Notes: a model not told the origin generated them from the sequence alone. Numbered from the stretch's first letter, positions 1-64,000 are shown. The stretch: DNA of 64,000 nucleotides from Clostridiales bacterium (GCA_003452395.1 DMOI01000054.1:4003-68002); one strand, 5' to 3'. A program made the numbers and translations.

Positions 1-449
1 ATTTTCATGAAAATGGAATAGATGTAAATTTCAAGCAAGACAATGAGTCATATTCAAAGAAAGGTATCTTAAGAGGATTACACTTTCAAAAAGAGCATCA
101 GCAAGGAAAACTAATTCGAGTAATAAAGGGAACAGTATATGATGTTGCAGTTGATCTAAGAAAGGACTCCCTTACGTACGGAAAATACTACGGCATAGTT
201 TTATCAGAAAAGAACAAAAAGCAATTTTATATCCCAGAAGGCTTTGCACATGGCTTTCTTGTGTTATCCGACGAAGCTATTTTTTCTTATAAATGCACTG
301 ATTTTTACTACAAAGATGAGCAAGGCGGAGTATTATGGAATGACCCTGATATAGGTATAGACTGGCCTGTAGATAGTATGGATGAAATTATGTTAAATGA
401 ACGAGACAGCAACTGGCCTTTGCTAAGGGAATACAGAGTGGAGTTGTGA
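1..449 (+). CDS. rfbC: dTDP-4-dehydrorhamnose 3,5-epimerase (C-terminal ~148 aa; 5' end outside window)
   Basis: Open frame from nt 3: FHENGIDVNFKQDNESYSKKGILRGLHFQKEHQQGKLIRVIKGTVYDVAVDLR...IPEGFAHGF, an RmlC cupin signature. Stop at 447-449. Confidence 0.9.
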   Translation, partial: FHENGIDVNFKQDNESYSKKGILRGLHFQKEHQQGKLIRVIKGTVYDVAVDLRKDSLTYGKYYGIVLSEKNKKQFYIPEGFAHGFLVLSDEAIFSYKCTDFYYKDEQGGVLWNDPDIGIDWPVDSMDEIMLNERDSNWPLLREYRVEL

Positions 450-466
450 AAGGACGGTGATAAATT

Positions 467-1453
467 ATGAAAACAATTTTAGTAACTGGTGGGGCTGGAT
501 TTATTGGTAACAATTTTATAAAATATATGTTGAATAAATATCCTAAGTATAAAATAATTAATCTAGATAGTTTAACATATGCAGGTGATGAAAAAAATCT
601 TTCTGATGTTGCAAGTAATCCTAATTATCATTTTATAAAAGGTGATATAACAGATAGTCCGTTAGTAGATAGTATCGTAAAAAATGGTGTAAGTTATATT
701 ATTAATTTTGCCGCTGAGTCTCATGTAGACAGGAGTATAGAAAGTCCTCTAATTTTTGCAATGACTAATGTTGTTGGTACTGGAGTATTGCTAGAAAGTG
801 CACGAAAATACGGTGTTAGTAAGTTTATTCAGATTAGTACTGACGAGGTTTACGGAAGTCTTGGCCTTACTGGCTACTTTACAGAAAAAAGTATATTAGC
901 CCCAAGTAGCCCTTATTCTGCAAGCAAGGCTTCTGCAGATTTGCTGGTGCTCGCATATCATAGGACCTATAATTTACCAGTTAACATAACTAGATGCTCC
1001 AATAATTATGGACCTTATCAATTACCAGAAAAGTTGATTCCTCTTATGATATGCAATGCCTTTATGAATAAGCCACTTCCTGTATATGGTCAAGGTACCA
1101 ATATACGGGATTGGATTCATGTAGAGGACCATTGTCGCGGAATAGATTTGATATTAAATAAAGGAAAAAACGGCGAGGTTTATAATATCGGTTCAAGTAA
1201 TGAAATATCTAATATAGTTATCGTAAAATCGATTTTAAGTATTCTAAACAGAAGTGAGAGTCTTATTGAACACGTTGAAGATAGAAAAGGTCATGATTTT
1301 AGATATGCAATTGATTTCACGAAAATAAAAACTGAATTAGGTTTTGAACCTAAGCATGAGTTTAATAGTGGTTTAAGGGAAACTGTTAATTGGTATCTAG
1401 AAAATGTTGATTGGTGGAGGAAAAAAGACCAGATATATCTGGCCACTATGTAA
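467..1453 (+). CDS. rfbB: dTDP-glucose 4,6-dehydratase
   Basis: 328 aa. Rossmann N-terminus ILVTGGAGFIGNNF, catalytic YSASKASADLL (Y-x3-K), typical RmlB length. Lies 17 nt after rfbC. Confidence 0.95.
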   Translation: MKTILVTGGAGFIGNNFIKYMLNKYPKYKIINLDSLTYAGDEKNLSDVASNPNYHFIKGDITDSPLVDSIVKNGVSYIINFAAESHVDRSIESPLIFAMTNVVGTGVLLESARKYGVSKFIQISTDEVYGSLGLTGYFTEKSILAPSSPYSASKASADLLVLAYHRTYNLPVNITRCSNNYGPYQLPEKLIPLMICNAFMNKPLPVYGQGTNIRDWIHVEDHCRGIDLILNKGKNGEVYNIGSSNEISNIVIVKSILSILNRSESLIEHVEDRKGHDFRYAIDFTKIKTELGFEPKHEFNSGLRETVNWYLENVDWWRKKDQIYLATM

Positions 1454-1491
1454 AGTTCAAATATATCTGAATAGAAAGGAGTTGAAAATTT

Positions 1492-2622
1492 ATGGCAATA
1501 CAATTATTTGTCCCTACTTTTAGAGTAGAGGAATGTTTAAGTGAAATAAAAGAATGTTTAGAAAAAGGTTGGACTGGAATGGGATTTAAGACGGTAGATT
1601 TCGAAAACAAATGGAAAGAATACACCAGACATCCTAACGCACATTACCTAAACTCAGCTACTGCTGGCCTACATCTTGCAGTCAAAATTTTAAAGGAACA
1701 GCTAGGTTGGGAGGATAATGACGAAATTGTTACCACTCCATTAACGTTTGTATCTACTAATCATGCTATTTTGTATGAAAATCTAAAACCAGTCTTTTCA
1801 GATATTGATGAATATCTTTGCTTAGATCCAAAAGATGTAGAGAGTAAAATAACCGAAAAGACAAAAGCAATAATGTTTGTTGGAATGGGAGGAAATATCG
1901 GAAGATATTATGATATAGCAAACCTCTGCAAAAAGTATAATTTAAAACTCATACTTGATGCTGCTCATATGAGTGGCTCGCGTTATAATGGAGACATTGT
2001 AGGTAAGGAAGCTGACGTCGTTGTATACTCTTTCCAAGCAGTTAAAAATCTGCCTACTGGTGATTCAGGTATGATATGCTTCAAAGATAAAACATACGAC
2101 GATTTGGCTCGCAAATACGCTTGGCTAGGTATTAACAAAGATACGTATTCTCGTACTGATAGTAAAGGTAATTATAAATGGGAATATAATATAGATTATC
2201 TGGGATACAAATATAATGGAAACTCAATAATGGCTGCCATCGGACTAGTAGGACTAAAATATTTGGATCATGATAATGCATATAGAAGGCAAATAGCCAC
2301 ATGGTATAATGATAATTTTAAGGAATATGCTGATAAAATAAAAACTATACCTATACCCGATAACTGTGAATCGTCTCAGCACCTATATATTATTGAAGTT
2401 AATAACCGAGATGAGTTATTAGAAAAATTAAATGAAAACGAAATATATCCAGGGGTTCATTATAAAAATAATATAGAATATAGTTTGTATGATTATGCCA
2501 AAGGTACTTGCCCTAATACAGACAGAATATCGCACAGAATATTATCGCTACCTATTCATATGAGACTCACCAAAGCAACTGTAGATCACGTAACAGAAAC
2601 TGTTATAAGGTTCGCAAAATAA
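1492..2622 (+). CDS. DegT/DnrJ/EryC1/StrS-family sugar aminotransferase (dTDP-4-keto-6-deoxyhexose 4-aminotransferase-like)
   Basis: 376 aa. PLP-lysine context YSFQAVKNLPTGDSG. Position directly after rfbB. RBS AAGGAG upstream. Confidence 0.85.
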   Translation: MAIQLFVPTFRVEECLSEIKECLEKGWTGMGFKTVDFENKWKEYTRHPNAHYLNSATAGLHLAVKILKEQLGWEDNDEIVTTPLTFVSTNHAILYENLKPVFSDIDEYLCLDPKDVESKITEKTKAIMFVGMGGNIGRYYDIANLCKKYNLKLILDAAHMSGSRYNGDIVGKEADVVVYSFQAVKNLPTGDSGMICFKDKTYDDLARKYAWLGINKDTYSRTDSKGNYKWEYNIDYLGYKYNGNSIMAAIGLVGLKYLDHDNAYRRQIATWYNDNFKEYADKIKTIPIPDNCESSQHLYIIEVNNRDELLEKLNENEIYPGVHYKNNIEYSLYDYAKGTCPNTDRISHRILSLPIHMRLTKATVDHVTETVIRFAK

Positions 2623-3131
2623 TGAGACATGAACATATTATAAAAGGTGATAATATTCTGCTTAGACCTCTTAATGAGAACGACCTTGAAACTTTGATGA
2701 ATTGGAGAAATAAAGACAAAATACGAGAATGGTTTTTAAATAATAGAGTAATTACCAAAGAAGAACAGATTGTGTGGTTTGAAAGATATATAAGCAATAA
2801 TGATGATATGATGTTTATAATAGAAGATACCACTCTTAATCTTCCTATAGGAGTAGTTGCATTGTATAATATAGATAACACAAGAAATATTGCAGAATTT
2901 GGTAGATTAATGATTGGTGAAGAAATTGCACGTGGTAAATCTATAGGATATAAAGCAAGCAAATTAATTTGCCACTTTGCGTTTTCCACTCTAAACATGA
3001 ACGAAGTGTACCTAAGTGTACTTGCAAATAATACTCCTGCCATAAATATATATGAGAAAGTAGGCTTTAAAGGTACATGTAATTATATAATTAACGACAA
3101 AGACTTGATTATGATGAATATTGTAAGATAA
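2622..3131 (+). CDS. GNAT-family N-acetyltransferase (amino-sugar acetyltransferase-like, WecD/PseH/SpsD-type)
   Basis: 169 aa. ATG overlaps the stop of the aminotransferase (ATAATGA). GNAT core IGVVALYNID...GEEIARGKSIGYKA...VGFK. Confidence 0.75.
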   Translation: MRHEHIIKGDNILLRPLNENDLETLMNWRNKDKIREWFLNNRVITKEEQIVWFERYISNNDDMMFIIEDTTLNLPIGVVALYNIDNTRNIAEFGRLMIGEEIARGKSIGYKASKLICHFAFSTLNMNEVYLSVLANNTPAINIYEKVGFKGTCNYIINDKDLIMMNIVR

Positions 3132-3132
3132 A

Positions 3133-3198
3133 ATGGGGTTAGGCTTGACAAATGGACATTCAAAAACATAAATGTCCGTTTGTCAAGCCTAACCCCAT
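3133..3198. repeat. 66-nt hairpin palindrome (27-bp stem, one G-U) containing GGCTTGACA / TGTCAAGCC
   Basis: atggggttaggcttgacaaatggacat ...12-nt loop... atgtccgtttgtcaagcctaaccccat, directly after the GNAT stop codon. Confidence 0.9.
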
Positions 3199-3300
3199 CG
3201 ATTCTTTTACACATATTGAATCTGTCAATACAATGTTTTTTAAACCCTGTGCGTTTCACTTCGCTCAGGATGACAAAATCGGGAAAACTTTTCTGTAAAC

Positions 3301-3350
3301 TAAAATGAGGTCACAGGCTTGACAATTGTCAAGCCTGTGACCTCATTTTA
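3301..3350. repeat. Perfect 50-nt palindrome (25+25) abutting the ugd stop codon; likely bidirectional terminator or REP-like element
   Basis: taaaatgaggtcacaggcttgacaa|ttgtcaagcctgtgacctcatttta. The reverse complement of the first half equals the second half exactly. Confidence 0.9.
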
Positions 3351-3353
3351 GTT

Positions 3354-4673
3354 TTATACTCCTGTCCCATAGTACTTAAATCCCATATCTTCTATATCTT
3401 TTTTATTATAAATGTTTCTTAAATCACATATTATATTTCCTCTCATAAGTTTTTTTACAGTTTTAAGGTTCAATATTTTGAAATCATCCCATTCTGTAAT
3501 TATAATTAATGCATCTATGTCTTTTACAACATCTAGCTTATCTTCGCAATACTGTATGCTATCTTGCATATTAGTGAATATCTTCTTTGCATTTTCCATA
3601 GCAATCGGATCATACACTTTGAGCTTTGCTCCCAATTTGTATAACATGTTTATTATAGTTACTGAGGGTGCTTCTCTCATATCATCAGTATTTGGCTTAA
3701 ATGATAATCCTAAAATTCCTATATACTTATCGTTTAAATTACCTAATATTTTAGAAATTTTTTTAACTACATTAATTTTTTGGCTATTATTTACCTCTAT
3801 AGTTGCTTTGACCAATCTTAAATCAATCTCGTTTTTAGTAGCTATGTCAACAAGCGCTAACGTATCTTTAGGAAAGCAGCTCCCTCCATATCCAGGTCCT
3901 GGAGATAAAAATTCGGGAGATATTCTTTTGTCAGCTCCTAAAGCTTTTGCTAAATCTAATATATTAGCATTTACTTTTTCACATAGGTTTGCTATTTCGT
4001 TTATATAGCTTATTTTCATAGCCAAAAAAGCGTTTGAAGCATATTTTATAAGTTCAGACGTTTCTATATTTGTTTCAATAATGTTAGTTCCTCTTTCATA
4101 AAAACTCTTATATACTTCTTTTAAAACACTTTTCGCTTTTTCTGTTTCTGTGCCAATTACTATACGCTCTGGATTGTTAAAGTCATATATAGCTGAACCT
4201 TGCCTTAAAAATTCTGGGTTAGATACTATATCAAACTTGTCTTTCATATTTATATCACTTATATACTCTTCTATTATCTTTTTCACTTTATTTCCTGTAC
4301 CAACAGGTACTGTACTTTTTATAACAATTGTTTTATACCTATTTATGTATTTTCCTATGTTTTTAGCAACTCCTTCGATATATTCTAGGTTTGCACTTCC
4401 GTCTTCTTTCTGTGGTGTTCCCACAGCAATAAATATTACATTACTTTCTTCTACTGCTTTTTTCATATCTGTGGTGAATGTCAATCTATTATTGCTCGTA
4501 TTAGTTTTTATTACATCATCCAAATCTGGTTCATATATAGGGGATATATTGTTTTTAAGTTGGTTTATTTTTTCTTCATGGATATCAGCACATATAACGT
4601 CAAACCCAAGGTTTGATAAACATGCTCCTGTAACTAGTCCCACATATCCTACGCCTATTATTGAAATTTTCAC
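3354..4673 (-). CDS. ugd: UDP-glucose 6-dehydrogenase
   Basis: 439 aa. N-terminal KISIIGVGYVGLVTGACL Rossmann motif, catalytic GGSCFPKD motif. GTG start 7 nt after AGGAGG. Confidence 0.92.
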   Translation of the reverse strand: MKISIIGVGYVGLVTGACLSNLGFDVICADIHEEKINQLKNNISPIYEPDLDDVIKTNTSNNRLTFTTDMKKAVEESNVIFIAVGTPQKEDGSANLEYIEGVAKNIGKYINRYKTIVIKSTVPVGTGNKVKKIIEEYISDINMKDKFDIVSNPEFLRQGSAIYDFNNPERIVIGTETEKAKSVLKEVYKSFYERGTNIIETNIETSELIKYASNAFLAMKISYINEIANLCEKVNANILDLAKALGADKRISPEFLSPGPGYGGSCFPKDTLALVDIATKNEIDLRLVKATIEVNNSQKINVVKKISKILGNLNDKYIGILGLSFKPNTDDMREAPSVTIINMLYKLGAKLKVYDPIAMENAKKIFTNMQDSIQYCEDKLDVVKDIDALIIITEWDDFKILNLKTVKKLMRGNIICDLRNIYNKKDIEDMGFKYYGTGV

Positions 4674-4709
4674 TCCGCCACCTCCTTAATATTGGGTCAT
4701 TATAAAAAA

Positions 4710-5786
4710 TTAGTATCCTTCGTCATGCTCCATAATTTGCTTTATACACATCTCATATACATTAGACTTTTTATAATTTTTATACCACTCTACCGTTTTC
4801 TCTATAGCTTCATCTATACTCCACTTAGGCATCCATCCTAAAATATGCTTTGCCTTAGAAATATCTAGATTAAGCAATTTTGCTTCGTGCAATTTGCTCG
4901 CATGCTCTGGATAAACAATCTTCCCACTTCCCCAATATCTAATTATCTTCTCTACAAGTTCCCCGACAGTTACAATATTATCTGATTTCGGTCCAAAGTT
5001 CCAAGCACCAGAATATTCTACTCCATATTTCATTAGTTTAGCTCCTAAAAGCAAATATCCACTTAAAGGATCAAGTACATGCTGCCATGGCCTTATTGCA
5101 TTTGGATTTCTTACTACTATTTCACGTCCGTTCTCTAGCGAACTCACCGTGTCGGGAATTATTCTATCTTTTGCAAAGTCTCCACCACCAATTACGTTGC
5201 CAGCCCTTACTGAGGCTAAAACCTTTCCGTGTTCATTATATCTATCTATTTTAAAGAACGAGTTTCTATAACTATCTACAACTAGTTCAGCACATGCTTT
5301 GCTACAACTGTAGGGATCAATCCCTCCTAATCGTTCATTTTCCCTATAACCCCATAGCCATTCTTTATTTTCATAACATTTGTCACTTGTAATGATAATT
5401 CCAACTTTTGTTTCATCTGTCCGCTTTACTGCATCTAAAACATTTACTGTTCCCATTACATTTGTTTCAAAAGTATATTTGGGCATCTCATACGAAGTTC
5501 TCACAATAGGCTGAGCCGCTAGATGAAATACAATTTCAGGCTTATATTTTTTAAATACATTATCAACCAAATCAGTATTTCTAATATCTCCTCTAATGTC
5601 CTTTATATGATCTTTGATTTGAGATAATACAAAATTATCTCGTTCAGTGTAGGGGTCTAAACTATATCCTATTACATTTGCGCCTAACTTACTCAGCCAT
5701 ATTGAAAGCCACGAACCCTTAAACCCTGTATGTCCTGTCACTAGGACATTTTTGCCTTTGTAGGAGTTTTCAAGTAACTTACTCAT
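4710..5786 (-). CDS. rfbG: CDP-glucose 4,6-dehydratase
   Basis: 358 aa. KNVLVTGHTGFKGSWLSIWL N-terminus and DPYSCSKACAEL (Y-x3-K), typical of RfbG/DdhB. RBS AAGGAGG. Confidence 0.9.
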   Translation of the reverse strand: MSKLLENSYKGKNVLVTGHTGFKGSWLSIWLSKLGANVIGYSLDPYTERDNFVLSQIKDHIKDIRGDIRNTDLVDNVFKKYKPEIVFHLAAQPIVRTSYEMPKYTFETNVMGTVNVLDAVKRTDETKVGIIITSDKCYENKEWLWGYRENERLGGIDPYSCSKACAELVVDSYRNSFFKIDRYNEHGKVLASVRAGNVIGGGDFAKDRIIPDTVSSLENGREIVVRNPNAIRPWQHVLDPLSGYLLLGAKLMKYGVEYSGAWNFGPKSDNIVTVGELVEKIIRYWGSGKIVYPEHASKLHEAKLLNLDISKAKHILGWMPKWSIDEAIEKTVEWYKNYKKSNVYEMCIKQIMEHDEGY

Positions 5787-5810
5787 TTTATAGCCTCCTT
5801 ACATAAATTA

Positions 5811-6785
5811 TTAAATATAATGCTCCCTGTTCTCTTTAAACCATTCAACTGTTCGTTTAATACCTTCCTCAAGTCCAACCCTTGGCTTCCATCCTAATAT
5901 AACTTTAATTTTAGTTATATCTGGCTCAGGATTCCACATTTCATTTTTTCTATAGGGGATTGCACCATACTTTGGCTTTTTATTAGTTTCCATATACTTA
6001 AATATTAAATCTATATAATAATTCAACGGATGTGAAATACCACTTCCAATGTTAATAACTTCATTCTTTGCCGTATCACTTAAGGCCGCAAGAAGCAGCC
6101 CATCAATAATATTTTCAACATAGCAGTAATCTCTAAACTGTTCGCATTTTGTTAATTCTACATCCTTATTTTCTAGTAAAGTTAATATTACATCGCAAAA
6201 AAACTTATGTCGTTCCTCACCTTCGCCAAATATTCCAAAAGGTCTTAAGGTTACAATATTTATATCATTGTCCCTAGCTATTTGATGGGAGATAATGGTA
6301 GCCGCTGCTTTTGTGCTACCATAAATATTTAGCGGGGTCAGGCACATGTTTTCACGCATGCTTTTTTTCTTATCCCCATACTCCGCTGAGCTCCCAATAT
6401 TGATAATTTTTTTGCATCCTATGTCTCGAATAGAATTTAGAATATTTATAATTCCGATTATATTAACATTTACTGCTTTGATGTATTCATTGTTGGCGGA
6501 ATTTACGCCGTATGCAGCTAAATTAAAAATATAATCTGGCTTTACTGATTTTACACAATTATTAACCAGGGAACCATTAGTTATATCGATGTTATTCAAA
6601 TCAATATCATTAATTTCATCTTTTAATCTCCATGGATTAGAATTATTACTCAGTATTGAAAGATTTGCACCTAAGGCTCGAAGTCTTTTTATAAGATGAG
6701 AGCCTACAAACCCAAGTCCCCCAGTTATAAGAACATTTTTATTTTTAAAAAAACCTGTATTACAATCTCTTTCTTTGTCGTCCAT
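5811..6785 (-). CDS. NAD-dependent epimerase/dehydratase (putative CDP-4-keto-6-deoxyhexose reductase/epimerase)
   Basis: VLITGGLGFVGSHL Rossmann motif and YGSTKAAAT (Y-x3-K). Start moved to the ATG at 6785, preceded by GAGGAGG. The ORF-track start at 6842 would overlap the upstream gene by 83 nt. Confidence 0.8.
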   Translation of the reverse strand: MDDKERDCNTGFFKNKNVLITGGLGFVGSHLIKRLRALGANLSILSNNSNPWRLKDEINDIDLNNIDITNGSLVNNCVKSVKPDYIFNLAAYGVNSANNEYIKAVNVNIIGIINILNSIRDIGCKKIINIGSSAEYGDKKKSMRENMCLTPLNIYGSTKAAATIISHQIARDNDINIVTLRPFGIFGEGEERHKFFCDVILTLLENKDVELTKCEQFRDYCYVENIIDGLLLAALSDTAKNEVINIGSGISHPLNYYIDLIFKYMETNKKPKYGAIPYRKNEMWNPEPDITKIKVILGWKPRVGLEEGIKRTVEWFKENREHYI

Positions 6786-8898
6786 TATAATCCTCCTCGT
6801 TCTGTAAAGATTTGGAAATAAATGTTTTTTTTGTATTGTCATTATACTTTTGAGTATTAAAATAATTCATAGCCTTATTTATATCATTATTACTATAAAA
6901 TTCATCTATATCGTTTTCTACAGTCTTCAACTTTTTAATTGTATCTCTTACTTCATTAATGTATGGAATGTAAATATTGTCTATTATGCTATTATTAAAT
7001 GTCAGAGGTTTTAGCTTCCATAAATCATACTCATTCTCATTGTAAAATATCATACTTCCAAAATGGTATAGTATAAGCTTATCATCTTCAACATATACTT
7101 CATCATTTATCTTCTCAATTTTATAATCATTATTAAAAATAACATTCCATGGAGCAGCATTAATGCCTAGGTTATTTTCTATTTTAATCCCTATAAATTT
7201 CATAGGTATCTGGTCTAAATATTTTTGATCGCCCCACCTGTCAATCTCTGGCTGTGGGGCATCAAAGCACCATTCAATACATTTTTTCCTCCACCAGTCA
7301 AGTACCCTGAAAGCTTCCGCTTCTTTTTTAAAACCTATGAAACCTGCTTGAAAACCTCCATGTACCCTTTCAAGTTCAGAAGTACCTCTTTGTCTACATA
7401 TATAAATATAATAACCCTGAAAGTTTTCAAAAATGGTTTTTGGATCGTCAAAGAAAAACAAGTCAGCATCACAATAAATAACACTATCTATATCAAAGTT
7501 CTTAAGTATATAATCCACCAAAGGAGCTTTTAATGTCCAGCAAAATTCGTTTGTATTTCTTTCTTCTTTGACTGCCCTTATTTCTTCATCTTCTATATCC
7601 TGTAATGGAATAAGGGTGACATTTTCAAGTTCCATATTTGAGAGCGTACTATAGCTAATATCATCAACACAACACATCCAGAAATGAAATTTATTTGTGT
7701 TCTTCTTTATAGAATAATAAAGCGTTAATCCCCTTATTAGATACTCTTTGCTAACTATAGTGCAAAAACAGTAAGAACCATCTTCTATATCCACTCTATA
7801 TTTTGGTAATGGATATTTATAATAAGTCTTCGCTTCCATTACATTATTTTTATTATATAAATATTTTATATTTGATCTTATTTTGTCTATACATTCTCTA
7901 ACTACTGTCAGATAAGGTAGGTAAATCTTATTTTTTATAATGCTCTGTATTGGTATATAATTGAAATTCCATAAGTCAAATTCAGAATCATTAAATATAT
8001 TAATACACGCAAAGTGGAATGCTACTAACTTGTAATTTTCTACATACATACAACTGTCTTTTTCATAAATATTATAATCATTATTATATACTAAGTTCCA
8101 TGGGGCTGCATCTATACCCAAATTTCCGATAATTCTTACCCCTTCAAACATAGTAGGAACTTCATCTAAATACTTTTGATCCCCGAACCTATTATTATCA
8201 GTATCTGGAGTTCCCGAACACCACTCAAGGCATTTGCTTCTCCAGAAAGTTAAACATTTCCTAGCATTCTCATCATTTTTAAAACCTATTAATCCTGCTT
8301 GATATTTCCCATACGCGTTTTCAACCCACTCCAGATCCCTTTGTGGACATAGAAATATCGAATATCCTTCCCATTCTTGGTAGATCTCTGATGGATCAGA
8401 AAAGAAATATATATCAGAGTCACAATATATACAATCTTTTACTCCATAATTGTACAGAACATATTGAATTAATGGAGCTTTTAAAGTCCAGCAATATTCA
8501 TTTGTTTTCCTTTCTTCTTTAACACTTAGTAATTCCTTATCTTCTATCTTATCTAGTGTAATAATCTCTACATTATCTAACTCCATACTTGATAAAATTG
8601 TATAAGCTATCTCATCTATACAACATATCCATAGCTTAAAGCTATCACTATTCTTTTGTAGTGATTGGTGAAATGCCAATACTTTGAACAAGTATTCCTT
8701 ACCAACAATAGTACAAAAATGATGACGAGCAGAATCAATTGTATGTTTAATTTCATTATTTTCATATGTAGAATATGGTTGTACGACTGAATCTGGAGCT
8801 ACATCTAAAGTTAACGTTTCATTTACATCATCCGCCATATATGCAAATATATTTTTTATATGATTTGCTACCTTAGTTACGAAATTTCCCTCTGACAT
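6760..8898 (-). CDS. Tandem-duplicated GT-A-like glycosyltransferase (two ~350-aa DxD modules in one polypeptide)
   Basis: 712 aa. Module 1 reads FCTIVGKEYL...NEYCWTLKAPLIQYVL...IYCDSDIYFFSDP. Module 2 reads FCTIVSKEYL...NEFCWTLKAPLVDYIL...IYCDADLFFFDDP. RBS AAGGAGG. Confidence 0.65.
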   Translation of the reverse strand: MSEGNFVTKVANHIKNIFAYMADDVNETLTLDVAPDSVVQPYSTYENNEIKHTIDSARHHFCTIVGKEYLFKVLAFHQSLQKNSDSFKLWICCIDEIAYTILSSMELDNVEIITLDKIEDKELLSVKEERKTNEYCWTLKAPLIQYVLYNYGVKDCIYCDSDIYFFSDPSEIYQEWEGYSIFLCPQRDLEWVENAYGKYQAGLIGFKNDENARKCLTFWRSKCLEWCSGTPDTDNNRFGDQKYLDEVPTMFEGVRIIGNLGIDAAPWNLVYNNDYNIYEKDSCMYVENYKLVAFHFACINIFNDSEFDLWNFNYIPIQSIIKNKIYLPYLTVVRECIDKIRSNIKYLYNKNNVMEAKTYYKYPLPKYRVDIEDGSYCFCTIVSKEYLIRGLTLYYSIKKNTNKFHFWMCCVDDISYSTLSNMELENVTLIPLQDIEDEEIRAVKEERNTNEFCWTLKAPLVDYILKNFDIDSVIYCDADLFFFDDPKTIFENFQGYYIYICRQRGTSELERVHGGFQAGFIGFKKEAEAFRVLDWWRKKCIEWCFDAPQPEIDRWGDQKYLDQIPMKFIGIKIENNLGINAAPWNVIFNNDYKIEKINDEVYVEDDKLILYHFGSMIFYNENEYDLWKLKPLTFNNSIIDNIYIPYINEVRDTIKKLKTVENDIDEFYSNNDINKAMNYFNTQKYNDNTKKTFISKSLQNEEDYNGRQRKRL

Positions 8899-8911
8899 CT
8901 CTATTACCTCC

Positions 8912-9649
8912 TTAAACCTTCCATTTCTGGTTTATATCTAGTAAATCTTTATACGTATCTACCGCCATCCATATCCCTTTATGCTCATATACCGCTAATT
9001 CTCCATCATTTGCAAGGTGACTTAGCGGCTCATTTTCCCATATGCATCCATCATCCCCATCTAAATAATCAAAAACTTTTTTATCTAATACGAAGAATCC
9101 CCCATTTATCAATCCATCAAGTGACGTTTTTTCATTAAATGACTCTGCTATACCTTCTTTGACACTTAAAACTCCATATTGAGTTTTCCTTTCAACTCCT
9201 GTGACAGTAGCAATTTTCCCCTTATTTTTATGAAAATTGATTAAACTATCAACATCTACGTCAGCTAGTCCATCACCATAGGTAAGCATAAAAGTATCAC
9301 CTTTTATGTATTTCTCAATTTTTTTAATTCTTCCGCCTGTCATAGTTTCAAGTCCAGTATTTACAAATGTTATATTCCATTTTTCTGGTTTTTCAAGAAG
9401 CTCTATCCTGTTTTCACTACCTATTTTTATAAAATCATGATTCATCCAATCATAATGCATAAAATATTCTTTTATTTTATCTCCTTTGTATCCTAAAGGA
9501 AGGATAAACTCATTAAAGCCAAATTTACTGTAAATACTCATTATGTGCCATATAAGTGGTTTTCCATTTACTAAAGCCAGAGGCTTTGGAACTTCCTCAC
9601 TTGTCTTTAATCTAGTTCCTTTTCCACCACACAAAATTACTACCTGCAT
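8912..9649 (-). CDS. rfbF: Glucose-1-phosphate cytidylyltransferase
   Basis: MQVVILCGGKGTRL...PKPL nucleotidyltransferase signature, ~245 aa. Start set at the ATG at 9649 after GAGGAGG. Confidence 0.9.
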   Translation of the reverse strand: MQVVILCGGKGTRLKTSEEVPKPLALVNGKPLIWHIMSIYSKFGFNEFILPLGYKGDKIKEYFMHYDWMNHDFIKIGSENRIELLEKPEKWNITFVNTGLETMTGGRIKKIEKYIKGDTFMLTYGDGLADVDVDSLINFHKNKGKIATVTGVERKTQYGVLSVKEGIAESFNEKTSLDGLINGGFFVLDKKVFDYLDGDDGCIWENEPLSHLANDGELAVYEHKGIWMAVDTYKDLLDINQKWKV

Positions 9650-9653
9650 ATTT

Positions 9654-10607
9654 TCACCTCCTCTCATTAATCTTGTTATGAAACTCTTGATATTTTGCTC
9701 CTAAATAAGGATGTCTCCTAATATCTGTTGATTTATCATTTTCAGAGCCACATTTTAGATATTCTCTGTACATTTCAAAAAGCATAATATCCATATTTTC
9801 CTCTGATATAGTGAAATTATCAAGGATATAATTTTTCATACAAAATAAGTCCTCATAATAAAAATTGCTTCCTTTATACTTTGCTATAATACTTTCGTTA
9901 TGTCTCCTATGATAATTAAGAACAGTAGAACAATAGCATATTTTGCCACCCCGCAAGGCATACACATACATAATCCAGTCATAGAAAACGTTAAATTGCT
10001 TCATATACTCGTAAACATTTTTAAGTGCATTTTTCTTAAATACAACCGAGCTAATATTGTAGACAGTATTTTTTATGCATAAATTATTTTCAACAAAGCT
10101 CTTACCATCTACACAAAAATCATCTAAAATCTCTTCCTCATCAATATAGTAATGCTTTAGTTTATTGTTACGTTCATCCACAGGAATTGACTTGCAAAAA
10201 TACACATTAGTTTCATCATCTGCATACATTTTCTTAATATTTTCTAAAAAGTTTCCACTGCAATAATCATCTTGCTCAGCAATCCAAACAAAGTCACTCT
10301 TTGACTTCTTTATTCCTTTAATGATCTGCCTTGCACAACCTTCATTTCGCCAATTTTTAATTATCCGATATTTTATTTTACTAGGTTTTAGTATTTCTTT
10401 TGCTAATTTTAAACTATTATCAGTTGATGCATCATCTAGAAAAACTATCTCATCTGGCTTACTTGTCTGATTAATAATACTGCTAAGCCTGTCCCTCAGA
10501 TACTTTTCGCCATTATAACACAACACAACAACACTTACCTTCATCTGTTTATCGTTGATATTTTTAAAACCAATTTTTTTCAAAAAATTACTTACCATTT
10601 TTCTCAT
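9654..10607 (-). CDS. Family-2 glycosyltransferase
   Basis: 317 aa. VSVVVLCYNGEKYL...IVFLDDASTDNS (GT2 DxD region). RBS AGGAGG. Confidence 0.8.
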   Translation of the reverse strand: MRKMVSNFLKKIGFKNINDKQMKVSVVVLCYNGEKYLRDRLSSIINQTSKPDEIVFLDDASTDNSLKLAKEILKPSKIKYRIIKNWRNEGCARQIIKGIKKSKSDFVWIAEQDDYCSGNFLENIKKMYADDETNVYFCKSIPVDERNNKLKHYYIDEEEILDDFCVDGKSFVENNLCIKNTVYNISSVVFKKNALKNVYEYMKQFNVFYDWIMYVYALRGGKICYCSTVLNYHRRHNESIIAKYKGSNFYYEDLFCMKNYILDNFTISEENMDIMLFEMYREYLKCGSENDKSTDIRRHPYLGAKYQEFHNKINERR

Positions 10608-10723
10608 AAAAATTCCTCCTATTTATAATTATTATATGTTAGTCATTCCCTTAAAGTTACCTTAAATAAGTGACTGAGGTCAAAATATAAGAGGTTAAAG
10701 ATAGCTATTTCACAAAAAGGTTT

Positions 10724-10751
10724 GAGATGGGATCAAGCTTGACCCCATCTC
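10724..10751. repeat. Palindromic hairpin gagatggg-atCAAGCTTGac-cccatctc
   Basis: 8-bp GC-rich stem around the CAAGCTTG palindrome. Shares the TTGACCCCAT word with the elements at 25378 and 21592. Confidence 0.85.
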
Positions 10752-10820
10752 ACTTGTTCATCTCATTTTGGTTGATTTATATAGTATTTATGTACATAGA
10801 GTTTAAACGTCCAATTTCGA

Positions 10821-11228
10821 TTATTCGTCATCATCATCATCATCCGACAAATAATAATGTATTCTTTCAGTTCCTGATGCGATTTGAATAAGAGGAATAT
10901 ATAAAAGTTTTATATTAACATTACTATTTTCTTGGGTAACTTCGCCATAAGGCTTGTCCGAATGATGCTTTTTGTGCTTTTTACCTGATGGCCTTGCAAT
11001 GATACCTCCAAAGTCTTCACTTATTCTATCTGCCAATTTACGTGATATTTCATCAGCAAGTCTTTCAGCAGAGCCGAATTTATTTACGATTTCATCAGTA
11101 CTTGTATTTCCGTAAGCTTTATCAATATATCTGATTATTTCACTTCTTAAACTGCCCTTAAATTCCTCAGGTGCATCTATTTTAGATATTAAATTATCCA
11201 CATATTCCAAGGTTTCTTGATTCAACAT
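10821..11228 (-). CDS. Hypothetical acidic protein with poly-Asp C-terminus
   Basis: 135 aa. RBS GAGGAGGTG. Helical N-terminus, KKHKKHH basic patch, DDDDDDE tail. No family recognised. Confidence 0.5.
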   Translation of the reverse strand: MLNQETLEYVDNLISKIDAPEEFKGSLRSEIIRYIDKAYGNTSTDEIVNKFGSAERLADEISRKLADRISEDFGGIIARPSGKKHKKHHSDKPYGEVTQENSNVNIKLLYIPLIQIASGTERIHYYLSDDDDDDE

Positions 11229-11381
11229 TTCAACACCTCCTCTTTATCGATAGTTATAAACCAACCTAATATATACTATGTGAACAAGCATAAAAAGGTT
11301 CTAAAATAGCTTGTCACAATTAGAAAATATCTACATATATAATATTATACTAGCGTTAACAAAATGAAGGAGTGATTCACT

Positions 11382-13367
11382 ATGGCAGAGCCATATATAC
11401 CCTATGCTATACTAGCAAACGAAAGTGACTGTAGTCTTTACCTTATTGATTTAAACGACTACACTGTTTTTTATAACCTTAAACTCCCTTATAATCCTGT
11501 CGGTATAGATATATCACGTAAAAGTTCGGGTACACTTTCTCTGAAAGATAGTATGATTGCTATTATAAGCAGTGGGGCAAATAAAAAATTTATGACTGTA
11601 GATTTAGGATTACGTACGCCTATCCTTAAAGATACAGAAGATGTTGATTTTTCGATTACGTCCATACGAGATGTAAATTATCTTTATAATCCAACACAAG
11701 TTCGTGCTGTTGGAGTTGGTACAACTCTCGATCCAGGTATTGCAAGCTATACAATCTCTGTAAGAAACACTCTATTCACCTATTCCATTCCGGGTGAATG
11801 CGTTTTTCTAAGTGTAAATGAAGATAACTATCATCGTTTATATTTTTTTGTAACAGATTATACATCAAAAACACTTACTCTTTTTTGGCTGCACCAAAAT
11901 GGAATTATCGAAAAAGACCATGTAGTCGACACATATACAGAACATCCTGTTTATGTAGACCTTGCCTATGGTTGTATATTTGTGCTAACTGAAGAAGGAA
12001 CTCTCTATGGCTACAAATATAATGGACCAGGGGATATAAGTCTGGTAACGCAGACAATTACTAATAATATTGCTCATTCATTTACCCAAAATAGTAGTGT
12101 GCGGGCAATCTACGTTTTATCAGAGCACACCATAGAAGTATTTGAGTTTAACTCGAGTACATATCAATTAACCAAAGTTAATTCTTTCGAGCACAAAAGC
12201 ACAGTTAATGTTCCCATCGGTATAAGAGGTATCGCTTTCAGTAATCCAGCTCAGAAGCTGGTGGTAAGCCTTGCGCCTCATGCTAAGGTGTTCGATTCAA
12301 ATGGGGTACTTCTAAAAGAGCTGGATAATATTGAAGGTGGAACAAAAGGTATTGCTGTATTTGAAAAGCAGGGAATTATTGAGCCAAACGAGATTTTACT
12401 TGCTACTTCCAGTGATGATACATTATATAAGATAGATACACATACTTCCCGCGTTCTATCAACAACCTCACTTAAAGAACACCTTTATCCCCCTCTAAAT
12501 GCTACAAGTATAGCAGCACAAGATAACGGAACTAACTGCATCGTTATGGGTGAAAAAGGATGGTATACAAAAGTTTTTACTGGTGCAGAACAGCCATACA
12601 TTACTTTTCACTGGATGTCTTATGTTAGTGCACACAGCGTTAAATATGGTAAATACGCTTTACTTGCTAGTGGTGGATATAATGAAAATGACGGTATCGA
12701 CTGGATTGATGGCTATAGCTATGTATTTGCAGATGTACAAGGCGTTGAAGAATGTCAGCTTATTTATGGGATATTTTATAAAACGGGGCGTATTAAAGCA
12801 TATGCTGTTTACTATAAAGGTAACATTGGAAGTGTGTATGTAGGTGAAATACAAAACAAAAAAGCACCTGCCGAAATTATGGTAAGTGACTCCCCAATAA
12901 ATATAGCCTTGACTCCTGATGAAAATTTTCTACTAGTAGCATGTTACACTAGTAACAAAGTAGACATTATTGATATAAGCAATATTGAAAATGTATGCAT
13001 TCCAATGTATTATATCCCTTGTCCACCAGAACATAAATATTTCGGTGTTACCCACTCTGTACTAACCAATGAAAAACCACAAACAATAATATATAGTAAA
13101 GTAAAAGACAAAGTATTTGTTTTGACAAAAGATTTTGTGGAAGTTTATACATTTGATCCTGTAGCAAAGACTTTAAATAAATTATTTGAATTTATGCATT
13201 ACCAAACTATTAACCCAATATATGGCGTAAACCAAATGGCGCTGGCCAAAGATGGTAATCGTGCATATATATTAGGTAGTGGTGTCATTAAAGTGTTTGA
13301 TACTGACAATGGTCAATATATTAGAAATCTGTCAGATAGCGACTTTACAAGTATTTATATATATTAA
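11382..13367 (+). CDS. Beta-propeller repeat protein (YVTN/lactonase-like repeats), no signal peptide seen
   Basis: 661 aa. Recurrent blade-like segments, e.g. DSPINIALTPDENFLLVACYTSNKVDIIDIS, GIAFSNPAQKLVVSLAPHAKVFDSNG, LYLIDLNDYTV. RBS AAGGAG. Confidence 0.5.
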   Translation: MAEPYIPYAILANESDCSLYLIDLNDYTVFYNLKLPYNPVGIDISRKSSGTLSLKDSMIAIISSGANKKFMTVDLGLRTPILKDTEDVDFSITSIRDVNYLYNPTQVRAVGVGTTLDPGIASYTISVRNTLFTYSIPGECVFLSVNEDNYHRLYFFVTDYTSKTLTLFWLHQNGIIEKDHVVDTYTEHPVYVDLAYGCIFVLTEEGTLYGYKYNGPGDISLVTQTITNNIAHSFTQNSSVRAIYVLSEHTIEVFEFNSSTYQLTKVNSFEHKSTVNVPIGIRGIAFSNPAQKLVVSLAPHAKVFDSNGVLLKELDNIEGGTKGIAVFEKQGIIEPNEILLATSSDDTLYKIDTHTSRVLSTTSLKEHLYPPLNATSIAAQDNGTNCIVMGEKGWYTKVFTGAEQPYITFHWMSYVSAHSVKYGKYALLASGGYNENDGIDWIDGYSYVFADVQGVEECQLIYGIFYKTGRIKAYAVYYKGNIGSVYVGEIQNKKAPAEIMVSDSPINIALTPDENFLLVACYTSNKVDIIDISNIENVCIPMYYIPCPPEHKYFGVTHSVLTNEKPQTIIYSKVKDKVFVLTKDFVEVYTFDPVAKTLNKLFEFMHYQTINPIYGVNQMALAKDGNRAYILGSGVIKVFDTDNGQYIRNLSDSDFTSIYIY

Positions 13368-13399
13368 AATGTAAAAACGAATAGAATAGGAATAGGGGG

Positions 13400-13421
13400 A
13401 TAGGGTCATTTTTGACCCTAT
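13400..13421. repeat. Hairpin ATAGGGTCA-tttt-TGACCCTAT between convergent genes
   Basis: 9-bp stem with a 4-nt loop. Same GGGTCA/TGACCC core as the other palindromes. Confidence 0.85.
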
Positions 13422-13429
13422 TATCACAT

Positions 13430-15229
13430 TTATTGTTTATACATCATCATTTCCTTATTTTTTATCGCGCCTTCTATCATCCTGCAAAATTTCCCTAATA
13501 ACTTCCCCGTTGCATACCTCTTTTTCACATTCCTGTGACATTGCTTCTTTATTCTAGCAAGCAACTTTTTATCCTCAATAAGCAATGAAATCTTTTCTTC
13601 CCATGCACTTACAGTGTTAGTAGGTACAAGTAATCCGTTTTCTCCATCTTTTACGACCTCATTATATGGATGTAAATCTGCATAAACCCCTGCTGCACCT
13701 ATCGCTCCTATTTCTAGGTACTTATTGGGGCATTTAGACATGGCTGTTCTATTACCCGGTAACGGAGCAATTAAAATCTCAGGTGCCAAATCTTTTATCA
13801 TCTTACAATATATTTGATACGGGATGTGCTCATATGTGATAATATCAAGACCTTCAAATAACGTTTTCTGGTTCTGGCTTAAGCCTCCAAATAACAAAAC
13901 CCTTACATTTTTATATTTCCGTGCTACATTTGATAGTGCACAAAAAGCAGTATCGTCTGCTCTTAATGAGCCAACATAGCCTATCAATATTTTATCTTTC
14001 GTATTCATGCAAAAAATCTTCCGCTTACTACCTTTATATAAATTCAGATCAACATTTACCGGAAATAGTATTGTATTGCCATTGTACGCACTGATATCTG
14101 AACAGAGTAGTTTATTGTAAGTTAACACATAATCGCATATTTTTATCGCTTCTATGAAAGTGTCATACTTCGGATTACCTTTTATAAATTGTCCATAGAG
14201 TTCTGGCAGATCGTGCCCTATACTTAGCCAGTTATCATCAAGCATGTATAAGGTTCTAATATTATCTTCCTTGCATTTATTAATAATTTCAAGTATTTTA
14301 GTATTTCTGCCTCGCACTATTATTACTAAATTTGAACCTTCTACATCTTCAGGACGCAATATATCGTCTAAAATTATTTTGTATGTAGCAAATCCTTTGC
14401 CATATAATTTATCCAAATAATTAAGAAAACCCAACTGGATATGGTGATAATCCCAATATCCACCTATAATGGTAATTTTATAACCTCGCAAATCTTTATA
14501 AAAAAGCTTTTCTGTATTTTTATTTTGTTTATACGGTATTGGTCTGTTTCTTAGTACATAACGATGCACAATATCTTCACCGAAGTAAACGTTCTTTTTA
14601 AACGGATACTGTTTTATGGAAACCTCATTATTTTTCATAGCAGAACCAACTATAGTATATGTAAAATATCTTGCTAGTCTGAGCGTCCACTCCCAATCAA
14701 AGTCTTTTTGCAGAAACTCTGATTCATCAAACTCGCCTATAGTTTTCCACGCTTGTTTAGATATAATAAGGTTATTTAGCTCGAATAATTTTGTACGCTC
14801 TAACCAGCCATATATTAGCGACTGGTTTATGGTTATAGGAACTTCAAAACGATTTTGACTAGTAATAGCGTATACCTCTGAATCTAGTCTAGGATTCCTG
14901 GCAAAGTCCTGTACAAGTTTATCAATGTAACAACCTGCCCATGAAAATGATACGTACTCCGTAATTACATGATTAAAAGCTACATTTAACAGCTTTGCTG
15001 GTAAATGTAGTTCTTCATGATGCCTAATGATTTTTATATATTTAAATTGTGTCTCTAGATTTTGTATTAGCGAATATTCTAACAAACACATTCCATCTAT
15101 AACTATAATAAGCATAATATAATCTTTTACTTCTCTTAAGCTCTCAATTGTTTTCATAAGTAATTCTTCTGTTTCCTTTATTTCCCCAAAGCATGCTAAT
15201 ATGACAGTTAATTTTATATTTTCACTCAT
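13430..15229 (-). CDS. Two-domain glycosyltransferase (N-terminal GT-A-like, C-terminal GT-B group-1-like)
   Basis: Start set at MSENIKLTVILACF (ATG 15229, RBS AGAGGTG). The C-terminus KYLEIGAIGAAGVYADLHPYNEVVKDGENGLLV resembles the group-1 GT nucleotide-binding region. Confidence 0.65.
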   Translation of the reverse strand: MSENIKLTVILACFGEIKETEELLMKTIESLREVKDYIMLIIVIDGMCLLEYSLIQNLETQFKYIKIIRHHEELHLPAKLLNVAFNHVITEYVSFSWAGCYIDKLVQDFARNPRLDSEVYAITSQNRFEVPITINQSLIYGWLERTKLFELNNLIISKQAWKTIGEFDESEFLQKDFDWEWTLRLARYFTYTIVGSAMKNNEVSIKQYPFKKNVYFGEDIVHRYVLRNRPIPYKQNKNTEKLFYKDLRGYKITIIGGYWDYHHIQLGFLNYLDKLYGKGFATYKIILDDILRPEDVEGSNLVIIVRGRNTKILEIINKCKEDNIRTLYMLDDNWLSIGHDLPELYGQFIKGNPKYDTFIEAIKICDYVLTYNKLLCSDISAYNGNTILFPVNVDLNLYKGSKRKIFCMNTKDKILIGYVGSLRADDTAFCALSNVARKYKNVRVLLFGGLSQNQKTLFEGLDIITYEHIPYQIYCKMIKDLAPEILIAPLPGNRTAMSKCPNKYLEIGAIGAAGVYADLHPYNEVVKDGENGLLVPTNTVSAWEEKISLLIEDKKLLARIKKQCHRNVKKRYATGKLLGKFCRMIEGAIKNKEMMMYKQ

Positions 15230-15240
15230 CAATATTTTTA

Positions 15241-16245
15241 TCACCTCTTTTTCAGATTTACGATATACCATTTTATAAAATTTTCTACACCATTATAAAA
15301 TGACGTCTGCGGGTTATAATTTATAAGTCTTTTAGCCTTTTTTATATCCGCAAATGTAATATCCACGTCACCCTGTTGCATTGGCAATCTATTGATCTTA
15401 GCTTTTTTACCAATTACTTGTTCTATGGTGCTTATCATTTCATTTAACGATATTGGGCTTGAGTTCCCTATATTTATTATTTCAAATATTTTTTCTCCAC
15501 TCATTGCTAATCTCATGCTACCCGCTATACCTTCCGTAATATCATCTATATAGGTATAGTCTCTCTTTGTGCTACCATCTCCAAACACGGGTATGCTTTT
15601 ATCGTTTAAAATACAATCTATAAACTTATGAATCGCTAAATCTGGTCTCTGTCCTGGTCCGTATACTGTGAAAAACCTGAGGCATATACAATTGATATCG
15701 TATAGATGATGATACGTATAGCAAATTAGCTCTCCCGCCTTTTTTGTAGCACCATACGGTGAAATTTGAAAATCAACTCTGTCGTCTTCATTAAACGGCA
15801 CTTTCTTATTGTTACCATATACCGATGAAGACGAAGCAGATATTATTTTTTTAACATTATATTCTTTACATTTTTCAAGCAACTTAATTGTCCCACAGAT
15901 ATTGACATCTTGATATAGCAATGGTTCTTGTATCGAGTATCTTACTCCCCCCATAGCTGCAAGATGAATAATTATTTTTATTTTATACTTTTTAAAGATT
16001 TCATCTAGTAAAATAGTATCTCTTATATCTCCTTTATACAAAACTAGATTATCATTTGCAAAATCATTTTGCTTTAATATATCATTTATCTCAGATATGT
16101 TTTTTTCTTTTATACTCACATCATAATAATCATTAAAGTTATCTAATATAATTATTTTCTCTCCTAGCATTAAAAGCTTTTTTGAAAGGTTTGAACCTAT
16201 AAATCCTGCTCCTCCAGTTATTAATATATATCCCATTTTATACAT
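15241..16245 (-). CDS. NAD-dependent sugar epimerase (UDP-glucuronate 4-epimerase-like)
   Basis: 334 aa. ILITGGAGFIGSNL and YGATKKAGEL (Y-x3-K). Its ATG overlaps the stop of the upstream GT (TAATG). Confidence 0.8.
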   Translation of the reverse strand: MYKMGYILITGGAGFIGSNLSKKLLMLGEKIIILDNFNDYYDVSIKEKNISEINDILKQNDFANDNLVLYKGDIRDTILLDEIFKKYKIKIIIHLAAMGGVRYSIQEPLLYQDVNICGTIKLLEKCKEYNVKKIISASSSSVYGNNKKVPFNEDDRVDFQISPYGATKKAGELICYTYHHLYDINCICLRFFTVYGPGQRPDLAIHKFIDCILNDKSIPVFGDGSTKRDYTYIDDITEGIAGSMRLAMSGEKIFEIINIGNSSPISLNEMISTIEQVIGKKAKINRLPMQQGDVDITFADIKKAKRLINYNPQTSFYNGVENFIKWYIVNLKKR

Positions 16246-19200
16246 TAACTAGTACTTATCTCTTCTAATATATTAGGAGGAGGATTGTTTTTACTTTCTT
16301 CAAATGCTTCATTGTACAGGTTTACTAATTCAGATTTTATAAAGTCATATTTGGCTACCATTCTTACAGTATTATTTGCATTGGTTAACATATCTACTTT
16401 TTCACCATTATTTAAATTTATCGCTTTTTCTAAGCCTTCTTGCAAAGATTTCTCATCATAACCCTTGCAAATAATACCACTGTAATTATCTTTTATTATT
16501 TCCAAAACTCCACCCACATCTGTAGATACTACTAGTACGCCCGCAGCCATTGCTTGAAGAATAGTTTGTGGAGTCGATTCATCCATGGATGAACATAATA
16601 AAATATTACAATTCGCATAATAATCCTCTGGGTTTTCCGTAAATCCTCTGATATTAACGTACTCTTCTAGCCTATTTTCACTTATTATTTTCTTGCATTC
16701 TTCAGCGTAGCTTACTAGCAAGTTATCGTAGCCTATTAGGTCCAAAAATACATTGTAGCCTTTTTCTCTAAGCAAAGCTACTGCTTTTATAGCATTCGAT
16801 TGATTTTTTCTTTCTTGTAATGTTCCGGATAATAGAATCTTAATCTTTTCCTTACTTCTGCTTACATTATCTACATTATCATCATAATAAGAAAAGAAGT
16901 TATCATCTATCGCACAGCACATTTTTCTTGCTGGTACTAGCAAATTATCTGACCACATTTTTGCATATTTATTTGAGGATGAGTGAACTATATCAATTAA
17001 TTTATTCTTTCTTATATCATCTTTTGAAACTTCATTTTTATAAAACTGATGCAGCGTTGCTACATGTGGTATTTTGTTTACTTTACATGCAATCCCAACT
17101 GATGTATTGTATGTCACAGAGTGTACAAGCCCCACGTTATTCCAACTAAACCAATTCGCTAACCCTCTTGCATCTTCTATATCTTGTGCATTAGGTTTTA
17201 CTAGTTCGACGTATCTACTAAACTTTAGTATATTTACATTTAAATTGTATCTTTGAACGTACTGTGATAAATCTTTTATCTGTTCTTGAATTGTCGTTGT
17301 ACAAAGTAACACTTCAAAGCCAAGCTCCCTGAGCATTAGTGCATGCTTTAATAAATGTAGCGTTGCTCCTCCTAGATAGGCATCATGAAAGAAATACGCT
17401 ATTTTTTTACCTCTCATTTTAGAGTAAAGCTCTGCAGTCTCTAGTGCAGTTATAAAAGAATACACTTGTGCTTCTGTAGAGTAATTTTCTATAATGTATT
17501 TCTTAGCATTATTAAACATTTTCATTCTCTCTTCTTCTTTTAAATTTATAGCCTTATCTATTGTCTTTTCCCAATTTTCTAGTCCTTCGTCCACTTTTAT
17601 ACACATATTATCTGGGATATTCTTATACGGACTTACATTTGAAAATATCCCAACAGCTCCTGCAACAGTGCCTTCAAGAAACTTTATTGCACTTTTACTC
17701 AAAGCTGCATCCTTTTTGCTATTTAGCGGACATATATGATAATGAAAAAATGAATTTTTAACAGCACATAAATAATTATCATAGCTATGCGTAAATGGTC
17801 TATAATATACTTCGCAGTCTAACTCTCCAAACTCTTTCGGATTCATACCCCACAAATGAAACTCTATTTTTTTCTTATACTTTTTTGATATCTTTTTTAA
17901 CAATTCCCACATTTCTTTTAGTTCATTTTTCCTTACATACCCCGAAAACATTCCAATTTTAATTTTTTTAGATTTTGCGTTCTTTTTAGTACTCACATAT
18001 TCATATGGTATGTTGGTCTTAAGTTCGATTATATTTTTATTATACTTCTTACAATCATCAGTAATTATTGGATTATAACTAACTACCAAGTCACTGCCAG
18101 ATACCTGCTTTTCTAATTCTATATATCCCTGTGCTGTAGGTTTTAAGTATGAAAACTCCTCTCCCAATTCATGAAACTTAAACATGTTATCATCCATTAT
18201 ATACATTACAGGCTTGCCTTGATTTTTATTGTCTTCGAGTAGCTTAGTAGAGTTTACACCTATTGTTCTATATAACGCCAAAATATCATGATCATAATCA
18301 GCATCAGTAAAAATACTTTGTGACCCTTCATCTAAGAAAAAGTAGTTGTACGGAAAATTGGCTATTCTATTCGTATAATTTTTAATAGTTACATCTACTG
18401 ATGTTGAGAAATCGCATTTAGTAACCAATAACCTTCTAAGTCTCGGTCTCGATAAGTTTGCAATATATTTATCATTTTTTTCTAGATAGTAACTATTTTG
18501 TGTAATATATGGAGTAATCTCAAATCTTTTTAAGTAATCTATTTCTTTTTGTCTAAAGTAATGATTATATTTATTTTCTATATCATCTACATCATATTCT
18601 GATATGTTATCATACCTTAGAAAATCATTTCTAGGTATTTCGATATATTTTCTAATATTAGATAACTTTGTGACATTATAATCTATCATATCTGCAAGCG
18701 AGTTCTTTTCTCCAGCATGTACTCTTGAAATCATCTTATCCACCCATATAAACGGCACCTCTTTTCCCATTCTAAGCCACAAGTCATAATCCGAAAATCT
18801 CCTCATTAATATATGAGGGTCATATAGCCCAACTAGATCGAATATGCTCCTATCATGCATAACTGAATTATTTGCTATATAATTATAATTCATTAACAAT
18901 CCATAATTAAACTCTTTGCCAAAAATTGTTTCTACTACATTACCATCTGGTGATTTTATTTCAGCTTTGCAATTTCCATATACAACGCAAGGATAATCCT
19001 TTGTTTTAATTTCGTTATATAGTACTTCTAGAAAGTTCGGGAGGTATTCATCATCATCAAATTGATAACATATATACTTCCCTCTTGCATGTATAATTCC
19101 CTCATTTACTCTAAGCGCAGGTAGACCTGAGTTTTTTTCATGTCTTATTATAACTACTCTTGAATCTTTTCTTTGATACTCCTTTAATATTTCAAAGGTA

Positions 19201-19397
19201 CCATCTTTCGAGCCATCGTCTATTATTATGAACTCAAAATTTTTAAATGTTTGATTTAGTACGCTATCTATAGCCCTACTTAAATAAACTGCCCCTCTAC
19301 AATATGTAGGCATAATTATACTTACAATAGGACTCTTCATTCTTTTATTTTTATTAATTATTTGCAAATCTTCCATCAATTTTCCTGCTTTAAGCAT
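16245..19397 (-). CDS. Three-module glycosyltransferase (GT2 + central GT-B-like + C-terminal GT4-like)
   Basis: 1050 aa. N-terminus IVSIIMPTYCRG...FIIIDDGSKDGT (GT2). C-terminus SMDESTPQTILQAMAAGVLVVSTDVGG (GT4 E-x7-E region). The middle region resembles the C-domain of the 599-aa GT. RBS GAAGGAGG. Confidence 0.75.
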   Translation of the reverse strand: MLKAGKLMEDLQIINKNKRMKSPIVSIIMPTYCRGAVYLSRAIDSVLNQTFKNFEFIIIDDGSKDGTFEILKEYQRKDSRVVIIRHEKNSGLPALRVNEGIIHARGKYICYQFDDDEYLPNFLEVLYNEIKTKDYPCVVYGNCKAEIKSPDGNVVETIFGKEFNYGLLMNYNYIANNSVMHDRSIFDLVGLYDPHILMRRFSDYDLWLRMGKEVPFIWVDKMISRVHAGEKNSLADMIDYNVTKLSNIRKYIEIPRNDFLRYDNISEYDVDDIENKYNHYFRQKEIDYLKRFEITPYITQNSYYLEKNDKYIANLSRPRLRRLLVTKCDFSTSVDVTIKNYTNRIANFPYNYFFLDEGSQSIFTDADYDHDILALYRTIGVNSTKLLEDNKNQGKPVMYIMDDNMFKFHELGEEFSYLKPTAQGYIELEKQVSGSDLVVSYNPIITDDCKKYNKNIIELKTNIPYEYVSTKKNAKSKKIKIGMFSGYVRKNELKEMWELLKKISKKYKKKIEFHLWGMNPKEFGELDCEVYYRPFTHSYDNYLCAVKNSFFHYHICPLNSKKDAALSKSAIKFLEGTVAGAVGIFSNVSPYKNIPDNMCIKVDEGLENWEKTIDKAINLKEEERMKMFNNAKKYIIENYSTEAQVYSFITALETAELYSKMRGKKIAYFFHDAYLGGATLHLLKHALMLRELGFEVLLCTTTIQEQIKDLSQYVQRYNLNVNILKFSRYVELVKPNAQDIEDARGLANWFSWNNVGLVHSVTYNTSVGIACKVNKIPHVATLHQFYKNEVSKDDIRKNKLIDIVHSSSNKYAKMWSDNLLVPARKMCCAIDDNFFSYYDDNVDNVSRSKEKIKILLSGTLQERKNQSNAIKAVALLREKGYNVFLDLIGYDNLLVSYAEECKKIISENRLEEYVNIRGFTENPEDYYANCNILLCSSMDESTPQTILQAMAAGVLVVSTDVGGVLEIIKDNYSGIICKGYDEKSLQEGLEKAINLNNGEKVDMLTNANNTVRMVAKYDFIKSELVNLYNEAFEESKNNPPPNILEEISTS

Positions 19398-19500
19398 TTT
19401 TACCTCCTTCCTGTATTGTACGCACTTATACGCTACATGTTAACTATTAATCTCTTCTTCTCACTATTATATTTTTAAAATACAAAAAGGGTGATAATGT

Positions 19501-19536
19501 AAAAGGTCTGGCATGTGATTTGCGTGCCCGACCTTT
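19501..19536 (-). terminator. Hairpin terminator after the gvp cluster
   Basis: AAAGGTC-GGCA...TGCC-GACCTTT stem immediately downstream of the stop at 19541. The U-tract on the minus strand is only moderate. Confidence 0.55.
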
Positions 19537-19540
19537 TACA

Positions 19541-20122
19541 TTATAGACTTTCTTTATTTTCGTCAATCTTTTTTTCTTCATCAATGAAGTCTTTTTTATC
19601 ACATTTATCATGTTTATCATGATGTTTTTCAACAAATACAGTTAGGAGTTCTTTTTCAAAAACTATTACTTCTGCTTTAATTACAACTTTCCCTGTAATA
19701 ATAGAATGTCTACCACAATTTTTAAATTTTAAGTCCTTACAGTATGCCTCTTTAATCTCTAAACAAATGTTTTCTTCATGCAATTCCTTAGACCCACAGC
19801 CATCTTCGCAGTGTTTATGTAAAGAAATTTTTTCTTCTACAACTTCTGACTTAACAACTTCTCTCTTTACTCCACAATGGTCTATATATTTTATAATATA
19901 TTTATATACTATAATAACTATAATTTCTCTTCTATGTTCATCTATTCTTACACTCTTTCGAATGCATTTTACATCACAGTCTATTATATATTTTATAGTT
20001 CTATATACTTTATGGCATATTTTATTTTCTATGATGAAGCATTTCTCAAAACAAACAACATCTAGTAAAGCTTTTACTTTTTGTATTGCTTTATCTTTGC
20101 TTATGTTTTCTATTTTTTCCAT
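19541..20122 (-). CDS. Cys/His-rich hypothetical protein, last gene of the gvpA-gvpN unit
   Basis: 193 aa from the ATG at 20122 (RBS AAGGAGGTG). 15 Cys by my count, plus a KHHDKHDKCDKKD tail. No family recognised. Confidence 0.5.
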   Translation of the reverse strand: MEKIENISKDKAIQKVKALLDVVCFEKCFIIENKICHKVYRTIKYIIDCDVKCIRKSVRIDEHRREIIVIIVYKYIIKYIDHCGVKREVVKSEVVEEKISLHKHCEDGCGSKELHEENICLEIKEAYCKDLKFKNCGRHSIITGKVVIKAEVIVFEKELLTVFVEKHHDKHDKCDKKDFIDEEKKIDENKESL

Positions 20123-20143
20123 ATAAATCACCTCCTTTCCCTT

Positions 20144-20190
20144 GTCCGGATATACTTGAACCCTATGTAGTGTCCAGATATATCTGGACT
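20144..20190. repeat. ~46-nt double-hairpin element, copy 1 (second copy at 40339-40384)
   Basis: gtccggatatacttgaaccctatgtagtGTCCAGATATATCTGGACt aligns with ttcagatacatctgaaccatacataatGTCCAGATGTATCTGGACt. Confidence 0.8.
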
Positions 20191-20194
20191 ATTC

Positions 20195-21082
20195 TTATAA
20201 TACGTCAGACATAATTTTATCCAACTCACTTATTATTTTTTCTTTTTCAAGAGCTGTACTATGAGATTTTTCAGATAAAATAACGTCTCTGCAAATTTGT
20301 TTAAATAATTCCTCTTTCAGTTTCGTTTCTAACTTACTTACCTTTATACTTTTTGCTATTATTATTCCACTTCTTATTGTTGGGCTAAAGTTCATGTCTT
20401 TTAACTCTCTAAATTTTCTTATAATATCAACGATAGTCTCTGCAATTTTAGTCACGATTTTAGCTTGAGATTTTAAAATTTGTATTTCTGTTTCTCTATC
20501 TGGAAAATCTAAGCTTAATGTAATCATTCTATCTTTTAAAGCATCTTGTAATTTATGAACACCCGCATATTCCTCCGGATTACTAGTAAATATAACTCTA
20601 AAATCTGGATGTATTCTTATAACCTCTTTTCCATTCTTTCTAGAATTTGTCTCTATAATTTTTTCTTCAAGAATAGATAAAAATACATTATTAGTTTCCG
20701 GTCTAGATCTAGTAAATTCGTCATATATCAAAACATATCCATTTTTACAAGCCTCTAGAATACGTCCATCAATCCACTTCACTTCAACTTCCTCTTGTTG
20801 CTTTGCGACACTTGAAACATAGTTATCAAATACTATCTTTCTTTTTAATCCATAACTATTTCCAAGCAAATCACTTCTTTCAAACTCCTCATTTCCAAAC
20901 ATTATCATAACTGGTCTCTCAAGTTTGTTAGCTATATGTACTGCTAATGCTGTTTTGCCTGTGCCGGCTGGACCCTTGAAATGAATTGGAAACCCTGCTT
21001 GCAAATATATTAAACTTCTAGTTATTACATCATTAATATGAGGAGTTACAACAAACTTCTCATGAATCGACATATCTCCCAT
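20195..21082 (-). CDS. gvpN: Gas vesicle protein GvpN (AAA+ ATPase, CbbQ/NirQ/NorQ/GvpN family)
   Basis: 295 aa. Walker A FKGPAGTGKTALA, Walker B VLIYDEF. Sits next to gvpA. Confidence 0.9.
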   Translation of the reverse strand: MGDMSIHEKFVVTPHINDVITRSLIYLQAGFPIHFKGPAGTGKTALAVHIANKLERPVMIMFGNEEFERSDLLGNSYGLKRKIVFDNYVSSVAKQQEEVEVKWIDGRILEACKNGYVLIYDEFTRSRPETNNVFLSILEEKIIETNSRKNGKEVIRIHPDFRVIFTSNPEEYAGVHKLQDALKDRMITLSLDFPDRETEIQILKSQAKIVTKIAETIVDIIRKFRELKDMNFSPTIRSGIIIAKSIKVSKLETKLKEELFKQICRDVILSEKSHSTALEKEKIISELDKIMSDVL

Positions 21083-21173
21083 GTAAAACTCCCCTCCTTA
21101 CTGAATTTTTAATGTTTATTATTTATAATAGAGAGTGGAGAACTGATAAGTTTCATCCACTCTCTATTTATGT

Positions 21174-21410
21174 TTATTCTCCTATTGCTTCATGATGACC
21201 ATGATGATCCCCTCCTAGAAGACCTACTGCATCAGCATATATTAACCATGTTTCTACACTTGCTATAACAACCCTTGCTTCAATTGTTAAAAGCTCAATA
21301 CCTACTAACGAAACAATAGCCCATACATCTATTACAATACCTTTATCTAGAATTCTATCAATAACTTCTACAAGACTTGAAGCATGAACTGATTTTTTAA
21401 TAGTTTTCAT
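21174..21410 (-). CDS. gvpA: Gas vesicle structural protein GvpA (with His-rich C-terminal tail)
   Basis: 78 aa. Canonical core [54 protein letters not shown]. Tail [26 protein letters not shown]. Confidence 0.93.
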
Positions 21411-21507
21411 TTTTTCACCCCCTCCTTTAGTTTTTTTAAGGTTATTAGGGTACCTTCCTTTATTAATTATATGTTCTCATTAACTCGATAACATAAAAAA
21501 TTTATAA

Positions 21508-21599
21508 GGGGGTCATGGACTATTAAATCTAAAACAAGCTTTTATATATACTTTAATTAAAGCTTGAACTGGTTTTAATAGTATGCATATTTGACCCCC
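21508..21599. repeat. 92-nt extended imperfect hairpin between gvpF/L and gvpA
   Basis: Three nested inverted pairs: GGGGGTCA/TGACCCCC, ACTATTAAA/TTTAATAGT and CAAGCTTT/AAAGCTTG. On the minus strand it is followed by a T-rich stretch. Confidence 0.85.
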
Positions 21600-21686
21600 T
21601 CTTATTTTTTTTAAGCTATAAAGCACCCTACTTTATTATATTCGCATTTAAGTTTTTAGTGTCTGTCTACAAGATATTTTTTAATA

Positions 21687-22484
21687 TTATTTTAAGTTTT
21701 CTACAAAATTATAAGGAGGCCATGGACCACTTAGTTTCAAAATCAAACCGTGTCCCCTCACCTTTGAACTTAACTCATTCATTTTTTCTAAAAATAAATC
21801 TTTCTCTGCATAATCTATTAGAAGTGATAAATTCATCACCATATCTTCTTCTCTCTCTGTAAGCTCTTTAGCAAGAATTTTATTAGATTTAACTTCTAAA
21901 ACTAAATCTTTTAAAGTATCTGTTACTTTCCCTATTATAAAATTAACCTTATTAATTGCCTTTTTATTTAAGTTGATTTCTAGTTTCTTTTTTAGAAAAT
22001 ATGCCGCACCTTCTGACATATTAGTCATATTTTCCTTATCTTTTTCTTTTTCTTCATTCATATAATTATTCAGAAACCCTTTTTTATCCCAATACATTTT
22101 ACATGACCATTCTTCTTTACCTTGAAGGCTACTTAAGTTTTCTATTAGCTTATCTTTGAGTTCCATGACAAATTCTTTAATCTTGCTGTCATCATAAAAA
22201 ATTGTACAAAATTTCAAAGGTATAATTTGAGTATACTCCATAACGTTTTTTATTACATCCATATGAATCCTAGCCTTATTTTTTAACCAACTTACATTCT
22301 CTAAATTTTCATCAATATAAGGAGAGCCAAATTCATCTAGCTCTACTTTACTCTCTACAGCATATATACCGTCGTAATCCTCTATATATACGTTATTTCT
22401 TTCATCTATACCTTCATATTCAGGAATATCAAAAAATTCCCCGGCAAATCCATATATGTATACTGCTTGCCCTTTCATTACCAT
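21687..22484 (-). CDS. Gas vesicle protein GvpF/GvpL family (paralog 3)
   Basis: 265 aa. N-terminus AVYIYGF..., C-terminus LKLSGPWPPYNF, typical of GvpL/F. Confidence 0.85.
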   Translation of the reverse strand: MVMKGQAVYIYGFAGEFFDIPEYEGIDERNNVYIEDYDGIYAVESKVELDEFGSPYIDENLENVSWLKNKARIHMDVIKNVMEYTQIIPLKFCTIFYDDSKIKEFVMELKDKLIENLSSLQGKEEWSCKMYWDKKGFLNNYMNEEKEKDKENMTNMSEGAAYFLKKKLEINLNKKAINKVNFIIGKVTDTLKDLVLEVKSNKILAKELTEREEDMVMNLSLLIDYAEKDLFLEKMNELSSKVRGHGLILKLSGPWPPYNFVENLK

Positions 22485-22810
22485 TCCTCCTCAGCCAGTC
22501 TCTCCATTTTCTTTGGTATTTTCTTTTTTTTAGGTGCTTCTAGTTGTTTAGTAGTTTCTTTATTGTCTTCTAGTTGTTTATCATATGCTCTAGATGATAA
22601 TGTCGGATCACTTTTCCACCAGTCTATTCCCATTTCCATTGCTTTATCTACCGAAGCTACAACAAGTCGTATTTTAATAGTTATTAGCTCTACATCTGCA
22701 ATAGCGATACTTATATCTCCAGCTATAACAACACCCTTGTCTAATACTCTTTCTAGGATGTCCCCAAGTGTAGCTCCTCCACCTGAATGTGTAATTCTAT
22801 TTTGACTCAT
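22478..22810 (-). CDS. gvpJ: Gas vesicle protein GvpJ-like (GvpA/J/M/S family)
   Basis: LGDILERVLDKGVVIAGDISIAIADVELITIKIRLVVASVDKAMEMGIDWW. Start set at the ATG at 22810 after GGAGG. Confidence 0.8.
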   Translation of the reverse strand: MSQNRITHSGGGATLGDILERVLDKGVVIAGDISIAIADVELITIKIRLVVASVDKAMEMGIDWWKSDPTLSSRAYDKQLEDNKETTKQLEAPKKKKIPKKMERLAEEEW

Positions 22811-22828
22811 TAAATCAATCACCTCCAT

Positions 22829-23140
22829 TTACATTAAATCACCCAAAGGTCCTAAATTAATATTTAAATCTTCCTCGGTTAAATCGAAGATTTCCATCAT
22901 CTCTTTAATTTTTTCATCAAGTTTCATAAAGGTTAGTCCAAGCTCCTCAATTTCTTGATTTGACACAGAATTGTTTTCAATTCTGGTCATAGCTTGCTTT
23001 TCCATTAGTCTCCTGAGGAGTTGTATCAAAGTCAAAACTAATTGCGCTAACCCCTTATCCACATTGTCTTTGTTGGCTTCTAATCTATTCTTGGTTTTTT
23101 GAAGCCTTTCAACCTCTTTCTTAATATCTAAATCCTCCAA
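22829..23140 (-). CDS. gvpK: Gas vesicle protein GvpK
   Basis: 103 aa. GLAQLVLTLIQLLRRLMEKQAMTRIE matches the GvpK helix signature. Confidence 0.85.
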   Translation of the reverse strand: MEDLDIKKEVERLQKTKNRLEANKDNVDKGLAQLVLTLIQLLRRLMEKQAMTRIENNSVSNQEIEELGLTFMKLDEKIKEMMEIFDLTEEDLNINLGPLGDLM

Positions 23141-23142
23141 AT

Positions 23143-23856
23143 TTAATCATCATCCTTTCCATCTAAGCTAACAAAACTGTAAGGTGTCCATGGCCCAGAT
23201 ACTATTATTTCAAAATTATCGTCATCCTCTAAATTATTAATGCATTCTCTAAACAGGTCTATATTTTCCTTTTCTATTAAATATGCACCGTTTAATACGA
23301 TTTTGCTATCCTGATTATACTTTTTCTTTTCTTTATTAACTAGGTGAGATATGCTATTTTCTATGGGATATATCTTTTGTTTTATTTCTTCCAGTTTACT
23401 TTTTTTGCTTGTAAATTCCTTGAATTTTTTAATCATATAATTATATCCATTACTTTCTTTTATATCATTTTTTTCAGATTCATTAACCATATTTTCACTA
23501 GTAATAATTTTTACGCCCATCTCAATTTTTCCTGATATGTTTTCAAAATTCTTTAATATTTTATCATTATATTTATTACAAAACTTTTCTAGGCTTGCTT
23601 CTGATAATAAAATGGTTGAAAATGAAAATGGAAGCACATCAAATTTTCTCATTAGCATTTCTTGCACTCGCTCGTGCTGCATCAGGTAACTATACTCTGC
23701 TTCTACCTTTCTGCAAGAAGTCAAACTATAAATAAGCGAATAATTTTCATGTTTATAAATCAAAATAGAAGCACCCTGAACTCCTCGCTCATAAAAGTCA
23801 TTTATATCTATTGAATTAATTAACCCGTATAGATAGTAATATTCTATCAACCTCAA
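23143..23856 (-). CDS. Gas vesicle protein GvpL/GvpF family (paralog 2)
   Basis: 237 aa. YYLYGLI N-terminus and VSGPWTPYSF C-terminus. Confidence 0.8.
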   Translation of the reverse strand: MRLIEYYYLYGLINSIDINDFYERGVQGASILIYKHENYSLIYSLTSCRKVEAEYSYLMQHERVQEMLMRKFDVLPFSFSTILLSEASLEKFCNKYNDKILKNFENISGKIEMGVKIITSENMVNESEKNDIKESNGYNYMIKKFKEFTSKKSKLEEIKQKIYPIENSISHLVNKEKKKYNQDSKIVLNGAYLIEKENIDLFRECINNLEDDDNFEIIVSGPWTPYSFVSLDGKDDD

Positions 23857-24047
23857 TCACCCTGACTTTCCGTATATTTCTTCATAGTTTCAACTGATGT
23901 AACTATGAGTCCGAGGCCAACATAAATCAAATCAACATTCGCCACAGAAATAGTTAAATCACCCCTAATTACAATTCCCTTATTTAGAAGTCTGTCTAAT
24001 AGTTCTAAAAGCGTCATATCTTGTTGTTCTAAGACTTCATTACTCAT
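23853..24047 (-). CDS. Small gas vesicle protein of the GvpA/J/M/S family (GvpS-like)
   Basis: LLELLDRLLNKGIVIRGDLTISVANVDLIYVGLGLIVTSVETMKKY. Start set at the ATG at 24047 after AGGAGG. Confidence 0.8.
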   Translation of the reverse strand: MSNEVLEQQDMTLLELLDRLLNKGIVIRGDLTISVANVDLIYVGLGLIVTSVETMKKYTESQGD

Positions 24048-24048
24048 A

Positions 24049-24267
24049 TTAATCCTCCTGTTCATCACTTTCCTTCTGCCTAGATTCCAGTAATCGTTCT
24101 ATTAAATCATCTTGAGTTTTTTCATACTCTTTTTTTAAAATTTTACCCTCTTCGTATAAAATATTTAGCTCCATTAGCTTTTTCTGTATAGCTGGTGTAG
24201 AATAGTATTCCTTCTCAGCATAATCTATAATGGTTTCAAATATTTTAATTACACCTTTTATAACCAT
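24049..24267 (-). CDS. gvpG: Gas vesicle protein GvpG
   Basis: 72 aa. ...EYYSTPAIQKKLMELNILYEEGKILKKEYEKTQDDLIERL fits the GvpG pattern (E.Y...I...L..L..YE.GEI...EY). Confidence 0.75.
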   Translation of the reverse strand: MVIKGVIKIFETIIDYAEKEYYSTPAIQKKLMELNILYEEGKILKKEYEKTQDDLIERLLESRQKESDEQED

Positions 24268-24284
24268 AACATCTCACCACTAAT

Positions 24285-24995
24285 CTATTTAAACTTTTCG
24301 TTTATAAAACTATAGGGCGGTAATGGCCCTATATATTTAAAATTGAAACTACCTATATATTTCTGATAAAGTTCATTTATAGCCTCATCAAACTTTAACT
24401 CATTTGATTTATCAACTAAAAAAGATGCCTTTAATGCCATTCTAGGGCTTATATCCTCACTAATAGTAAAATCATCAGTATACTCTTTCAGCTTACTCAT
24501 TACTTCATCTTTATATTTTTTTCTTAAATCGTTAACCCTTTCTTCAACCATTTTCCCAAGTTCTATTTTATCTTGCTCTGTCACTCTTTTCTTGCCAGCT
24601 AATTGCTTTTTAAATGCAATAATTTTTTTATTTTCTACATCTTTAGAAAAACTTTCCTCGTTCCATATAAGTTTCAAGCCAACTTCAATTTTATTTTGTA
24701 CTTTTCCAAATAATTTTAGTATAGGAAAATAATTTTTCATTAGAAATTCCTCTGCTTGCTCTCTTGACTCTACTACCATGCCATAACTAATAGGTATAAC
24801 TTCTCGTTCCTCAAATACCTCTCTTATTATCTTATCATGTTTCAATATCCCTTCTTTTGTTGCATTAATATTTGATTTCATGTTTTCGCAAAGCAAGACT
24901 ATATCTTTATAACTAATAAAACTTTTATTTTTGATTTTCAATTTTCCATTCGGATCGTTTTGATGAAAGATACAGTAACAGTAAAGTTTCGCCAT
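24285..24995 (-). CDS. Gas vesicle protein GvpF/GvpL family (paralog 1)
   Basis: 236 aa. KLYCYCIF N-terminus and YIGPLPPYSF C-terminus. Confidence 0.8.
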   Translation of the reverse strand: MAKLYCYCIFHQNDPNGKLKIKNKSFISYKDIVLLCENMKSNINATKEGILKHDKIIREVFEEREVIPISYGMVVESREQAEEFLMKNYFPILKLFGKVQNKIEVGLKLIWNEESFSKDVENKKIIAFKKQLAGKKRVTEQDKIELGKMVEERVNDLRKKYKDEVMSKLKEYTDDFTISEDISPRMALKASFLVDKSNELKFDEAINELYQKYIGSFNFKYIGPLPPYSFINEKFK

Positions 24996-25011
24996 TATTT
25001 CATCCTCCTAA

Positions 25012-25281
25012 CTATTCTTCGTATAGTTCTTCAATTGAGCCTTTTTCTCTCATTCTTAACCTCTTAAATGATTTTATCACATAAGACTTATCAAGTTCTA
25101 TTTCATAAGTCTCTACTAAAGGTCTTTTAGCTTTTTCTCTCATATATTCATCGTATACCATTACTTCTATTTCTATAATCCAGTTGCTATCTACAGATTT
25201 CATCCCTATAATTGCAGCATCCTGTTTAAAAAACTCCTGCGAAAATTTACTTATTGACTTTCCAATATCTGATACAGACAT
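25012..25281 (-). CDS. gvpO: Gas vesicle protein GvpO/GvpR-like, first gene of the cluster
   Basis: 89 aa. ...SNWIIEIEVMVYDEYMREKAKRPLVETYEIELDKSYVIKSFKRLRMREKG fits the GvpO/R pattern as I recall it. RBS AAGGAGGGTG. Confidence 0.7.
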   Translation of the reverse strand: MSVSDIGKSISKFSQEFFKQDAAIIGMKSVDSNWIIEIEVMVYDEYMREKAKRPLVETYEIELDKSYVIKSFKRLRMREKGSIEELYEE

Positions 25282-25350
25282 GCACTCACCCTCCTTATTT
25301 TTTTAGTATTATATAAAATTATATGTATAGTATTGATTATTATGCTAAGA

Positions 25351-25392
25351 ACAAATAGGGTCACAGGCTTTTGACAAGTTGACCCCATTTGT
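25351..25392. repeat. 42-nt hairpin palindrome in the gvp upstream region
   Basis: ACAAAT-A-GGGTCA [caggcttttgacaagt] TGACCC-C-ATTTGT. 12 bp plus one mismatch. The loop carries GGCTTTTGACAAG. Confidence 0.85.
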
Positions 25393-25542
25393 TTTTATTT
25401 TTTCATATACCTGTTCCTTAATATTTAACCCCAATGTCTTTTAATTCTTTTTTATCATGAATATTTATTAAATCAAATATTATATTTCCCTCATACTATA
25501 TTATTATATAAAAATTTTTTAGAACAGTGACAATCTTACAGC

Positions 25543-25585
25543 AAAAAAGCTTGAATTATTGTATAAACTAATTCAAGCTTTTTTG
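25543..25585. terminator. Bidirectional intrinsic terminator
   Basis: A6-AAGCTTGAATTA[ttgtataaac]TAATTCAAGCTT-T6, downstream of the GNAT gene. Confidence 0.8.
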
Positions 25586-25607
25586 TAAATGTATAACAAA
25601 ACTGTAC

Positions 25608-26051
25608 TTATATATACACTAATTCAAGATTAACACTTTCTTTTTCTAAAATCATTTTCTTGTCAATATTAATTTTAAAATTGGGATTAATTTTATAATA
25701 TATATTCTCTTCACCTTTTTCAAAATTATTATTTTTAGCAACTTTTTCACTAGCTATATTTCCATTGTCTATTTTTAGTTCAATTGTTTTAATACTCAAA
25801 TCACTAAATATCTTTTCACATAATATTCGTAATCCTAGCGTTGCAAGTCCTTTCCCTCTGTATTTTTTATCAGTGATATACTCAATAATACATTTATTAT
25901 CATCCTTCTTTATAGTCGCCCAAAATTTTGAGATAATTCTATCTTCAAACTCAAACACGTAATTCTTATAAACTTTATCTCTCAATTCTTTGTAATACAT
26001 TTCTTTCAATTTCAGTGTATCCTTTTCTATTTTTATGTCTGTTACAGACAT
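25608..26051 (-). CDS. GNAT-family acetyltransferase
   Basis: Start set at MSVTDIKIEK (ATG 26051, RBS GAGGTGAG). Core YRGKGLATLGLRILCEKIF. Confidence 0.7.
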   Translation of the reverse strand: MSVTDIKIEKDTLKLKEMYYKELRDKVYKNYVFEFEDRIISKFWATIKKDDNKCIIEYITDKKYRGKGLATLGLRILCEKIFSDLSIKTIELKIDNGNIASEKVAKNNNFEKGEENIYYKINPNFKINIDKKMILEKESVNLELVYI

Positions 26052-26100
26052 GCTCTCACCTCGTATTTTATCTAGTACAAATATTTTAATAAGAGGCATT

Positions 26101-26475
26101 TTATGCTCTGTTATTATTTTCAAATTTCCCTTGATACGTTACTTCCCCTGTAATCATACTATATTCTCTGCCGTAACCATGTCTATTATCATCTGAAAAT
26201 TCACCTTCATATATTACTTTACCATCATGTGAAAATAATTTTCCTACACCATGTCTTTTATTGTCACAAAACTCCCCTTGATATGCAATCTTGCCATCAG
26301 TATAAAATATTTTCCCAACTCCATGAAATTTATTTTCTCTATACTCGCCTTCGTATGAGGTGTTGCCATTTTCATAAAACGATTTACCTTTTCCGTGGTA
26401 TCCATTATTTTCATTAACTTCACCTGAATATCTTACTTTTCCATCTTCATAATATAATTCTTTTAAATCTGACAT
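26101..26475 (-). CDS. MORN-repeat protein
   Basis: 124 aa made of repeated Y.GE...NK.HG.GK units (YEGEYRENKFHGVGKIFYTDGKIAYQGEFCDNKRHGVGKLF). Confidence 0.8.
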   Translation of the reverse strand: MSDLKELYYEDGKVRYSGEVNENNGYHGKGKSFYENGNTSYEGEYRENKFHGVGKIFYTDGKIAYQGEFCDNKRHGVGKLFSHDGKVIYEGEFSDDNRHGYGREYSMITGEVTYQGKFENNNRA

Positions 26476-26633
26476 CTATTATACCCCCATTCCATCAATT
26501 AACAATGTACTATACATAAAGTTTTTAATCTAATCTTATTCCCGATTGCTAATTATACATTATTATATTTAAATTGTAAAGAAGTATTTTTGACTTTACC
26601 TAGCCAAACCCATTATCCTAAGCATAAGTTGCC

Positions 26634-27728
26634 TTATTTTATAACCTTTGCTATCGTATCTGATAATGGCTCCATTGCATTTTTCACTTCTTCTACGGTG
26701 TTATTCTGCGCCCCTACTTCAACAAGTAGCGATTTAGGTTTCATAAACAAGCTATATCTATATGGTTTAATTAATATTTTTCTCATTAAACCTGGATACA
26801 TCTCATTTGCTTCAAGTTGCATTTGTAAACTAAAAGACATATTATCAGAAATAAAATTATTAGGTAGGTTACTAATTTTCTCCATTTTCCCATTTGTAAT
26901 TTTCTCACATATACCATTTACAAACATTAGTTTTGCTGTTTTCTTTTTATTTACTTCTGTTATAAGTTTCAGATTATCAGGGATGCCATCTCTATGTATA
27001 TCAATGACTACTTCTATTTGTGGATTATCTTTCAGCAGTTTCTTTATGTTTTCACTAGCTCTTGTGTAGCTACCATCTCTTTTTAGCTTTCCATTTACTA
27101 CATCGTATTTACCTTTGTCATGAATTGCTCTTATCTTATACTTTTTATATAAAATATCTGCTAGTTTATTACCTAACCCTATGACACTATCTTCTTCATT
27201 TCCTTTTCTACTATCTACAAATGTTTCTTGTGAATGAGTATGAAATATTAGTATTTTAGGTTTTTTATCATTAATATTCACTTTTAAATCTTTATTTGCT
27301 AATTCACTCAGCTTCATATCTTGTGCATTAATAGAGACACTGCTTTCAAGTACATATAGACTCCTGACTGTCTTTTCTAAATCTTTTATATCAGAATCAA
27401 TTGGTAATTTCGATATTATTTGTTCGGCATTATCAGTCTTATTTTCTTCTAACTGATCTTGTTTTATTTGATATTCCTCATCCTCCTTTACATTGCTAAT
27501 AATGTTCTCAGGTAGATTCGTATCAGTATTTTTTGTAGAATAATGTTTCATCACATATACAGTTTTTACAACAACTTTTCCTACTCCTTCTATATAACTT
27601 CCTACATTTCTTATGTCTGGTACATAATTTAGATTGTATATCATTTTTAGAAAGGTTAGCCCAATTGCAATAGAAAAAAATATCACACAAAAAATGGTGA
27701 ACTTATATATATGAAAACTTATGTTCAT
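26634..27728 (-). CDS. spoIIP: Stage II sporulation protein P
   Basis: 364 aa. N-terminal TM helix, central ILIFHTHSQETF, C-terminal DIHRDG...LFVNG...NL.F, typical of the SpoIIP amidase. Adjacent to gpr. Confidence 0.85.
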   Translation of the reverse strand: MNISFHIYKFTIFCVIFFSIAIGLTFLKMIYNLNYVPDIRNVGSYIEGVGKVVVKTVYVMKHYSTKNTDTNLPENIISNVKEDEEYQIKQDQLEENKTDNAEQIISKLPIDSDIKDLEKTVRSLYVLESSVSINAQDMKLSELANKDLKVNINDKKPKILIFHTHSQETFVDSRKGNEEDSVIGLGNKLADILYKKYKIRAIHDKGKYDVVNGKLKRDGSYTRASENIKKLLKDNPQIEVVIDIHRDGIPDNLKLITEVNKKKTAKLMFVNGICEKITNGKMEKISNLPNNFISDNMSFSLQMQLEANEMYPGLMRKILIKPYRYSLFMKPKSLLVEVGAQNNTVEEVKNAMEPLSDTIAKVIK

Positions 27729-27812
27729 ATTATTATACTTTATCAGATTTATCCCTCCTGTCTTCTTTTGTGAACGTCTTTATATCATTATATTGTAGAC
27801 AGGCTGGAAATA

Positions 27813-28775
27813 TTACAAATATTCTCTTACATCTTCGATATCAACTCCATGATGTGCATATATATTTATAGAATCTGATATTATGTTTCTTAATCTTTTT
27901 ATTACCATATCTTCTTCTTTTGGTGTAACACACAGCTTTTGAAAGTCTGTTAATAAGAGTTCATTTATTATTTTGTGTTTCTCTTCTTCTGGTATACTAA
28001 GCTTACTTGAATCATTTAAAACTTTATTTACATTATCAACAACATCACTTACCAATGTCACAGCATTTACTACAGTCGGTACTCCTATTGCTATTACTGG
28101 CACACCTACTGTATCCTTGTTTATTTCTTTTCTTGCGTTACCTACTCCAGAGCCTGGGTGTATACCGGTATCTGTTATCTGTATAGTTGTATTTAGCCTT
28201 CCAACATTTCTGGCTGCTAGAGAATCAACTACTATTAATAAATCTGGGCTGGTCCTCTCCACTATACTTTTCACTAATTCACTTGTTTCCATCCCTGTAA
28301 TACCCATTACGCCAGGAACAAAGGCACTTACGCATCCAAATGTTTTACTAATTTCGTCTTTCATATACTCATACAAATGTCTTGTAACTATTGTTTTTGA
28401 TACAACCTTTGGACCTAGCGAATCAGCTGTTACATTCCAGTTTCCTAACCCTGCTACAAAAACTTTTTTATCTTTTTTCATATCAAAGAGTTGTTTCAGC
28501 TCACCAGAAATAATTTTTGATATCTTCCTATGCATATCCGATTCATTTTCCTTTATTAAGTCAGATTCGATAGTAATGTAATTACCTATGGGCTTACCCA
28601 TGCTTTTGCTACCAGCTTCATTAAATATATTTACTCTTGTAACCTTAATATTTTTACTTTCCTTTTCCTCTATGACAACTTTTACTCCCTCTATTTCTAC
28701 ATCTTTTTCACTACTTACCATTTCTTTAGTTTCAATAGCAAGGTCCGTTTGTATTCTATATTTATCCATATTCAT
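27813..28775 (-). CDS. gpr: Germination protease (spore endopeptidase GPR)
   Basis: Start set at MNMDKYRIQTDLAIE (ATG 28775 after AAAGGAGG). VFVAGLGNWNVTADSLGP and VVDSLAAR motifs. Confidence 0.9.
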   Translation of the reverse strand: MNMDKYRIQTDLAIETKEMVSSEKDVEIEGVKVVIEEKESKNIKVTRVNIFNEAGSKSMGKPIGNYITIESDLIKENESDMHRKISKIISGELKQLFDMKKDKKVFVAGLGNWNVTADSLGPKVVSKTIVTRHLYEYMKDEISKTFGCVSAFVPGVMGITGMETSELVKSIVERTSPDLLIVVDSLAARNVGRLNTTIQITDTGIHPGSGVGNARKEINKDTVGVPVIAIGVPTVVNAVTLVSDVVDNVNKVLNDSSKLSIPEEEKHKIINELLLTDFQKLCVTPKEEDMVIKRLRNIISDSINIYAHHGVDIEDVREYL

Positions 28776-28927
28776 AATTTGTACCTCCTTTTCATATCTC
28801 AATTCTATTTTTCTCATCTTTTTTCCATTTATGCATTGACATTTTGCAAAAAATATATTAAAATAGGGACATCGACTTTGTATCAAAGTGCAGTCATTTA
28901 AATAAATCTTTAAGGAGGTCATGAAAC

Positions 28928-29194
28928 GTGGCTAATATAAAATCAGCAAAAAAGAGAATCAAGATTATTGCAAGACAAACTTTAGAAAATAAAATAGTTA
29001 AATCTCAAGTTAAAGCATCTATCAAAAAAGTTACTGCTGCTACTATATCAAAAGATAAAGAAGCTGCAAACGAAGCTTTTACAAATGCTATGTCTACAAT
29101 TAGTAAGGCTCGTACAAAAGGCGTTTTACACAAAAAAACTGCTGCTAGAAAAATATCTCGTTTAGCAAAAAAAGTTAATAAAATAGAAGCATAA
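28928..29194 (+). CDS. rpsT: 30S ribosomal protein S20
   Basis: 88 aa. ANIKSAKKRIKI...; GTG start. Confidence 0.95.
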   Translation: MANIKSAKKRIKIIARQTLENKIVKSQVKASIKKVTAATISKDKEAANEAFTNAMSTISKARTKGVLHKKTAARKISRLAKKVNKIEA

Positions 29195-29226
29195 AAAAAT
29201 CGGTGCCAACCCACCGATTTTTTTTA
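29193..29226. terminator. Bidirectional intrinsic terminator shared by rpsT and the convergent 181-aa gene
   Basis: A7-ATCGGTG[ccaacc]CACCGAT-T8. Confidence 0.85.
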
Positions 29227-29769
29227 TGCTTCTATTTTTTCCATTTGGTCTTCTATTGTATATCCATCAATTTCATCTTTATTAAAAACCGACATACCAT
29301 CTTCTTCATATCTTATTATTGCATTGCCTGTATTATTGTTTTCCATCGAAAAAGCAATATTTTGTTTGGCTTTCATGCCGTCTACTATTTCTGATAAATT
29401 CCTTTGTTCATTTATCTCAATGCCCTCTACACATTTATTAATTATACTAAACACATTATAATTTTGAACATTTATCCGTCCTAATCCCTCTGCATTTTTC
29501 GCTTTATGAATTGCACTTGTTATATAATTAAGACATATTTCTGCTTCTTTTTTTATATAATCTTCGGGATTCTTTTTTTTAGGAAAGCTAACTACACCTT
29601 TTTCTTTTTTAAAACAACTCACCAGTCTTATTAAGTATTCTTCATTATTAATAAATAAATGTTTAATATCTTTAATTCTCTTTAGTTCTATTATTTGTAA
29701 TTCTTCTGTTCCAAGATTTAATATGTCTTCAACATTCATATAAAGATTATATGTCACAGACTTCCACAT
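29224..29769 (-). CDS. Hypothetical protein
   Basis: 181 aa. RBS GAGGTGG. Last gene of the long minus-strand operon. No family recognised. Confidence 0.45.
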   Translation of the reverse strand: MWKSVTYNLYMNVEDILNLGTEELQIIELKRIKDIKHLFINNEEYLIRLVSCFKKEKGVVSFPKKKNPEDYIKKEAEICLNYITSAIHKAKNAEGLGRINVQNYNVFSIINKCVEGIEINEQRNLSEIVDGMKAKQNIAFSMENNNTGNAIIRYEEDGMSVFNKDEIDGYTIEDQMEKIEA

Positions 29770-29791
29770 ACTACCACCTCACAGATTTTTT

Positions 29792-31036
29792 TTAATTATA
29801 CAGCATATGTAAAATTTTGTCAAGTGTTGTTTCGTTTTCTTCTCCTGTATGCATGTTTTTCAGTTTACAAATACCCGTTTTTAGTTCATTATCACCTATT
29901 ATAACAACGTTCTTAGCACCTATTTTATCTGCATATTTCATCTGTGCCTTAACACTTCTATTCATATGTTCAACTTCAACTTTTATGTTGTAATCCCTAA
30001 AACTACTCGCCAGTTTTTGTACTTCTTCGCAAGCTTTGTCACCTATGTATCCAATAAAAATATCAATATCGTTTTTTATTATCGGTAATATATTTTCTTC
30101 CGTTAACGCTAGTAATAATCGTTCTACACCCACACCAAATCCAACAGCAGGTATGCTCTTACCGCCTATTTCTTCCACCAAATTATCATATCTTCCTCCA
30201 CCACAAATAGTACTACCTCGTCTATCGATAAACTCAAATACCGTTTTTGTATAATAATCTTGACCTCTAACTATATCTTTATCTATTTCATACGCAATAT
30301 TTTGTACTTCTAATAATCGTTTCAGCTTCTCAAAGTGATTTTTGCACTCATCATCCAAATAATCAAGTACCCTAGGAGCATTTTTTGCAATATCTTTGCA
30401 TTGTATATTTTTGCAATCAATTACTCTCATAGGATTTTTATACATTCTCTCGCGACAAGTATCACATAAATCTTCTTTGTTTTCTTCTAAATATTTTATA
30501 AACCTTTCATTGTATTCTCGTCTACAGCTTTTGCATCCTATACTATTTATATGTAACTTTACATCAGGCAGTTTTAGTTTGCAAAACAATTTTATAAGTA
30601 AGGTTATAACCTCCACATCTGCGGTAGGCTCACTAGAACCAAAATATTCAACTCCAAACTGATGATGCTGTCTTAACCTACCTGATTGAGGCTTCTCGTA
30701 TCTAAACATAGGCATTATATAAAATAATTTAGTCGGTTGAACATTTGCGTACATATTATTCTGCATAAAAGCCCTAACAGCTCCAGCAGTTCCTTCTGGC
30801 TTTAATGTTATACTCCTATCACCTTTATCCATAAACGTATACATTTCCTTCTGAACTATATCGGTAGTGTCTCCCACCCCTCTCTCAAACAACTCCGTAT
30901 ATTCAAAAACAGGTGTATCTAATTCCTTTATATTAAATAACCTACACAATTCCCTCTCAATATTCTCTATATACCTTCTAACCTCTATCTCATCACCAAA
31001 CCAATCCTTGGTACCTCGTGGTAACTGTATCTCCAT
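29792..31036 (-). CDS. hisS: Histidine--tRNA ligase
   Basis: 414 aa. PRGTKDW..., class II motifs FRYEKPQSGRLRQHHQFG and GGGRYD. Confidence 0.95.
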   Translation of the reverse strand: MEIQLPRGTKDWFGDEIEVRRYIENIERELCRLFNIKELDTPVFEYTELFERGVGDTTDIVQKEMYTFMDKGDRSITLKPEGTAGAVRAFMQNNMYANVQPTKLFYIMPMFRYEKPQSGRLRQHHQFGVEYFGSSEPTADVEVITLLIKLFCKLKLPDVKLHINSIGCKSCRREYNERFIKYLEENKEDLCDTCRERMYKNPMRVIDCKNIQCKDIAKNAPRVLDYLDDECKNHFEKLKRLLEVQNIAYEIDKDIVRGQDYYTKTVFEFIDRRGSTICGGGRYDNLVEEIGGKSIPAVGFGVGVERLLLALTEENILPIIKNDIDIFIGYIGDKACEEVQKLASSFRDYNIKVEVEHMNRSVKAQMKYADKIGAKNVVIIGDNELKTGICKLKNMHTGEENETTLDKILHMLYN

Positions 31037-31087
31037 ATTTTTCTCCTCCTTTAATTTATGAATAGGACATTAAGAACCGTCACTTAT

Positions 31088-32485
31088 CTAAAACTCCGCA
31101 TGCCCTACCGTTCTCGGAAACGGTATCACATCACGTATATTCCCCATCCCTGTTACATACATTACCATCCGTTCAAATCCTAATCCAAAACCTGCATGTC
31201 TTGCTGTACCAAACCTTCTAATATCTAAATACCACTCATATTCTTCCATATTAAGGTTCATCTCATCTATTCGCTTCTCTAGCTTAGCTAAATCCTCTTC
31301 CCTTTGACTACCACCTATTATTTCCCCGATGCCTGGCACTAGTAAATCCATAGCTGCAACTGTTTTATTATCATCATTTAATTTCATGTAAAAAGCCTTT
31401 ATATCCTTTGGGTAATTTGTAACAAACAATGGCTTCTTAAAATGCTCTTCTGTCAAATATCTTTCATGCTCTGTTTGTAAATCACATCCCCAGTCTACTG
31501 GGTATTCAAATGTTTTTGTGGCATTTTTGAGTATTTCAACTGCCTCTGTATAAGTAACCATACCAAAATCAGAATCCACAATATAATTTAATCGTTCTAA
31601 CAGTCCTTCATCTATAAATTTGTTGAAAAACTCCATTTCTTCTGGTGCATTTTCTATTACATATCTTATTATATATTTCATCATACTTTCAGCTAAGATC
31701 ATATTATCTTTTAAATCAGCAAATGCTATTTCTGGCTCTATCATCCAAAACTCTGCTGCATGTCTAGCTGTATTTGAATTTTCCGATCTAAATGTCGGTC
31801 CAAAGGTATATACATTCTTAAACGACATACAAAATGTTTCTACTTCTAGCTGTCCACTAACTGTAAGGTTTGTAGGCTTTGTAAAAAAGTCCTCTTTAAA
31901 ATCAACTTTGCCTTGTTCATCCCTTGGTAGCTTGTCAAAATCTAAAGTAGTGACCTTAAACATTTCTCCTGCACCCTCAGCATCACTACCTGTAATTATA
32001 GGAGTGTGAACATATACAAATCCTCTTTCTTGAAAAAATTTGTGTATAGCAAAAGCCACTAATGATCTCACTCTAAATACAGCTGAAAATGCATTAGTCC
32101 TTGGTCTTAAGTGAGCTATAGTCCTTAAATACTCAAAAGTATGCCTTTTCTTTTGTAATGGATAGCTCTCATCAGCCATACCCTCTATAATAATTTTCTC
32201 TGCCTTAACCTCTACTTTTTGTCCTGCACCTTGTGATTCTACTAATGTACCTTCAACAATTATAGCAGAACCTAATGTCAGCTTTGATACATCTTCAAAG
32301 TTACTTATCGTATCATCGAAGACTATCTGAATATTTTCAAAAAAAGTTCCATCATTCATTTCTATAAAACCAAAATTTTTAGAAAGTCTTTTAGTCCTTA
32401 TCCATCCTGCAATAGTAATTTTTTTATTTGTATACTCCTCTGTATTCCTAAATATTTTTTTAATCTCTAATTGATTCATAATCAT
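31088..32485 (-). CDS. asnS: Asparagine--tRNA ligase
   Basis: 465 aa. [24 protein letters not shown] and [12 protein letters not shown] are AsnRS-type class IIb motifs. Confidence 0.93.
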
Positions 32486-33042
32486 ACCCCCTCATTAAAA
32501 TCCTTATTACTAGGGCTTACAATATTGTTTGTTATGATGCTTTTTGAAACGTAAACTCTAGCATCTAACCTCTCTGTACTTCCAAATCCGCCCTTTCTTT
32601 CTCCGGTTGCTTCGTCGTTGTCAGCCTTTAAAAACTTTTGAAACACCGCCTGTGCTATTCTTTCACCTTTTTTTATATTTATATCAACTGGAAAAAAATT
32701 ATAAAAAGGTATTAATATCTCTCCATCGTTACTTTCATTACCATAATAATCACATTCAAATACTCCTACGCCAACTGAAAGTACCAATCCCTTCTTTATA
32801 GGATTACCTGATCTATTATATATATATGCTACCTCATCTTCTTTAAAATATACCTTAACTCCAGTCTTTATAATAGTTGGCTTTACTTCCTTTCCACTAA
32901 GAACAAGCTTCCATAAAGAAGGTATCACAGCATCCTCTGCTGATTCTATATCATATCCAACGCTATGTGCAGTTTGCCTTTTAGGTACATTTATATTTTT
33001 ATCTTCATATCCTTTACAAACTTCAAAACCTCTCTGTCTCAT
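32482..33042 (-). CDS. dut: dUTP diphosphatase (trimeric dUTPase family) with ~30-aa C-terminal extension
   Basis: SVGYDIES (motif 1-like) and [10 protein letters not shown] (motif 5). Its stop overlaps the asnS start. Confidence 0.75.
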
Positions 33043-33061
33043 GATGAATACCTCCCCTTAC

Positions 33062-33688
33062 CTATTTTAAAAAATAATTGTTATTCACTTCGCTTTCCAC
33101 CGTCGTATATCCTCCATGTCCTGGATATACAATAGTTTTTGATGGCAAGGTAATCAGTTTCTCTTTTATATTTTTCATTAACAATTCATGACTTCCATAT
33201 GAAAAACGATTTGTTATGCCTATTGTTTCTTTAAAAAGTGTGTCTCCTGTAAATACGATGTTTTCGCTTTCTATATAGTAGCATGCACTTCCTGGTGCGT
33301 GCCCTGGAACATGTAATACTTTAATTTCAATTTTGCCTAATTTTATTATATCATGTTCTTTTACTATTTTATCAGCTTTTATAGTAACATCATATCCAAA
33401 ATAAAAAGAACCATTTAACGTGCTACTATCTAAAAACGGTACTGCTTCCTCGTGGCAAATCACTTTTGCGCTGTACATATCTCTTATTTTGTTTGCATCC
33501 AATAAATGATCATAATGCCCGTGAGTTAGTAGAATATATGTAGGCTTTAAATTATATCTTTCAAAAATATGTACTATATCTTCATAATCGCCACCTGGAT
33601 CTATTATTGCGCATTCTTTTGTATCATCATCAGCAATTATATAACAATTTGTTTTTATTTCTCCAACCTTTATATCTATAAAAAACAT
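33062..33688 (-). CDS. MBL-fold metallo-hydrolase
   Basis: ILLTHGHYDHL (H-x-H-x-D-H). Start set at the ATG at 33688 after GAGGAG. Confidence 0.85.
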   Translation of the reverse strand: MFFIDIKVGEIKTNCYIIADDDTKECAIIDPGGDYEDIVHIFERYNLKPTYILLTHGHYDHLLDANKIRDMYSAKVICHEEAVPFLDSSTLNGSFYFGYDVTIKADKIVKEHDIIKLGKIEIKVLHVPGHAPGSACYYIESENIVFTGDTLFKETIGITNRFSYGSHELLMKNIKEKLITLPSKTIVYPGHGGYTTVESEVNNNYFLK

Positions 33689-33692
33689 ATCC

Positions 33693-34634
33693 TCACTCCT
33701 CAATATCAAGAATTTCTCCAATTTCTATTTTATGTCCTCTCATATAGTCAACTACTTTCATAGCTCTTGAGTTTTGCATTTGTATTTTTGTAACCACTAT
33801 ACTCCCGTCCCCTGTTTTCACTATAAATCCTTTATCATTTATCTTTACTATTTCTCCATTTTTCTTTTTCTCATATATTTCATTCGATTTCTCCACTTCT
33901 AAAATTTTCATCATTTGTTCTTTATAATATGTATATGCACTTGGCCACGGTGTCAAACCTTTGATAAGGTTTATAATTTCATTTGATTTCTTATGCCAAT
34001 TCACAAATCCCATAGATTTATCAATCATTTTAGTATATATTGCATCAAGTTCATTTTGTTTGATTCTAGTTATGGTTTCTGCTTCAAGTTGCTTTAGAGT
34101 ATCAATCAGAAGATCAGCACCAAGAGTAGCAAGCTTATCGCTTAAACTGCCGGTAGTTTCGTTTTCATCTATATCAATTTGGGATGTTAGTAATATATCA
34201 CCAGTATCAACCCCTTCATCCATATACATTGTAGTAACACCCGTATATTTATCACCATTTAATATTGCATGGTGTATAGGCGTTGCTCCTCTATACTTTG
34301 GTAACAACGATGGGTGAACATTTATACATCCGTATTTAGGCATCTTAATTATTTCAGAAGGAAGGATTTTTCCATAAGCTGCTACTACTATAACATCTGG
34401 ATTAATTAATTTAAGTGTATTTATAAATTGAATATCTCTCAAATCTTTAGGTTGTAATATATTCAAATCTCTTTCTATTGCAATATATTTTACAGGTGTA
34501 AACTCTAGTTTATGCCCTCTTCCTTGCGGCTTGTCCTCTTTTGTAACTACTAGTTGGACATTATGCCCTGCTGTAACTATCTTTTCTAGTATAGATACTG
34601 CAAATACCGGCGTTCCCATAAATACTATTTTCAT
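33693..34634 (-). CDS. fmt: Methionyl-tRNA formyltransferase
   Basis: 313 aa. KIVFMGTPVFAV..., INVHPSLLPKYRGATPI. Confidence 0.95.
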   Translation of the reverse strand: MKIVFMGTPVFAVSILEKIVTAGHNVQLVVTKEDKPQGRGHKLEFTPVKYIAIERDLNILQPKDLRDIQFINTLKLINPDVIVVAAYGKILPSEIIKMPKYGCINVHPSLLPKYRGATPIHHAILNGDKYTGVTTMYMDEGVDTGDILLTSQIDIDENETTGSLSDKLATLGADLLIDTLKQLEAETITRIKQNELDAIYTKMIDKSMGFVNWHKKSNEIINLIKGLTPWPSAYTYYKEQMMKILEVEKSNEIYEKKKNGEIVKINDKGFIVKTGDGSIVVTKIQMQNSRAMKVVDYMRGHKIEIGEILDIEE

Positions 34635-34635
34635 A

Positions 34636-35094
34636 TTATTCCTCCATTCTTTCTAAATTTGTTGCTTTATCTATAAATAAAATTCCTTCTAAATGATCTA
34701 ATTCATGGCATATCGCTTGTGCCATAAAATCTGTGGCTTCTAACGAAAACTCATTTCCGTTTCTATCTAATGCCTTAATATTAATTACACAAGGTCTATT
34801 TACTTGTCCATAAACATAAGGAACACTTAAGCATCCCTCCTTGCAAGGTTTTTCATTATCCTGTTCAATTATTACTGGATTGATGAGTTCTACTACGCCC
34901 TCTCCAATATCTATAACTACCACTCTCTTAAGCACTCCTACTTGGGGTGCAGCAAGACCAACACCATCATATTTGTACATGGTAGTCGCCATATCATCTA
35001 AGAGTTGTAATAATTTTTTGTCAAATTTTGTTACTTCTTTTGAAATCTTTCTCAAAATTTCATCACCTTCTATTCTTACCTTACGCAAAGCCAT
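34636..35094 (-). CDS. def: Peptide deformylase
   Basis: 152 aa. GVGLAAPQVG, EGCLS and HELDHL motifs. Confidence 0.95.
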   Translation of the reverse strand: MALRKVRIEGDEILRKISKEVTKFDKKLLQLLDDMATTMYKYDGVGLAAPQVGVLKRVVVIDIGEGVVELINPVIIEQDNEKPCKEGCLSVPYVYGQVNRPCVINIKALDRNGNEFSLEATDFMAQAICHELDHLEGILFIDKATNLERMEE

Positions 35095-35110
35095 ATAATC
35101 ACACTCCTGT

Positions 35111-37336
35111 TTAATTCATATCAATTTGTATCTTTAAGTCTTTAACGTTTTCTTTCTCATTAAACTTGTTAATTGAATATTTAACAAAACTTTTCAACTT
35201 TTCTTCATCCGTTCCCTTGATTACTAGTCTCCATCTATAATTATCATTCATTTTTTTAATAAAGTTAGGTGCAGGACCAAGAATCTTATAGTTACCTTTT
35301 ATATTATAATATTCTAAGTATTTTTTCAACCCATTTATGTAAATAATAATTTTTTTTTCATTTTCACCTACTAACGTTATTATGCAAATATTTGAAAATG
35401 GTGGATTTTCTAGTTGTTCACGTAACATTATCTCATTTTCGTAAAATCTCTCATAGTCATAATTTTTTATACACTCGAGTACATAATTTTTTTCTTCGTA
35501 GGTTTGAATATAAACAATCGAATCTTTCCCACTCCTACCTGCTCTACCTGCTACTTGTGTAAAAAGCTGAAATGCTCTCTCATATGCCCTAAAATCTTGA
35601 ATGTTTAGACTCATGTCTGCCGCAAGTATTACTACCAGTGTCACATTTCTAAAATCATGCCCCTTCGCAATCATCTGTGTTCCTATCAATATATCTGCAT
35701 TGCCCTCATTAAAATCAGTTAATATATTATCGTGTGAGTTCTTTTTGGATGTAGTATCCGCATCCATCCTAAGTATTCTAGCATTTTTAAACAATCCTTG
35801 TATATCATCTTCTACTTTTTCTGTTCCGAGCCCAAAGAATTTTATATATTTCGAGTTACATTCAGGACACATGTTTACATTTCTTATAGACTTACCACAA
35901 TGATGACATGCTAGAGTATCTGTATCATAATGATATACATAGGGCACATCACAGTTATCACATTTCATTACATATCCGCACTTCCTACATGAAACAAATG
36001 TTGAGAATCCTCTTCTGTTTATAAAAACAAGTATCTGCTCGTTCTTATTTAGTTTATCTTGTATCTGTTTATGCACTTCGCGACTTATTATAGTAGTATT
36101 ACCATTTTTTAATTCTTCTTTCATATCAACTATATGTATAGTTGGATTTTTCGCTTCGTTTACCCTTTTATTTAGCTTTATCAGTTCGATTTCGCCTTTC
36201 TCGGCTCTATAATAAGTATCTATGCTCGGTGTTGCTGAACCATATAATAAAACTGCATTATTACTCTCACAGATAAACTTTGCAACTTCTTTTGCATCAT
36301 ATTTAGGCGTATTTTCGGATTTATATGTAGACTCATGCTCTTCATCTATAACTATTATACCCACGTCATCAAATGGTGCAAATATCGCTGAACGTGGTCC
36401 AACCATCACACTTACTTCCTTTTTCTTAATCTTATTTAACTGATTATACTTTTCTGTGTCAGATAGTTTACTATGCATTACTACTATATATTCTCCAAAA
36501 TGTTGCTTAAATCTTCGTACAATTTGAGGTGTAAGTGCTATTTCCGGTACAAGCACTATAGCCTGTCTACCTTGTTTTATTACTTCCTTGATGGCTTCTA
36601 TATATACTTCTGTTTTTCCACTACTCGTCACACCAAAAATAAGTATTTCTGAAAATTTCTTAGCATATATCTTTTCTTTTATTTTTTCCACTGCAACTAT
36701 CTGCTCGTTATTTAAAACAAAATCTTTCGATTTATCTTTTAATACTTTATATATGTCTAGCTTTTTATCTTGTCTTGAAACTTCGATTAATTCATTTTTT
36801 ATTAAAGTTTTTATTGGTGAATCAGTAACTTTCAAGTCATCTTTCAGATCCGATGCCTTAACTATGGAGTTTTCTCTCAAATAATTCAGAACCTGTATTT
36901 GAGCTTTATACTTTTCCTTGCTCTCATTTTTTGTTATAAAACTATCTATATCATCTTTAGAAACCTTTATATTCAAATATTTCTCAGTATTACTCTCTGC
37001 TGTTACATTTTTTACTCCACCTGGTATTATTATATTTATAGCATCTATCATATTACACATATATTTTTCTTTAATAAAATCAACAAGTTTTAAAGTTTTT
37101 AAATCAAATAAAGGAAAACCATCGATAACATCAATGATTTCCTTTATTTGATATTCTATATTAACATGCTGCAACTTCTCAATGATATAACCATCCTCTG
37201 GTTTGTTTTTTACACCAAAAGGAACTAAAACCCTCTTACCTATTTCCACTTTACATTCAAGCTGTGCTGGCACTTTGTAAGAAAAGGTTTTATTAAGTTT
37301 TGAATTTGAACGATCAATTAATATATTTACATACAT
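35111..37336 (-). CDS. priA: Primosomal protein N' (replication restart helicase)
   Basis: GVTSSGKTEVY Walker A, DEEH box, Cys-rich zinc region CRKCGY...CDNC...CHHCG...CPEC. ATG at 37336 after AGGTG. Confidence 0.93.
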   Translation of the reverse strand: MYVNILIDRSNSKLNKTFSYKVPAQLECKVEIGKRVLVPFGVKNKPEDGYIIEKLQHVNIEYQIKEIIDVIDGFPLFDLKTLKLVDFIKEKYMCNMIDAINIIIPGGVKNVTAESNTEKYLNIKVSKDDIDSFITKNESKEKYKAQIQVLNYLRENSIVKASDLKDDLKVTDSPIKTLIKNELIEVSRQDKKLDIYKVLKDKSKDFVLNNEQIVAVEKIKEKIYAKKFSEILIFGVTSSGKTEVYIEAIKEVIKQGRQAIVLVPEIALTPQIVRRFKQHFGEYIVVMHSKLSDTEKYNQLNKIKKKEVSVMVGPRSAIFAPFDDVGIIVIDEEHESTYKSENTPKYDAKEVAKFICESNNAVLLYGSATPSIDTYYRAEKGEIELIKLNKRVNEAKNPTIHIVDMKEELKNGNTTIISREVHKQIQDKLNKNEQILVFINRRGFSTFVSCRKCGYVMKCDNCDVPYVYHYDTDTLACHHCGKSIRNVNMCPECNSKYIKFFGLGTEKVEDDIQGLFKNARILRMDADTTSKKNSHDNILTDFNEGNADILIGTQMIAKGHDFRNVTLVVILAADMSLNIQDFRAYERAFQLFTQVAGRAGRSGKDSIVYIQTYEEKNYVLECIKNYDYERFYENEIMLREQLENPPFSNICIITLVGENEKKIIIYINGLKKYLEYYNIKGNYKILGPAPNFIKKMNDNYRWRLVIKGTDEEKLKSFVKYSINKFNEKENVKDLKIQIDMN

Positions 37337-37357
37337 ATAAAACACCTAAATTCTATT

Positions 37358-37582
37358 TTATTCTGTAGCTTCTCTTCTTACTACTATCTTTTGTGTGAAT
37401 ACATCTTTTATAGCTTTTGAAACAGGTTTTACTATTTTATCAGTACTTGTATCATTTTCTAATATTATTTCTCTAGCTCTCTTAGATACAGCTATAACAA
37501 CAGAGTATTTACTATTAAACTTTTCCTCGCCCGTTGCTTCATTCATTTTTTCTAAAATATCTTCATATGATGGTCGTAACAT
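37358..37582 (-). CDS. rpoZ: DNA-directed RNA polymerase subunit omega
   Basis: 74 aa. MLRPSYEDIL...KYSVVIAVSKRAREI. Position gmk-rpoZ. Confidence 0.85.
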   Translation of the reverse strand: MLRPSYEDILEKMNEATGEEKFNSKYSVVIAVSKRAREIILENDTSTDKIVKPVSKAIKDVFTQKIVVRREATE

Positions 37583-38204
37583 TTTTTAGTTCCTCCTTTA
37601 TATCATCTATCAATTTCTGATTTTTAGCAACCTTGCTTTTTGCTACATAAATTATTTTTTTTATATCTTCTACGGTGTCCTCTAATATGTCATTCACTAC
37701 CACATATTCATAATGCTTTATAAGCTCCGCTTCATCTATAGATTTCTTGAGTCTTTTAGATATATATTCATCATTTTCGCCACGCTTTTTTAGTCTGCTT
37801 ATAAGCTCATTCATGTTAGGTGGCAATATGAATATCAAAACAGCGTCTTTATACATTTCTTTTACTTTTATTGCTCCAACCTCTTCTAACTCCAAAATAA
37901 CATTTTCATTAGCTAAAAGTTTATCTTCTATATAACTTCTCGGGGTGCCATAATAATTTCCACAAAACTCGACCCACTCTAGGAGTTCATTTCCTCTTAT
38001 CATATTTTCAAACTCTTCTCTAGTTTTAAAAAAATAAGTAACTCCTTCTTCGTCATCAGGTCTTGGTACCCTTGATGTAGCAGAAACAGAAAGTATTGTA
38101 TGCTCATCTTTTATTAATTCCTTAATTATTGTCCCTTTGCCTGCACCACCAAATGCAGAAATAACAATTAAAACACCTTTCTTATCTTTAGTCAAAATTT
38201 TCAC
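37563..38204 (-). CDS. gmk: Guanylate kinase
   Basis: 213 aa. GAGKGTI P-loop variant, SATSRVPRPDDEEGVTYFF. Confidence 0.92.
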   Translation of the reverse strand: MKILTKDKKGVLIVISAFGGAGKGTIIKELIKDEHTILSVSATSRVPRPDDEEGVTYFFKTREEFENMIRGNELLEWVEFCGNYYGTPRSYIEDKLLANENVILELEEVGAIKVKEMYKDAVLIFILPPNMNELISRLKKRGENDEYISKRLKKSIDEAELIKHYEYVVVNDILEDTVEDIKKIIYVAKSKVAKNQKLIDDIKEELKNVTTII

Positions 38205-38211
38205 CCCCCAA

Positions 38212-38445
38212 TTACTCCAATCGACTTGCTATTGTATCAACTTGAACTGAAGAAAGTATAACGTGATCACTGTCGGTAACTATCACTGCTCTTGTTTTTC
38301 TGCCATATGTTGCATCTATTAATTTTCCGCTTTCTTTCGCATCCTGAATAATTCTCTTTATTGGAGCTGACTCCGGACTTACTATAGTAATTATCCTTTT
38401 CGTATGTACTACATTTCCAAATCCTATATTAATAACACTCATCAT
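38212..38445 (-). CDS. remA: DUF370/RemA-family regulator
   Basis: 77 aa. INIGFGNVV...[17 protein letters not shown]...[19 protein letters not shown]. Confidence 0.85.
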
Positions 38446-38472
38446 TCTGTAATCTCCTCTATTAACTTTCTA

Positions 38473-38501
38473 TTGCATTCCTAGCATTCATATTGTATAA
38501 T
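38473..38501 (+). promoter_or_regulatory. Sigma-A-type promoter for rqcH
   Basis: TTGCAT (38473-38478), 17 nt, TATAAT (38496-38501). The ORF-track ATG at 38493 lies inside it. Confidence 0.6.
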
Positions 38502-38564
38502 ATATTTATACTCATATATATTACCATTAATCTATTAAATTGTAAAGTGAAAGGCGTGATTTTT

Positions 38565-40328
38565 TTGTCATTTGATGGAATAATTTTAAATAATTTAAAA
38601 CATGAACTTGAATCAACTATCTTAGATGCTAGAATAGAAAAAATATATCAACCTGAGGAAGATGAATTAACGATATCCCTTAGAAGTAGTAATTCAAACT
38701 TAAAGCTGTTACTTTCTTCAAATGCCAAATACCCTAGAATTCATTTGTCGGATTCAAATAAGACAAATCCAATGACTGCTCCTCTATTTTGTATGATACT
38801 AAGAAAACATCTCACCGGAGGACGTATAATAAAATTTAATCAGCCAAATTTTGAAAGAATACTCGAAGTCTATATAGAAGTAATTGACGAATTTCGTGAT
38901 TTAGTTATTAGAAAACTTATAATTGAAATCATGGGTAAACACAGTAATATAATTTTAACTGACGAAAATAATCTTATAATTGATAGTATTAAACATATTT
39001 CAGAAAATATAAGCTCTGTTAGAACTATTTTACCTCGAACCACTTATGTATATCCTCCAAATCACGGTAAAATCAATCCCATCATTGTAACAAAGGATGG
39101 CTTCCTTTCTGCGTTTACTAAAGCAGTTTCAAATGAAACTATAGAAAGATTTTTATACGGAGTATTTACGGGTATAAGCCCACTAATCGCAAATGAAATA
39201 TGTATAGCTAGTGACCTATCTAAAGACACACCTATTGCAAACCTTTCTCCCATAAATTTAGACGATTTATATAAAAGTTTTGAAAAAATAATAACGCAGA
39301 TTTTAAGTAAGAACTTTACAGGTTTTATAATATACGATAATCAAAAGCAACCTATGGACTTTTATTCTCTCACGCTTACTAGCATTAACGAGAAAAACAA
39401 AGTTTATTTTAAGAGTCTTTCTGAAACACTTGATACCTATTATCACCAAAAAGATAATTCGGATAGGATTAAACAAAAATACAGTGACATAAAAAAGCTA
39501 ATAGAAAATTATTTGGACCGCGCAAAAAAGAAAAAAGTCATCCTAGTAAAATCAATAGACGATACTAAAAACGCAGACGAATATAAATTAATAGGAGATC
39601 TTATAATATCTTATATATATATGATAGAGCAAGGCTCAAAAGAAATAGAAGTCATAAACTTTTTTTCTGAGCAACAGGAAAAGATAAAAATAACTTTAGA
39701 TAAAGACCTCTCACCATCTAAAAATGCCCAAAGGTTTTTTGCACGCTATAACAAAATGAATAGAACTAAAATAGCAGCCACTACACAGCTATGTGAGGTA
39801 AATAATGAAATTATATACCTCCAGTCTCTAATGGCATCCCTCGACTCTGTTGAGAATGAGCATGATATATCCGAAATAAAACAAGAACTACGTGACGAAG
39901 GATATTTAAAAAAATCAAAAGAAAAATCAAAAAAAATAAAATCCGAACCTCTGCACTATATATCTACTGATTGTTTTGATATTTATGTAGGTAAAAACAA
40001 TTATCAAAACGACTACCTAACGATGAAGTTTGCAAAATCAAACGACCTATGGCTTCATACAAAAGAGATACCCGGTTCTCATGTCATCATTCGTGCAGAC
40101 AATAAAACTATACCAGACACCACAATATACGAAGCAGCGTTGCTTGCAGCTTACTACAGTAAAGGGAGACAAGGAGGTAATGTACCTGTAGATTACACAG
40201 AAAAAAGAAATGTAAAAAAGCCTAGTGGAGCCAAGCCTGGCTTTGTGATATATTTGACTAATAAAACTATGTATGTAACCCCTGACGAGGATGAGGTTGG
40301 TAAAATAAAGGAAAATCACAAATTGTAG
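38565..40328 (+). CDS. rqcH: Ribosome quality-control protein RqcH (FbpA/NFACT family)
   Basis: TTG start giving (M)SFDGIILNNL, the canonical NFACT N-terminus. C-terminal DLWLHTKEIPGSHVII (NFACT-R/DUF814). Confidence 0.85.
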   Translation: MSFDGIILNNLKHELESTILDARIEKIYQPEEDELTISLRSSNSNLKLLLSSNAKYPRIHLSDSNKTNPMTAPLFCMILRKHLTGGRIIKFNQPNFERILEVYIEVIDEFRDLVIRKLIIEIMGKHSNIILTDENNLIIDSIKHISENISSVRTILPRTTYVYPPNHGKINPIIVTKDGFLSAFTKAVSNETIERFLYGVFTGISPLIANEICIASDLSKDTPIANLSPINLDDLYKSFEKIITQILSKNFTGFIIYDNQKQPMDFYSLTLTSINEKNKVYFKSLSETLDTYYHQKDNSDRIKQKYSDIKKLIENYLDRAKKKKVILVKSIDDTKNADEYKLIGDLIISYIYMIEQGSKEIEVINFFSEQQEKIKITLDKDLSPSKNAQRFFARYNKMNRTKIAATTQLCEVNNEIIYLQSLMASLDSVENEHDISEIKQELRDEGYLKKSKEKSKKIKSEPLHYISTDCFDIYVGKNNYQNDYLTMKFAKSNDLWLHTKEIPGSHVIIRADNKTIPDTTIYEAALLAAYYSKGRQGGNVPVDYTEKRNVKKPSGAKPGFVIYLTNKTMYVTPDEDEVGKIKENHKL

Positions 40329-40338
40329 TTCTCTCTGA

Positions 40339-40384
40339 TTCAGATACATCTGAACCATACATAATGTCCAGATGTATCTGGACT
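40339..40384. repeat. ~46-nt double-hairpin element, copy 2
   Basis: TTCAGATacATCTGAA then GTCCAGATgtATCTGGAC, between convergent rqcH and ung. Confidence 0.8.
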
Positions 40385-40392
40385 TATTTTAC

Positions 40393-41070
40393 TTACACAT
40401 TTTCTATCTGCCAATCAATCGGTTCTTTCCCTGATTTCACAAAAAATTCATTCACCTTTGAGAATGGCTTTGTGTAAAAAAAGCCACGACTTGCCGATAG
40501 TGGGCTCGGATGCACTGATTCTATTATATAGTGATTTTTATTTGTTATCAAAGCTTTTTTACTTCGTGCATAGTTCCCCCAGAGTATAAATACCACAGGT
40601 TCCTTTCTACTGTTTAATTTATCAATTATCACATCAGTAAGTATCTTCCAACCTATTTTCGAGTGAGATGCAGCTTCGTCTGCGCGTACTGTAAGTACTG
40701 CATTTAAAAGCAGTACTCCTTGATCCGCCCATTTTTTTAAGTACCCATTATTTGGAATGTAGCAGCCTAAATCTGTATTTAACTCTTTATATATATTTCT
40801 AAGTGACGGTGGTATTTTCACTCCTTCTTTTACAGAAAAACACAGTCCATGTGCTTCATTAAATCCATGATATGGATCCTGTCCTAATATAACTACTTTC
40901 ACATCATTAAAAGCAGTAAAATGAAGAGCATTAAATATATCTTGCTCATCTGGATATATAGTTGATACACTATATTCTGTTTTTAGATATTCTTGTATTT
41001 TTTTATAATATTCCTTTTCAAATTCATCACCTATTACATTTTGCCAATCATTTTTAAATACATCTAACAT
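40393..41070 (-). CDS. ung: Uracil-DNA glycosylase (family 1)
   Basis: 225 aa. [16 protein letters not shown] and HPSPLS motifs. Confidence 0.93.
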
Positions 41071-41120
41071 AAAATCAACTCCTGTCTAATTATATCAATA
41101 ACCCTAATTATGTCAATACT

Positions 41121-41163
41121 AAAAGAAAAAACAACCACTACCCGATTTTAAAGATGGTGGTTG
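41121..41163 (-). terminator. Intrinsic terminator of the fabK-like gene
   Basis: Minus strand: CAACCACC[atctttaaaatcgggta]GTGGTTG followed by TTTTTTCTTTT. Confidence 0.75.
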
Positions 41164-41313
41164 ATAAAGTGCTAAGATACCTTGACAATTGTGTTTATAT
41201 TTTTCGTTCCACCCCTATAGTAGGGAGGTGGTCAAATGAGGTAGATTTTTTCGAGTAAATTCAAACACTCTGACCCCCTCTAGCTCCCCCTTCGCAGGGG
41301 GAGGACTTAAAAA

Positions 41314-42372
41314 TCACGCTTCTTGTAATTCTAACTTTAATGTATCCATTAGCTCTTTAACACTAATTATCTTATCACATCTATATGCATTGCTTCCAAC
41401 AAAAAGTAAAGCATTATCTACATTACCTTTTACCGCATTCACTAGTGCTTTTGTGATGCAGTACGGTATTTCTGCTGGATTACATTCACGAAGACAACCG
41501 TAGCATTTTGTTATCTTATCTTTTTCTGTTTCTACTCGTTTTATGAAATCATTTCTTATCGCCCTACCAGGCATTCCTACTGGACTTTTTATTATTTGTA
41601 TGTCTTCTTTTTTAGAATTTATGTATGCTTGCTTATACTCATCGCTTGCATCACACTCATGTGTAGTGACAAATCTTGTAGCCATTTGCACGCCTGCCGC
41701 ACCTATCTTTAAATATTCTGCAATATCTTTACCTGTAAATATTCCACCTGCAGCTATGACTGGTATTTGAAGTTTTAGTTCCTTTAAATACTCAATTATA
41801 TCTTTTACTATGTCCTTTAAATCATGTTTTTCTATTTGATCAAGTTCTTCTTTTTTAAACCCTAGATGTCCTCCTGCTTCGGGTCCTTCAACCACTATCG
41901 CATCGGGTCTTCTATTAAATCTCTTTTCCCATACTTCAACTATTAGCTTTGCAGCTTTTCTTGATGAAACAATCGGTGCTATCTTAACATTTGAATTTTC
42001 AACCAATTTTGGTAATTCGATAGGTAGTCCCGCACCTGCAATTATTAAATCTATTTTTTCTTCAACTGCTACCTTAACATACTCTGCATAATTTTTCAGT
42101 GCAACCATTATGTTTACACCTATTATTTTATCTCCACTCATTTCTTTAGCTTTTTTTATCTCTTTTCTTAACGCTCTCTTATTTGCCTCAAAAGTATTTG
42201 TTTCAAAATCTGGTTCTTCGAATCCTATTTGCGCACCAGATATAATACCGATGCCTCCTTCTTTAGCGACAGCAGCAGCAAGATTTGAACGAGATATCCC
42301 TACTCCCATTCCACCTTGTATTATAGGCATATTTGCAATTAAATCTCCAATTTTTAGTTTAGGTATATTCAT
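41314..42372 (-). CDS. Nitronate monooxygenase / FabK-like FMN oxidoreductase
   Basis: ATG at 42372 after AAGGAGG. PIIQGGMGVGIS and AGGIFTGKD motifs of the NMO/FabK family. Confidence 0.8.
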   Translation of the reverse strand: MNIPKLKIGDLIANMPIIQGGMGVGISRSNLAAAVAKEGGIGIISGAQIGFEEPDFETNTFEANKRALRKEIKKAKEMSGDKIIGVNIMVALKNYAEYVKVAVEEKIDLIIAGAGLPIELPKLVENSNVKIAPIVSSRKAAKLIVEVWEKRFNRRPDAIVVEGPEAGGHLGFKKEELDQIEKHDLKDIVKDIIEYLKELKLQIPVIAAGGIFTGKDIAEYLKIGAAGVQMATRFVTTHECDASDEYKQAYINSKKEDIQIIKSPVGMPGRAIRNDFIKRVETEKDKITKCYGCLRECNPAEIPYCITKALVNAVKGNVDNALLFVGSNAYRCDKIISVKELMDTLKLELQEA

Positions 42373-42484
42373 ATTATCCTCCTTAAGTTTGAACATCAAA
42401 GCAATTATAGCATAATATGAAATATTATACAAGCGAAAAGTTGAAAAAGTCATGAAAATGGAAATTGGTGTAATAACTCAAGAT

Positions 42485-42898
42485 TTACCTTAAGTTCCTA
42501 CAGTAAATAAATATTGCATCACTAAAAAATTTTGCTAATCCTGGCTTATTTTTATCTATGTTTTCAGAAAAATGTAAATCGTTAATATATAACTCAGCCA
42601 TTCCCAATAATATTTCTGGAGTACAGTTATAGAAATTCTCAGTAATATGCTGTCTGAATTCCTCTACCGCACTTTGAACTTCTGGATCTGCTGCTCCTTT
42701 ATCCATATTATTCATAATTTTTTTGTTAATTTCTTCAGCTCTAGTAGTAATTCTATCCCAATCTTCTTTTGTATGCCTTGCAGTATTTTCCATACTTTCT
42801 TTATATTCATCTCTATTTTCGCACTCGTGGCTTATTTCCTCATCCATATTCTCAATTTCATTAATTTCACAATCTTCTAGCCTTTCTTCTTTCTCCAT
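42485..42898 (-). CDS. TipAS antibiotic-recognition-domain protein (no MerR HTH)
   Basis: ATG at 42898 after AAGGAG. The C-terminus ...EVQSAVEEFRQHITENFYNCTPEILLGMAELYINDLHFSENIDKNKPGLAKF resembles the TipAS domain. Confidence 0.6.
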   Translation of the reverse strand: MEKEERLEDCEINEIENMDEEISHECENRDEYKESMENTARHTKEDWDRITTRAEEINKKIMNNMDKGAADPEVQSAVEEFRQHITENFYNCTPEILLGMAELYINDLHFSENIDKNKPGLAKFFSDAIFIYCRNLR

Positions 42899-42995
42899 AT
42901 CTTCACTCCTTTTACTCAAGTTTTTTATTATATATTTCATTATATTTAAGTTCAAATAAAAAAAGCCCAATGGCCTTTTTTATTTTATATTTATT

Positions 42996-43214
42996 TTATT
43001 CACCATCATCTGTTTTCAATTTTTTGTTTGTTTTTTTCCTAGCGTTATACATAAATTGTGGAACCAAAAATATAGATATTATTGATATTTGAGTCATCGT
43101 TTGAATATAAGTATCAAAACTGATAGTATTACGTTTTACAAATAATATAACGATAAGTGCTAACGCTGCTAACATTAAAAAGCTTTCCATTGTGTTTTCT
43201 TTAAGTTCTTTCAT
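42996..43214 (-). CDS. Small membrane protein (hypothetical)
   Basis: 72 aa with two hydrophobic segments (FLMLAALALIVILFV, ISIISIFLVPQFM). Confidence 0.35.
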   Translation of the reverse strand: MKELKENTMESFLMLAALALIVILFVKRNTISFDTYIQTMTQISIISIFLVPQFMYNARKKTNKKLKTDDGE

Positions 43215-43306
43215 TTTAAAACCCCTTTCTAATATCTATTATCTAACTACTTCTTTAAATTATACCATTATCTACTTAAAATACAATAGAATTATAAAAA
43301 ATATTT

Positions 43307-43621
43307 TCATCTAATTTCAGCTATCATTCTGTACACCTTCAGATCCACCTTGTCATTGTCATCAAAGTATACACCTTCTTCTTGCAAGAGTCTCTTTTGA
43401 ATATTTGCCCCACCAAAAACAAAGCTCTTGCTTAATTCTCCTTTGTTATTTACTACTCTATGACATGGCACTATACCTTGATATGGATTATTATGTAATG
43501 CCCACCCTACAGCACGTGATGCTCTCTGATTTCCCAACATCTTTGCTATATCTCCATAAGTAGCCACTTTACCCTCTGGAATATTCTTTACTATCTCATA
43601 CACCCTCTCAAAAAAGTTCAT
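43307..43621 (-). CDS. MGMT-family DNA-binding protein (methylated-DNA--protein-cysteine methyltransferase C-domain)
   Basis: VYEIVKNIPEGKVATYGDIA...VPCHRVV. Start set at MNFFERV. Confidence 0.8.
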   Translation of the reverse strand: MNFFERVYEIVKNIPEGKVATYGDIAKMLGNQRASRAVGWALHNNPYQGIVPCHRVVNNKGELSKSFVFGGANIQKRLLQEEGVYFDDNDKVDLKVYRMIAEIR

Positions 43622-43631
43622 GATTATTTTT

Positions 43632-44075
43632 TCACCTTTCTCCACTTTCAGTTTCATATGGCCATTCCTGTATTCCACCCAAATCGTAAACATTAGTATA
43701 ACCCATCTTTACTAATTCCGTTACAGCTGTACGACTTCTGTTACCACTTCTGCAATACACATAAATGGTATTTTCTTTATCTTTTATTTTCATTTCTACT
43801 TCTTTTTTTATAACATCATTAGGTATTAATATACTTCCAGGTATATGCACATCTATATACTCTTCTTTTGTCCTGACATCAAGCAATACTATATTATTAT
43901 CGTTTTCCAAATTTTTCTTAGCTTCTTCTGGTTTGATACTATTAACAATTTTAACATCTTCAGTTTTAGAATTTTCCTCTTTGTAACCACTTATTATAAT
44001 TACGGTATAAACTGTTACAAACATTGATATAACAAGTGCACATGATAGAAAAAATATTTTAGCCGACTTACTCAT
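43632..44075 (-). CDS. Rhodanese-domain protein with N-terminal membrane anchor
   Basis: LLDVRTKEEY...IYVYCRSGNRS active-site loop. ATG at 44075 after GGGGAG. Confidence 0.8.
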   Translation of the reverse strand: MSKSAKIFFLSCALVISMFVTVYTVIIISGYKEENSKTEDVKIVNSIKPEEAKKNLENDNNIVLLDVRTKEEYIDVHIPGSILIPNDVIKKEVEMKIKDKENTIYVYCRSGNRSRTAVTELVKMGYTNVYDLGGIQEWPYETESGER

Positions 44076-44089
44076 ATACTCACTCCCCT

Positions 44090-45142
44090 TTATATCCACT
44101 TCTTAAATCTAAACATACCATATAGCCCTATTCCTATTATCCCTGATATTATCCAGAATATTAAGTATCCAGATTTATATGCAAGCTCCGGCATATTCTC
44201 AAAATTCATCCCATACACCCCTGCAAAAAAAGTAAGTGGTATAAATATTGCAGAAAATACAGTAAGTGTCGTCATGATTTGATTCATTCTATTACTTGAA
44301 TTTGATAGTTGCGTATCCAAAAGTCCTGTGAGCACTTCTCGATATATAACAATAAAGTCCATAATCTGAACAATATGATCATTTACATCTTTGAAATACT
44401 CTTTTATATTTTGCGTAAACAGTTCTTCATCTCTCATCATATAATTAATGATATCTTTAAGTGGCCAAATAGATGTCTTACACAAAAGTAACTCTTTTCT
44501 TAATCCATAGATTTCTTTTAGTGATTCCGAGTTCATATTTTCCATTATATCAGCTTCTAAAGCCTCAATCTTTTCTTCTATTTCATCTAAAAGTAGATAA
44601 TATTGATCTACTATTGTATCCATTATTGTATACAGCAAATAACTTTCACTTTTCTTTCTTATTCCACCAATATCATATTGTATTCTTTCCTTTACTGGTG
44701 TAAAAGTATTCAAATCAAACTCTTGAAAGGTTATTAAAATATTAGAAAATAAAATAAAAGAGAGTTGCTCATGATTTATATTTTTCTTTTCTTGATCATG
44801 CAATATCATATTAAAAACAACAAATGTATAGTCTTTAAATACTTCTATCTTAGGTCTCTGTCCTATATGAACTATATCCTCTAGTATCATAGTGTTTATT
44901 TTAAAATAATCACCTATGTACTTTATATATTCCGTATCTGCAAGCCCAGATATGTTTAGCCATTTAATATATTTTGAATCTAAATTTATTTCTTCTATGC
45001 CTTTTATTTCTCTAGTTTTATACTCTGTTTCATTATACTCTAGTAACTGCATTTTAAGGCTGGTATCATGCTTTTTCCCAGTATATATTATACTTCCTGG
45101 TGGTTTACCAATCTTATTTTTATTATGTTTTCGTTTTATCAT
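44090..45142 (-). CDS. corA: Magnesium/cobalt transporter CorA
   Basis: C-terminal FFAGVYGMNFENMPEL (GMN motif) plus two TM helices. ATG at 45142 after AGAGGTG. Confidence 0.9.
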   Translation of the reverse strand: MIKRKHNKNKIGKPPGSIIYTGKKHDTSLKMQLLEYNETEYKTREIKGIEEINLDSKYIKWLNISGLADTEYIKYIGDYFKINTMILEDIVHIGQRPKIEVFKDYTFVVFNMILHDQEKKNINHEQLSFILFSNILITFQEFDLNTFTPVKERIQYDIGGIRKKSESYLLYTIMDTIVDQYYLLLDEIEEKIEALEADIMENMNSESLKEIYGLRKELLLCKTSIWPLKDIINYMMRDEELFTQNIKEYFKDVNDHIVQIMDFIVIYREVLTGLLDTQLSNSSNRMNQIMTTLTVFSAIFIPLTFFAGVYGMNFENMPELAYKSGYLIFWIISGIIGIGLYGMFRFKKWI

Positions 45143-45165
45143 ATATTTCTCACCTCTTGTTATTT

Positions 45166-45912
45166 TTAGTATCTTATCTTTTCTAAATAAAGTCCGCATG
45201 CGTCAGCCATATCACCTGTCTGGTCTCGTTTTCCTGATTCAAATATTTTAGATATATCCTCTACTTTTTTTCTGCCTATCCCTATTTCTATCAGTGTACC
45301 AACTATCCTTCTTGCCATGTTATGAAGGAAACCGTCTCCTCTAAGTCGTATTTCAATGAATCCATCTACTTCATTTACTGATATACTTTCTATAGTTCTT
45401 ACCTTTGATTTTGTTTTAGATTTTGCATTTGTAAATGCTGTAAAATCATGTTCTCCTATAAAGTATTTCGTTGCCAATATTATTTTCTCAAGATCAAGCT
45501 TTTCCTTAACATACATACTATATTTTCTAGCAAATGGATTGGAACATTCTTTATTCCAAATTTTATATAAATATGTTTTATTTTTTACATTAAATCTTGA
45601 ATGAAAATTTTCGGAAACTTCATCTACTCCATTTACACATATATCCATAGATAAATATTTGTTTAAGTATGTTTTAACCTTATCCGGATCCAATTTTTCA
45701 GCTACTTTAAAATTTGCAATCTGCGCAAGTGCATGCACCCCTGCATCGGTCCTGCTTGCACCTATTATTTCTATCTTTCTTGCAAGCATTTCAGACAATA
45801 TATGTTCTATCTTCGCTTGTATGGTATTGTCATTATCCCCAAGTCTCTGCCAACCTTTATATTTACCACCGTCGTACTGTATTTGCAATCTATAATTATT
45901 CATAATTTTCAT
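45166..45912 (-). CDS. truA: tRNA pseudouridine(38-40) synthase
   Basis: 248 aa. YRLQIQYDGGKYKGWQ and GASRTDAGVHA (catalytic Asp). Confidence 0.93.
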   Translation of the reverse strand: MKIMNNYRLQIQYDGGKYKGWQRLGDNDNTIQAKIEHILSEMLARKIEIIGASRTDAGVHALAQIANFKVAEKLDPDKVKTYLNKYLSMDICVNGVDEVSENFHSRFNVKNKTYLYKIWNKECSNPFARKYSMYVKEKLDLEKIILATKYFIGEHDFTAFTNAKSKTKSKVRTIESISVNEVDGFIEIRLRGDGFLHNMARRIVGTLIEIGIGRKKVEDISKIFESGKRDQTGDMADACGLYLEKIRY

Positions 45913-46657
45913 TCTCCTCTAGTTTATTTTTAGTGTATGATATAATATCCTTCACCACTTCACTTGCTATTATCAGTCCTGCAACCGATGGCACAAATGA
46001 TATGCTTCCGGGTGTTTGTCTTTTTTTACTCTCTTTATCTTGTTGTATAAATTGCTTTGCTTTTATAGGTTCCTCCTTTGAGTAAACTACCTTTAAAGAG
46101 TTTATCCCTCGTCTCCTAAGCTCTCTCCTCATAACTTTAGCTAAAGGACATACCGAAGTTTTTGATATATCGCTTACCTCTAGCATCGTTGGATAGAGTT
46201 TATTACCAGTCCCCATAGAGCTTATAATTGGTATATTTAGTCTTGCTGCTTCTAACACTAAATCAATCTTTGCAGTCACTGTATCAACAGCATCCACTAT
46301 GTAATCGTATGTGTTATTTACTAACTCAGCCCTCGTTTCAGGGAGATAAAACTTTTGGTGTATAGTGACCTTTACGTTAGGATTAATATCTAATATCCTT
46401 TCTCGAGCCACCTCTACTTTTGATTTTTCCAGAGTACTTGTCGTCGCAATAATCTGCCTATTAATATTTGTGATAGACACAACATCATCATCCACTAGTA
46501 CAAAACTACCTATCCCGCATCTCACAAGCCCCTCAAGTGCATATCCCCCTACTCCACCTATCCCAAATATCGCAACCTTACTTTGCTTTAGTTTTTCTAG
46601 TGCTTGTGTTCCTATTAAAATCTCCATTCTTGAAAATTCATGTAACATGTTTTTCAC
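45896..46657 (-). CDS. tcdA: tRNA threonylcarbamoyladenosine dehydratase (ThiF/MoeB-like E1)
   Basis: 253 aa. VAIFGIGGVGGYALEGLVRCGIGSFVLVDDD. Confidence 0.85.
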   Translation of the reverse strand: MKNMLHEFSRMEILIGTQALEKLKQSKVAIFGIGGVGGYALEGLVRCGIGSFVLVDDDVVSITNINRQIIATTSTLEKSKVEVARERILDINPNVKVTIHQKFYLPETRAELVNNTYDYIVDAVDTVTAKIDLVLEAARLNIPIISSMGTGNKLYPTMLEVSDISKTSVCPLAKVMRRELRRRGINSLKVVYSKEEPIKAKQFIQQDKESKKRQTPGSISFVPSVAGLIIASEVVKDIISYTKNKLEENENYE

Positions 46658-46769
46658 TCCTAGTCACTCACTATAACTTCCTATTTAACTATATCATTAT
46701 TATGTATATTTTTCAATCAAAAAATATATTTTTAAATTGAAATCTTCTGTTTCATATTTGATACAAAAT

Positions 46770-46806
46770 TAAAAAAAATAAAAAAAGTCAAGTATTTCTA
46801 CCTGAC
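46770..46806 (-). terminator. Intrinsic terminator after the yqeY-like gene
   Basis: Minus strand GTCAGGTA[gaaa]TACTTGAC followed by T7ATTTTTTTT. Confidence 0.7.
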
Positions 46807-46827
46807 CTAAATTAATTAAAAATTATT

Positions 46828-47289
46828 TTATGAGTTTAAAATGTTTCTTACCATTTGACTCACTCTATCATTTTCGGCTTTACCTTTAACTTTAGATATT
46901 ATCGCTGTCATCACTTTACCCATTTCTTTTATTGATGTAGCTTTTTCCTCATTTATAGTATCGCTTACAATACGCCTTAGTTCATCATCTGATAATTGCT
47001 CAGGCAGATATCCTGTTATAATATCTATTTCGTTTTTCAACTCATTAATTAAGTCGTCACGAGTGCTTTTTTCATATTCAACTAATGAACTCTTACGCTT
47101 TTTTAATTCCTTGGCAATTATTTCTAATACACTTGCATCATCATCCAAGACGACCATTTTGTCTTTTTCATAGTTAAGAATGGCTGCCTTGAGCATCTGG
47201 ACGGCATTTTTCCTAACTATGTCTTTTTCTTTCATGGCCAACTTCAGATCATCTTGCAACTGCTCTTTTAAACTCACAAATATCTCCAC
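46828..47289 (-). CDS. GatB/YqeY-domain protein
   Basis: 153 aa. LKEQLQDDLKLAMKEKD...LKAAILNYE. Conserved rpsU-yqeY pairing. Confidence 0.85.
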   Translation of the reverse strand: MEIFVSLKEQLQDDLKLAMKEKDIVRKNAVQMLKAAILNYEKDKMVVLDDDASVLEIIAKELKKRKSSLVEYEKSTRDDLINELKNEIDIITGYLPEQLSDDELRRIVSDTINEEKATSIKEMGKVMTAIISKVKGKAENDRVSQMVRNILNS

Positions 47290-47293
47290 CTTA

Positions 47294-47467
47294 TCAAATT
47301 TTTCTTTTTCTAGCAGCTTCTGATTTTTTCTTACGCTTTACGCTTGGTTTTTCATAATGCTCTTTCTTTCTGATATCCTTCAGTATACCGTCTCTTGCAC
47401 ATACTTTTTTAAATCTTCTCAAAGCATTATCTAGCGATTCATTTTTCTTAACCATTACTTTTGACAT
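47294..47467 (-). CDS. rpsU: 30S ribosomal protein S21
   Basis: [21 protein letters not shown]... (57 aa). The ORF-track N-terminal extension is rejected. Confidence 0.93.
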
Positions 47468-47530
47468 AGTTACTCCCCCCCCTTCGATTTTACTACTTTG
47501 GGTGGAATATCTATTATATTCACGTATGCA

Positions 47531-47559
47531 ATTATACATCAAATATAGCGTATAGTCAA
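47531..47559 (-). promoter_or_regulatory. Sigma-A-type promoter for rpsU
   Basis: Minus strand TTGACT, 17 nt, TATAAT. Confidence 0.65.
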
Positions 47560-47636
47560 TATATTTTTTGTTATTTTACTTATGTAACATAAATTTAATA
47601 ATTTATATGATAACAATATAACAAATTACCTTGCTT

Positions 47637-49721
47637 TTAATCCCCCAGTGTAGCAACTGGCATAGACTCCAAATCTTGATATTCAAGAGCAGCTTCTATT
47701 CCTTCCATCACTTCTCCATATGCCTTTCTTATTTCAGGAGAAAAGGCTTCCAGGTTTATCCCTTCTTTATTATAAACAACATCCAAGTAAGGGTCTAAAA
47801 CATTATTAAATCCTTTATAATATTCCACATCATCATTTATCATTCCACGCAATGCCAAGAGCGACCTTAAATCATGTTCCGTTGCTTCTTCTCCTATATA
47901 AAATGCTAGTTCTTCCATCATATCTAATACTTCCTTTTCTTTTTCAGTATTAATATCTGATTCCTTTTCTAAGTCTACTGCCAATTCTTTTTTAGTGTTA
48001 ATTCCTAGAAAGCTTTCCATTTTATTTATCATTGGTTTGTATCCTCTTACGCCTATGCCCTTAGCCTTAATAGCAAATTCCAAATTTTCATGATCTATCC
48101 ATTCACATTCATCATACACTTTACATGTCATTTTTGTCGCTTCTGTTGCTTTTATATTTACTATAGGTTCTTTTGCAGTTGACTTATCAAATCCGTCAAC
48201 ATACTTACCATATGTGCTTTCATATACTTCTTGTACTTTTTCACAATCTTCTATAGTCTTTCTTATCCATTCTTCGCTAATAATAGCGTTTTTACCAACT
48301 CCGTTTGCGAATGCGCATATATTAGCAATTCCTGTAGATCTTTCCAAATTCATTCCTTTTTTCTTAATTTCATTGTAATATTTTTTTATATAATACGGAG
48401 CAACCCTTTTGTCATCTTTGGCACGAGCAATGTATTCACCAACATTACATCCTTCGTGAACACTTTCATTACCCCTTTTTACTTCTTGACTAAATTCACC
48501 TAATAATTTTTTTGTAGCTTCTTTTTCCGACTCCTCTTTTTCTAATAAAGTGCTTTCTTCAATAAACCCATACGTTAACTCTTTAAATTCTAAATAATTT
48601 TCAAAAGTACTATCAAAATTTTCAAATTTATCAAAAAGCCCCTTACATAAATCACTTATTACTTGAACTTTTTTATCCTTTCCTAATGCAATATGTATAT
48701 TTTCATACAACTTTGAATTCATATTACTTTCAGCGTTTTTATTGCTTTTTATAGAAAAAAATATACTGCAGATATCATATAGTATCATATTTGCAATATT
48801 AGGATCTTTATTTGCATATTCATCTGCTAATAAAATCTTTCCATACAAACTATTATATAATTCTTCTAATTGAACGTCTTGAGTTTTTTTTACTGTACTT
48901 GTATTATCCACGTTATCAACTCCATATCTTTTAATGTAAAATTCATTTAATTGTATTATCCTATTAATGCCACTCTCAACTATATTCTTATCGTCTAATT
49001 GCCTATGTATCGCTTCCGAAGAATATGATATGATTTCTAGTATTTTTCCAACTTCTTCTTCACTAATATATTTTTCTTGAATAAATTTATAAATTAATCC
49101 TTTACTTTCATTTTTCTCATGGACTGTAGGTCTTATAATTTCATCATCTGCCCGTGCCATTTCTTCTTTTGATGCTATCTTTAAAAGAAGAACATTAATA
49201 TACTTTCTCATATATATTAATGAAATATTTGGATCACTTTCTTTATAGCTTTGTATTTCATCTATAATCTTATCTAAGCTATATTTTGCTGGACTTTCAA
49301 ATTTAGGTATATAAATAGTTCCCTTGTATTCTTTTTCGCTAATCTTTTTATTAAAAACACCCTCAACTATTGTATAGAAAAATTTTTTTATTAATTCATA
49401 GTGCTCTTCTTTACAATTAAATGTCTTTGAAGTTCTATTAACTAACCTTATAAAATTTTTAACACTATAAGAAGGTTTCTCTTTTTCACTTTCTATAAGT
49501 TCCTGTATCTTACTTTCGAGTGTACCTCTTTTACCTGCAGTAGATAAATTTTGCTTCTCTAAGCATTCATTAACAAACATTTCCATAGCTCTTCTATATA
49601 AAATGGTCGAAATTCCCAAGTCTATTTTTTCAAATTCTTTAGCTTTCTCCAAATCTTTACATACGTTTAAAAAGCCTTTTTCATATAAATCTTTATAATT
49701 CACTCTTTCACCACCTGTCAC
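47637..49721 (-). CDS. Large orphan alpha-helical protein (three N-terminal helical modules + unknown C-terminal half)
   Basis: 694 aa (GTG at 49721; alternative GTG at 49703 after AGGTGGTG). No family recognised with confidence. Confidence 0.6.
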   Translation of the reverse strand: MTGGERVNYKDLYEKGFLNVCKDLEKAKEFEKIDLGISTILYRRAMEMFVNECLEKQNLSTAGKRGTLESKIQELIESEKEKPSYSVKNFIRLVNRTSKTFNCKEEHYELIKKFFYTIVEGVFNKKISEKEYKGTIYIPKFESPAKYSLDKIIDEIQSYKESDPNISLIYMRKYINVLLLKIASKEEMARADDEIIRPTVHEKNESKGLIYKFIQEKYISEEEVGKILEIISYSSEAIHRQLDDKNIVESGINRIIQLNEFYIKRYGVDNVDNTSTVKKTQDVQLEELYNSLYGKILLADEYANKDPNIANMILYDICSIFFSIKSNKNAESNMNSKLYENIHIALGKDKKVQVISDLCKGLFDKFENFDSTFENYLEFKELTYGFIEESTLLEKEESEKEATKKLLGEFSQEVKRGNESVHEGCNVGEYIARAKDDKRVAPYYIKKYYNEIKKKGMNLERSTGIANICAFANGVGKNAIISEEWIRKTIEDCEKVQEVYESTYGKYVDGFDKSTAKEPIVNIKATEATKMTCKVYDECEWIDHENLEFAIKAKGIGVRGYKPMINKMESFLGINTKKELAVDLEKESDINTEKEKEVLDMMEELAFYIGEEATEHDLRSLLALRGMINDDVEYYKGFNNVLDPYLDVVYNKEGINLEAFSPEIRKAYGEVMEGIEAALEYQDLESMPVATLGD

Positions 49722-49738
49722 ATTCTCCCTTTTATTGC

Positions 49739-49767
49739 ATTATATACCATTTTCCAACAATTGTCAA
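49739..49767 (-). promoter_or_regulatory. Perfect-consensus sigma-A promoter for the 694-aa gene
   Basis: Minus strand TTGACA (49767-49762), exactly 17 nt, TATAAT (49744-49739). Confidence 0.7.
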
Positions 49768-50140
49768 GTTGCTTTCCCTTTATTTCGTTAATAAATACAT
49801 AAAATTAAGTAGGATCTGGTCCAATACAATCGGCTTCTATATGTTGTTCTGCTGATAATTCATATCTATCTAGCCCGTATTCAAATGCCCAAGTCCACTT
49901 GTAATTTTGTTAAGCTCGACGGGGAAATTTAACAAGCACTCTAATCTAGCAAATCCTTCTATTGTAACTTTATCTTCAAATTCATTTGTTATTTCAAAAA
50001 TACTATTTTTACTAGATAAGTTTCGTAGTTGCAGGCTCAATGTTAGGGAAAAAGAGTACAAAAATAGGAGCTATACTATTGATTTTTATATCAAATAATA
50101 TAGCGCCATTTTAAAGGATTTCGAAAACAACAAAAAATCC

Positions 50141-50362
50141 TTATAGTATTAGATACGCCAGTATAATTCCTAGCTCTCCACATGCAGTCGCTCTGTCGTA
50201 TCCATGGTTGTTTTTTAGCTCTGCATTCTTTACTTCTATTTTGTAACGCTCCGAATAAACTTTGTTACATACTATTGCTTTATATCTTTGCTGAAATACA
50301 TGCCCTGTTCTTTTATTCTTCTTATTATTATGTTTCGTATAGACTTGTTGAATTCCCTGCAT
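50141..50362 (-). pseudogene. Chimeric transposase debris: Y1/REP-type transposase fragment fused to the C-terminal end of an IS1182-type transposase
   Basis: The N-part KRTGHVFQQRYKAIV resembles the IS200-like/RAYT GHLFQ.RYKS motif. The C-part ERYKIEVKNAELKNNHGYDRATACGELGI parallels ERYKIETKNGELKTRHGYDIASSSGLVGM of the intact transposase at 60074-61531. Confidence 0.6.
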
Positions 50363-50386
50363 TATTTTCGCCAGTGGATTTCCTAT

Positions 50387-50761
50387 TTATTTACCTTTTG
50401 CTAGTTTCATATTCTCAGCAACTCTAAATTTTACTATATTTCTTATTAATTCATAAGGTAAAGGCTTTTCTATAGAAAATTGTACTGACCCTTTTGCACT
50501 TTTATATTCCGATAATTCATGTTTAAATGCCTCTATTCCACTAGGCGCTGGATAAAATCCTATATGATTCTTAAATGCAGCAAAATGCACCAAATTTCCA
50601 TTCAACGCAAACGTAGGCATTTGCCAACTTATCTTTTCCTCAGCATCTGGTGCCGACTCTTTTATAACTTTTCTTAATGTTTGAAGTATTTCCTGAACCT
50701 CAGCAGGAAATTGTAAAATATATTCATCTATTGATTCAAAAACAATTTTATTTTCTTTCAT
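50387..50761 (-). CDS. DUF1801 (YdhG-like) domain protein
   Basis: 124 aa from the ATG at 50761 (RBS GGGAGG). IDEYILQFP...ISWQMPTF...LVHFAAFKNHIGFYP pattern. Confidence 0.7.
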   Translation of the reverse strand: MKENKIVFESIDEYILQFPAEVQEILQTLRKVIKESAPDAEEKISWQMPTFALNGNLVHFAAFKNHIGFYPAPSGIEAFKHELSEYKSAKGSVQFSIEKPLPYELIRNIVKFRVAENMKLAKGK

Positions 50762-50924
50762 AATTACCTCCCATTTTCCTCTTTTTCGCTTTGAAATATA
50801 TTCCATCCCGCTAGTTATTTAGTCTCCATATCTGACACAATCAGAAACTATTTATCATATCGCGTCACAAAATGTATTACTGTGATTTCTGATGTTTGTA
50901 ATAATATACTGTTTTACCTGAAAT

Positions 50925-51116
50925 TTAACCCCTTTTACTAATTTCATCTATTATCAATGATTTCGAAATATACATTGCTTTTATCATGTTCTCGAAGCGG
51001 ATATAATAAGGGGTGTACTCCTCAAACTTTAACTGTGCTTTTTCACATTTGCTAATAATTGAAGATACGGGTGGTAGCACTTCTAACAATAATTCTTCTC
51101 TTGTATATTTGTCCAT
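50925..51116 (-). CDS. Small hypothetical protein
   Basis: 63 aa. RBS GAGGTG. Confidence 0.4.
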   Translation of the reverse strand: MDKYTREELLLEVLPPVSSIISKCEKAQLKFEEYTPYYIRFENMIKAMYISKSLIIDEISKRG

Positions 51117-51204
51117 AGGATTTCACCTCAAATAACGTTTGTTGTCTAGCCTCTCATAAGAGTGTTTCTAACTTTTTTTAAGTAAAACAAAATGACAATA
51201 CTCT

Positions 51205-52329
51205 CTAAAAAATCATCTCTCCCGGTTTATAGTCGTCAGGTAATTCTTCTTCAGTTAAAAATTTGAAATTGTCATCACGCAGTACTGGTAAAAATACTTC
51301 GTATGGAATCTTGGAAAACTCACAAGCATACCTGCTTGCTCCAAACCATTTACCCTCTTTGCTGCTCAAATTTAAATCTCTAGCAAATTTTGTATAGTTT
51401 GAGCAATCATGAACTACTAAATCCCAATTTTCTTCATCGGCTATTTTCATGAATTTCAGAGTTAATTCCCTACTCCAAATTGGAGATATATAGCCATGTC
51501 TTGCAATATACATGTTTTCCCCATAATAATTGTCTATGTTATTCGCATTTAAATGTAATTCTGCACAATTGATAAAATCAAGTTTTGTCTCTAAGATCGC
51601 TTGCTTTTTCTTTAAAAAAGCTTCAAAAAACTCAGGAGTCATTGGAGTTTCAATACCTACATCTTTAATATATTTTTTCGCTATTCCAATATTTTTAATA
51701 ACTTTGTCTGAACAATTAGCAGCACCCAAGTTGAAACGTATCTCGTCAAGACCGGCTTCACCTAATGCTTTCAATGTCTCTTCCGTAGCTAAAGTGCCAT
51801 TTGTATATAGATGTTGATGAATCCCTGCATCCCTAAATTTCTTTATTACCGAATAGTATTTTTCAATTTCCATGAATGGCTCTAAATAAACGTAGGAAAT
51901 GCCAGTAGGTTTCTGGTGGATAGAAAGAAGTAAATCAATATCCTTCTCATAAAATTTTGTGTCTCCAATTTCCCACATACCTTCGCCAACCGGAGGGATA
52001 TCTTCTAGTTCTCCATAATTATAACAGAACTTACACTCTATGTTACATTTGTTCGTTTTCCTAATTGCACAGAGACCAGTGCCGAGCAAACAAGAACGAC
52101 ATCCTTTTGGGAATCTACCTTCATTTCCCACAAAAAAAGTTCTATTCTCCAAAGTTTTTAAACCTTTAATTTTCGACATTAACGTATCATTTCTATAATC
52201 GATTGCTTCCTCAATTTGCGCAAAAGTAGAGTAAATGATTTCTTGTTGTTTTGTCGTAATTTCCTCATCCTCAGGCAATATTGAAAAAAATTCAAACCAT
52301 ATCAACGCATCTTTCTTTGAAATTTTCAT
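51205..52329 (-). CDS. Radical SAM protein of unknown function
   Basis: 374 aa. CNIECKFC (C-x3-C-x2-C) preceded by an extra Cys cluster CRSCLLGTGLC. Double RBS AGGAGG...GAGGAGG. Confidence 0.8.
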   Translation of the reverse strand: MKISKKDALIWFEFFSILPEDEEITTKQQEIIYSTFAQIEEAIDYRNDTLMSKIKGLKTLENRTFFVGNEGRFPKGCRSCLLGTGLCAIRKTNKCNIECKFCYNYGELEDIPPVGEGMWEIGDTKFYEKDIDLLLSIHQKPTGISYVYLEPFMEIEKYYSVIKKFRDAGIHQHLYTNGTLATEETLKALGEAGLDEIRFNLGAANCSDKVIKNIGIAKKYIKDVGIETPMTPEFFEAFLKKKQAILETKLDFINCAELHLNANNIDNYYGENMYIARHGYISPIWSRELTLKFMKIADEENWDLVVHDCSNYTKFARDLNLSSKEGKWFGASRYACEFSKIPYEVFLPVLRDDNFKFLTEEELPDDYKPGEMIF

Positions 52330-52392
52330 AATATATCCTCCTCTAGTTAATCCTCCTGTAAACTCAATTCAAGTCTTCTTGCTGTGCTTTTT

Positions 52393-52648
52393 AATGTAAG
52401 TACCGTCTCAGCCGTAGTCTGTATCCAATCAGATTTCGCTCACACTCATCTTCTTGGGCAGCCCTGACATAGGTAGTCGTAAAAAGCTTATTTCGTCGTT
52501 TCTCTCCTTGTAAGCTTAACGACTGCCTCAGCCGTAGACTGCTTCCAATCAGATTTCGCTCACACTCATCTTCTTGGGCAGCCCTGACATGGGTAGTCGT
52601 AAAAAGCTTATTTCACGTCGCTTCTCTCCTTGTAAGCTTAACTACCGC
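52393..52648 (-). repeat. Tandem 120-nt structured repeats (2 full units + a degenerate stub) inside the radical-SAM 5' leader
   Basis: Units at 52407-52526 and 52527-52648 differ by 7 substitutions and one 2-nt indel. Each folds on paper into two long hairpins on the minus strand. Confidence 0.9.
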
Positions 52649-52801
52649 CTAAACATACATTGTATATAGAAACACATTCATTACCCCACCTACACACCGT
52701 CTATTTCCCCTATATCTTCACCTGCTCTGTTCTAATATCCATTATTATTACTCTACATTATATATTCACAGTCATTCCCCTAGTTTCCAATATTTATCTT
52801 T

Positions 52802-52830
52802 ATTATATATTATTAACTATAATATGACAA
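52802..52830 (-). promoter_or_regulatory. Sigma-A-type promoter giving a ~460-nt leader for the radical-SAM gene
   Basis: Minus strand TTGTCA (52830-52825), 17 nt, TATAAT (52807-52802). Confidence 0.6.
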
Positions 52831-52904
52831 TAGTTTTGTATTATTATTTTCATGTTCTTACACTTTGAGGTGTTTTTTTCATATTATATACATAGTTATC
52901 AATA

Positions 52905-52945
52905 CAAAAAAAGACTTGAATTCATCAAAATTCAAGTCTTTTTTG
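52905..52945. terminator. Bidirectional intrinsic terminator
   Basis: A7-AAGACTTGAATT[catcaa]AATTCAAGTCTT-T6, downstream of the Ham1-like gene. Confidence 0.8.
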
Positions 52946-53065
52946 CTTTCTTATTTCCAATTTCCTTTATATTTTTCACACCACAATAGTGCTTTAACTT
53001 TCATTCTCCTCTCAATTTTAATAATTATAAATATTTCTATACTTTAGTATTTTTTTCTTTTCCAT

Positions 53066-53656
53066 CTATATTCTTTTAAAGAATTCTCGTATTTTTGTAT
53101 AGTATTCTTTATATTCCTCTTCTGCTTCTTCGGCACTTAGTTCTACGGTATATTTATTTCTAGCCTTTACAAACCCTATAGAACTTAAAGGGTATCCCTT
53201 ACTTATTATTTCGCAAGGTTTACTCACAAAATGAATCTCATCTTCTGTTTCTAATGAATATACTTGACCAGTATCATTTACAAAGGCTAATCCTCTTTTC
53301 CAAACCGCGCGACTCTCTCCTCCTACTTTTTTTAGTTCTTCTGTGTAGTATTTTAAAGCCTCATCATCTGTTAATTCTCGTCCACCGACTCTTCTTACAT
53401 GTGTACCAGGTTGTTTTTCTACTGGAAACTTATCTATAAAAAGACCATCATCCTGTGCAATAGTAGGTATTTGGGTCGCTTTATAATAGGCAGTTGCCTT
53501 TATAATGGCATTTTCTAGTGGATTATCTCCATTTTCATCAACTTCTAGTTTCAAATTAATATCCTTAAGTGATATAACTTCATATCCTATGTCCCTCAAA
53601 AGATTTCCATACCGCTCTTTTTTTGCTTGATTACCTGTCGCTAGTAAAACTTTCAT
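53066..53656 (-). CDS. Non-canonical purine NTP pyrophosphatase (Ham1/RdgB family)
   Basis: 196 aa. VLLATGNQAKKERY, ENG.NPLENAIIKA and DDGLFID match RdgB motifs. Confidence 0.75.
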   Translation of the reverse strand: MKVLLATGNQAKKERYGNLLRDIGYEVISLKDINLKLEVDENGDNPLENAIIKATAYYKATQIPTIAQDDGLFIDKFPVEKQPGTHVRRVGGRELTDDEALKYYTEELKKVGGESRAVWKRGLAFVNDTGQVYSLETEDEIHFVSKPCEIISKGYPLSSIGFVKARNKYTVELSAEEAEEEYKEYYTKIREFFKRI

Positions 53657-53713
53657 AAAGTATCAGTCCTTTCTTTTTTATAATTTATACTTCCATTTGA
53701 TTTTCAATATTGT

Positions 53714-53842
53714 TTATAAATTAATAGCTGTTTGTATTTCTTCTGAATTTTTATAAACAAGACTTTCAATATTTAATGACTCTGCCATTTTGCTGCAAAA
53801 ATATGACTTCTCGGCACCATGGACTCCACATACAAATATCAT
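53714..53842 (-). pseudogene. 42-codon N-terminal fragment of a P-loop kinase/ATPase
   Basis: MIFVCGVHGAEKSYFCSKMAESLNIESL... is a degenerate Walker A (GVHGAEKS instead of G..GAGKS), then a stop. Confidence 0.35.
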
Positions 53843-53892
53843 ATATTTTCATCTCCACTATAAATTTATCTGGTTTACACCCTCGTTGTTTT

Positions 53893-54573
53893 CTATCTAT
53901 TATTTAATATCCATTCAATATCTTCCTTTGCTATTTTAATATTTCTCATTCCTTGTCCTACAGGGTAATAAACTGGAAAGACTTTGTAGAATAACCCTTC
54001 AATCTCGAGTATTTCATACTTCTTTCTGTATTGTGATACTTTGATATCTTTATTTAAAAGTACTGAACTTACCTGATTACCAAATGTAATAATTACTTTT
54101 GGTTTTATAATATCTATTTCTTGTTTAAATAAATCTGTGTACTTTTTAAAAACTTCATTTGGCAATGGTCTTGCATCTATTTGCGTAGCTTTTGACAAAT
54201 TAGTTATGTACATAGAATTGTTATAAACTTTTTTATAAACATCCTCTGCGAACTGATAATCCCAATCTATTGGCTTTCTAAAATTTATTTCATCAATTAT
54301 AGTTTTATCGATTAGCCCCAGTTGGTAAAACATGTTCCATACATTTTTAGTTGCAATCCATGGTGCCTTTATACCAGTCCAGCTTTTATTTGAAGCTACA
54401 TTCCTTGAAGTCGGATTCATAAAAACTAAGCATATCTCAGGATTATTTATTTGCCCACAGCCATAAATAGAATCTAAGTTGATATCTCCATAAATAAGCT
54501 GTAGTTCATTAAATTTATCAAAAATCTCTATGATTTGCATATCATCTAAAGATTTATTATCTAAATTACACAT
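53893..54573 (-). CDS. Uracil-DNA-glycosylase-superfamily protein (non-family-1)
   Basis: 226 aa. ...ICLVFMNPTSRN... and ...VIITFGNQV...VYYPVGQG resemble UDG-superfamily motif positions. The assignment is tentative. Confidence 0.5.
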   Translation of the reverse strand: MCNLDNKSLDDMQIIEIFDKFNELQLIYGDINLDSIYGCGQINNPEICLVFMNPTSRNVASNKSWTGIKAPWIATKNVWNMFYQLGLIDKTIIDEINFRKPIDWDYQFAEDVYKKVYNNSMYITNLSKATQIDARPLPNEVFKKYTDLFKQEIDIIKPKVIITFGNQVSSVLLNKDIKVSQYRKKYEILEIEGLFYKVFPVYYPVGQGMRNIKIAKEDIEWILNNR

Positions 54574-54798
54574 ATTTAAAAATCCTCCTTCTTAATATAT
54601 CTTTTCACATCCACTCACTTTTATTAACTCCGTATAAATGGCTCCATTTGCTATTATTTATATTCTGTTTTTATTATACATAACTTTTTAAAATAATTCA
54701 ACATTATACCATATTTTTTTTACAAACGATCTGGTAGTCCGTTCTAAAGCCAAAAGCTTTATGCAAAACCTCCAGTATTATATAAAATTTAATGAATA

Positions 54799-54984
54799 TT
54801 ATAACGCTGTAAAACTTGGAGTGCAATAACTGTGAGTAAAAAAGCAAAAAAGAACCTCTGAGCCTTTATCTAAATTTGGATTTTCATCCTCAGGCATCTT
54901 TTTGCCACCTAGTAAACCTTCTTTCCACATTCTGTGTAACTTGTAAACAGTTTTAATTAGCTCATCTCTTTCCAATATTACCAC
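54799..54984 (-). pseudogene. Truncated N-terminus of a DNA-glycosylase-like (HhH-type) protein
   Basis: ...MWKEGLLGGKKMPEDENPNLDKGSE, then unrelated residues and a stop. Recollection-based and low confidence. Confidence 0.3.
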
Positions 54985-55243
54985 TATCCTAAATATCTAA
55001 GTATTGTTTTATCCCAGCGTTTATAATATTTTTTACCCATTCTATCACTTGTTCATTTGCATCTACTACAAATTCTTGCCCTTTCGTAGCAGATTGAAAA
55101 TAATTTTCTTTGAAACTTTCTTTAGAGTGCTCTATATCTTCACAACTTGCCACAGTATATCCTCATAAAGGCAGGACTTTTAGGCCTTTGGGTTCATACA
55201 AAAAGAGCACATAGTTTTCATTCTACATGCTCATCTCACTCAA

Positions 55244-55792
55244 CTATTCTATAATCGTTATATTATTGTCAGTAACTAAGATTGCCTGATTATCAGTTAA
55301 TTTAATCTCATCGGTTGTTTTGATTTCACCAGCAGGCGTGCCGTCTGCACAATGTACATCAAGAATATTTTTTATAAAATTTAATCCATTTTTATATTTA
55401 CCAGAAGCGGCTACACTGCCTGCACTAACCCCTATATAAATTCCACCATGGTTTATGTATTCATCTATAACCTTCTTGAATCCCACTTCATTCATTCTAT
55501 CAGCTAAATATGATGTTTTTCCACCGCAGACATATACAGCATCATATTTCTTTAATTCTTCTATCTCAATCAACTTATGCATGTCATAAACTGTTATATT
55601 TTCCATTGAAATATGACAATTAAGTAAATCTTCTAAACATTTTGGCAATACCATTATTGCATCCGGCTCTATCGCAGCTGTAGTAATAAATAATACCTTA
55701 ATGTCTTTAGGCTCTTTATTTATTAATCCCATAAATTTATTCTGAATGTTTTGATTTTCAAACCCTGCTGATGTTAATAAAATTTTTTTCAT
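55244..55792 (-). CDS. Peptidase S51 (PepE-like, type-1 glutamine-amidotransferase fold)
   Basis: 182 aa. KILLTSAGF...VLFITTAA...VYVCGGKT...IYIGVSAGS (nucleophile Ser). Confidence 0.75.
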   Translation of the reverse strand: MKKILLTSAGFENQNIQNKFMGLINKEPKDIKVLFITTAAIEPDAIMVLPKCLEDLLNCHISMENITVYDMHKLIEIEELKKYDAVYVCGGKTSYLADRMNEVGFKKVIDEYINHGGIYIGVSAGSVAASGKYKNGLNFIKNILDVHCADGTPAGEIKTTDEIKLTDNQAILVTDNNITIIE

Positions 55793-55805
55793 CTTAGTAT
55801 TCCTC

Positions 55806-56417
55806 CTATTCTGATATATCAGATATGTCTAATATACCTAATTTTCTACATTCCTCACTTACAAAATCTTTTTCTACTTGATTTCCTATTTCATATTTTA
55901 ATATTTTATTCTTAAATACAATAAATTTAGTGTTCTTATATTTAAAATCTACATACCAATTCCCACCCAGTTTTTCATTTGCAATCATGAGCTTTGAAAA
56001 TTTATTTGGTAACTCTGGATCAGATGAGGTGAAATACAAAGCAGTCCAATACTTTGGGGAACTTTCTGTTTTCCATAATTCCACCTTGTTAATATTTAAA
56101 ATATCTAATATATTCTCATCCGATATACTTTCCTTGATAAGTAGCCCTTCAAAATAGCCATTTACATTATCGTTAATAACATTATGGCATGTATGATTAG
56201 TTATTCTACTGTCAATATCTAATTCATCTTTAAGTAATATGTCTATTGGAGTTTTAAATAAATTGCTTAGCATGACTATTTTCTCTGTTTCAGGGAATGT
56301 AATATCAGATTCCCACTTTGAAATAGCTTGTCTACTAACATTGCACTTTTCAGCAAGATATTCTTGTGAGTATCCATATTTTTTTCTTAATAATTGTATT
56401 TTTTCTGATAACTTCAT
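55806..56417 (-). CDS. XRE-family HTH transcriptional regulator with unknown C-terminal domain
   Basis: 203 aa. LRKKYGYSQEYLAEKCNVSRQAISKWE. Confidence 0.8.
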   Translation of the reverse strand: MKLSEKIQLLRKKYGYSQEYLAEKCNVSRQAISKWESDITFPETEKIVMLSNLFKTPIDILLKDELDIDSRITNHTCHNVINDNVNGYFEGLLIKESISDENILDILNINKVELWKTESSPKYWTALYFTSSDPELPNKFSKLMIANEKLGGNWYVDFKYKNTKFIVFKNKILKYEIGNQVEKDFVSEECRKLGILDISDISE

Positions 56418-56448
56418 CTAAAACAACTCCTATGTATCATTATAAATT

Positions 56449-56477
56449 ATATTACACATATATACTACCAACTTCAA
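56449..56477 (-). promoter_or_regulatory. Putative promoter of the XRE gene
   Basis: Minus strand TTGAAG, 17 nt, TAATAT. Confidence 0.45.
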
Positions 56478-56488
56478 AGTTCTTTTTA

Positions 56489-56503
56489 GCAACCAATGGT
56501 TGC
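56489..56503. promoter_or_regulatory. Perfect 7-1-7 palindrome GCAACCA-A-TGGTTGC just upstream of the XRE -35
   Basis: Seen directly. It lies 12 nt upstream of the putative -35. Confidence 0.5.
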
Positions 56504-56674
56504 ATATAAAACATTATAACATATAACAATAAAATTTTATATACTTCATTCAAAAAATCCTTACTATATACAAAAGAACACATAGGTTCTATCCCACATA
56601 CTCTATCCTACTCAAATCCTTTCACGCGACCTTATGGTCCGTGGTCAGACGCCCTACGCGTGCATATTAAATAT

Positions 56675-56763
56675 ATGCCAATCCCTTGTCTCCGTAAGCC
56701 AATGTAAGCCATTTTAGGTCCTTCAAAAAGCAAAGAAAAAGACTCCCAAAATCTCTGGAAGCC
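56675..56763 (-). repeat. 89-nt conserved non-coding element, copy A (terminator hairpin + TGGCTTAC direct repeat)
   Basis: Aligns with 63891-63979 at roughly 85% identity by eye. Minus strand: GGCTTCCA[gagatttt]TGGGAGTC-T-tract, then AAAATGGCTTACATTGGCTTACGGAGACAAGGGATTGGCAT. Confidence 0.85.
56726..56763 (-). terminator. Orphan intrinsic terminator inside element copy A
   Basis: 8-bp stem (GGCTTCCA/TGGGAGTC) followed by TCTTTTTCTTTGCTTTTT on the minus strand. Confidence 0.65.
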
Positions 56764-56876
56764 TTGCTGTTATTGTGTTTGATGTGGGTGTCCGTCATAC
56801 ACATCATCCCAAAAACGAGACTTATTTAGGTCTAGTTACCACGTACCTCTTGCAAGTTAGTATTTTACTAATGTAG

Positions 56877-56909
56877 TCCCCACAGTTGATAAACAACGGG
56901 GATTTTTTT
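56877..56909 (+). terminator. Orphan plus-strand intrinsic terminator
   Basis: TCCCC[acagttgataaacaac]GGGGA followed by T7. There is no plus-strand ORF upstream of it. Confidence 0.6.
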
Positions 56910-56980
56910 GTCTTAATTTTAATATCTCTCGGTGTTTTTGATATATTCTGGTTATTATACTACTGCTCAAGGGCTATATA

Positions 56981-57232
56981 TTAATTTACAGAAAGTTTTT
57001 TATAACCATATTTCTCAAGTTCTTTTTCCATCTCACCATAAGATTTTTCTAATAACGATCCATTTATGAATACTTCTTCATTGGTGACATCCATAAGACA
57101 AAAGTCTGGCATTATAAATGAATTCGCTTCTTCTTCTGATTTAAATTCGAAGTCCACAAAAACCAACCCTTCTCGATTGCCTGTTATAACGTCAATTTCT
57201 GCAATATAATTTTCATATGGATAAAGGAGCAT
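56981..57232 (-). CDS. CYTH-domain C-terminal fragment (possibly a truncated gene)
   Basis: 83 aa. ...GLVFVDFEFKSEEEANSFIMPDFCLMDVTNEE resembles the C-terminal half of CYTH/YjbK-like proteins. Confidence 0.4.
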   Translation of the reverse strand: MLLYPYENYIAEIDVITGNREGLVFVDFEFKSEEEANSFIMPDFCLMDVTNEEVFINGSLLEKSYGEMEKELEKYGYKKLSVN

Positions 57233-57285
57233 AACAATTTATTATGCCCTTACAATCCCTGATTCTTTTCCATATTTCTTACGTT

Positions 57286-58029
57286 CTACTTTTCCATAGC
57301 ACCTTGTCCTTGAATTTCAGATATTTTCACCATCAAGTCTCCAATATCTTGATTCTCTACCCCTAGTCGTTCATGATACTCAGTTACTTTACTTTCTTCT
57401 ATTTTTAATCTTCCACTTTCATCATCACTTTGCATATCGCTAATATTACCAGTTTGGAACTTAAATCCTGCACTTGAAATTGTGTTTAAATTATTAGGAA
57501 ACTTCTCCATTAATTCACAAGCTGTTTCTGCCACAGATGAAGTAGGGTTCAATTTAGTCCCTATATCGTGTACACTACACACATAACCAATCATTTCATC
57601 ATCTGTTAATTTCCCTATCATATCGTCATCAGTGCTTATATCGAATGTTAATTGAACTGTTTCCGCTTTAGCCCCACTATAATATACCCCTGCTAGTAAA
57701 TTACCATCCTTATCTCTCAAAAGCATTACTTCATAAGGTTTTCCACCCTCATTGGATACCTTAAAAAGAGTACCATAAGACTCATAAGTAATGTCAACCC
57801 GATTACGTTCTCCTCCTATTTCAATAACTCTCATTTCGCCTATAGCCTTAAATGTCCGAGGAATTAAGTAATTTCCAATTGTCTCAATATTCTCTTGCTC
57901 ATCTCTCATCTTTAGTCCTACAATAATTTTATTTTTTGCATTATTATATACTATTTTTTTACATATATCAACCCAGTTTTTGGCATTTGCATTTCTGTAT
58001 AAATTGAAAGGTAAAAAGACTTTCCCCAA
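57286..58029 (-). CDS. Hypothetical protein; 5' end uncertain (TTG in the track, and an out-of-frame ATG just upstream suggests a possible frameshift)
   Basis: 247-aa ORF. The upstream ATG GGA AAG ATA CTG GCT... lies in another frame. Confidence 0.4.
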   Translation of the reverse strand: MGKVFLPFNLYRNANAKNWVDICKKIVYNNAKNKIIVGLKMRDEQENIETIGNYLIPRTFKAIGEMRVIEIGGERNRVDITYESYGTLFKVSNEGGKPYEVMLLRDKDGNLLAGVYYSGAKAETVQLTFDISTDDDMIGKLTDDEMIGYVCSVHDIGTKLNPTSSVAETACELMEKFPNNLNTISSAGFKFQTGNISDMQSDDESGRLKIEESKVTEYHERLGVENQDIGDLMVKISEIQGQGAMEK

Positions 58030-58114
58030 AATAAAGCCAGTATCTTTCCCATGATTTAAATTCTTTCCACATCATCTGCCATACCGCTTCGTCTTTTGTT
58101 ATTAAAAATTGGCT

Positions 58115-59305
58115 TCAAAACGACTCGCCATCGTATATCTCTCTTATTAATTTTTTAGGTAATTGCTTCAGCTCACTGTTTCGCACAATACAATGAGGTC
58201 CATTTGTCATAACAATTATAATCATTTTCCTATCAAAGTCAATCATAAAAGTCGGTCCTGTAAATCCGCTAAATATAATAGAATTATCACTTACTCTCTC
58301 TGATAACTCACTCTTTTCTTTAATTGGTTGTTTATATCTTGTGCCAAAATTATTATAACAAAATGGTATCTTGCTTAGTAAATCCTTTTTATCGTTGCAT
58401 CTTTGTGTGATATACTCATACATTTCGTTTATACCATATAAAACTGATGGCATCTCTATGGAATTTTCAGTAGCATATGTATTTAAAATATTTTTTATAA
58501 AGTCTGAGTAGTCCTCACGTGTCAACATGGTTTCTATACTTTTTTTACTTAATAATGTGTATTTGTCATCAATAAAACATACTAATAATTTTAGCATATC
58601 AGCCGCAGTACTAAATACCCCCGCATGCCCCACATTCATTCCTAGTTCGCTTGCCCTGCGTGCCTTGTTATCATGAATAATTCCAGAATGTATGCTGTCA
58701 ATTAATTCTCCATTTACTATTTCATAATTAGTTGATGCTACCCTAGACAAGTCTTTAGGCTTAAAAGATGTATCATCCATGCCTACCTTTTTTATAATAA
58801 TATCATCTACAATTTGATGAAACGGACAAGAGTATATTTTTTCAAGCAACAATGATAACACTATGTAATGAGCATCTACATATATTTTATTTCTGCTTTT
58901 AATTTGTATATTGTACATCATTGAAAGGAATTCTTCTCTTGTATTTGCACTCCCCAAGTATCCATTTGTCCATAATTCTACTTGATGTGCTAATAGGTCT
59001 TTTATTCTCACATCATCCAAATTTACAAATCTATTATCTATGTATTTTACTTTATCATCTAAGTTAATAAGCCCTTCTTCTATAGATTTGTAAATTATAA
59101 TAGCTGTAAATGATTTAGTTAATGAGGCAATATCAAAAATTGTGTTTTCTAACATCTTTACTTCAGTAGGTCTTATCAGCTGATTTCCTTCTATTTTAGT
59201 TTCCACCTGCAGCTCATTTTTAGAAAGAGTTGCCTTCTTTATTACATATCCTGTACCGTATACACCTATGTATTTTGAAAAATCTATATCCATCTCTGTT
59301 TTCAC
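58115..59305 (-). CDS. Serine hydrolase, beta-lactamase/PBP4*-type (class C-like)
   Basis: 396 aa. DIASLTKSF (S-x-x-K). Confidence 0.8.
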   Translation of the reverse strand: MKTEMDIDFSKYIGVYGTGYVIKKATLSKNELQVETKIEGNQLIRPTEVKMLENTIFDIASLTKSFTAIIIYKSIEEGLINLDDKVKYIDNRFVNLDDVRIKDLLAHQVELWTNGYLGSANTREEFLSMMYNIQIKSRNKIYVDAHYIVLSLLLEKIYSCPFHQIVDDIIIKKVGMDDTSFKPKDLSRVASTNYEIVNGELIDSIHSGIIHDNKARRASELGMNVGHAGVFSTAADMLKLLVCFIDDKYTLLSKKSIETMLTREDYSDFIKNILNTYATENSIEMPSVLYGINEMYEYITQRCNDKKDLLSKIPFCYNNFGTRYKQPIKEKSELSERVSDNSIIFSGFTGPTFMIDFDRKMIIIVMTNGPHCIVRNSELKQLPKKLIREIYDGESF

Positions 59306-59553
59306 AACCTTTTTTCATTGTTTTTATTACTTATAGCTATCTTATATAATGTCTTGTAAAAAGATTAAAATGAGTGTTACATTTCCTCTGTAGTTCTTGC
59401 ATAGAAATAATACCCCTTTCAAAATTAGTTTTAACTAACTCATTATTTATTTTTCACTTTCAGCACTCGTTATAGTATACTCATCCCAATCGGTGTCCCA
59501 ATCTATCACGTAACCTTTATTTATATAATATACAGTATTGTTAATTTCGTTTT

Positions 59554-59937
59554 CTACTCTTTTTTAAATTCATCTGTCATATCCCAGTTTTCTGACTTTT
59601 TCCCCAATTGCTCGATATCAGGATATGATGAACAAATGCTATAACTAACTGTTTCTGGCATATAAGTCTTAAGAGCCAATATTGACCTCCTCATGTGTCC
59701 CCATGTTATAACAACAAGCAAATGATTAAAATTCTCATTTCCTAACTCATGTTCAAGAATAATTTTACTAAATATAGCATTCTCTTTCGTATTAGTTGAT
59801 TTGTCTTCCATTATAATATCTTCTTCAGGAACTCCTAAAGCTACCGCATGATCTTTAAAATATTGTGCCTCTGTTATAGAACTTGAGCCTGTTTTATCTC
59901 CGCCCGAGAACAGTATTTTAAGTGCCCTCCCAGCTTC
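59554..59937 (-). pseudogene. DUF218 (YdcF/SanA-like) gene, 3' part, interrupted by the IS
   Basis: ...EAGRALKILFSGGDKTGSSSITEAQYFKDHAVALGVPEEDIIMEDKSTNTKENAIFS... Confidence 0.75.
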
Positions 59938-61660
59938 ATGCGAACTAGGGACGGTTCGAGGCCACTGAAAAAGTGGTCTGTTTTTAATCCTTAACTATCC
60001 TCTTTTAGTTTGCACATATTTTTTGTAAATTTTTCTATGAATCAAACCGATTCTATAAAAATTCGTCTGTATATTAGATCATTAATTTGATTATTCTTTT
60101 CATATTTACTGCAAATATTGTTAATGCTCCTTGCATTTCCATACCAACAAGGCCTGATGACGATGCTATATCGTAACCATGTCTTGTTTTTAACTCTCCA
60201 TTTTTTGTTTCTATTTTATAACGTTCCTTGGATTTATCTTTAAAGTACTCTGTTTCTTGAAAATCTATGTGTTCATTATGTTCCGGAGTACGTATTGTTA
60301 CAGTATATACTTTAGTTTTGCTTCCTTCTTTATAACATCCTTCTTTAAAAGGACATTGTTTACATCGTGAGATATCAAAAAAATAACTTTCTTTTGTAAA
60401 CTGTTTATTTGTCCTTTTATCAATTGATGTAGTTCTACTTTTGTGTATACTCATTTCACCATGTTTGCATGTGTACATTTCTGCATCCTTATTATACTCA
60501 AATTCATTTTTCCTTTTTTTCCCGTGCATAATTGCTTTACTTACCTTTGATACTAGTTGTATATTATTTTCTTTTGCATACTCTATATTATCTATTTCCG
60601 AATAAGCTCCGTCTCCTATTATTGTATCTATTGTCATTCCTGCGTTTTTACTTTTACATACTAATTCTTGTAGTTGTTTTCCGTCGTGTTTTTCACCTGT
60701 TGTTACAGTTGTTCCTGTTATTATTCTTTCTTCTGTCATAGCTATATGTGTTTTATATCCGAAAAATGATGTGTCTGCCGTTTTATGCCCTGTTTTTGCA
60801 TCTTCGTCTTTTGATATTTTAATTTGCTCGATATCATCTGTTACTAATTCTTTCAATAAGTTCAGTCTAGTCTTTACTGCCGGAATATCGCTCACACCGT
60901 TTTCTGTTTGTACTACCTTTATTACTTCTTCGCAGTACTTTATCTCATCTTCAAGCATTCCACTTTTGGGCTTGTTTGGAAATTTAGTCTTTATCAATTC
61001 ATCAATAGCGTAAACAGATTTTCTTAGATTCTTTGATGCTTCTACTAATATTTCTCTAGCTGATTTTCTATTGTATCTACTGTATGTATGTGTTGAATCC
61101 ACAATTATTGATTTACTCTTTATTATTTCTTTTTCAATTGCAAGTTGAACTGTTTTACCAATTAGTAAGTCAAGTAATTCTAAATCCTTTAGACGAAGTT
61201 TTCTAAACTTTGTTAATGAACTTGCATTTATTACGTCTGCTTCTGGTGCAATATCAAGAAAGTATTTAAATGACATATCATATCTTGAACGCTCAACTAC
61301 ATCAATGTCCGATAGCGAATGAATCACTTTTAGTAACAGATATTTAAACATTTGGATTGGATCAATTGCAGTTCGCCCGTTAACCATTGAATATTTATCT
61401 TTTAGCTCTTTATAAATAAAACTGAAGTCTATTAATTCTTTGATTTTTCTCAATATATTATCTTTTGGTACTACTATATCATAAATGTTTGTATATTCGC
61501 TTATATTCAAGCTTTGTTGTGCGTTCAACATATAATCACCCTTTGTTTTCTAGTATGTCTAATTATACCAGAAAAACTTAATTTATAATATAGTTTTTTG
61601 CATTTATTCATATTTTATGCTGACTTTTTCAGTGGCCTCGATACGTCCCTGATTCGCATT
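59938..61660 (-). mobile_element. IS1182-family insertion sequence (~1.72 kb) with ~35-bp imperfect terminal inverted repeats
   Basis: Left end atGCGAACTAGGGACGGTTCGAGGCCACTGAAAAAGT. Reverse complement of right end atGCGAATCAGGGACGTATCGAGGCCACTGAAAAAGT. Confidence 0.85.
60074..61531 (-). CDS. IS1182/IS5-like DDE transposase
   Basis: 485 aa. The N-terminus ...GRTAIDPIQMFKYLLLK... (DUF772-like) and C-terminus ERYKIETKNGELKTRHGYD are typical of this family. Confidence 0.8.
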   Translation of the reverse strand: MLNAQQSLNISEYTNIYDIVVPKDNILRKIKELIDFSFIYKELKDKYSMVNGRTAIDPIQMFKYLLLKVIHSLSDIDVVERSRYDMSFKYFLDIAPEADVINASSLTKFRKLRLKDLELLDLLIGKTVQLAIEKEIIKSKSIIVDSTHTYSRYNRKSAREILVEASKNLRKSVYAIDELIKTKFPNKPKSGMLEDEIKYCEEVIKVVQTENGVSDIPAVKTRLNLLKELVTDDIEQIKISKDEDAKTGHKTADTSFFGYKTHIAMTEERIITGTTVTTGEKHDGKQLQELVCKSKNAGMTIDTIIGDGAYSEIDNIEYAKENNIQLVSKVSKAIMHGKKRKNEFEYNKDAEMYTCKHGEMSIHKSRTTSIDKRTNKQFTKESYFFDISRCKQCPFKEGCYKEGSKTKVYTVTIRTPEHNEHIDFQETEYFKDKSKERYKIETKNGELKTRHGYDIASSSGLVGMEMQGALTIFAVNMKRIIKLMI

Positions 61661-61696
61661 TCTTGTAATATTTTCCTAAATAGTGTGTGGCTCATT
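61661..61696 (-). pseudogene. DUF218 gene, first 12 codons (MSHTLFRKILQE)
   Basis: Joining 61661 to 59937 restores one ORF: MSHTLFRKILQE|EAGRALKILFSGG. Confidence 0.65.
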
Positions 61697-61826
61697 TGGC
61701 TGTCTCTGGTCAATATCACTCTTGCGTTCTTACATATTAAAGGTGCTTAAAGTTATATATTTATACATTCTTATGAGAACAAAAAAGAAGCTTCCTCTAA
61801 AGAAGCTCTTACATTGTTTTAATATA

Positions 61827-62426
61827 TCATTTTAAAAACACCTTTTCACATTCATACTTCTTTAACTTATCACGTATACTATTCCAATCACAAACATTCA
61901 AATCGTCCTTGCCAACTCTTATAAAATCTACTAAATTAATAAATTCTTTAATTATGTATTCTGCAAATTCTAAGTTCCTTATAGGTTCAAGTGACATCCA
62001 AGTATTTACTCCTTTATTTTTTGCGACTCTATACATTTGCTTTATATCAATAATTTCAGAGTTTTGTTCACAAGCTTCACTTATAGAGACTCCAACCCAA
62101 TCATTTGTAGAAAAGATGTTTAAGTCTTGCATCAAACATTCAGCTCTCCTTGTTAAAAATACTATTGTATTATTTCTTTTATGGAGTTCACCAATCACTT
62201 TCACAACCCTTTTTTCATCCTCAAAACCTAATGGATATGGGTCAACACTATAACAAATTAATATCTTTTTGCTATTATATATTCCATAATCAATTTCATT
62301 CTCTTTAATTATTCTTTCACATCTAACTCTTTCAAACTTGCAATGTTTACATCCTATATTACAAGCATTATACAAGTCTATATAAGCATCACATACTACT
62401 GGAATATTATACTTCTTTTCAAACAT
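61827..62426 (-). CDS. Small radical-SAM-like protein
   Basis: 199 aa. CNIGCKHC (C-x3-C-x2-C) near the N-terminus. Confidence 0.55.
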   Translation of the reverse strand: MFEKKYNIPVVCDAYIDLYNACNIGCKHCKFERVRCERIIKENEIDYGIYNSKKILICYSVDPYPLGFEDEKRVVKVIGELHKRNNTIVFLTRRAECLMQDLNIFSTNDWVGVSISEACEQNSEIIDIKQMYRVAKNKGVNTWMSLEPIRNLEFAEYIIKEFINLVDFIRVGKDDLNVCDWNSIRDKLKKYECEKVFLK

Positions 62427-62455
62427 ATGTATCCACCTACTTATTATTTTATTAC

Positions 62456-62891
62456 CTACTCTAAATCTTTATGCATTTCTGCTTGAATCAATAGGTTTTC
62501 AACAATCGGTATTACTTGCTTCAAATCATTTCCAATGACAGTGTCTGCATATTGAGCTATATCCCCCTTTGGATTGATAGCTATACTATAACCAGCTAAT
62601 TCAAATATACCTTTGTCCGCAGGTGAATCTCCAATTGCAACTATTTCACTTTTCTTCAGTCCTAACTCCTCAATAACTTTCCTACAAGCCTTTACCTTAA
62701 AATCACTACTTCCAAAATCCTCTATTTCAATCCCAAGAATTGTTTTATCTTCCATTCTTGGATTCGTACCAAAAACACTGTCAATTTTTAATAATTCTTG
62801 ATAATACATAAGAACTGGTGTTATATTTCCAGAATGAAGAACTGTATATATCCCTTTACTTTTTAAATACATAAACAGCTCCTGTGCACCA
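62456..62891 (-). pseudogene. HAD-superfamily hydrolase (SerB-like), C-terminal part, split by IS200-type element
   Basis: ...GAQELFMYLKSKG...VIEELGLKKSEIVAIGDSPADKGIFELAGYSIAINPK (HAD motifs III/IV). Confidence 0.75.
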
Positions 62892-63518
62892 GAAACTCAA
62901 CCACCGACCGCCTGGAGGCGGTGGGTTCAAGTTGCGGCTGAAGCCGCCTAAAGTTTTCATTTAACTCAAATTTGATCATCTAATCTAAAATTATCTGCCT
63001 TTTGATTTTCTTCAATATCTTGATTTTTTATATATTCTATAATCACTTCATCTGTCACATTTCCACTACTTGCTGCAAAATATCCTCTTGCCCACAAGTG
63101 TTGTCCCCAATATTGCTTGTCCAATTCCTTGTATTCCATTAGCAATTTTCTTGATGTTGTTCCTTTTATATGTTGGACTAGCTTGCTTACAGATATATGT
63201 GGTGGTGCTGATAACAGAAGATGTACATGGTCTTTTGACATATGACCAGCTAATATTTCCACATCATTATTTTTACATACTAACCTTATGATTTCTCTTG
63301 CTCTTTCTGCTATTTTTCCAGTCAGAACTATCTTTCTATACTTCGTTATCCATACAATATGATATTTTATATCATATATTGCATGGGACGTCTTTCGATA
63401 ATTTTCCATTGCTCGTCACCCCGAGTTTAGTTTTCCACAAACTCGACGTAATTATTTTACTTTAGGCGGTTAACCTAAAGGTTTCGCCTGAAGGCGAGGG
63501 ATTTAACCCCATCATACG
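62892..63518 (-). mobile_element. IS200-group element (tnpA only; boundaries +/- a few nt) with GC-rich subterminal hairpins
   Basis: Hairpins CCACCGACCGCCTGGAGGCGGTGGGT and GCGGCTGAAGCCGC at one end, TTTAGGCGGTTAACCTAAA and TCGCCTGAAGGCGA at the other. GC-rich against an AT-rich background. Confidence 0.8.
62966..63409 (-). CDS. tnpA: IS200/IS605-family Y1 (HUH) transposase TnpA
   Basis: 147 aa. YDIKYHIVWITKYR..., HMSKDHVHLLLS (HUH) and SSGNVTDEVIIEYI. Confidence 0.92.
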   Translation of the reverse strand: MENYRKTSHAIYDIKYHIVWITKYRKIVLTGKIAERAREIIRLVCKNNDVEILAGHMSKDHVHLLLSAPPHISVSKLVQHIKGTTSRKLLMEYKELDKQYWGQHLWARGYFAASSGNVTDEVIIEYIKNQDIEENQKADNFRLDDQI

Positions 63519-63751
63519 GATATTAAATAATTATTTTCATTAAGCTTATCTTGAATATCTTCAAGTGTAACTCCATTTAAGAAGTCAATCCTCTCCTTTA
63601 GAGTAGATAATCCCTTTCTGATTCCTAAATGAAATTCTTCATTTAATTTTTTACTTTCTGAGCCACATCCATTAATATCACATATAACATCTAAAATATC
63701 TGTATTTACAAGTGTTCCATCGAAATCTATCAAAAACGCACGTATACTCAT
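63512..63751 (-). pseudogene. HAD-superfamily hydrolase, N-terminal part
   Basis: FLIDFDGTLV (DxDxT motif I). The ORF runs into the IS end and stops (..LISV*). Confidence 0.75.
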
Positions 63752-63890
63752 AAAGTACCTCCAAGGCTTAGTATGTTTTGTAAATTTTAATTCTTACTAG
63801 CATTATATACAATTTTTTTATATTTTTCAAGTGACTTCGTAAAATTAGAAGCTATTTTGTCATCCAATAGTAATTCCACTTTAATCCATA

Positions 63891-63979
63891 ATGCCAACCC
63901 CTTGTCCCCGTAAGCCAATGTAAGCCATTTTAGAGCATCCAAAGCAAAGAAAAAGACCTCCATAAAATCAATGGAAGCC
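63891..63979 (-). repeat. 89-nt conserved non-coding element, copy B
   Basis: Same architecture as copy A. The hairpin is GGCTTCCAT[tgatttt]ATGGAGGTC. Confidence 0.85.
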
Positions 63980-64000
63980 TATATGTATTGCGGATGACAG

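What the first reader, a model, noticed from the sequence alone, without database searches (positions are those of the whole stretch)
19541..25281. Compact, non-canonically ordered gas-vesicle gene cluster in an endospore-former
Eleven co-directional minus-strand genes are present. In order they are gvpO/R-like, gvpF/L, gvpG, a GvpS-like small protein, gvpL/F, gvpK, a gvpJ-like gene and a third gvpF/L. After a 276-nt gap come gvpA, gvpN and a Cys/His-rich ORF. All families regarded as core in Halobacterium, Bacillus megaterium and Serratia clusters are present (A, F/L, G, J/M/S, K, N, O). I see no GvpC-like repeat protein and no gvpP/Q/T/U or gvpD/E-type regulators. The major structural gene sits at the distal end instead of leading the operon. 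The whole set is only ~5.7 kb. It is flanked on one side by a putative spore-glycan locus and on the other by spoIIP/gpr. Old microscopy literature describes gas-vacuole-like caps on spores of some anaerobic spore-formers. A sporulation-linked gas-vesicle system would be poorly characterised genetically.
Basis: partly seen in the sequence, partly recalled or inferred. Interest (0 to 1): 0.7.

Follow-up and report, generated by a model that had tools for sequence, protein, structure and literature searches.

The report
Sporulation-wired gas vesicle gene cluster
This is a real, complete gas-vesicle gene cluster in an uncultured spore-forming groundwater Clostridiales bacterium; the genes are ordinary, but their promoters look like mother-cell sporulation promoters, and a previously unnamed cysteine-rich protein travels with them.

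Summary
Eleven co-directional minus-strand ORFs at 19541-25281 are gvpO/R, gvpF/L, gvpG, gvpS/M-like, gvpF/L, gvpK, gvpJ-like and gvpF/L, then a 276-nt gap, then gvpA, gvpN and a Cys/His-rich ORF ("X"). The window comes from MAG "Clostridiales bacterium GWD2_32_59", where NCBI already names GvpA and GvpN.

The core F-G-S-F-K-J-F matches Sporohalobacter and Marinisporobacter paralogue by paralogue. The O…F-A-N layout recurs in two other lineages. The set contains all eight genes essential in Bacillus megaterium.

Three things are new:
1. Weight matrices built from mapped C. difficile promoters put the best sigma-E-type site of the whole 64-kb window just upstream of gvpO. Sigma-E/K-type sites also lie upstream of gvp operons in nine Bacillota loci (p about 1e-6 against neighbouring promoters). 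A forespore matrix scores low there but finds gpr, which serves as a positive control.
2. X belongs to a tiny unnamed all-beta family that sits next to gvp genes in every context long enough to judge.
3. The 276-nt gap is a decayed duplicate of the gvpA 5' region that folds into a conserved hairpin.

The most likely function is gas vesicles made in the sporulating mother cell. No expression data exist.

The parts
25317..25347 (-). Sigma-E-type promoter of the gvpO-to-gvpF3 operon (TAGCATAATA-N12-CATATAATT, i.e. ATA-N15-CATATAAT)
   Evidence: It is the top-scoring sigma-E PWM site of the whole window, rank 1 of 127,934 positions with a score of 14.6, about the 95th percentile of the training promoters. 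It lies in a 38-nt block that is identical in the sister MAG, and homology between the two MAGs starts exactly here. It scores low with the forespore PWM.
25012..25281 (-). gvpO/gvpR-like gene (89 aa)
   Evidence: Pfam GvpO E=4e-4, below threshold. It is orthologous to the 84-aa GvpO of Sporohalobacter and Marinisporobacter.
24285..24995 (-). gvpF/L paralogue 1
   Evidence: Pfam GvpL_GvpF 3e-44. Its best match is the first F/L gene of related clusters.
24049..24267 (-). gvpG
   Evidence: Pfam GvpG 6.5e-15.
23853..24068 (-). Small GvpA-family paralogue (gvpS/gvpM-like). The true start is probably an internal ATG, since the sister gene is 61 aa.
   Evidence: Pfam Gas_vesicle 4e-16. The closest NCBIfam model is GvpM, below cutoff.
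23143..23856 (-). gvpF/L paralogue 2 (GvpL-like)
   Evidence: Pfam 2e-35. NCBIfam GvpL is the best model, below cutoff.
22829..23140 (-). gvpK
   Evidence: Pfam GvpK 2.6e-29.
22478..22828 (-). gvpJ-like GvpA-family paralogue (116 aa)
   Evidence: Pfam Gas_vesicle 4e-16. NCBIfam GvpJ is the best model, below cutoff.
21687..22484 (-). gvpF/L paralogue 3
   Evidence: Pfam 1.3e-46.
21634..21664 (-). Distal promoter copy in the gap, sigma-K-type (AGACACTAAA-N12-AATATAATA). In the sister MAG it reads AC-N16-CATATACT.
   Evidence: Sigma-K PWM score 12.7, rank 11 of 127,934. The sister copy scores 16.3, rank 2 of 29,878.
21553..21588 (-). Relic mini-ORF (MHTIKTSSSFN*) with a strong ribosome-binding site, left over from a duplicated gvpA 5' end
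   Evidence: Copy 1 against copy 2 aligns with score 90, versus 35+-6 for shuffles. In the sister MAG the score is 111. The sister relic reads MGTIKKSMQALSITKNKGLT*.
21488..21619 (-). Long conserved RNA hairpin (GAGGGGGUCA paired with UGACCCCCUU) followed by a U-rich tract. It is probably a terminator or attenuator between the two transcription units.
   Evidence: Folding energy -38.6 kcal/mol, z=-6.2. The sister MAG folds the same way, z=-3.05.
21466..21473 (-). Proximal -10 box CATATAAT of gvpA (promoter copy 2). Its -35 element is degenerate in this genome.
   Evidence: It is one of only five CATATAAT occurrences on the minus strand of the window. It is conserved in the sister MAG.
21174..21410 (-). 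gvpA, the major shell protein, with a His-rich C-terminal tail ([13 protein letters not shown])
   Evidence: NCBIfam NF006874 scores 111.7 bits, above its cutoff. It matches the solved GvpB/GvpA structures 7r1c at 1.8e-25 and 8gbs at 7e-23.
20195..21082 (-). gvpN (AAA+ ATPase)
   Evidence: TIGR02640 scores 330.7 bits against a 266.8 cutoff.
19541..20122 (-). X: a Cys/His-rich all-beta protein of a small unnamed gvp-associated family
   Evidence: Only four representative clusters were found among 1.84 billion proteins. BLASTP against the Marinisporobacter neighbour gives E=1e-8. It sits next to gvp genes in every context long enough to judge. The AF2 model has a core pLDDT above 90 and six long strands. 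It has no PDB fold or sequence match.
19501..19537 (-). Terminator-like hairpin plus T-run that ends the gvpA-gvpN-X unit
   Evidence: Read directly from the sequence. The automatic scan did not flag it because the loop exceeds 8 nt.

Best explanation
This is a complete Bacillota-type gas vesicle (gvp) cluster in an uncultured, spore-forming groundwater Clostridiales bacterium. It is arranged as two tandem transcription units.

Unit 1 is gvpO/R-F1-G-S-F2-K-J-F3. The genes are tightly packed or overlapping, and the unit encodes the assembly and nucleation proteins. A sigma-E-type (early mother-cell) promoter precedes it.

Unit 2 is gvpA-gvpN-X. It encodes the shell protein, the AAA+ protein needed for vesicle elongation, and a Cys/His-rich beta protein. 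Sigma-E/K-type promoter copies precede it and a terminator follows it.

The 276-nt spacer between the units is a decayed tandem copy of the gvpA promoter, leader and first codons. It now folds into a long hairpin with a U-tract, which probably insulates or attenuates transcription between the units.

Predicted behaviour: the cluster is silent in growing cells. It is switched on in the mother cell during sporulation, so gas vesicles form beside or around the developing spore. These would be the 'gas caps' seen by microscopy in Desulfofarcimen acetoxidans, Sporohalobacter lortetii and others. The neighbouring glycan locus, which carries sigma-K-type promoters, would be co-expressed.

What is shown: gene identities, conserved architecture, promoter-motif statistics, the hairpin, and the association of X with gvp genes.

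What is inferred: the timing and cell type of expression, actual vesicle formation, and any role of X. My guess for X is a surface or tethering protein that links vesicles to the spore envelope, but confidence in that is low.
For: Gene families.

Completeness: the cluster has A, N, F, G, L-like, S, K and J, which is the eight-gene essential set of B. megaterium (PMC11223475).

Conserved architecture: the same order occurs in the sister MAG, in L093 and in the more distant L008. The core order is shared paralogue by paralogue with Sporohalobacter salinus and Marinisporobacter balticus.

Promoters:
- The sigma-E PWM, built from 47 mapped C. difficile promoters, gives rank 1 of 127,934 upstream of gvpO.
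- All nine Bacillota gvp loci tested have a hit of at least 13.3 upstream of gvpO, gvpA or X.
- In 109 neighbouring operon-leading regions the median is 7.9 and 5.5% reach 13 or more (Mann-Whitney p=1.6e-6).
- Only 1 of 60 gvpA/gvpO upstream regions from other phyla reaches 12.
- The forespore sigma-F/G PWM scores low at gvp (7.8 and 7.2) but gives rank 3 of 127,936 upstream of gpr, which is a positive control.
- The D. acetoxidans gvpA upstream region holds the top sigma-K hit of its locus. That species makes gas vacuoles in sporulating mother cells (PMC3035247).

Spacer: gap duplication, hairpin.

Sporulation genes spoIIP and gpr are in the window.
Against: - There are no expression or microscopy data, and the organism is uncultured.
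- The mother-cell -10 box CATATAAT contains the sigma-A hexamer TATAAT, so a housekeeping promoter with a weak -35 element cannot be excluded.
- The PWMs come from a different family of Clostridia and are AT-rich, so AT-rich intergenic DNA scores high in general. About 5% of other promoter regions reach comparable scores.
- In this window the gvpA-proximal promoter copy has a poor -35 element, and the distal copy has A instead of C at the first -10 position.
- The Bacillota loci are not all independent. The window, L002 and L093 are close relatives.
- spoIIP/gpr adjacency is not conserved in the sister MAG.
- X is absent from most spore-former gvp clusters and from the related L092, so it cannot be essential.
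Confidence: 0.62

Rival explanations
1. This is an ordinary buoyancy gas-vesicle cluster expressed in vegetative or stationary-phase cells from sigma-A promoters. The resemblance to sporulation promoters would then be an artefact of AT-rich promoter DNA.
For: CATATAAT contains a perfect sigma-A -10 hexamer. Clostridial sigma-A promoters often have weak -35 boxes. B. megaterium-type clusters work in E. coli without sporulation factors. About 5% of unrelated promoter regions reach similar PWM scores.
Against: The consensus scan found no conserved TTGACA-like -35 element. Its only hit upstream of gvpO (25364-25336, 9 of 12 matches) is not conserved in the sister MAG. The -35 positions carry ATA or AC at the spacing typical of sigma-E or sigma-K in nine loci. 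The signal is absent from non-Bacillota gvp loci. It is specific to the mother-cell matrices and not the forespore matrix. Cultured relatives make vesicles during sporulation.
Confidence: 0.2
2. The cluster is non-functional or decaying. It would be a remnant in a MAG that no longer makes vesicles, as suggested by the degraded gvpA duplicate.
For: The gap holds a decayed gvpA copy. The cluster lacks the Hsp20/GvpH-like gene found next to gvpN in Sporohalobacter, Marinisporobacter and D. acetoxidans.
Against: All ten gvp ORFs are intact and full-length against their profiles. They are conserved at 83-94% amino-acid identity with the same order in independent Rifle assemblies. All eight genes essential in B. 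megaterium are present. Ribosome-binding sites and a terminator are intact.
Confidence: 0.06
3. This cluster is only part of the organism's gvp set. Further genes, such as extra gvpA copies, regulators or a strengthening protein, would lie elsewhere in the genome.
For: Only 64 kb of a 130.7-kb contig of an incomplete MAG could be read. Other Bacillota carry several gvpA copies and extra AAA+ or Hsp20 genes.
Against: No other gvp homologue lies in the window. The closest relatives (L002, L008, L093) show the same self-contained set. The set already equals the experimentally minimal one.
Confidence: 0.12

Closest known systems
Bacillus (Priestia) megaterium gvp cluster gvpAPQBRNFGLSKJTU
   Same: It has the same families: B/A, R(O-like), N, F, G, L, S, K and J. 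It lacks gvpC. Its core runs F-G-(L,S)-K-J. All eight genes shown to be essential there (B, N, F, G, L, S, K, J; PMC11223475) are present here. The GvpA here matches the solved B. megaterium GvpB structure 7r1c at 1.8e-25.
   Different: Here gvpA and gvpN sit after the accessory genes as a separate unit. S precedes the L-like gene. There is a third F/L gene. gvpP, Q, T and U are absent. An extra Cys/His-rich gene, X, follows gvpN. The promoters are sporulation-type. I did not compare the sequences directly with B. megaterium proteins other than GvpB.
gvp clusters of Sporohalobacter salinus and Marinisporobacter balticus (spore-forming anaerobes; the genus Sporohalobacter includes S. lortetii, which makes spores with attached gas vesicles)
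   Same: These are the closest named relatives, with GvpN 51-52% identical. The core order O…F1-G-S-F2-K-J-F3 is identical, and each paralogue finds its counterpart. Sigma-E/K-type sites lie upstream of gvpO and gvpA. Marinisporobacter carries an X homologue next to the cluster.
   Different: In those genomes gvpN follows gvpO directly, and an Hsp20/GvpH-like ~183-aa gene follows gvpN. gvpA is on the opposite strand downstream. Here N has moved behind A, the ~183-aa gene is absent, and A is co-directional.
Desulfofarcimen (Desulfotomaculum) acetoxidans gvp cluster and its sporulation-associated gas vacuoles
   Same: It is a spore-forming Bacillota with documented gas vacuoles beside the spore in sporulating mother cells (PMC3035247). 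Its gvpA upstream region holds the best sigma-K-type site of the locus, score 16.5, rank 1 of 41,782.
   Different: The gene order is different, and the cluster has extra genes: a GvpF-DnaJ fusion, an Hsp20-like gene, a CDC48-type AAA+ gene and an HTH regulator. It has no X.
Haloarchaeal p-vac/c-vac regions (gvpACNO plus gvpDEFGHIJKLM)
   Same: They use a two-unit logic. The shell gene travels with gvpN (and O) in one unit, and the F-M accessory genes form the other. The same families are present: A, F, G, J, K, L, M/S, N and O.
   Different: The haloarchaeal units are divergent, not tandem. They include gvpC, gvpH, gvpI and the GvpD/GvpE regulators, none of which is present here. This comparison rests on established knowledge and was not tested here.

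Membership tests
Gas vesicle (gvp) gene cluster | A GvpA-type major shell protein | tested here: met
   NF006874 scores 111.7 bits, above its cutoff of 100. It matches solved GvpB/GvpA structures 7r1c and 8gbs at 1e-25 and 1e-23.
Gas vesicle (gvp) gene cluster | Conserved accessory set: GvpF/L, GvpG, GvpJ/M/S, GvpK and GvpN | tested here: met
   All score above the Pfam gathering thresholds. GvpN also scores above its NCBIfam equivalog cutoff.
Gas vesicle (gvp) gene cluster | GvpO/GvpR-type small protein | tested here: inconclusive
   Pfam GvpO scores 20.8 bits, below the 25-bit gathering score. However, the gene is clearly orthologous to and syntenic with Sporohalobacter and Marinisporobacter proteins that hit Pfam GvpO.
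Gas vesicle (gvp) gene cluster | Production of gas-filled, pressure-collapsible vesicles | not testable with these tools
   This needs TEM and pressure-collapse assays, or heterologous expression.
B. megaterium-type minimal gvp set | Presence of the eight genes essential in E. coli (B/A, N, F, G, L, S, K, J) | tested here: met
   The essential list comes from PMC11223475. The L versus F and S versus M labels rest on best sub-threshold NCBIfam models.
Cyanobacterial/Serratia-type clusters with GvpC | A GvpC protein with tandem 33-residue repeats | tested here: not met
   There is no tandem coding repeat in 19-26 kb. No ORF in the cluster lacks a gvp family assignment apart from X, and X is non-repetitive and all-beta.
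Mother-cell sporulation regulon (sigma-E / sigma-K) | A promoter with the -35 ATA (sigma-E) or AC (sigma-K) element and the -10 CATA---T element at the correct spacing | tested here: met
   The sigma-E PWM gives rank 1 of 127,934 upstream of gvpO. The sigma-K PWM gives rank 11 in the gvpA leader. The sites are conserved in the sister MAG and recur in eight other Bacillota gvp loci.
Mother-cell sporulation regulon (sigma-E / sigma-K) | Transcription that depends on sigE or sigK and is confined to the mother cell | not testable with these tools
   This needs RNA-seq, reporter fusions or sigma-factor mutants.
Endospore-forming Bacillota (host) | Sporulation-specific genes present | tested here: met
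   SpoIIP scores 7.7e-56 and germination protease Gpr scores 3.9e-94. A sigma-F/G-type site lies upstream of gpr. Only these two marker genes lie in the window. Spo0A and the sigma factors themselves were not seen.
X family (unnamed gvp-associated Cys-rich beta protein) | A ~150-aa conserved core with two invariant Cys, plus location next to gvp genes | tested here: met
   The alignment has invariant C49, G84, C128, F133 and N135. The gene is adjacent to gvp genes in the window, the sister MAG, L093, L005, L010 and L011. L009 is too short to judge.

The most novel reading that the evidence does not exclude
Gas-vesicle operons of endospore-forming Bacillota are members of the mother-cell sigma-E/sigma-K sporulation regulon. 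This would be the genetic basis of the decades-old 'gas caps on spores'. In a subset of these organisms a new Cys/His-rich all-beta protein, X, would act as an accessory that attaches vesicles to the spore envelope or cross-links them there. It might cooperate with the unusual His-rich C-terminal tails of GvpA in this clade and with a co-regulated spore-surface glycan locus.
Probability: 0.4. Interest if true: 0.7.

Novelty: new variant of a known kind. Interest (0 to 1): 0.52.

Why it matters
Gas vesicles attached to anaerobe spores have been seen by microscopy since the 1970s. In the open literature I could search, nobody has linked gvp genes to the sporulation sigma cascade.

Confirmation would have three consequences:
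- It would add an organelle to the mother-cell developmental programme.
- It would make the proposed role of the vesicles, spore dispersal by flotation, testable in genetically tractable relatives.
- It would point to a compact ~5.7-kb cluster that lacks gvpC, has a defined on-switch and carries a candidate new accessory protein. That is of interest for acoustic reporter engineering.

The gene cluster itself is ordinary and was already partly annotated.

Tried and rejected
- Rfam scan of 19-26 kb at E<=1: only chance microRNA-like hits on the GNAT terminator. There is no known riboswitch or leader in the 276-nt gap.
- Sigma-70 consensus scan: 29 sites found against 35 expected, so no enrichment. 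None is conserved at the gvp promoters.
- Word-indexed homologue searches for X and for the 89-aa GvpO-like protein returned only the sister MAG.
- AlphaFold on the two-sequence alignment of X was useless, with pLDDT 41. A five-sequence alignment gave a usable model.
- Foldseek of that model against the PDB gave no significant neighbour. The best E-value was 0.04 with TM about 0.2.
The single genome-contig scan was therefore spent on GvpN. A local X profile found no further members in those 80 loci.
- I considered X to be a SPOCS/DUF3794-like spore-coat domain, but Pfam gives no hit even at E<=10.
- I considered that the His-rich GvpA tails might co-occur with X. I rejected this as a strict rule. 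L092 has the most His-rich tail but no X, and the L010 GvpAs lack such tails.
- I considered the palindrome between gvpN and X (20172-20189) as a regulatory site. It is absent from the sister MAG, where only 13 nt separate the genes.
- Adjacency to spoIIP/gpr as evidence for a sporulation link: it is not conserved.

Full report
**Observation**

Pfam assigns GvpL_GvpF three times (3e-44, 2e-35, 1.3e-46). It also assigns GvpG (6.5e-15), GvpK (2.6e-29), Gas_vesicle three times (about 1e-14 to 4e-16) and AAA_5.

NCBIfam places the 295-aa protein above the GvpN equivalog cutoff (330.7 against 266.8 bits). It places the 78-aa protein above the GvpA subfamily cutoff (111.7 against 100). The 71-aa and 116-aa paralogues are closest to GvpM and GvpJ.

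The first gene (89 aa) hits Pfam GvpO only below threshold (20.8 bits, E=4e-4). It is nevertheless clearly the orthologue of the 84-aa GvpO proteins that open the clusters of Sporohalobacter salinus and Marinisporobacter balticus.

The last ORF is 193 aa from the ATG at 20122, with 12 Cys and 10 His. It has no Pfam or NCBIfam match. No GvpC-like repeat exists, and no other gvp homologue lies in the window.

Exact-sequence look-up identifies the source as MAG 'Clostridiales bacterium GWD2_32_59'. NCBI already names its GvpA and GvpN.

**Surroundings**

- Coordinates 1-19.4 kb hold nucleotide-sugar dehydratases, epimerases, an aminotransferase, a UDP-glucose dehydrogenase and several very large glycosyltransferases.
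- Upstream of gvp lie a GNAT gene, a MORN-repeat gene, spoIIP, gpr and rpsT, followed by housekeeping genes.
- A sister MAG (GWE2_32_10; loci L001-L004) and a further Rifle sediment contig (L093) carry the same gvp genes in the same order. They also carry the same Cys-rich ORF and glycosyltransferases downstream, but their upstream neighbours differ. Adjacency to spoIIP/gpr is therefore not a conserved feature.

**Architecture in context**

I classified the ORFs of related loci with the window's own proteins.

- The order O-F1-G-S-F2-K-J-F3-A-N recurs in the sister MAG and in a more distant metagenomic lineage (L008, GvpN 58% identical).
- Sporohalobacter salinus and Marinisporobacter balticus have O-N-(~183-aa gene)-F1-G-S-F2-K-J-F3, with gvpA on the other strand. 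Each F/L paralogue best matches its positional counterpart. The D. acetoxidans counterpart of the ~183-aa gene is Hsp20-like.
- The core order is thus the normal one for this part of the Bacillota, and it is close to B. megaterium gvpFGLSKJ. Only gvpN and gvpA have moved.
- The set contains all eight genes found essential for B. megaterium vesicles: B, N, F, G, L, S, K and J. R, T and U are dispensable (PMC11223475).
- 'Compact' is therefore accurate, and 'non-canonical' is overstated.

**Transcription units**

- Genes from gvpO to gvpF3 are separated by 0-17 nt or overlap, so they form one operon.
- A terminator follows the upstream GNAT gene (about 25580-25543).
- A terminator-like hairpin follows X (19537-19501).
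- The 276-nt gap is a tandem duplicate of the gvpA 5' region: promoter, leader, ribosome-binding site and first codons. Copy 1 aligns to copy 2 with score 90, against 35+-6 for shuffles. In the sister MAG the score is 111.
- The relic ORF reads MHTIKTSSSFN* here and MGTIKKSMQALSITKNKGLT* in the sister. The real GvpA starts [12 protein letters not shown].
- The relic ribosome-binding site pairs with a downstream CCCCC tract, giving a long hairpin followed by a U-rich run. Folding energy is -38.6 kcal/mol with z=-6.2, and the sister MAG folds alike with z=-3.05.
- I read this hairpin as a terminator or attenuator between unit 1 and unit 2. That reading is an inference.

**Promoters**

Homology between the window and the sister MAG upstream of gvpO begins exactly at a 38-nt identical block, CATAATAATCAATACTATACATATAATTTTATATAATA. 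The C. difficile literature describes mother-cell promoters as a shared -10 box such as CATATAAT, combined with a -35 ATA for sigma-E or a -35 AC for sigma-K (PMC3789822).

I built two-block weight matrices from the 47 sigma-E, 25 sigma-K and 35 sigma-F/G promoters mapped in that paper (Tables S6 and S7).

| Test | Result |
|---|---|
| Sigma-E matrix, upstream of gvpO (window 25347-25317) | 14.6, rank 1 of 127,934 positions on both strands |
| Sigma-E matrix, same site in the sister MAG | rank 1 of 29,878 |
| Sigma-K matrix, distal promoter copy in the gap (window) | 12.7, rank 11 |
| Sigma-K matrix, same copy in the sister MAG | 16.3, rank 2 |
| L008 | AC-N17-CATATAAT upstream of gvpO (rank 1); a sigma-K-type site upstream of gvpA (rank 2) |
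| Marinisporobacter | AC-N17-CATATTTTA upstream of gvpO |
| Sporohalobacter | sigma-E-type site 34 nt upstream of gvpA (rank 2) |
| D. acetoxidans, Anaerosacchariphilus, Desulfovirgula and a Bacillota MAG | rank 1-2 sites upstream of gvpA |

Controls:
1. In 109 other operon-leading upstream regions of the same nine loci, the median best score is 7.9 and 5.5% reach 13. Every gvp locus reaches at least 13.3 (Mann-Whitney p=1.6e-6).
2. Only 1 of 60 gvpA/gvpO upstream regions from other phyla reaches 12.
3. The forespore matrix scores 7.8 and 7.2 at the gvp promoters. It gives 14.7, rank 3 of 127,936, upstream of gpr, a classical sigma-F/G gene. The C. difficile matrices therefore transfer to this organism, and the gvp signal is specific to the mother-cell type.

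Caveats:
- CATATAAT embeds the sigma-A hexamer.
- The matrices are AT-rich.
- The loci are partly related.
- In this window the gvpA-proximal copy has a degenerate -35 element, and the distal copy carries A instead of C at the first -10 position.

**Fit with biology**

- Gas vacuoles form beside the spore in sporulating mother cells of D. acetoxidans (PMC3035247).
- They form in spore-forming cells of Desulfosporosinus cupriresistens, whose genome has a gvp cluster (PMC12739157).
- They form together with endospores in Sporohalobacter lortetii and Orenia sivashensis, where they stay attached to the spore (PMC4187190).
- Full-text searches found no paper that connects gvp genes with sigE, sigK or mother-cell transcription.

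**The Cys/His-rich ORF (X)**

- A profile search of 1.84 billion representative proteins found only four clusters.
- BLASTP against the ORF that lies divergently beside the Marinisporobacter cluster gives E=1e-8, with 26% identity over 148 ungapped residues.
- Every context long enough to judge is next to gvp genes:
  - gvpA-gvpN-X in the window, the sister MAG and L093;
  - gvpA-X in L011;
  - X directly upstream of a large gvp cluster in Bacillota MAG OH_PBB_98 (L010), with a rank-2 sigma-E-type site 25 nt before its start codon;
  - X divergent from gvpO in Marinisporobacter.
- The family has a ~150-residue core with two invariant cysteines.
- AlphaFold with five sequences gives pLDDT above 90 over residues ~21-158, with six long beta strands.
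- It has no significant structural or sequence neighbour in the PDB.
- It is absent from 80 GvpN loci across phyla, from Sporohalobacter and D. acetoxidans, and from the related L092. It is therefore an optional, lineage-restricted accessory.
- Its function is unknown. Cysteine richness, likely mother-cell expression and the neighbouring glycan locus suggest a tether or cross-linker between vesicles and the spore envelope. This is speculation.

**Verdict**

This is a genuine, intact gas-vesicle cluster and a new member of the Bacillota type. Its structural and accessory genes are ordinary, and it was already partly annotated.

Three things go beyond the known:
- statistically supported mother-cell sporulation promoters upstream of gvp operons in spore-formers;
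- the small X family;
- the relic-derived hairpin spacer.

All functional statements remain predictions until expression and imaging data exist.

Noticed in passing
window 10630-10661 (-), 11272-11303 (-), 11312-11343 (+), 19465-19496 (-): The best sigma-K-type PWM sites of the window lie upstream of genes in the glycan locus. The GT2 operon starting at 10607 scores 16.3, the top minus-strand site. The other sites precede the 135-aa ORF at 11228, the divergent 661-aa ORF at 11382 and the 1050-aa double glycosyltransferase at 19397. This fits a late mother-cell, spore-surface glycan locus co-regulated with gvp.
   Followed up: partly
window 21174-21215 (GvpA C-terminus); also L002, L008, L011 and L092: GvpA in this clade ends in a His-rich tail: HHGHH here, HDHHHH in the sister MAG, HHGHHH in L011, HEHGYGQGHGHEH in L008 and HHHHHDHHDHHKH in L092. 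Other Bacillota GvpAs examined lack it. It might bind metal or sense pH on the outer face of the vesicle. It is not strictly linked to X.
   Followed up: partly
window 10821-11228 (-) and L002 10614-11021: A conserved 135-aa acidic-tailed protein with no family match lies directly after X in the sister MAG and L093. In this window it lies 8 kb away inside the glycan locus, preceded by a sigma-K-type site. This shows local rearrangement between the gvp and glycan genes.
   Followed up: partly
window 28807-28837 (-): A forespore sigma-F/G-type site (AATGCATAAA-N11-TGAGAAAAAT; rank 3 in the window) lies just upstream of the likely true start of gpr. The ORF as listed from 28922 is probably too long.
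   Followed up: partly
window 54650-54682 (-): The top sigma-F/G-type site of the window (score 16.1) lies about 80 nt upstream of the 226-aa ORF 53893-54573. This may be a forespore-expressed gene. I did not examine it.
   Followed up: no
window 20172-20189: A perfect 18-nt palindrome, GTCCAGATATATCTGGAC, lies between gvpN and X. It is absent from the sister MAG, where the two genes are 13 nt apart. Its function is unknown.
   Followed up: partly
L006 10937-11488, L005 10944-11498, L007 15444-15974, L008 710-1003: A ~180-aa protein follows gvpN or gvpA in Sporohalobacter, Marinisporobacter and D. acetoxidans. The D. acetoxidans protein scores 5.9e-38 against archaeal Hsp20, so it resembles GvpH. 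L008 keeps only a 97-aa N-terminal piece. The window and the sister MAG lack it altogether.
   Followed up: partly
L092 1383-1831: In the lineage whose GvpN is 61% identical, gvpN is followed directly by a T-box-like leader and hisS. No X and no glycan genes are present.
   Followed up: no
window 60074-61531 (-): A DDE transposase (DUF772 plus DDE_Tnp_1) lies near the right end of the window.
   Followed up: no
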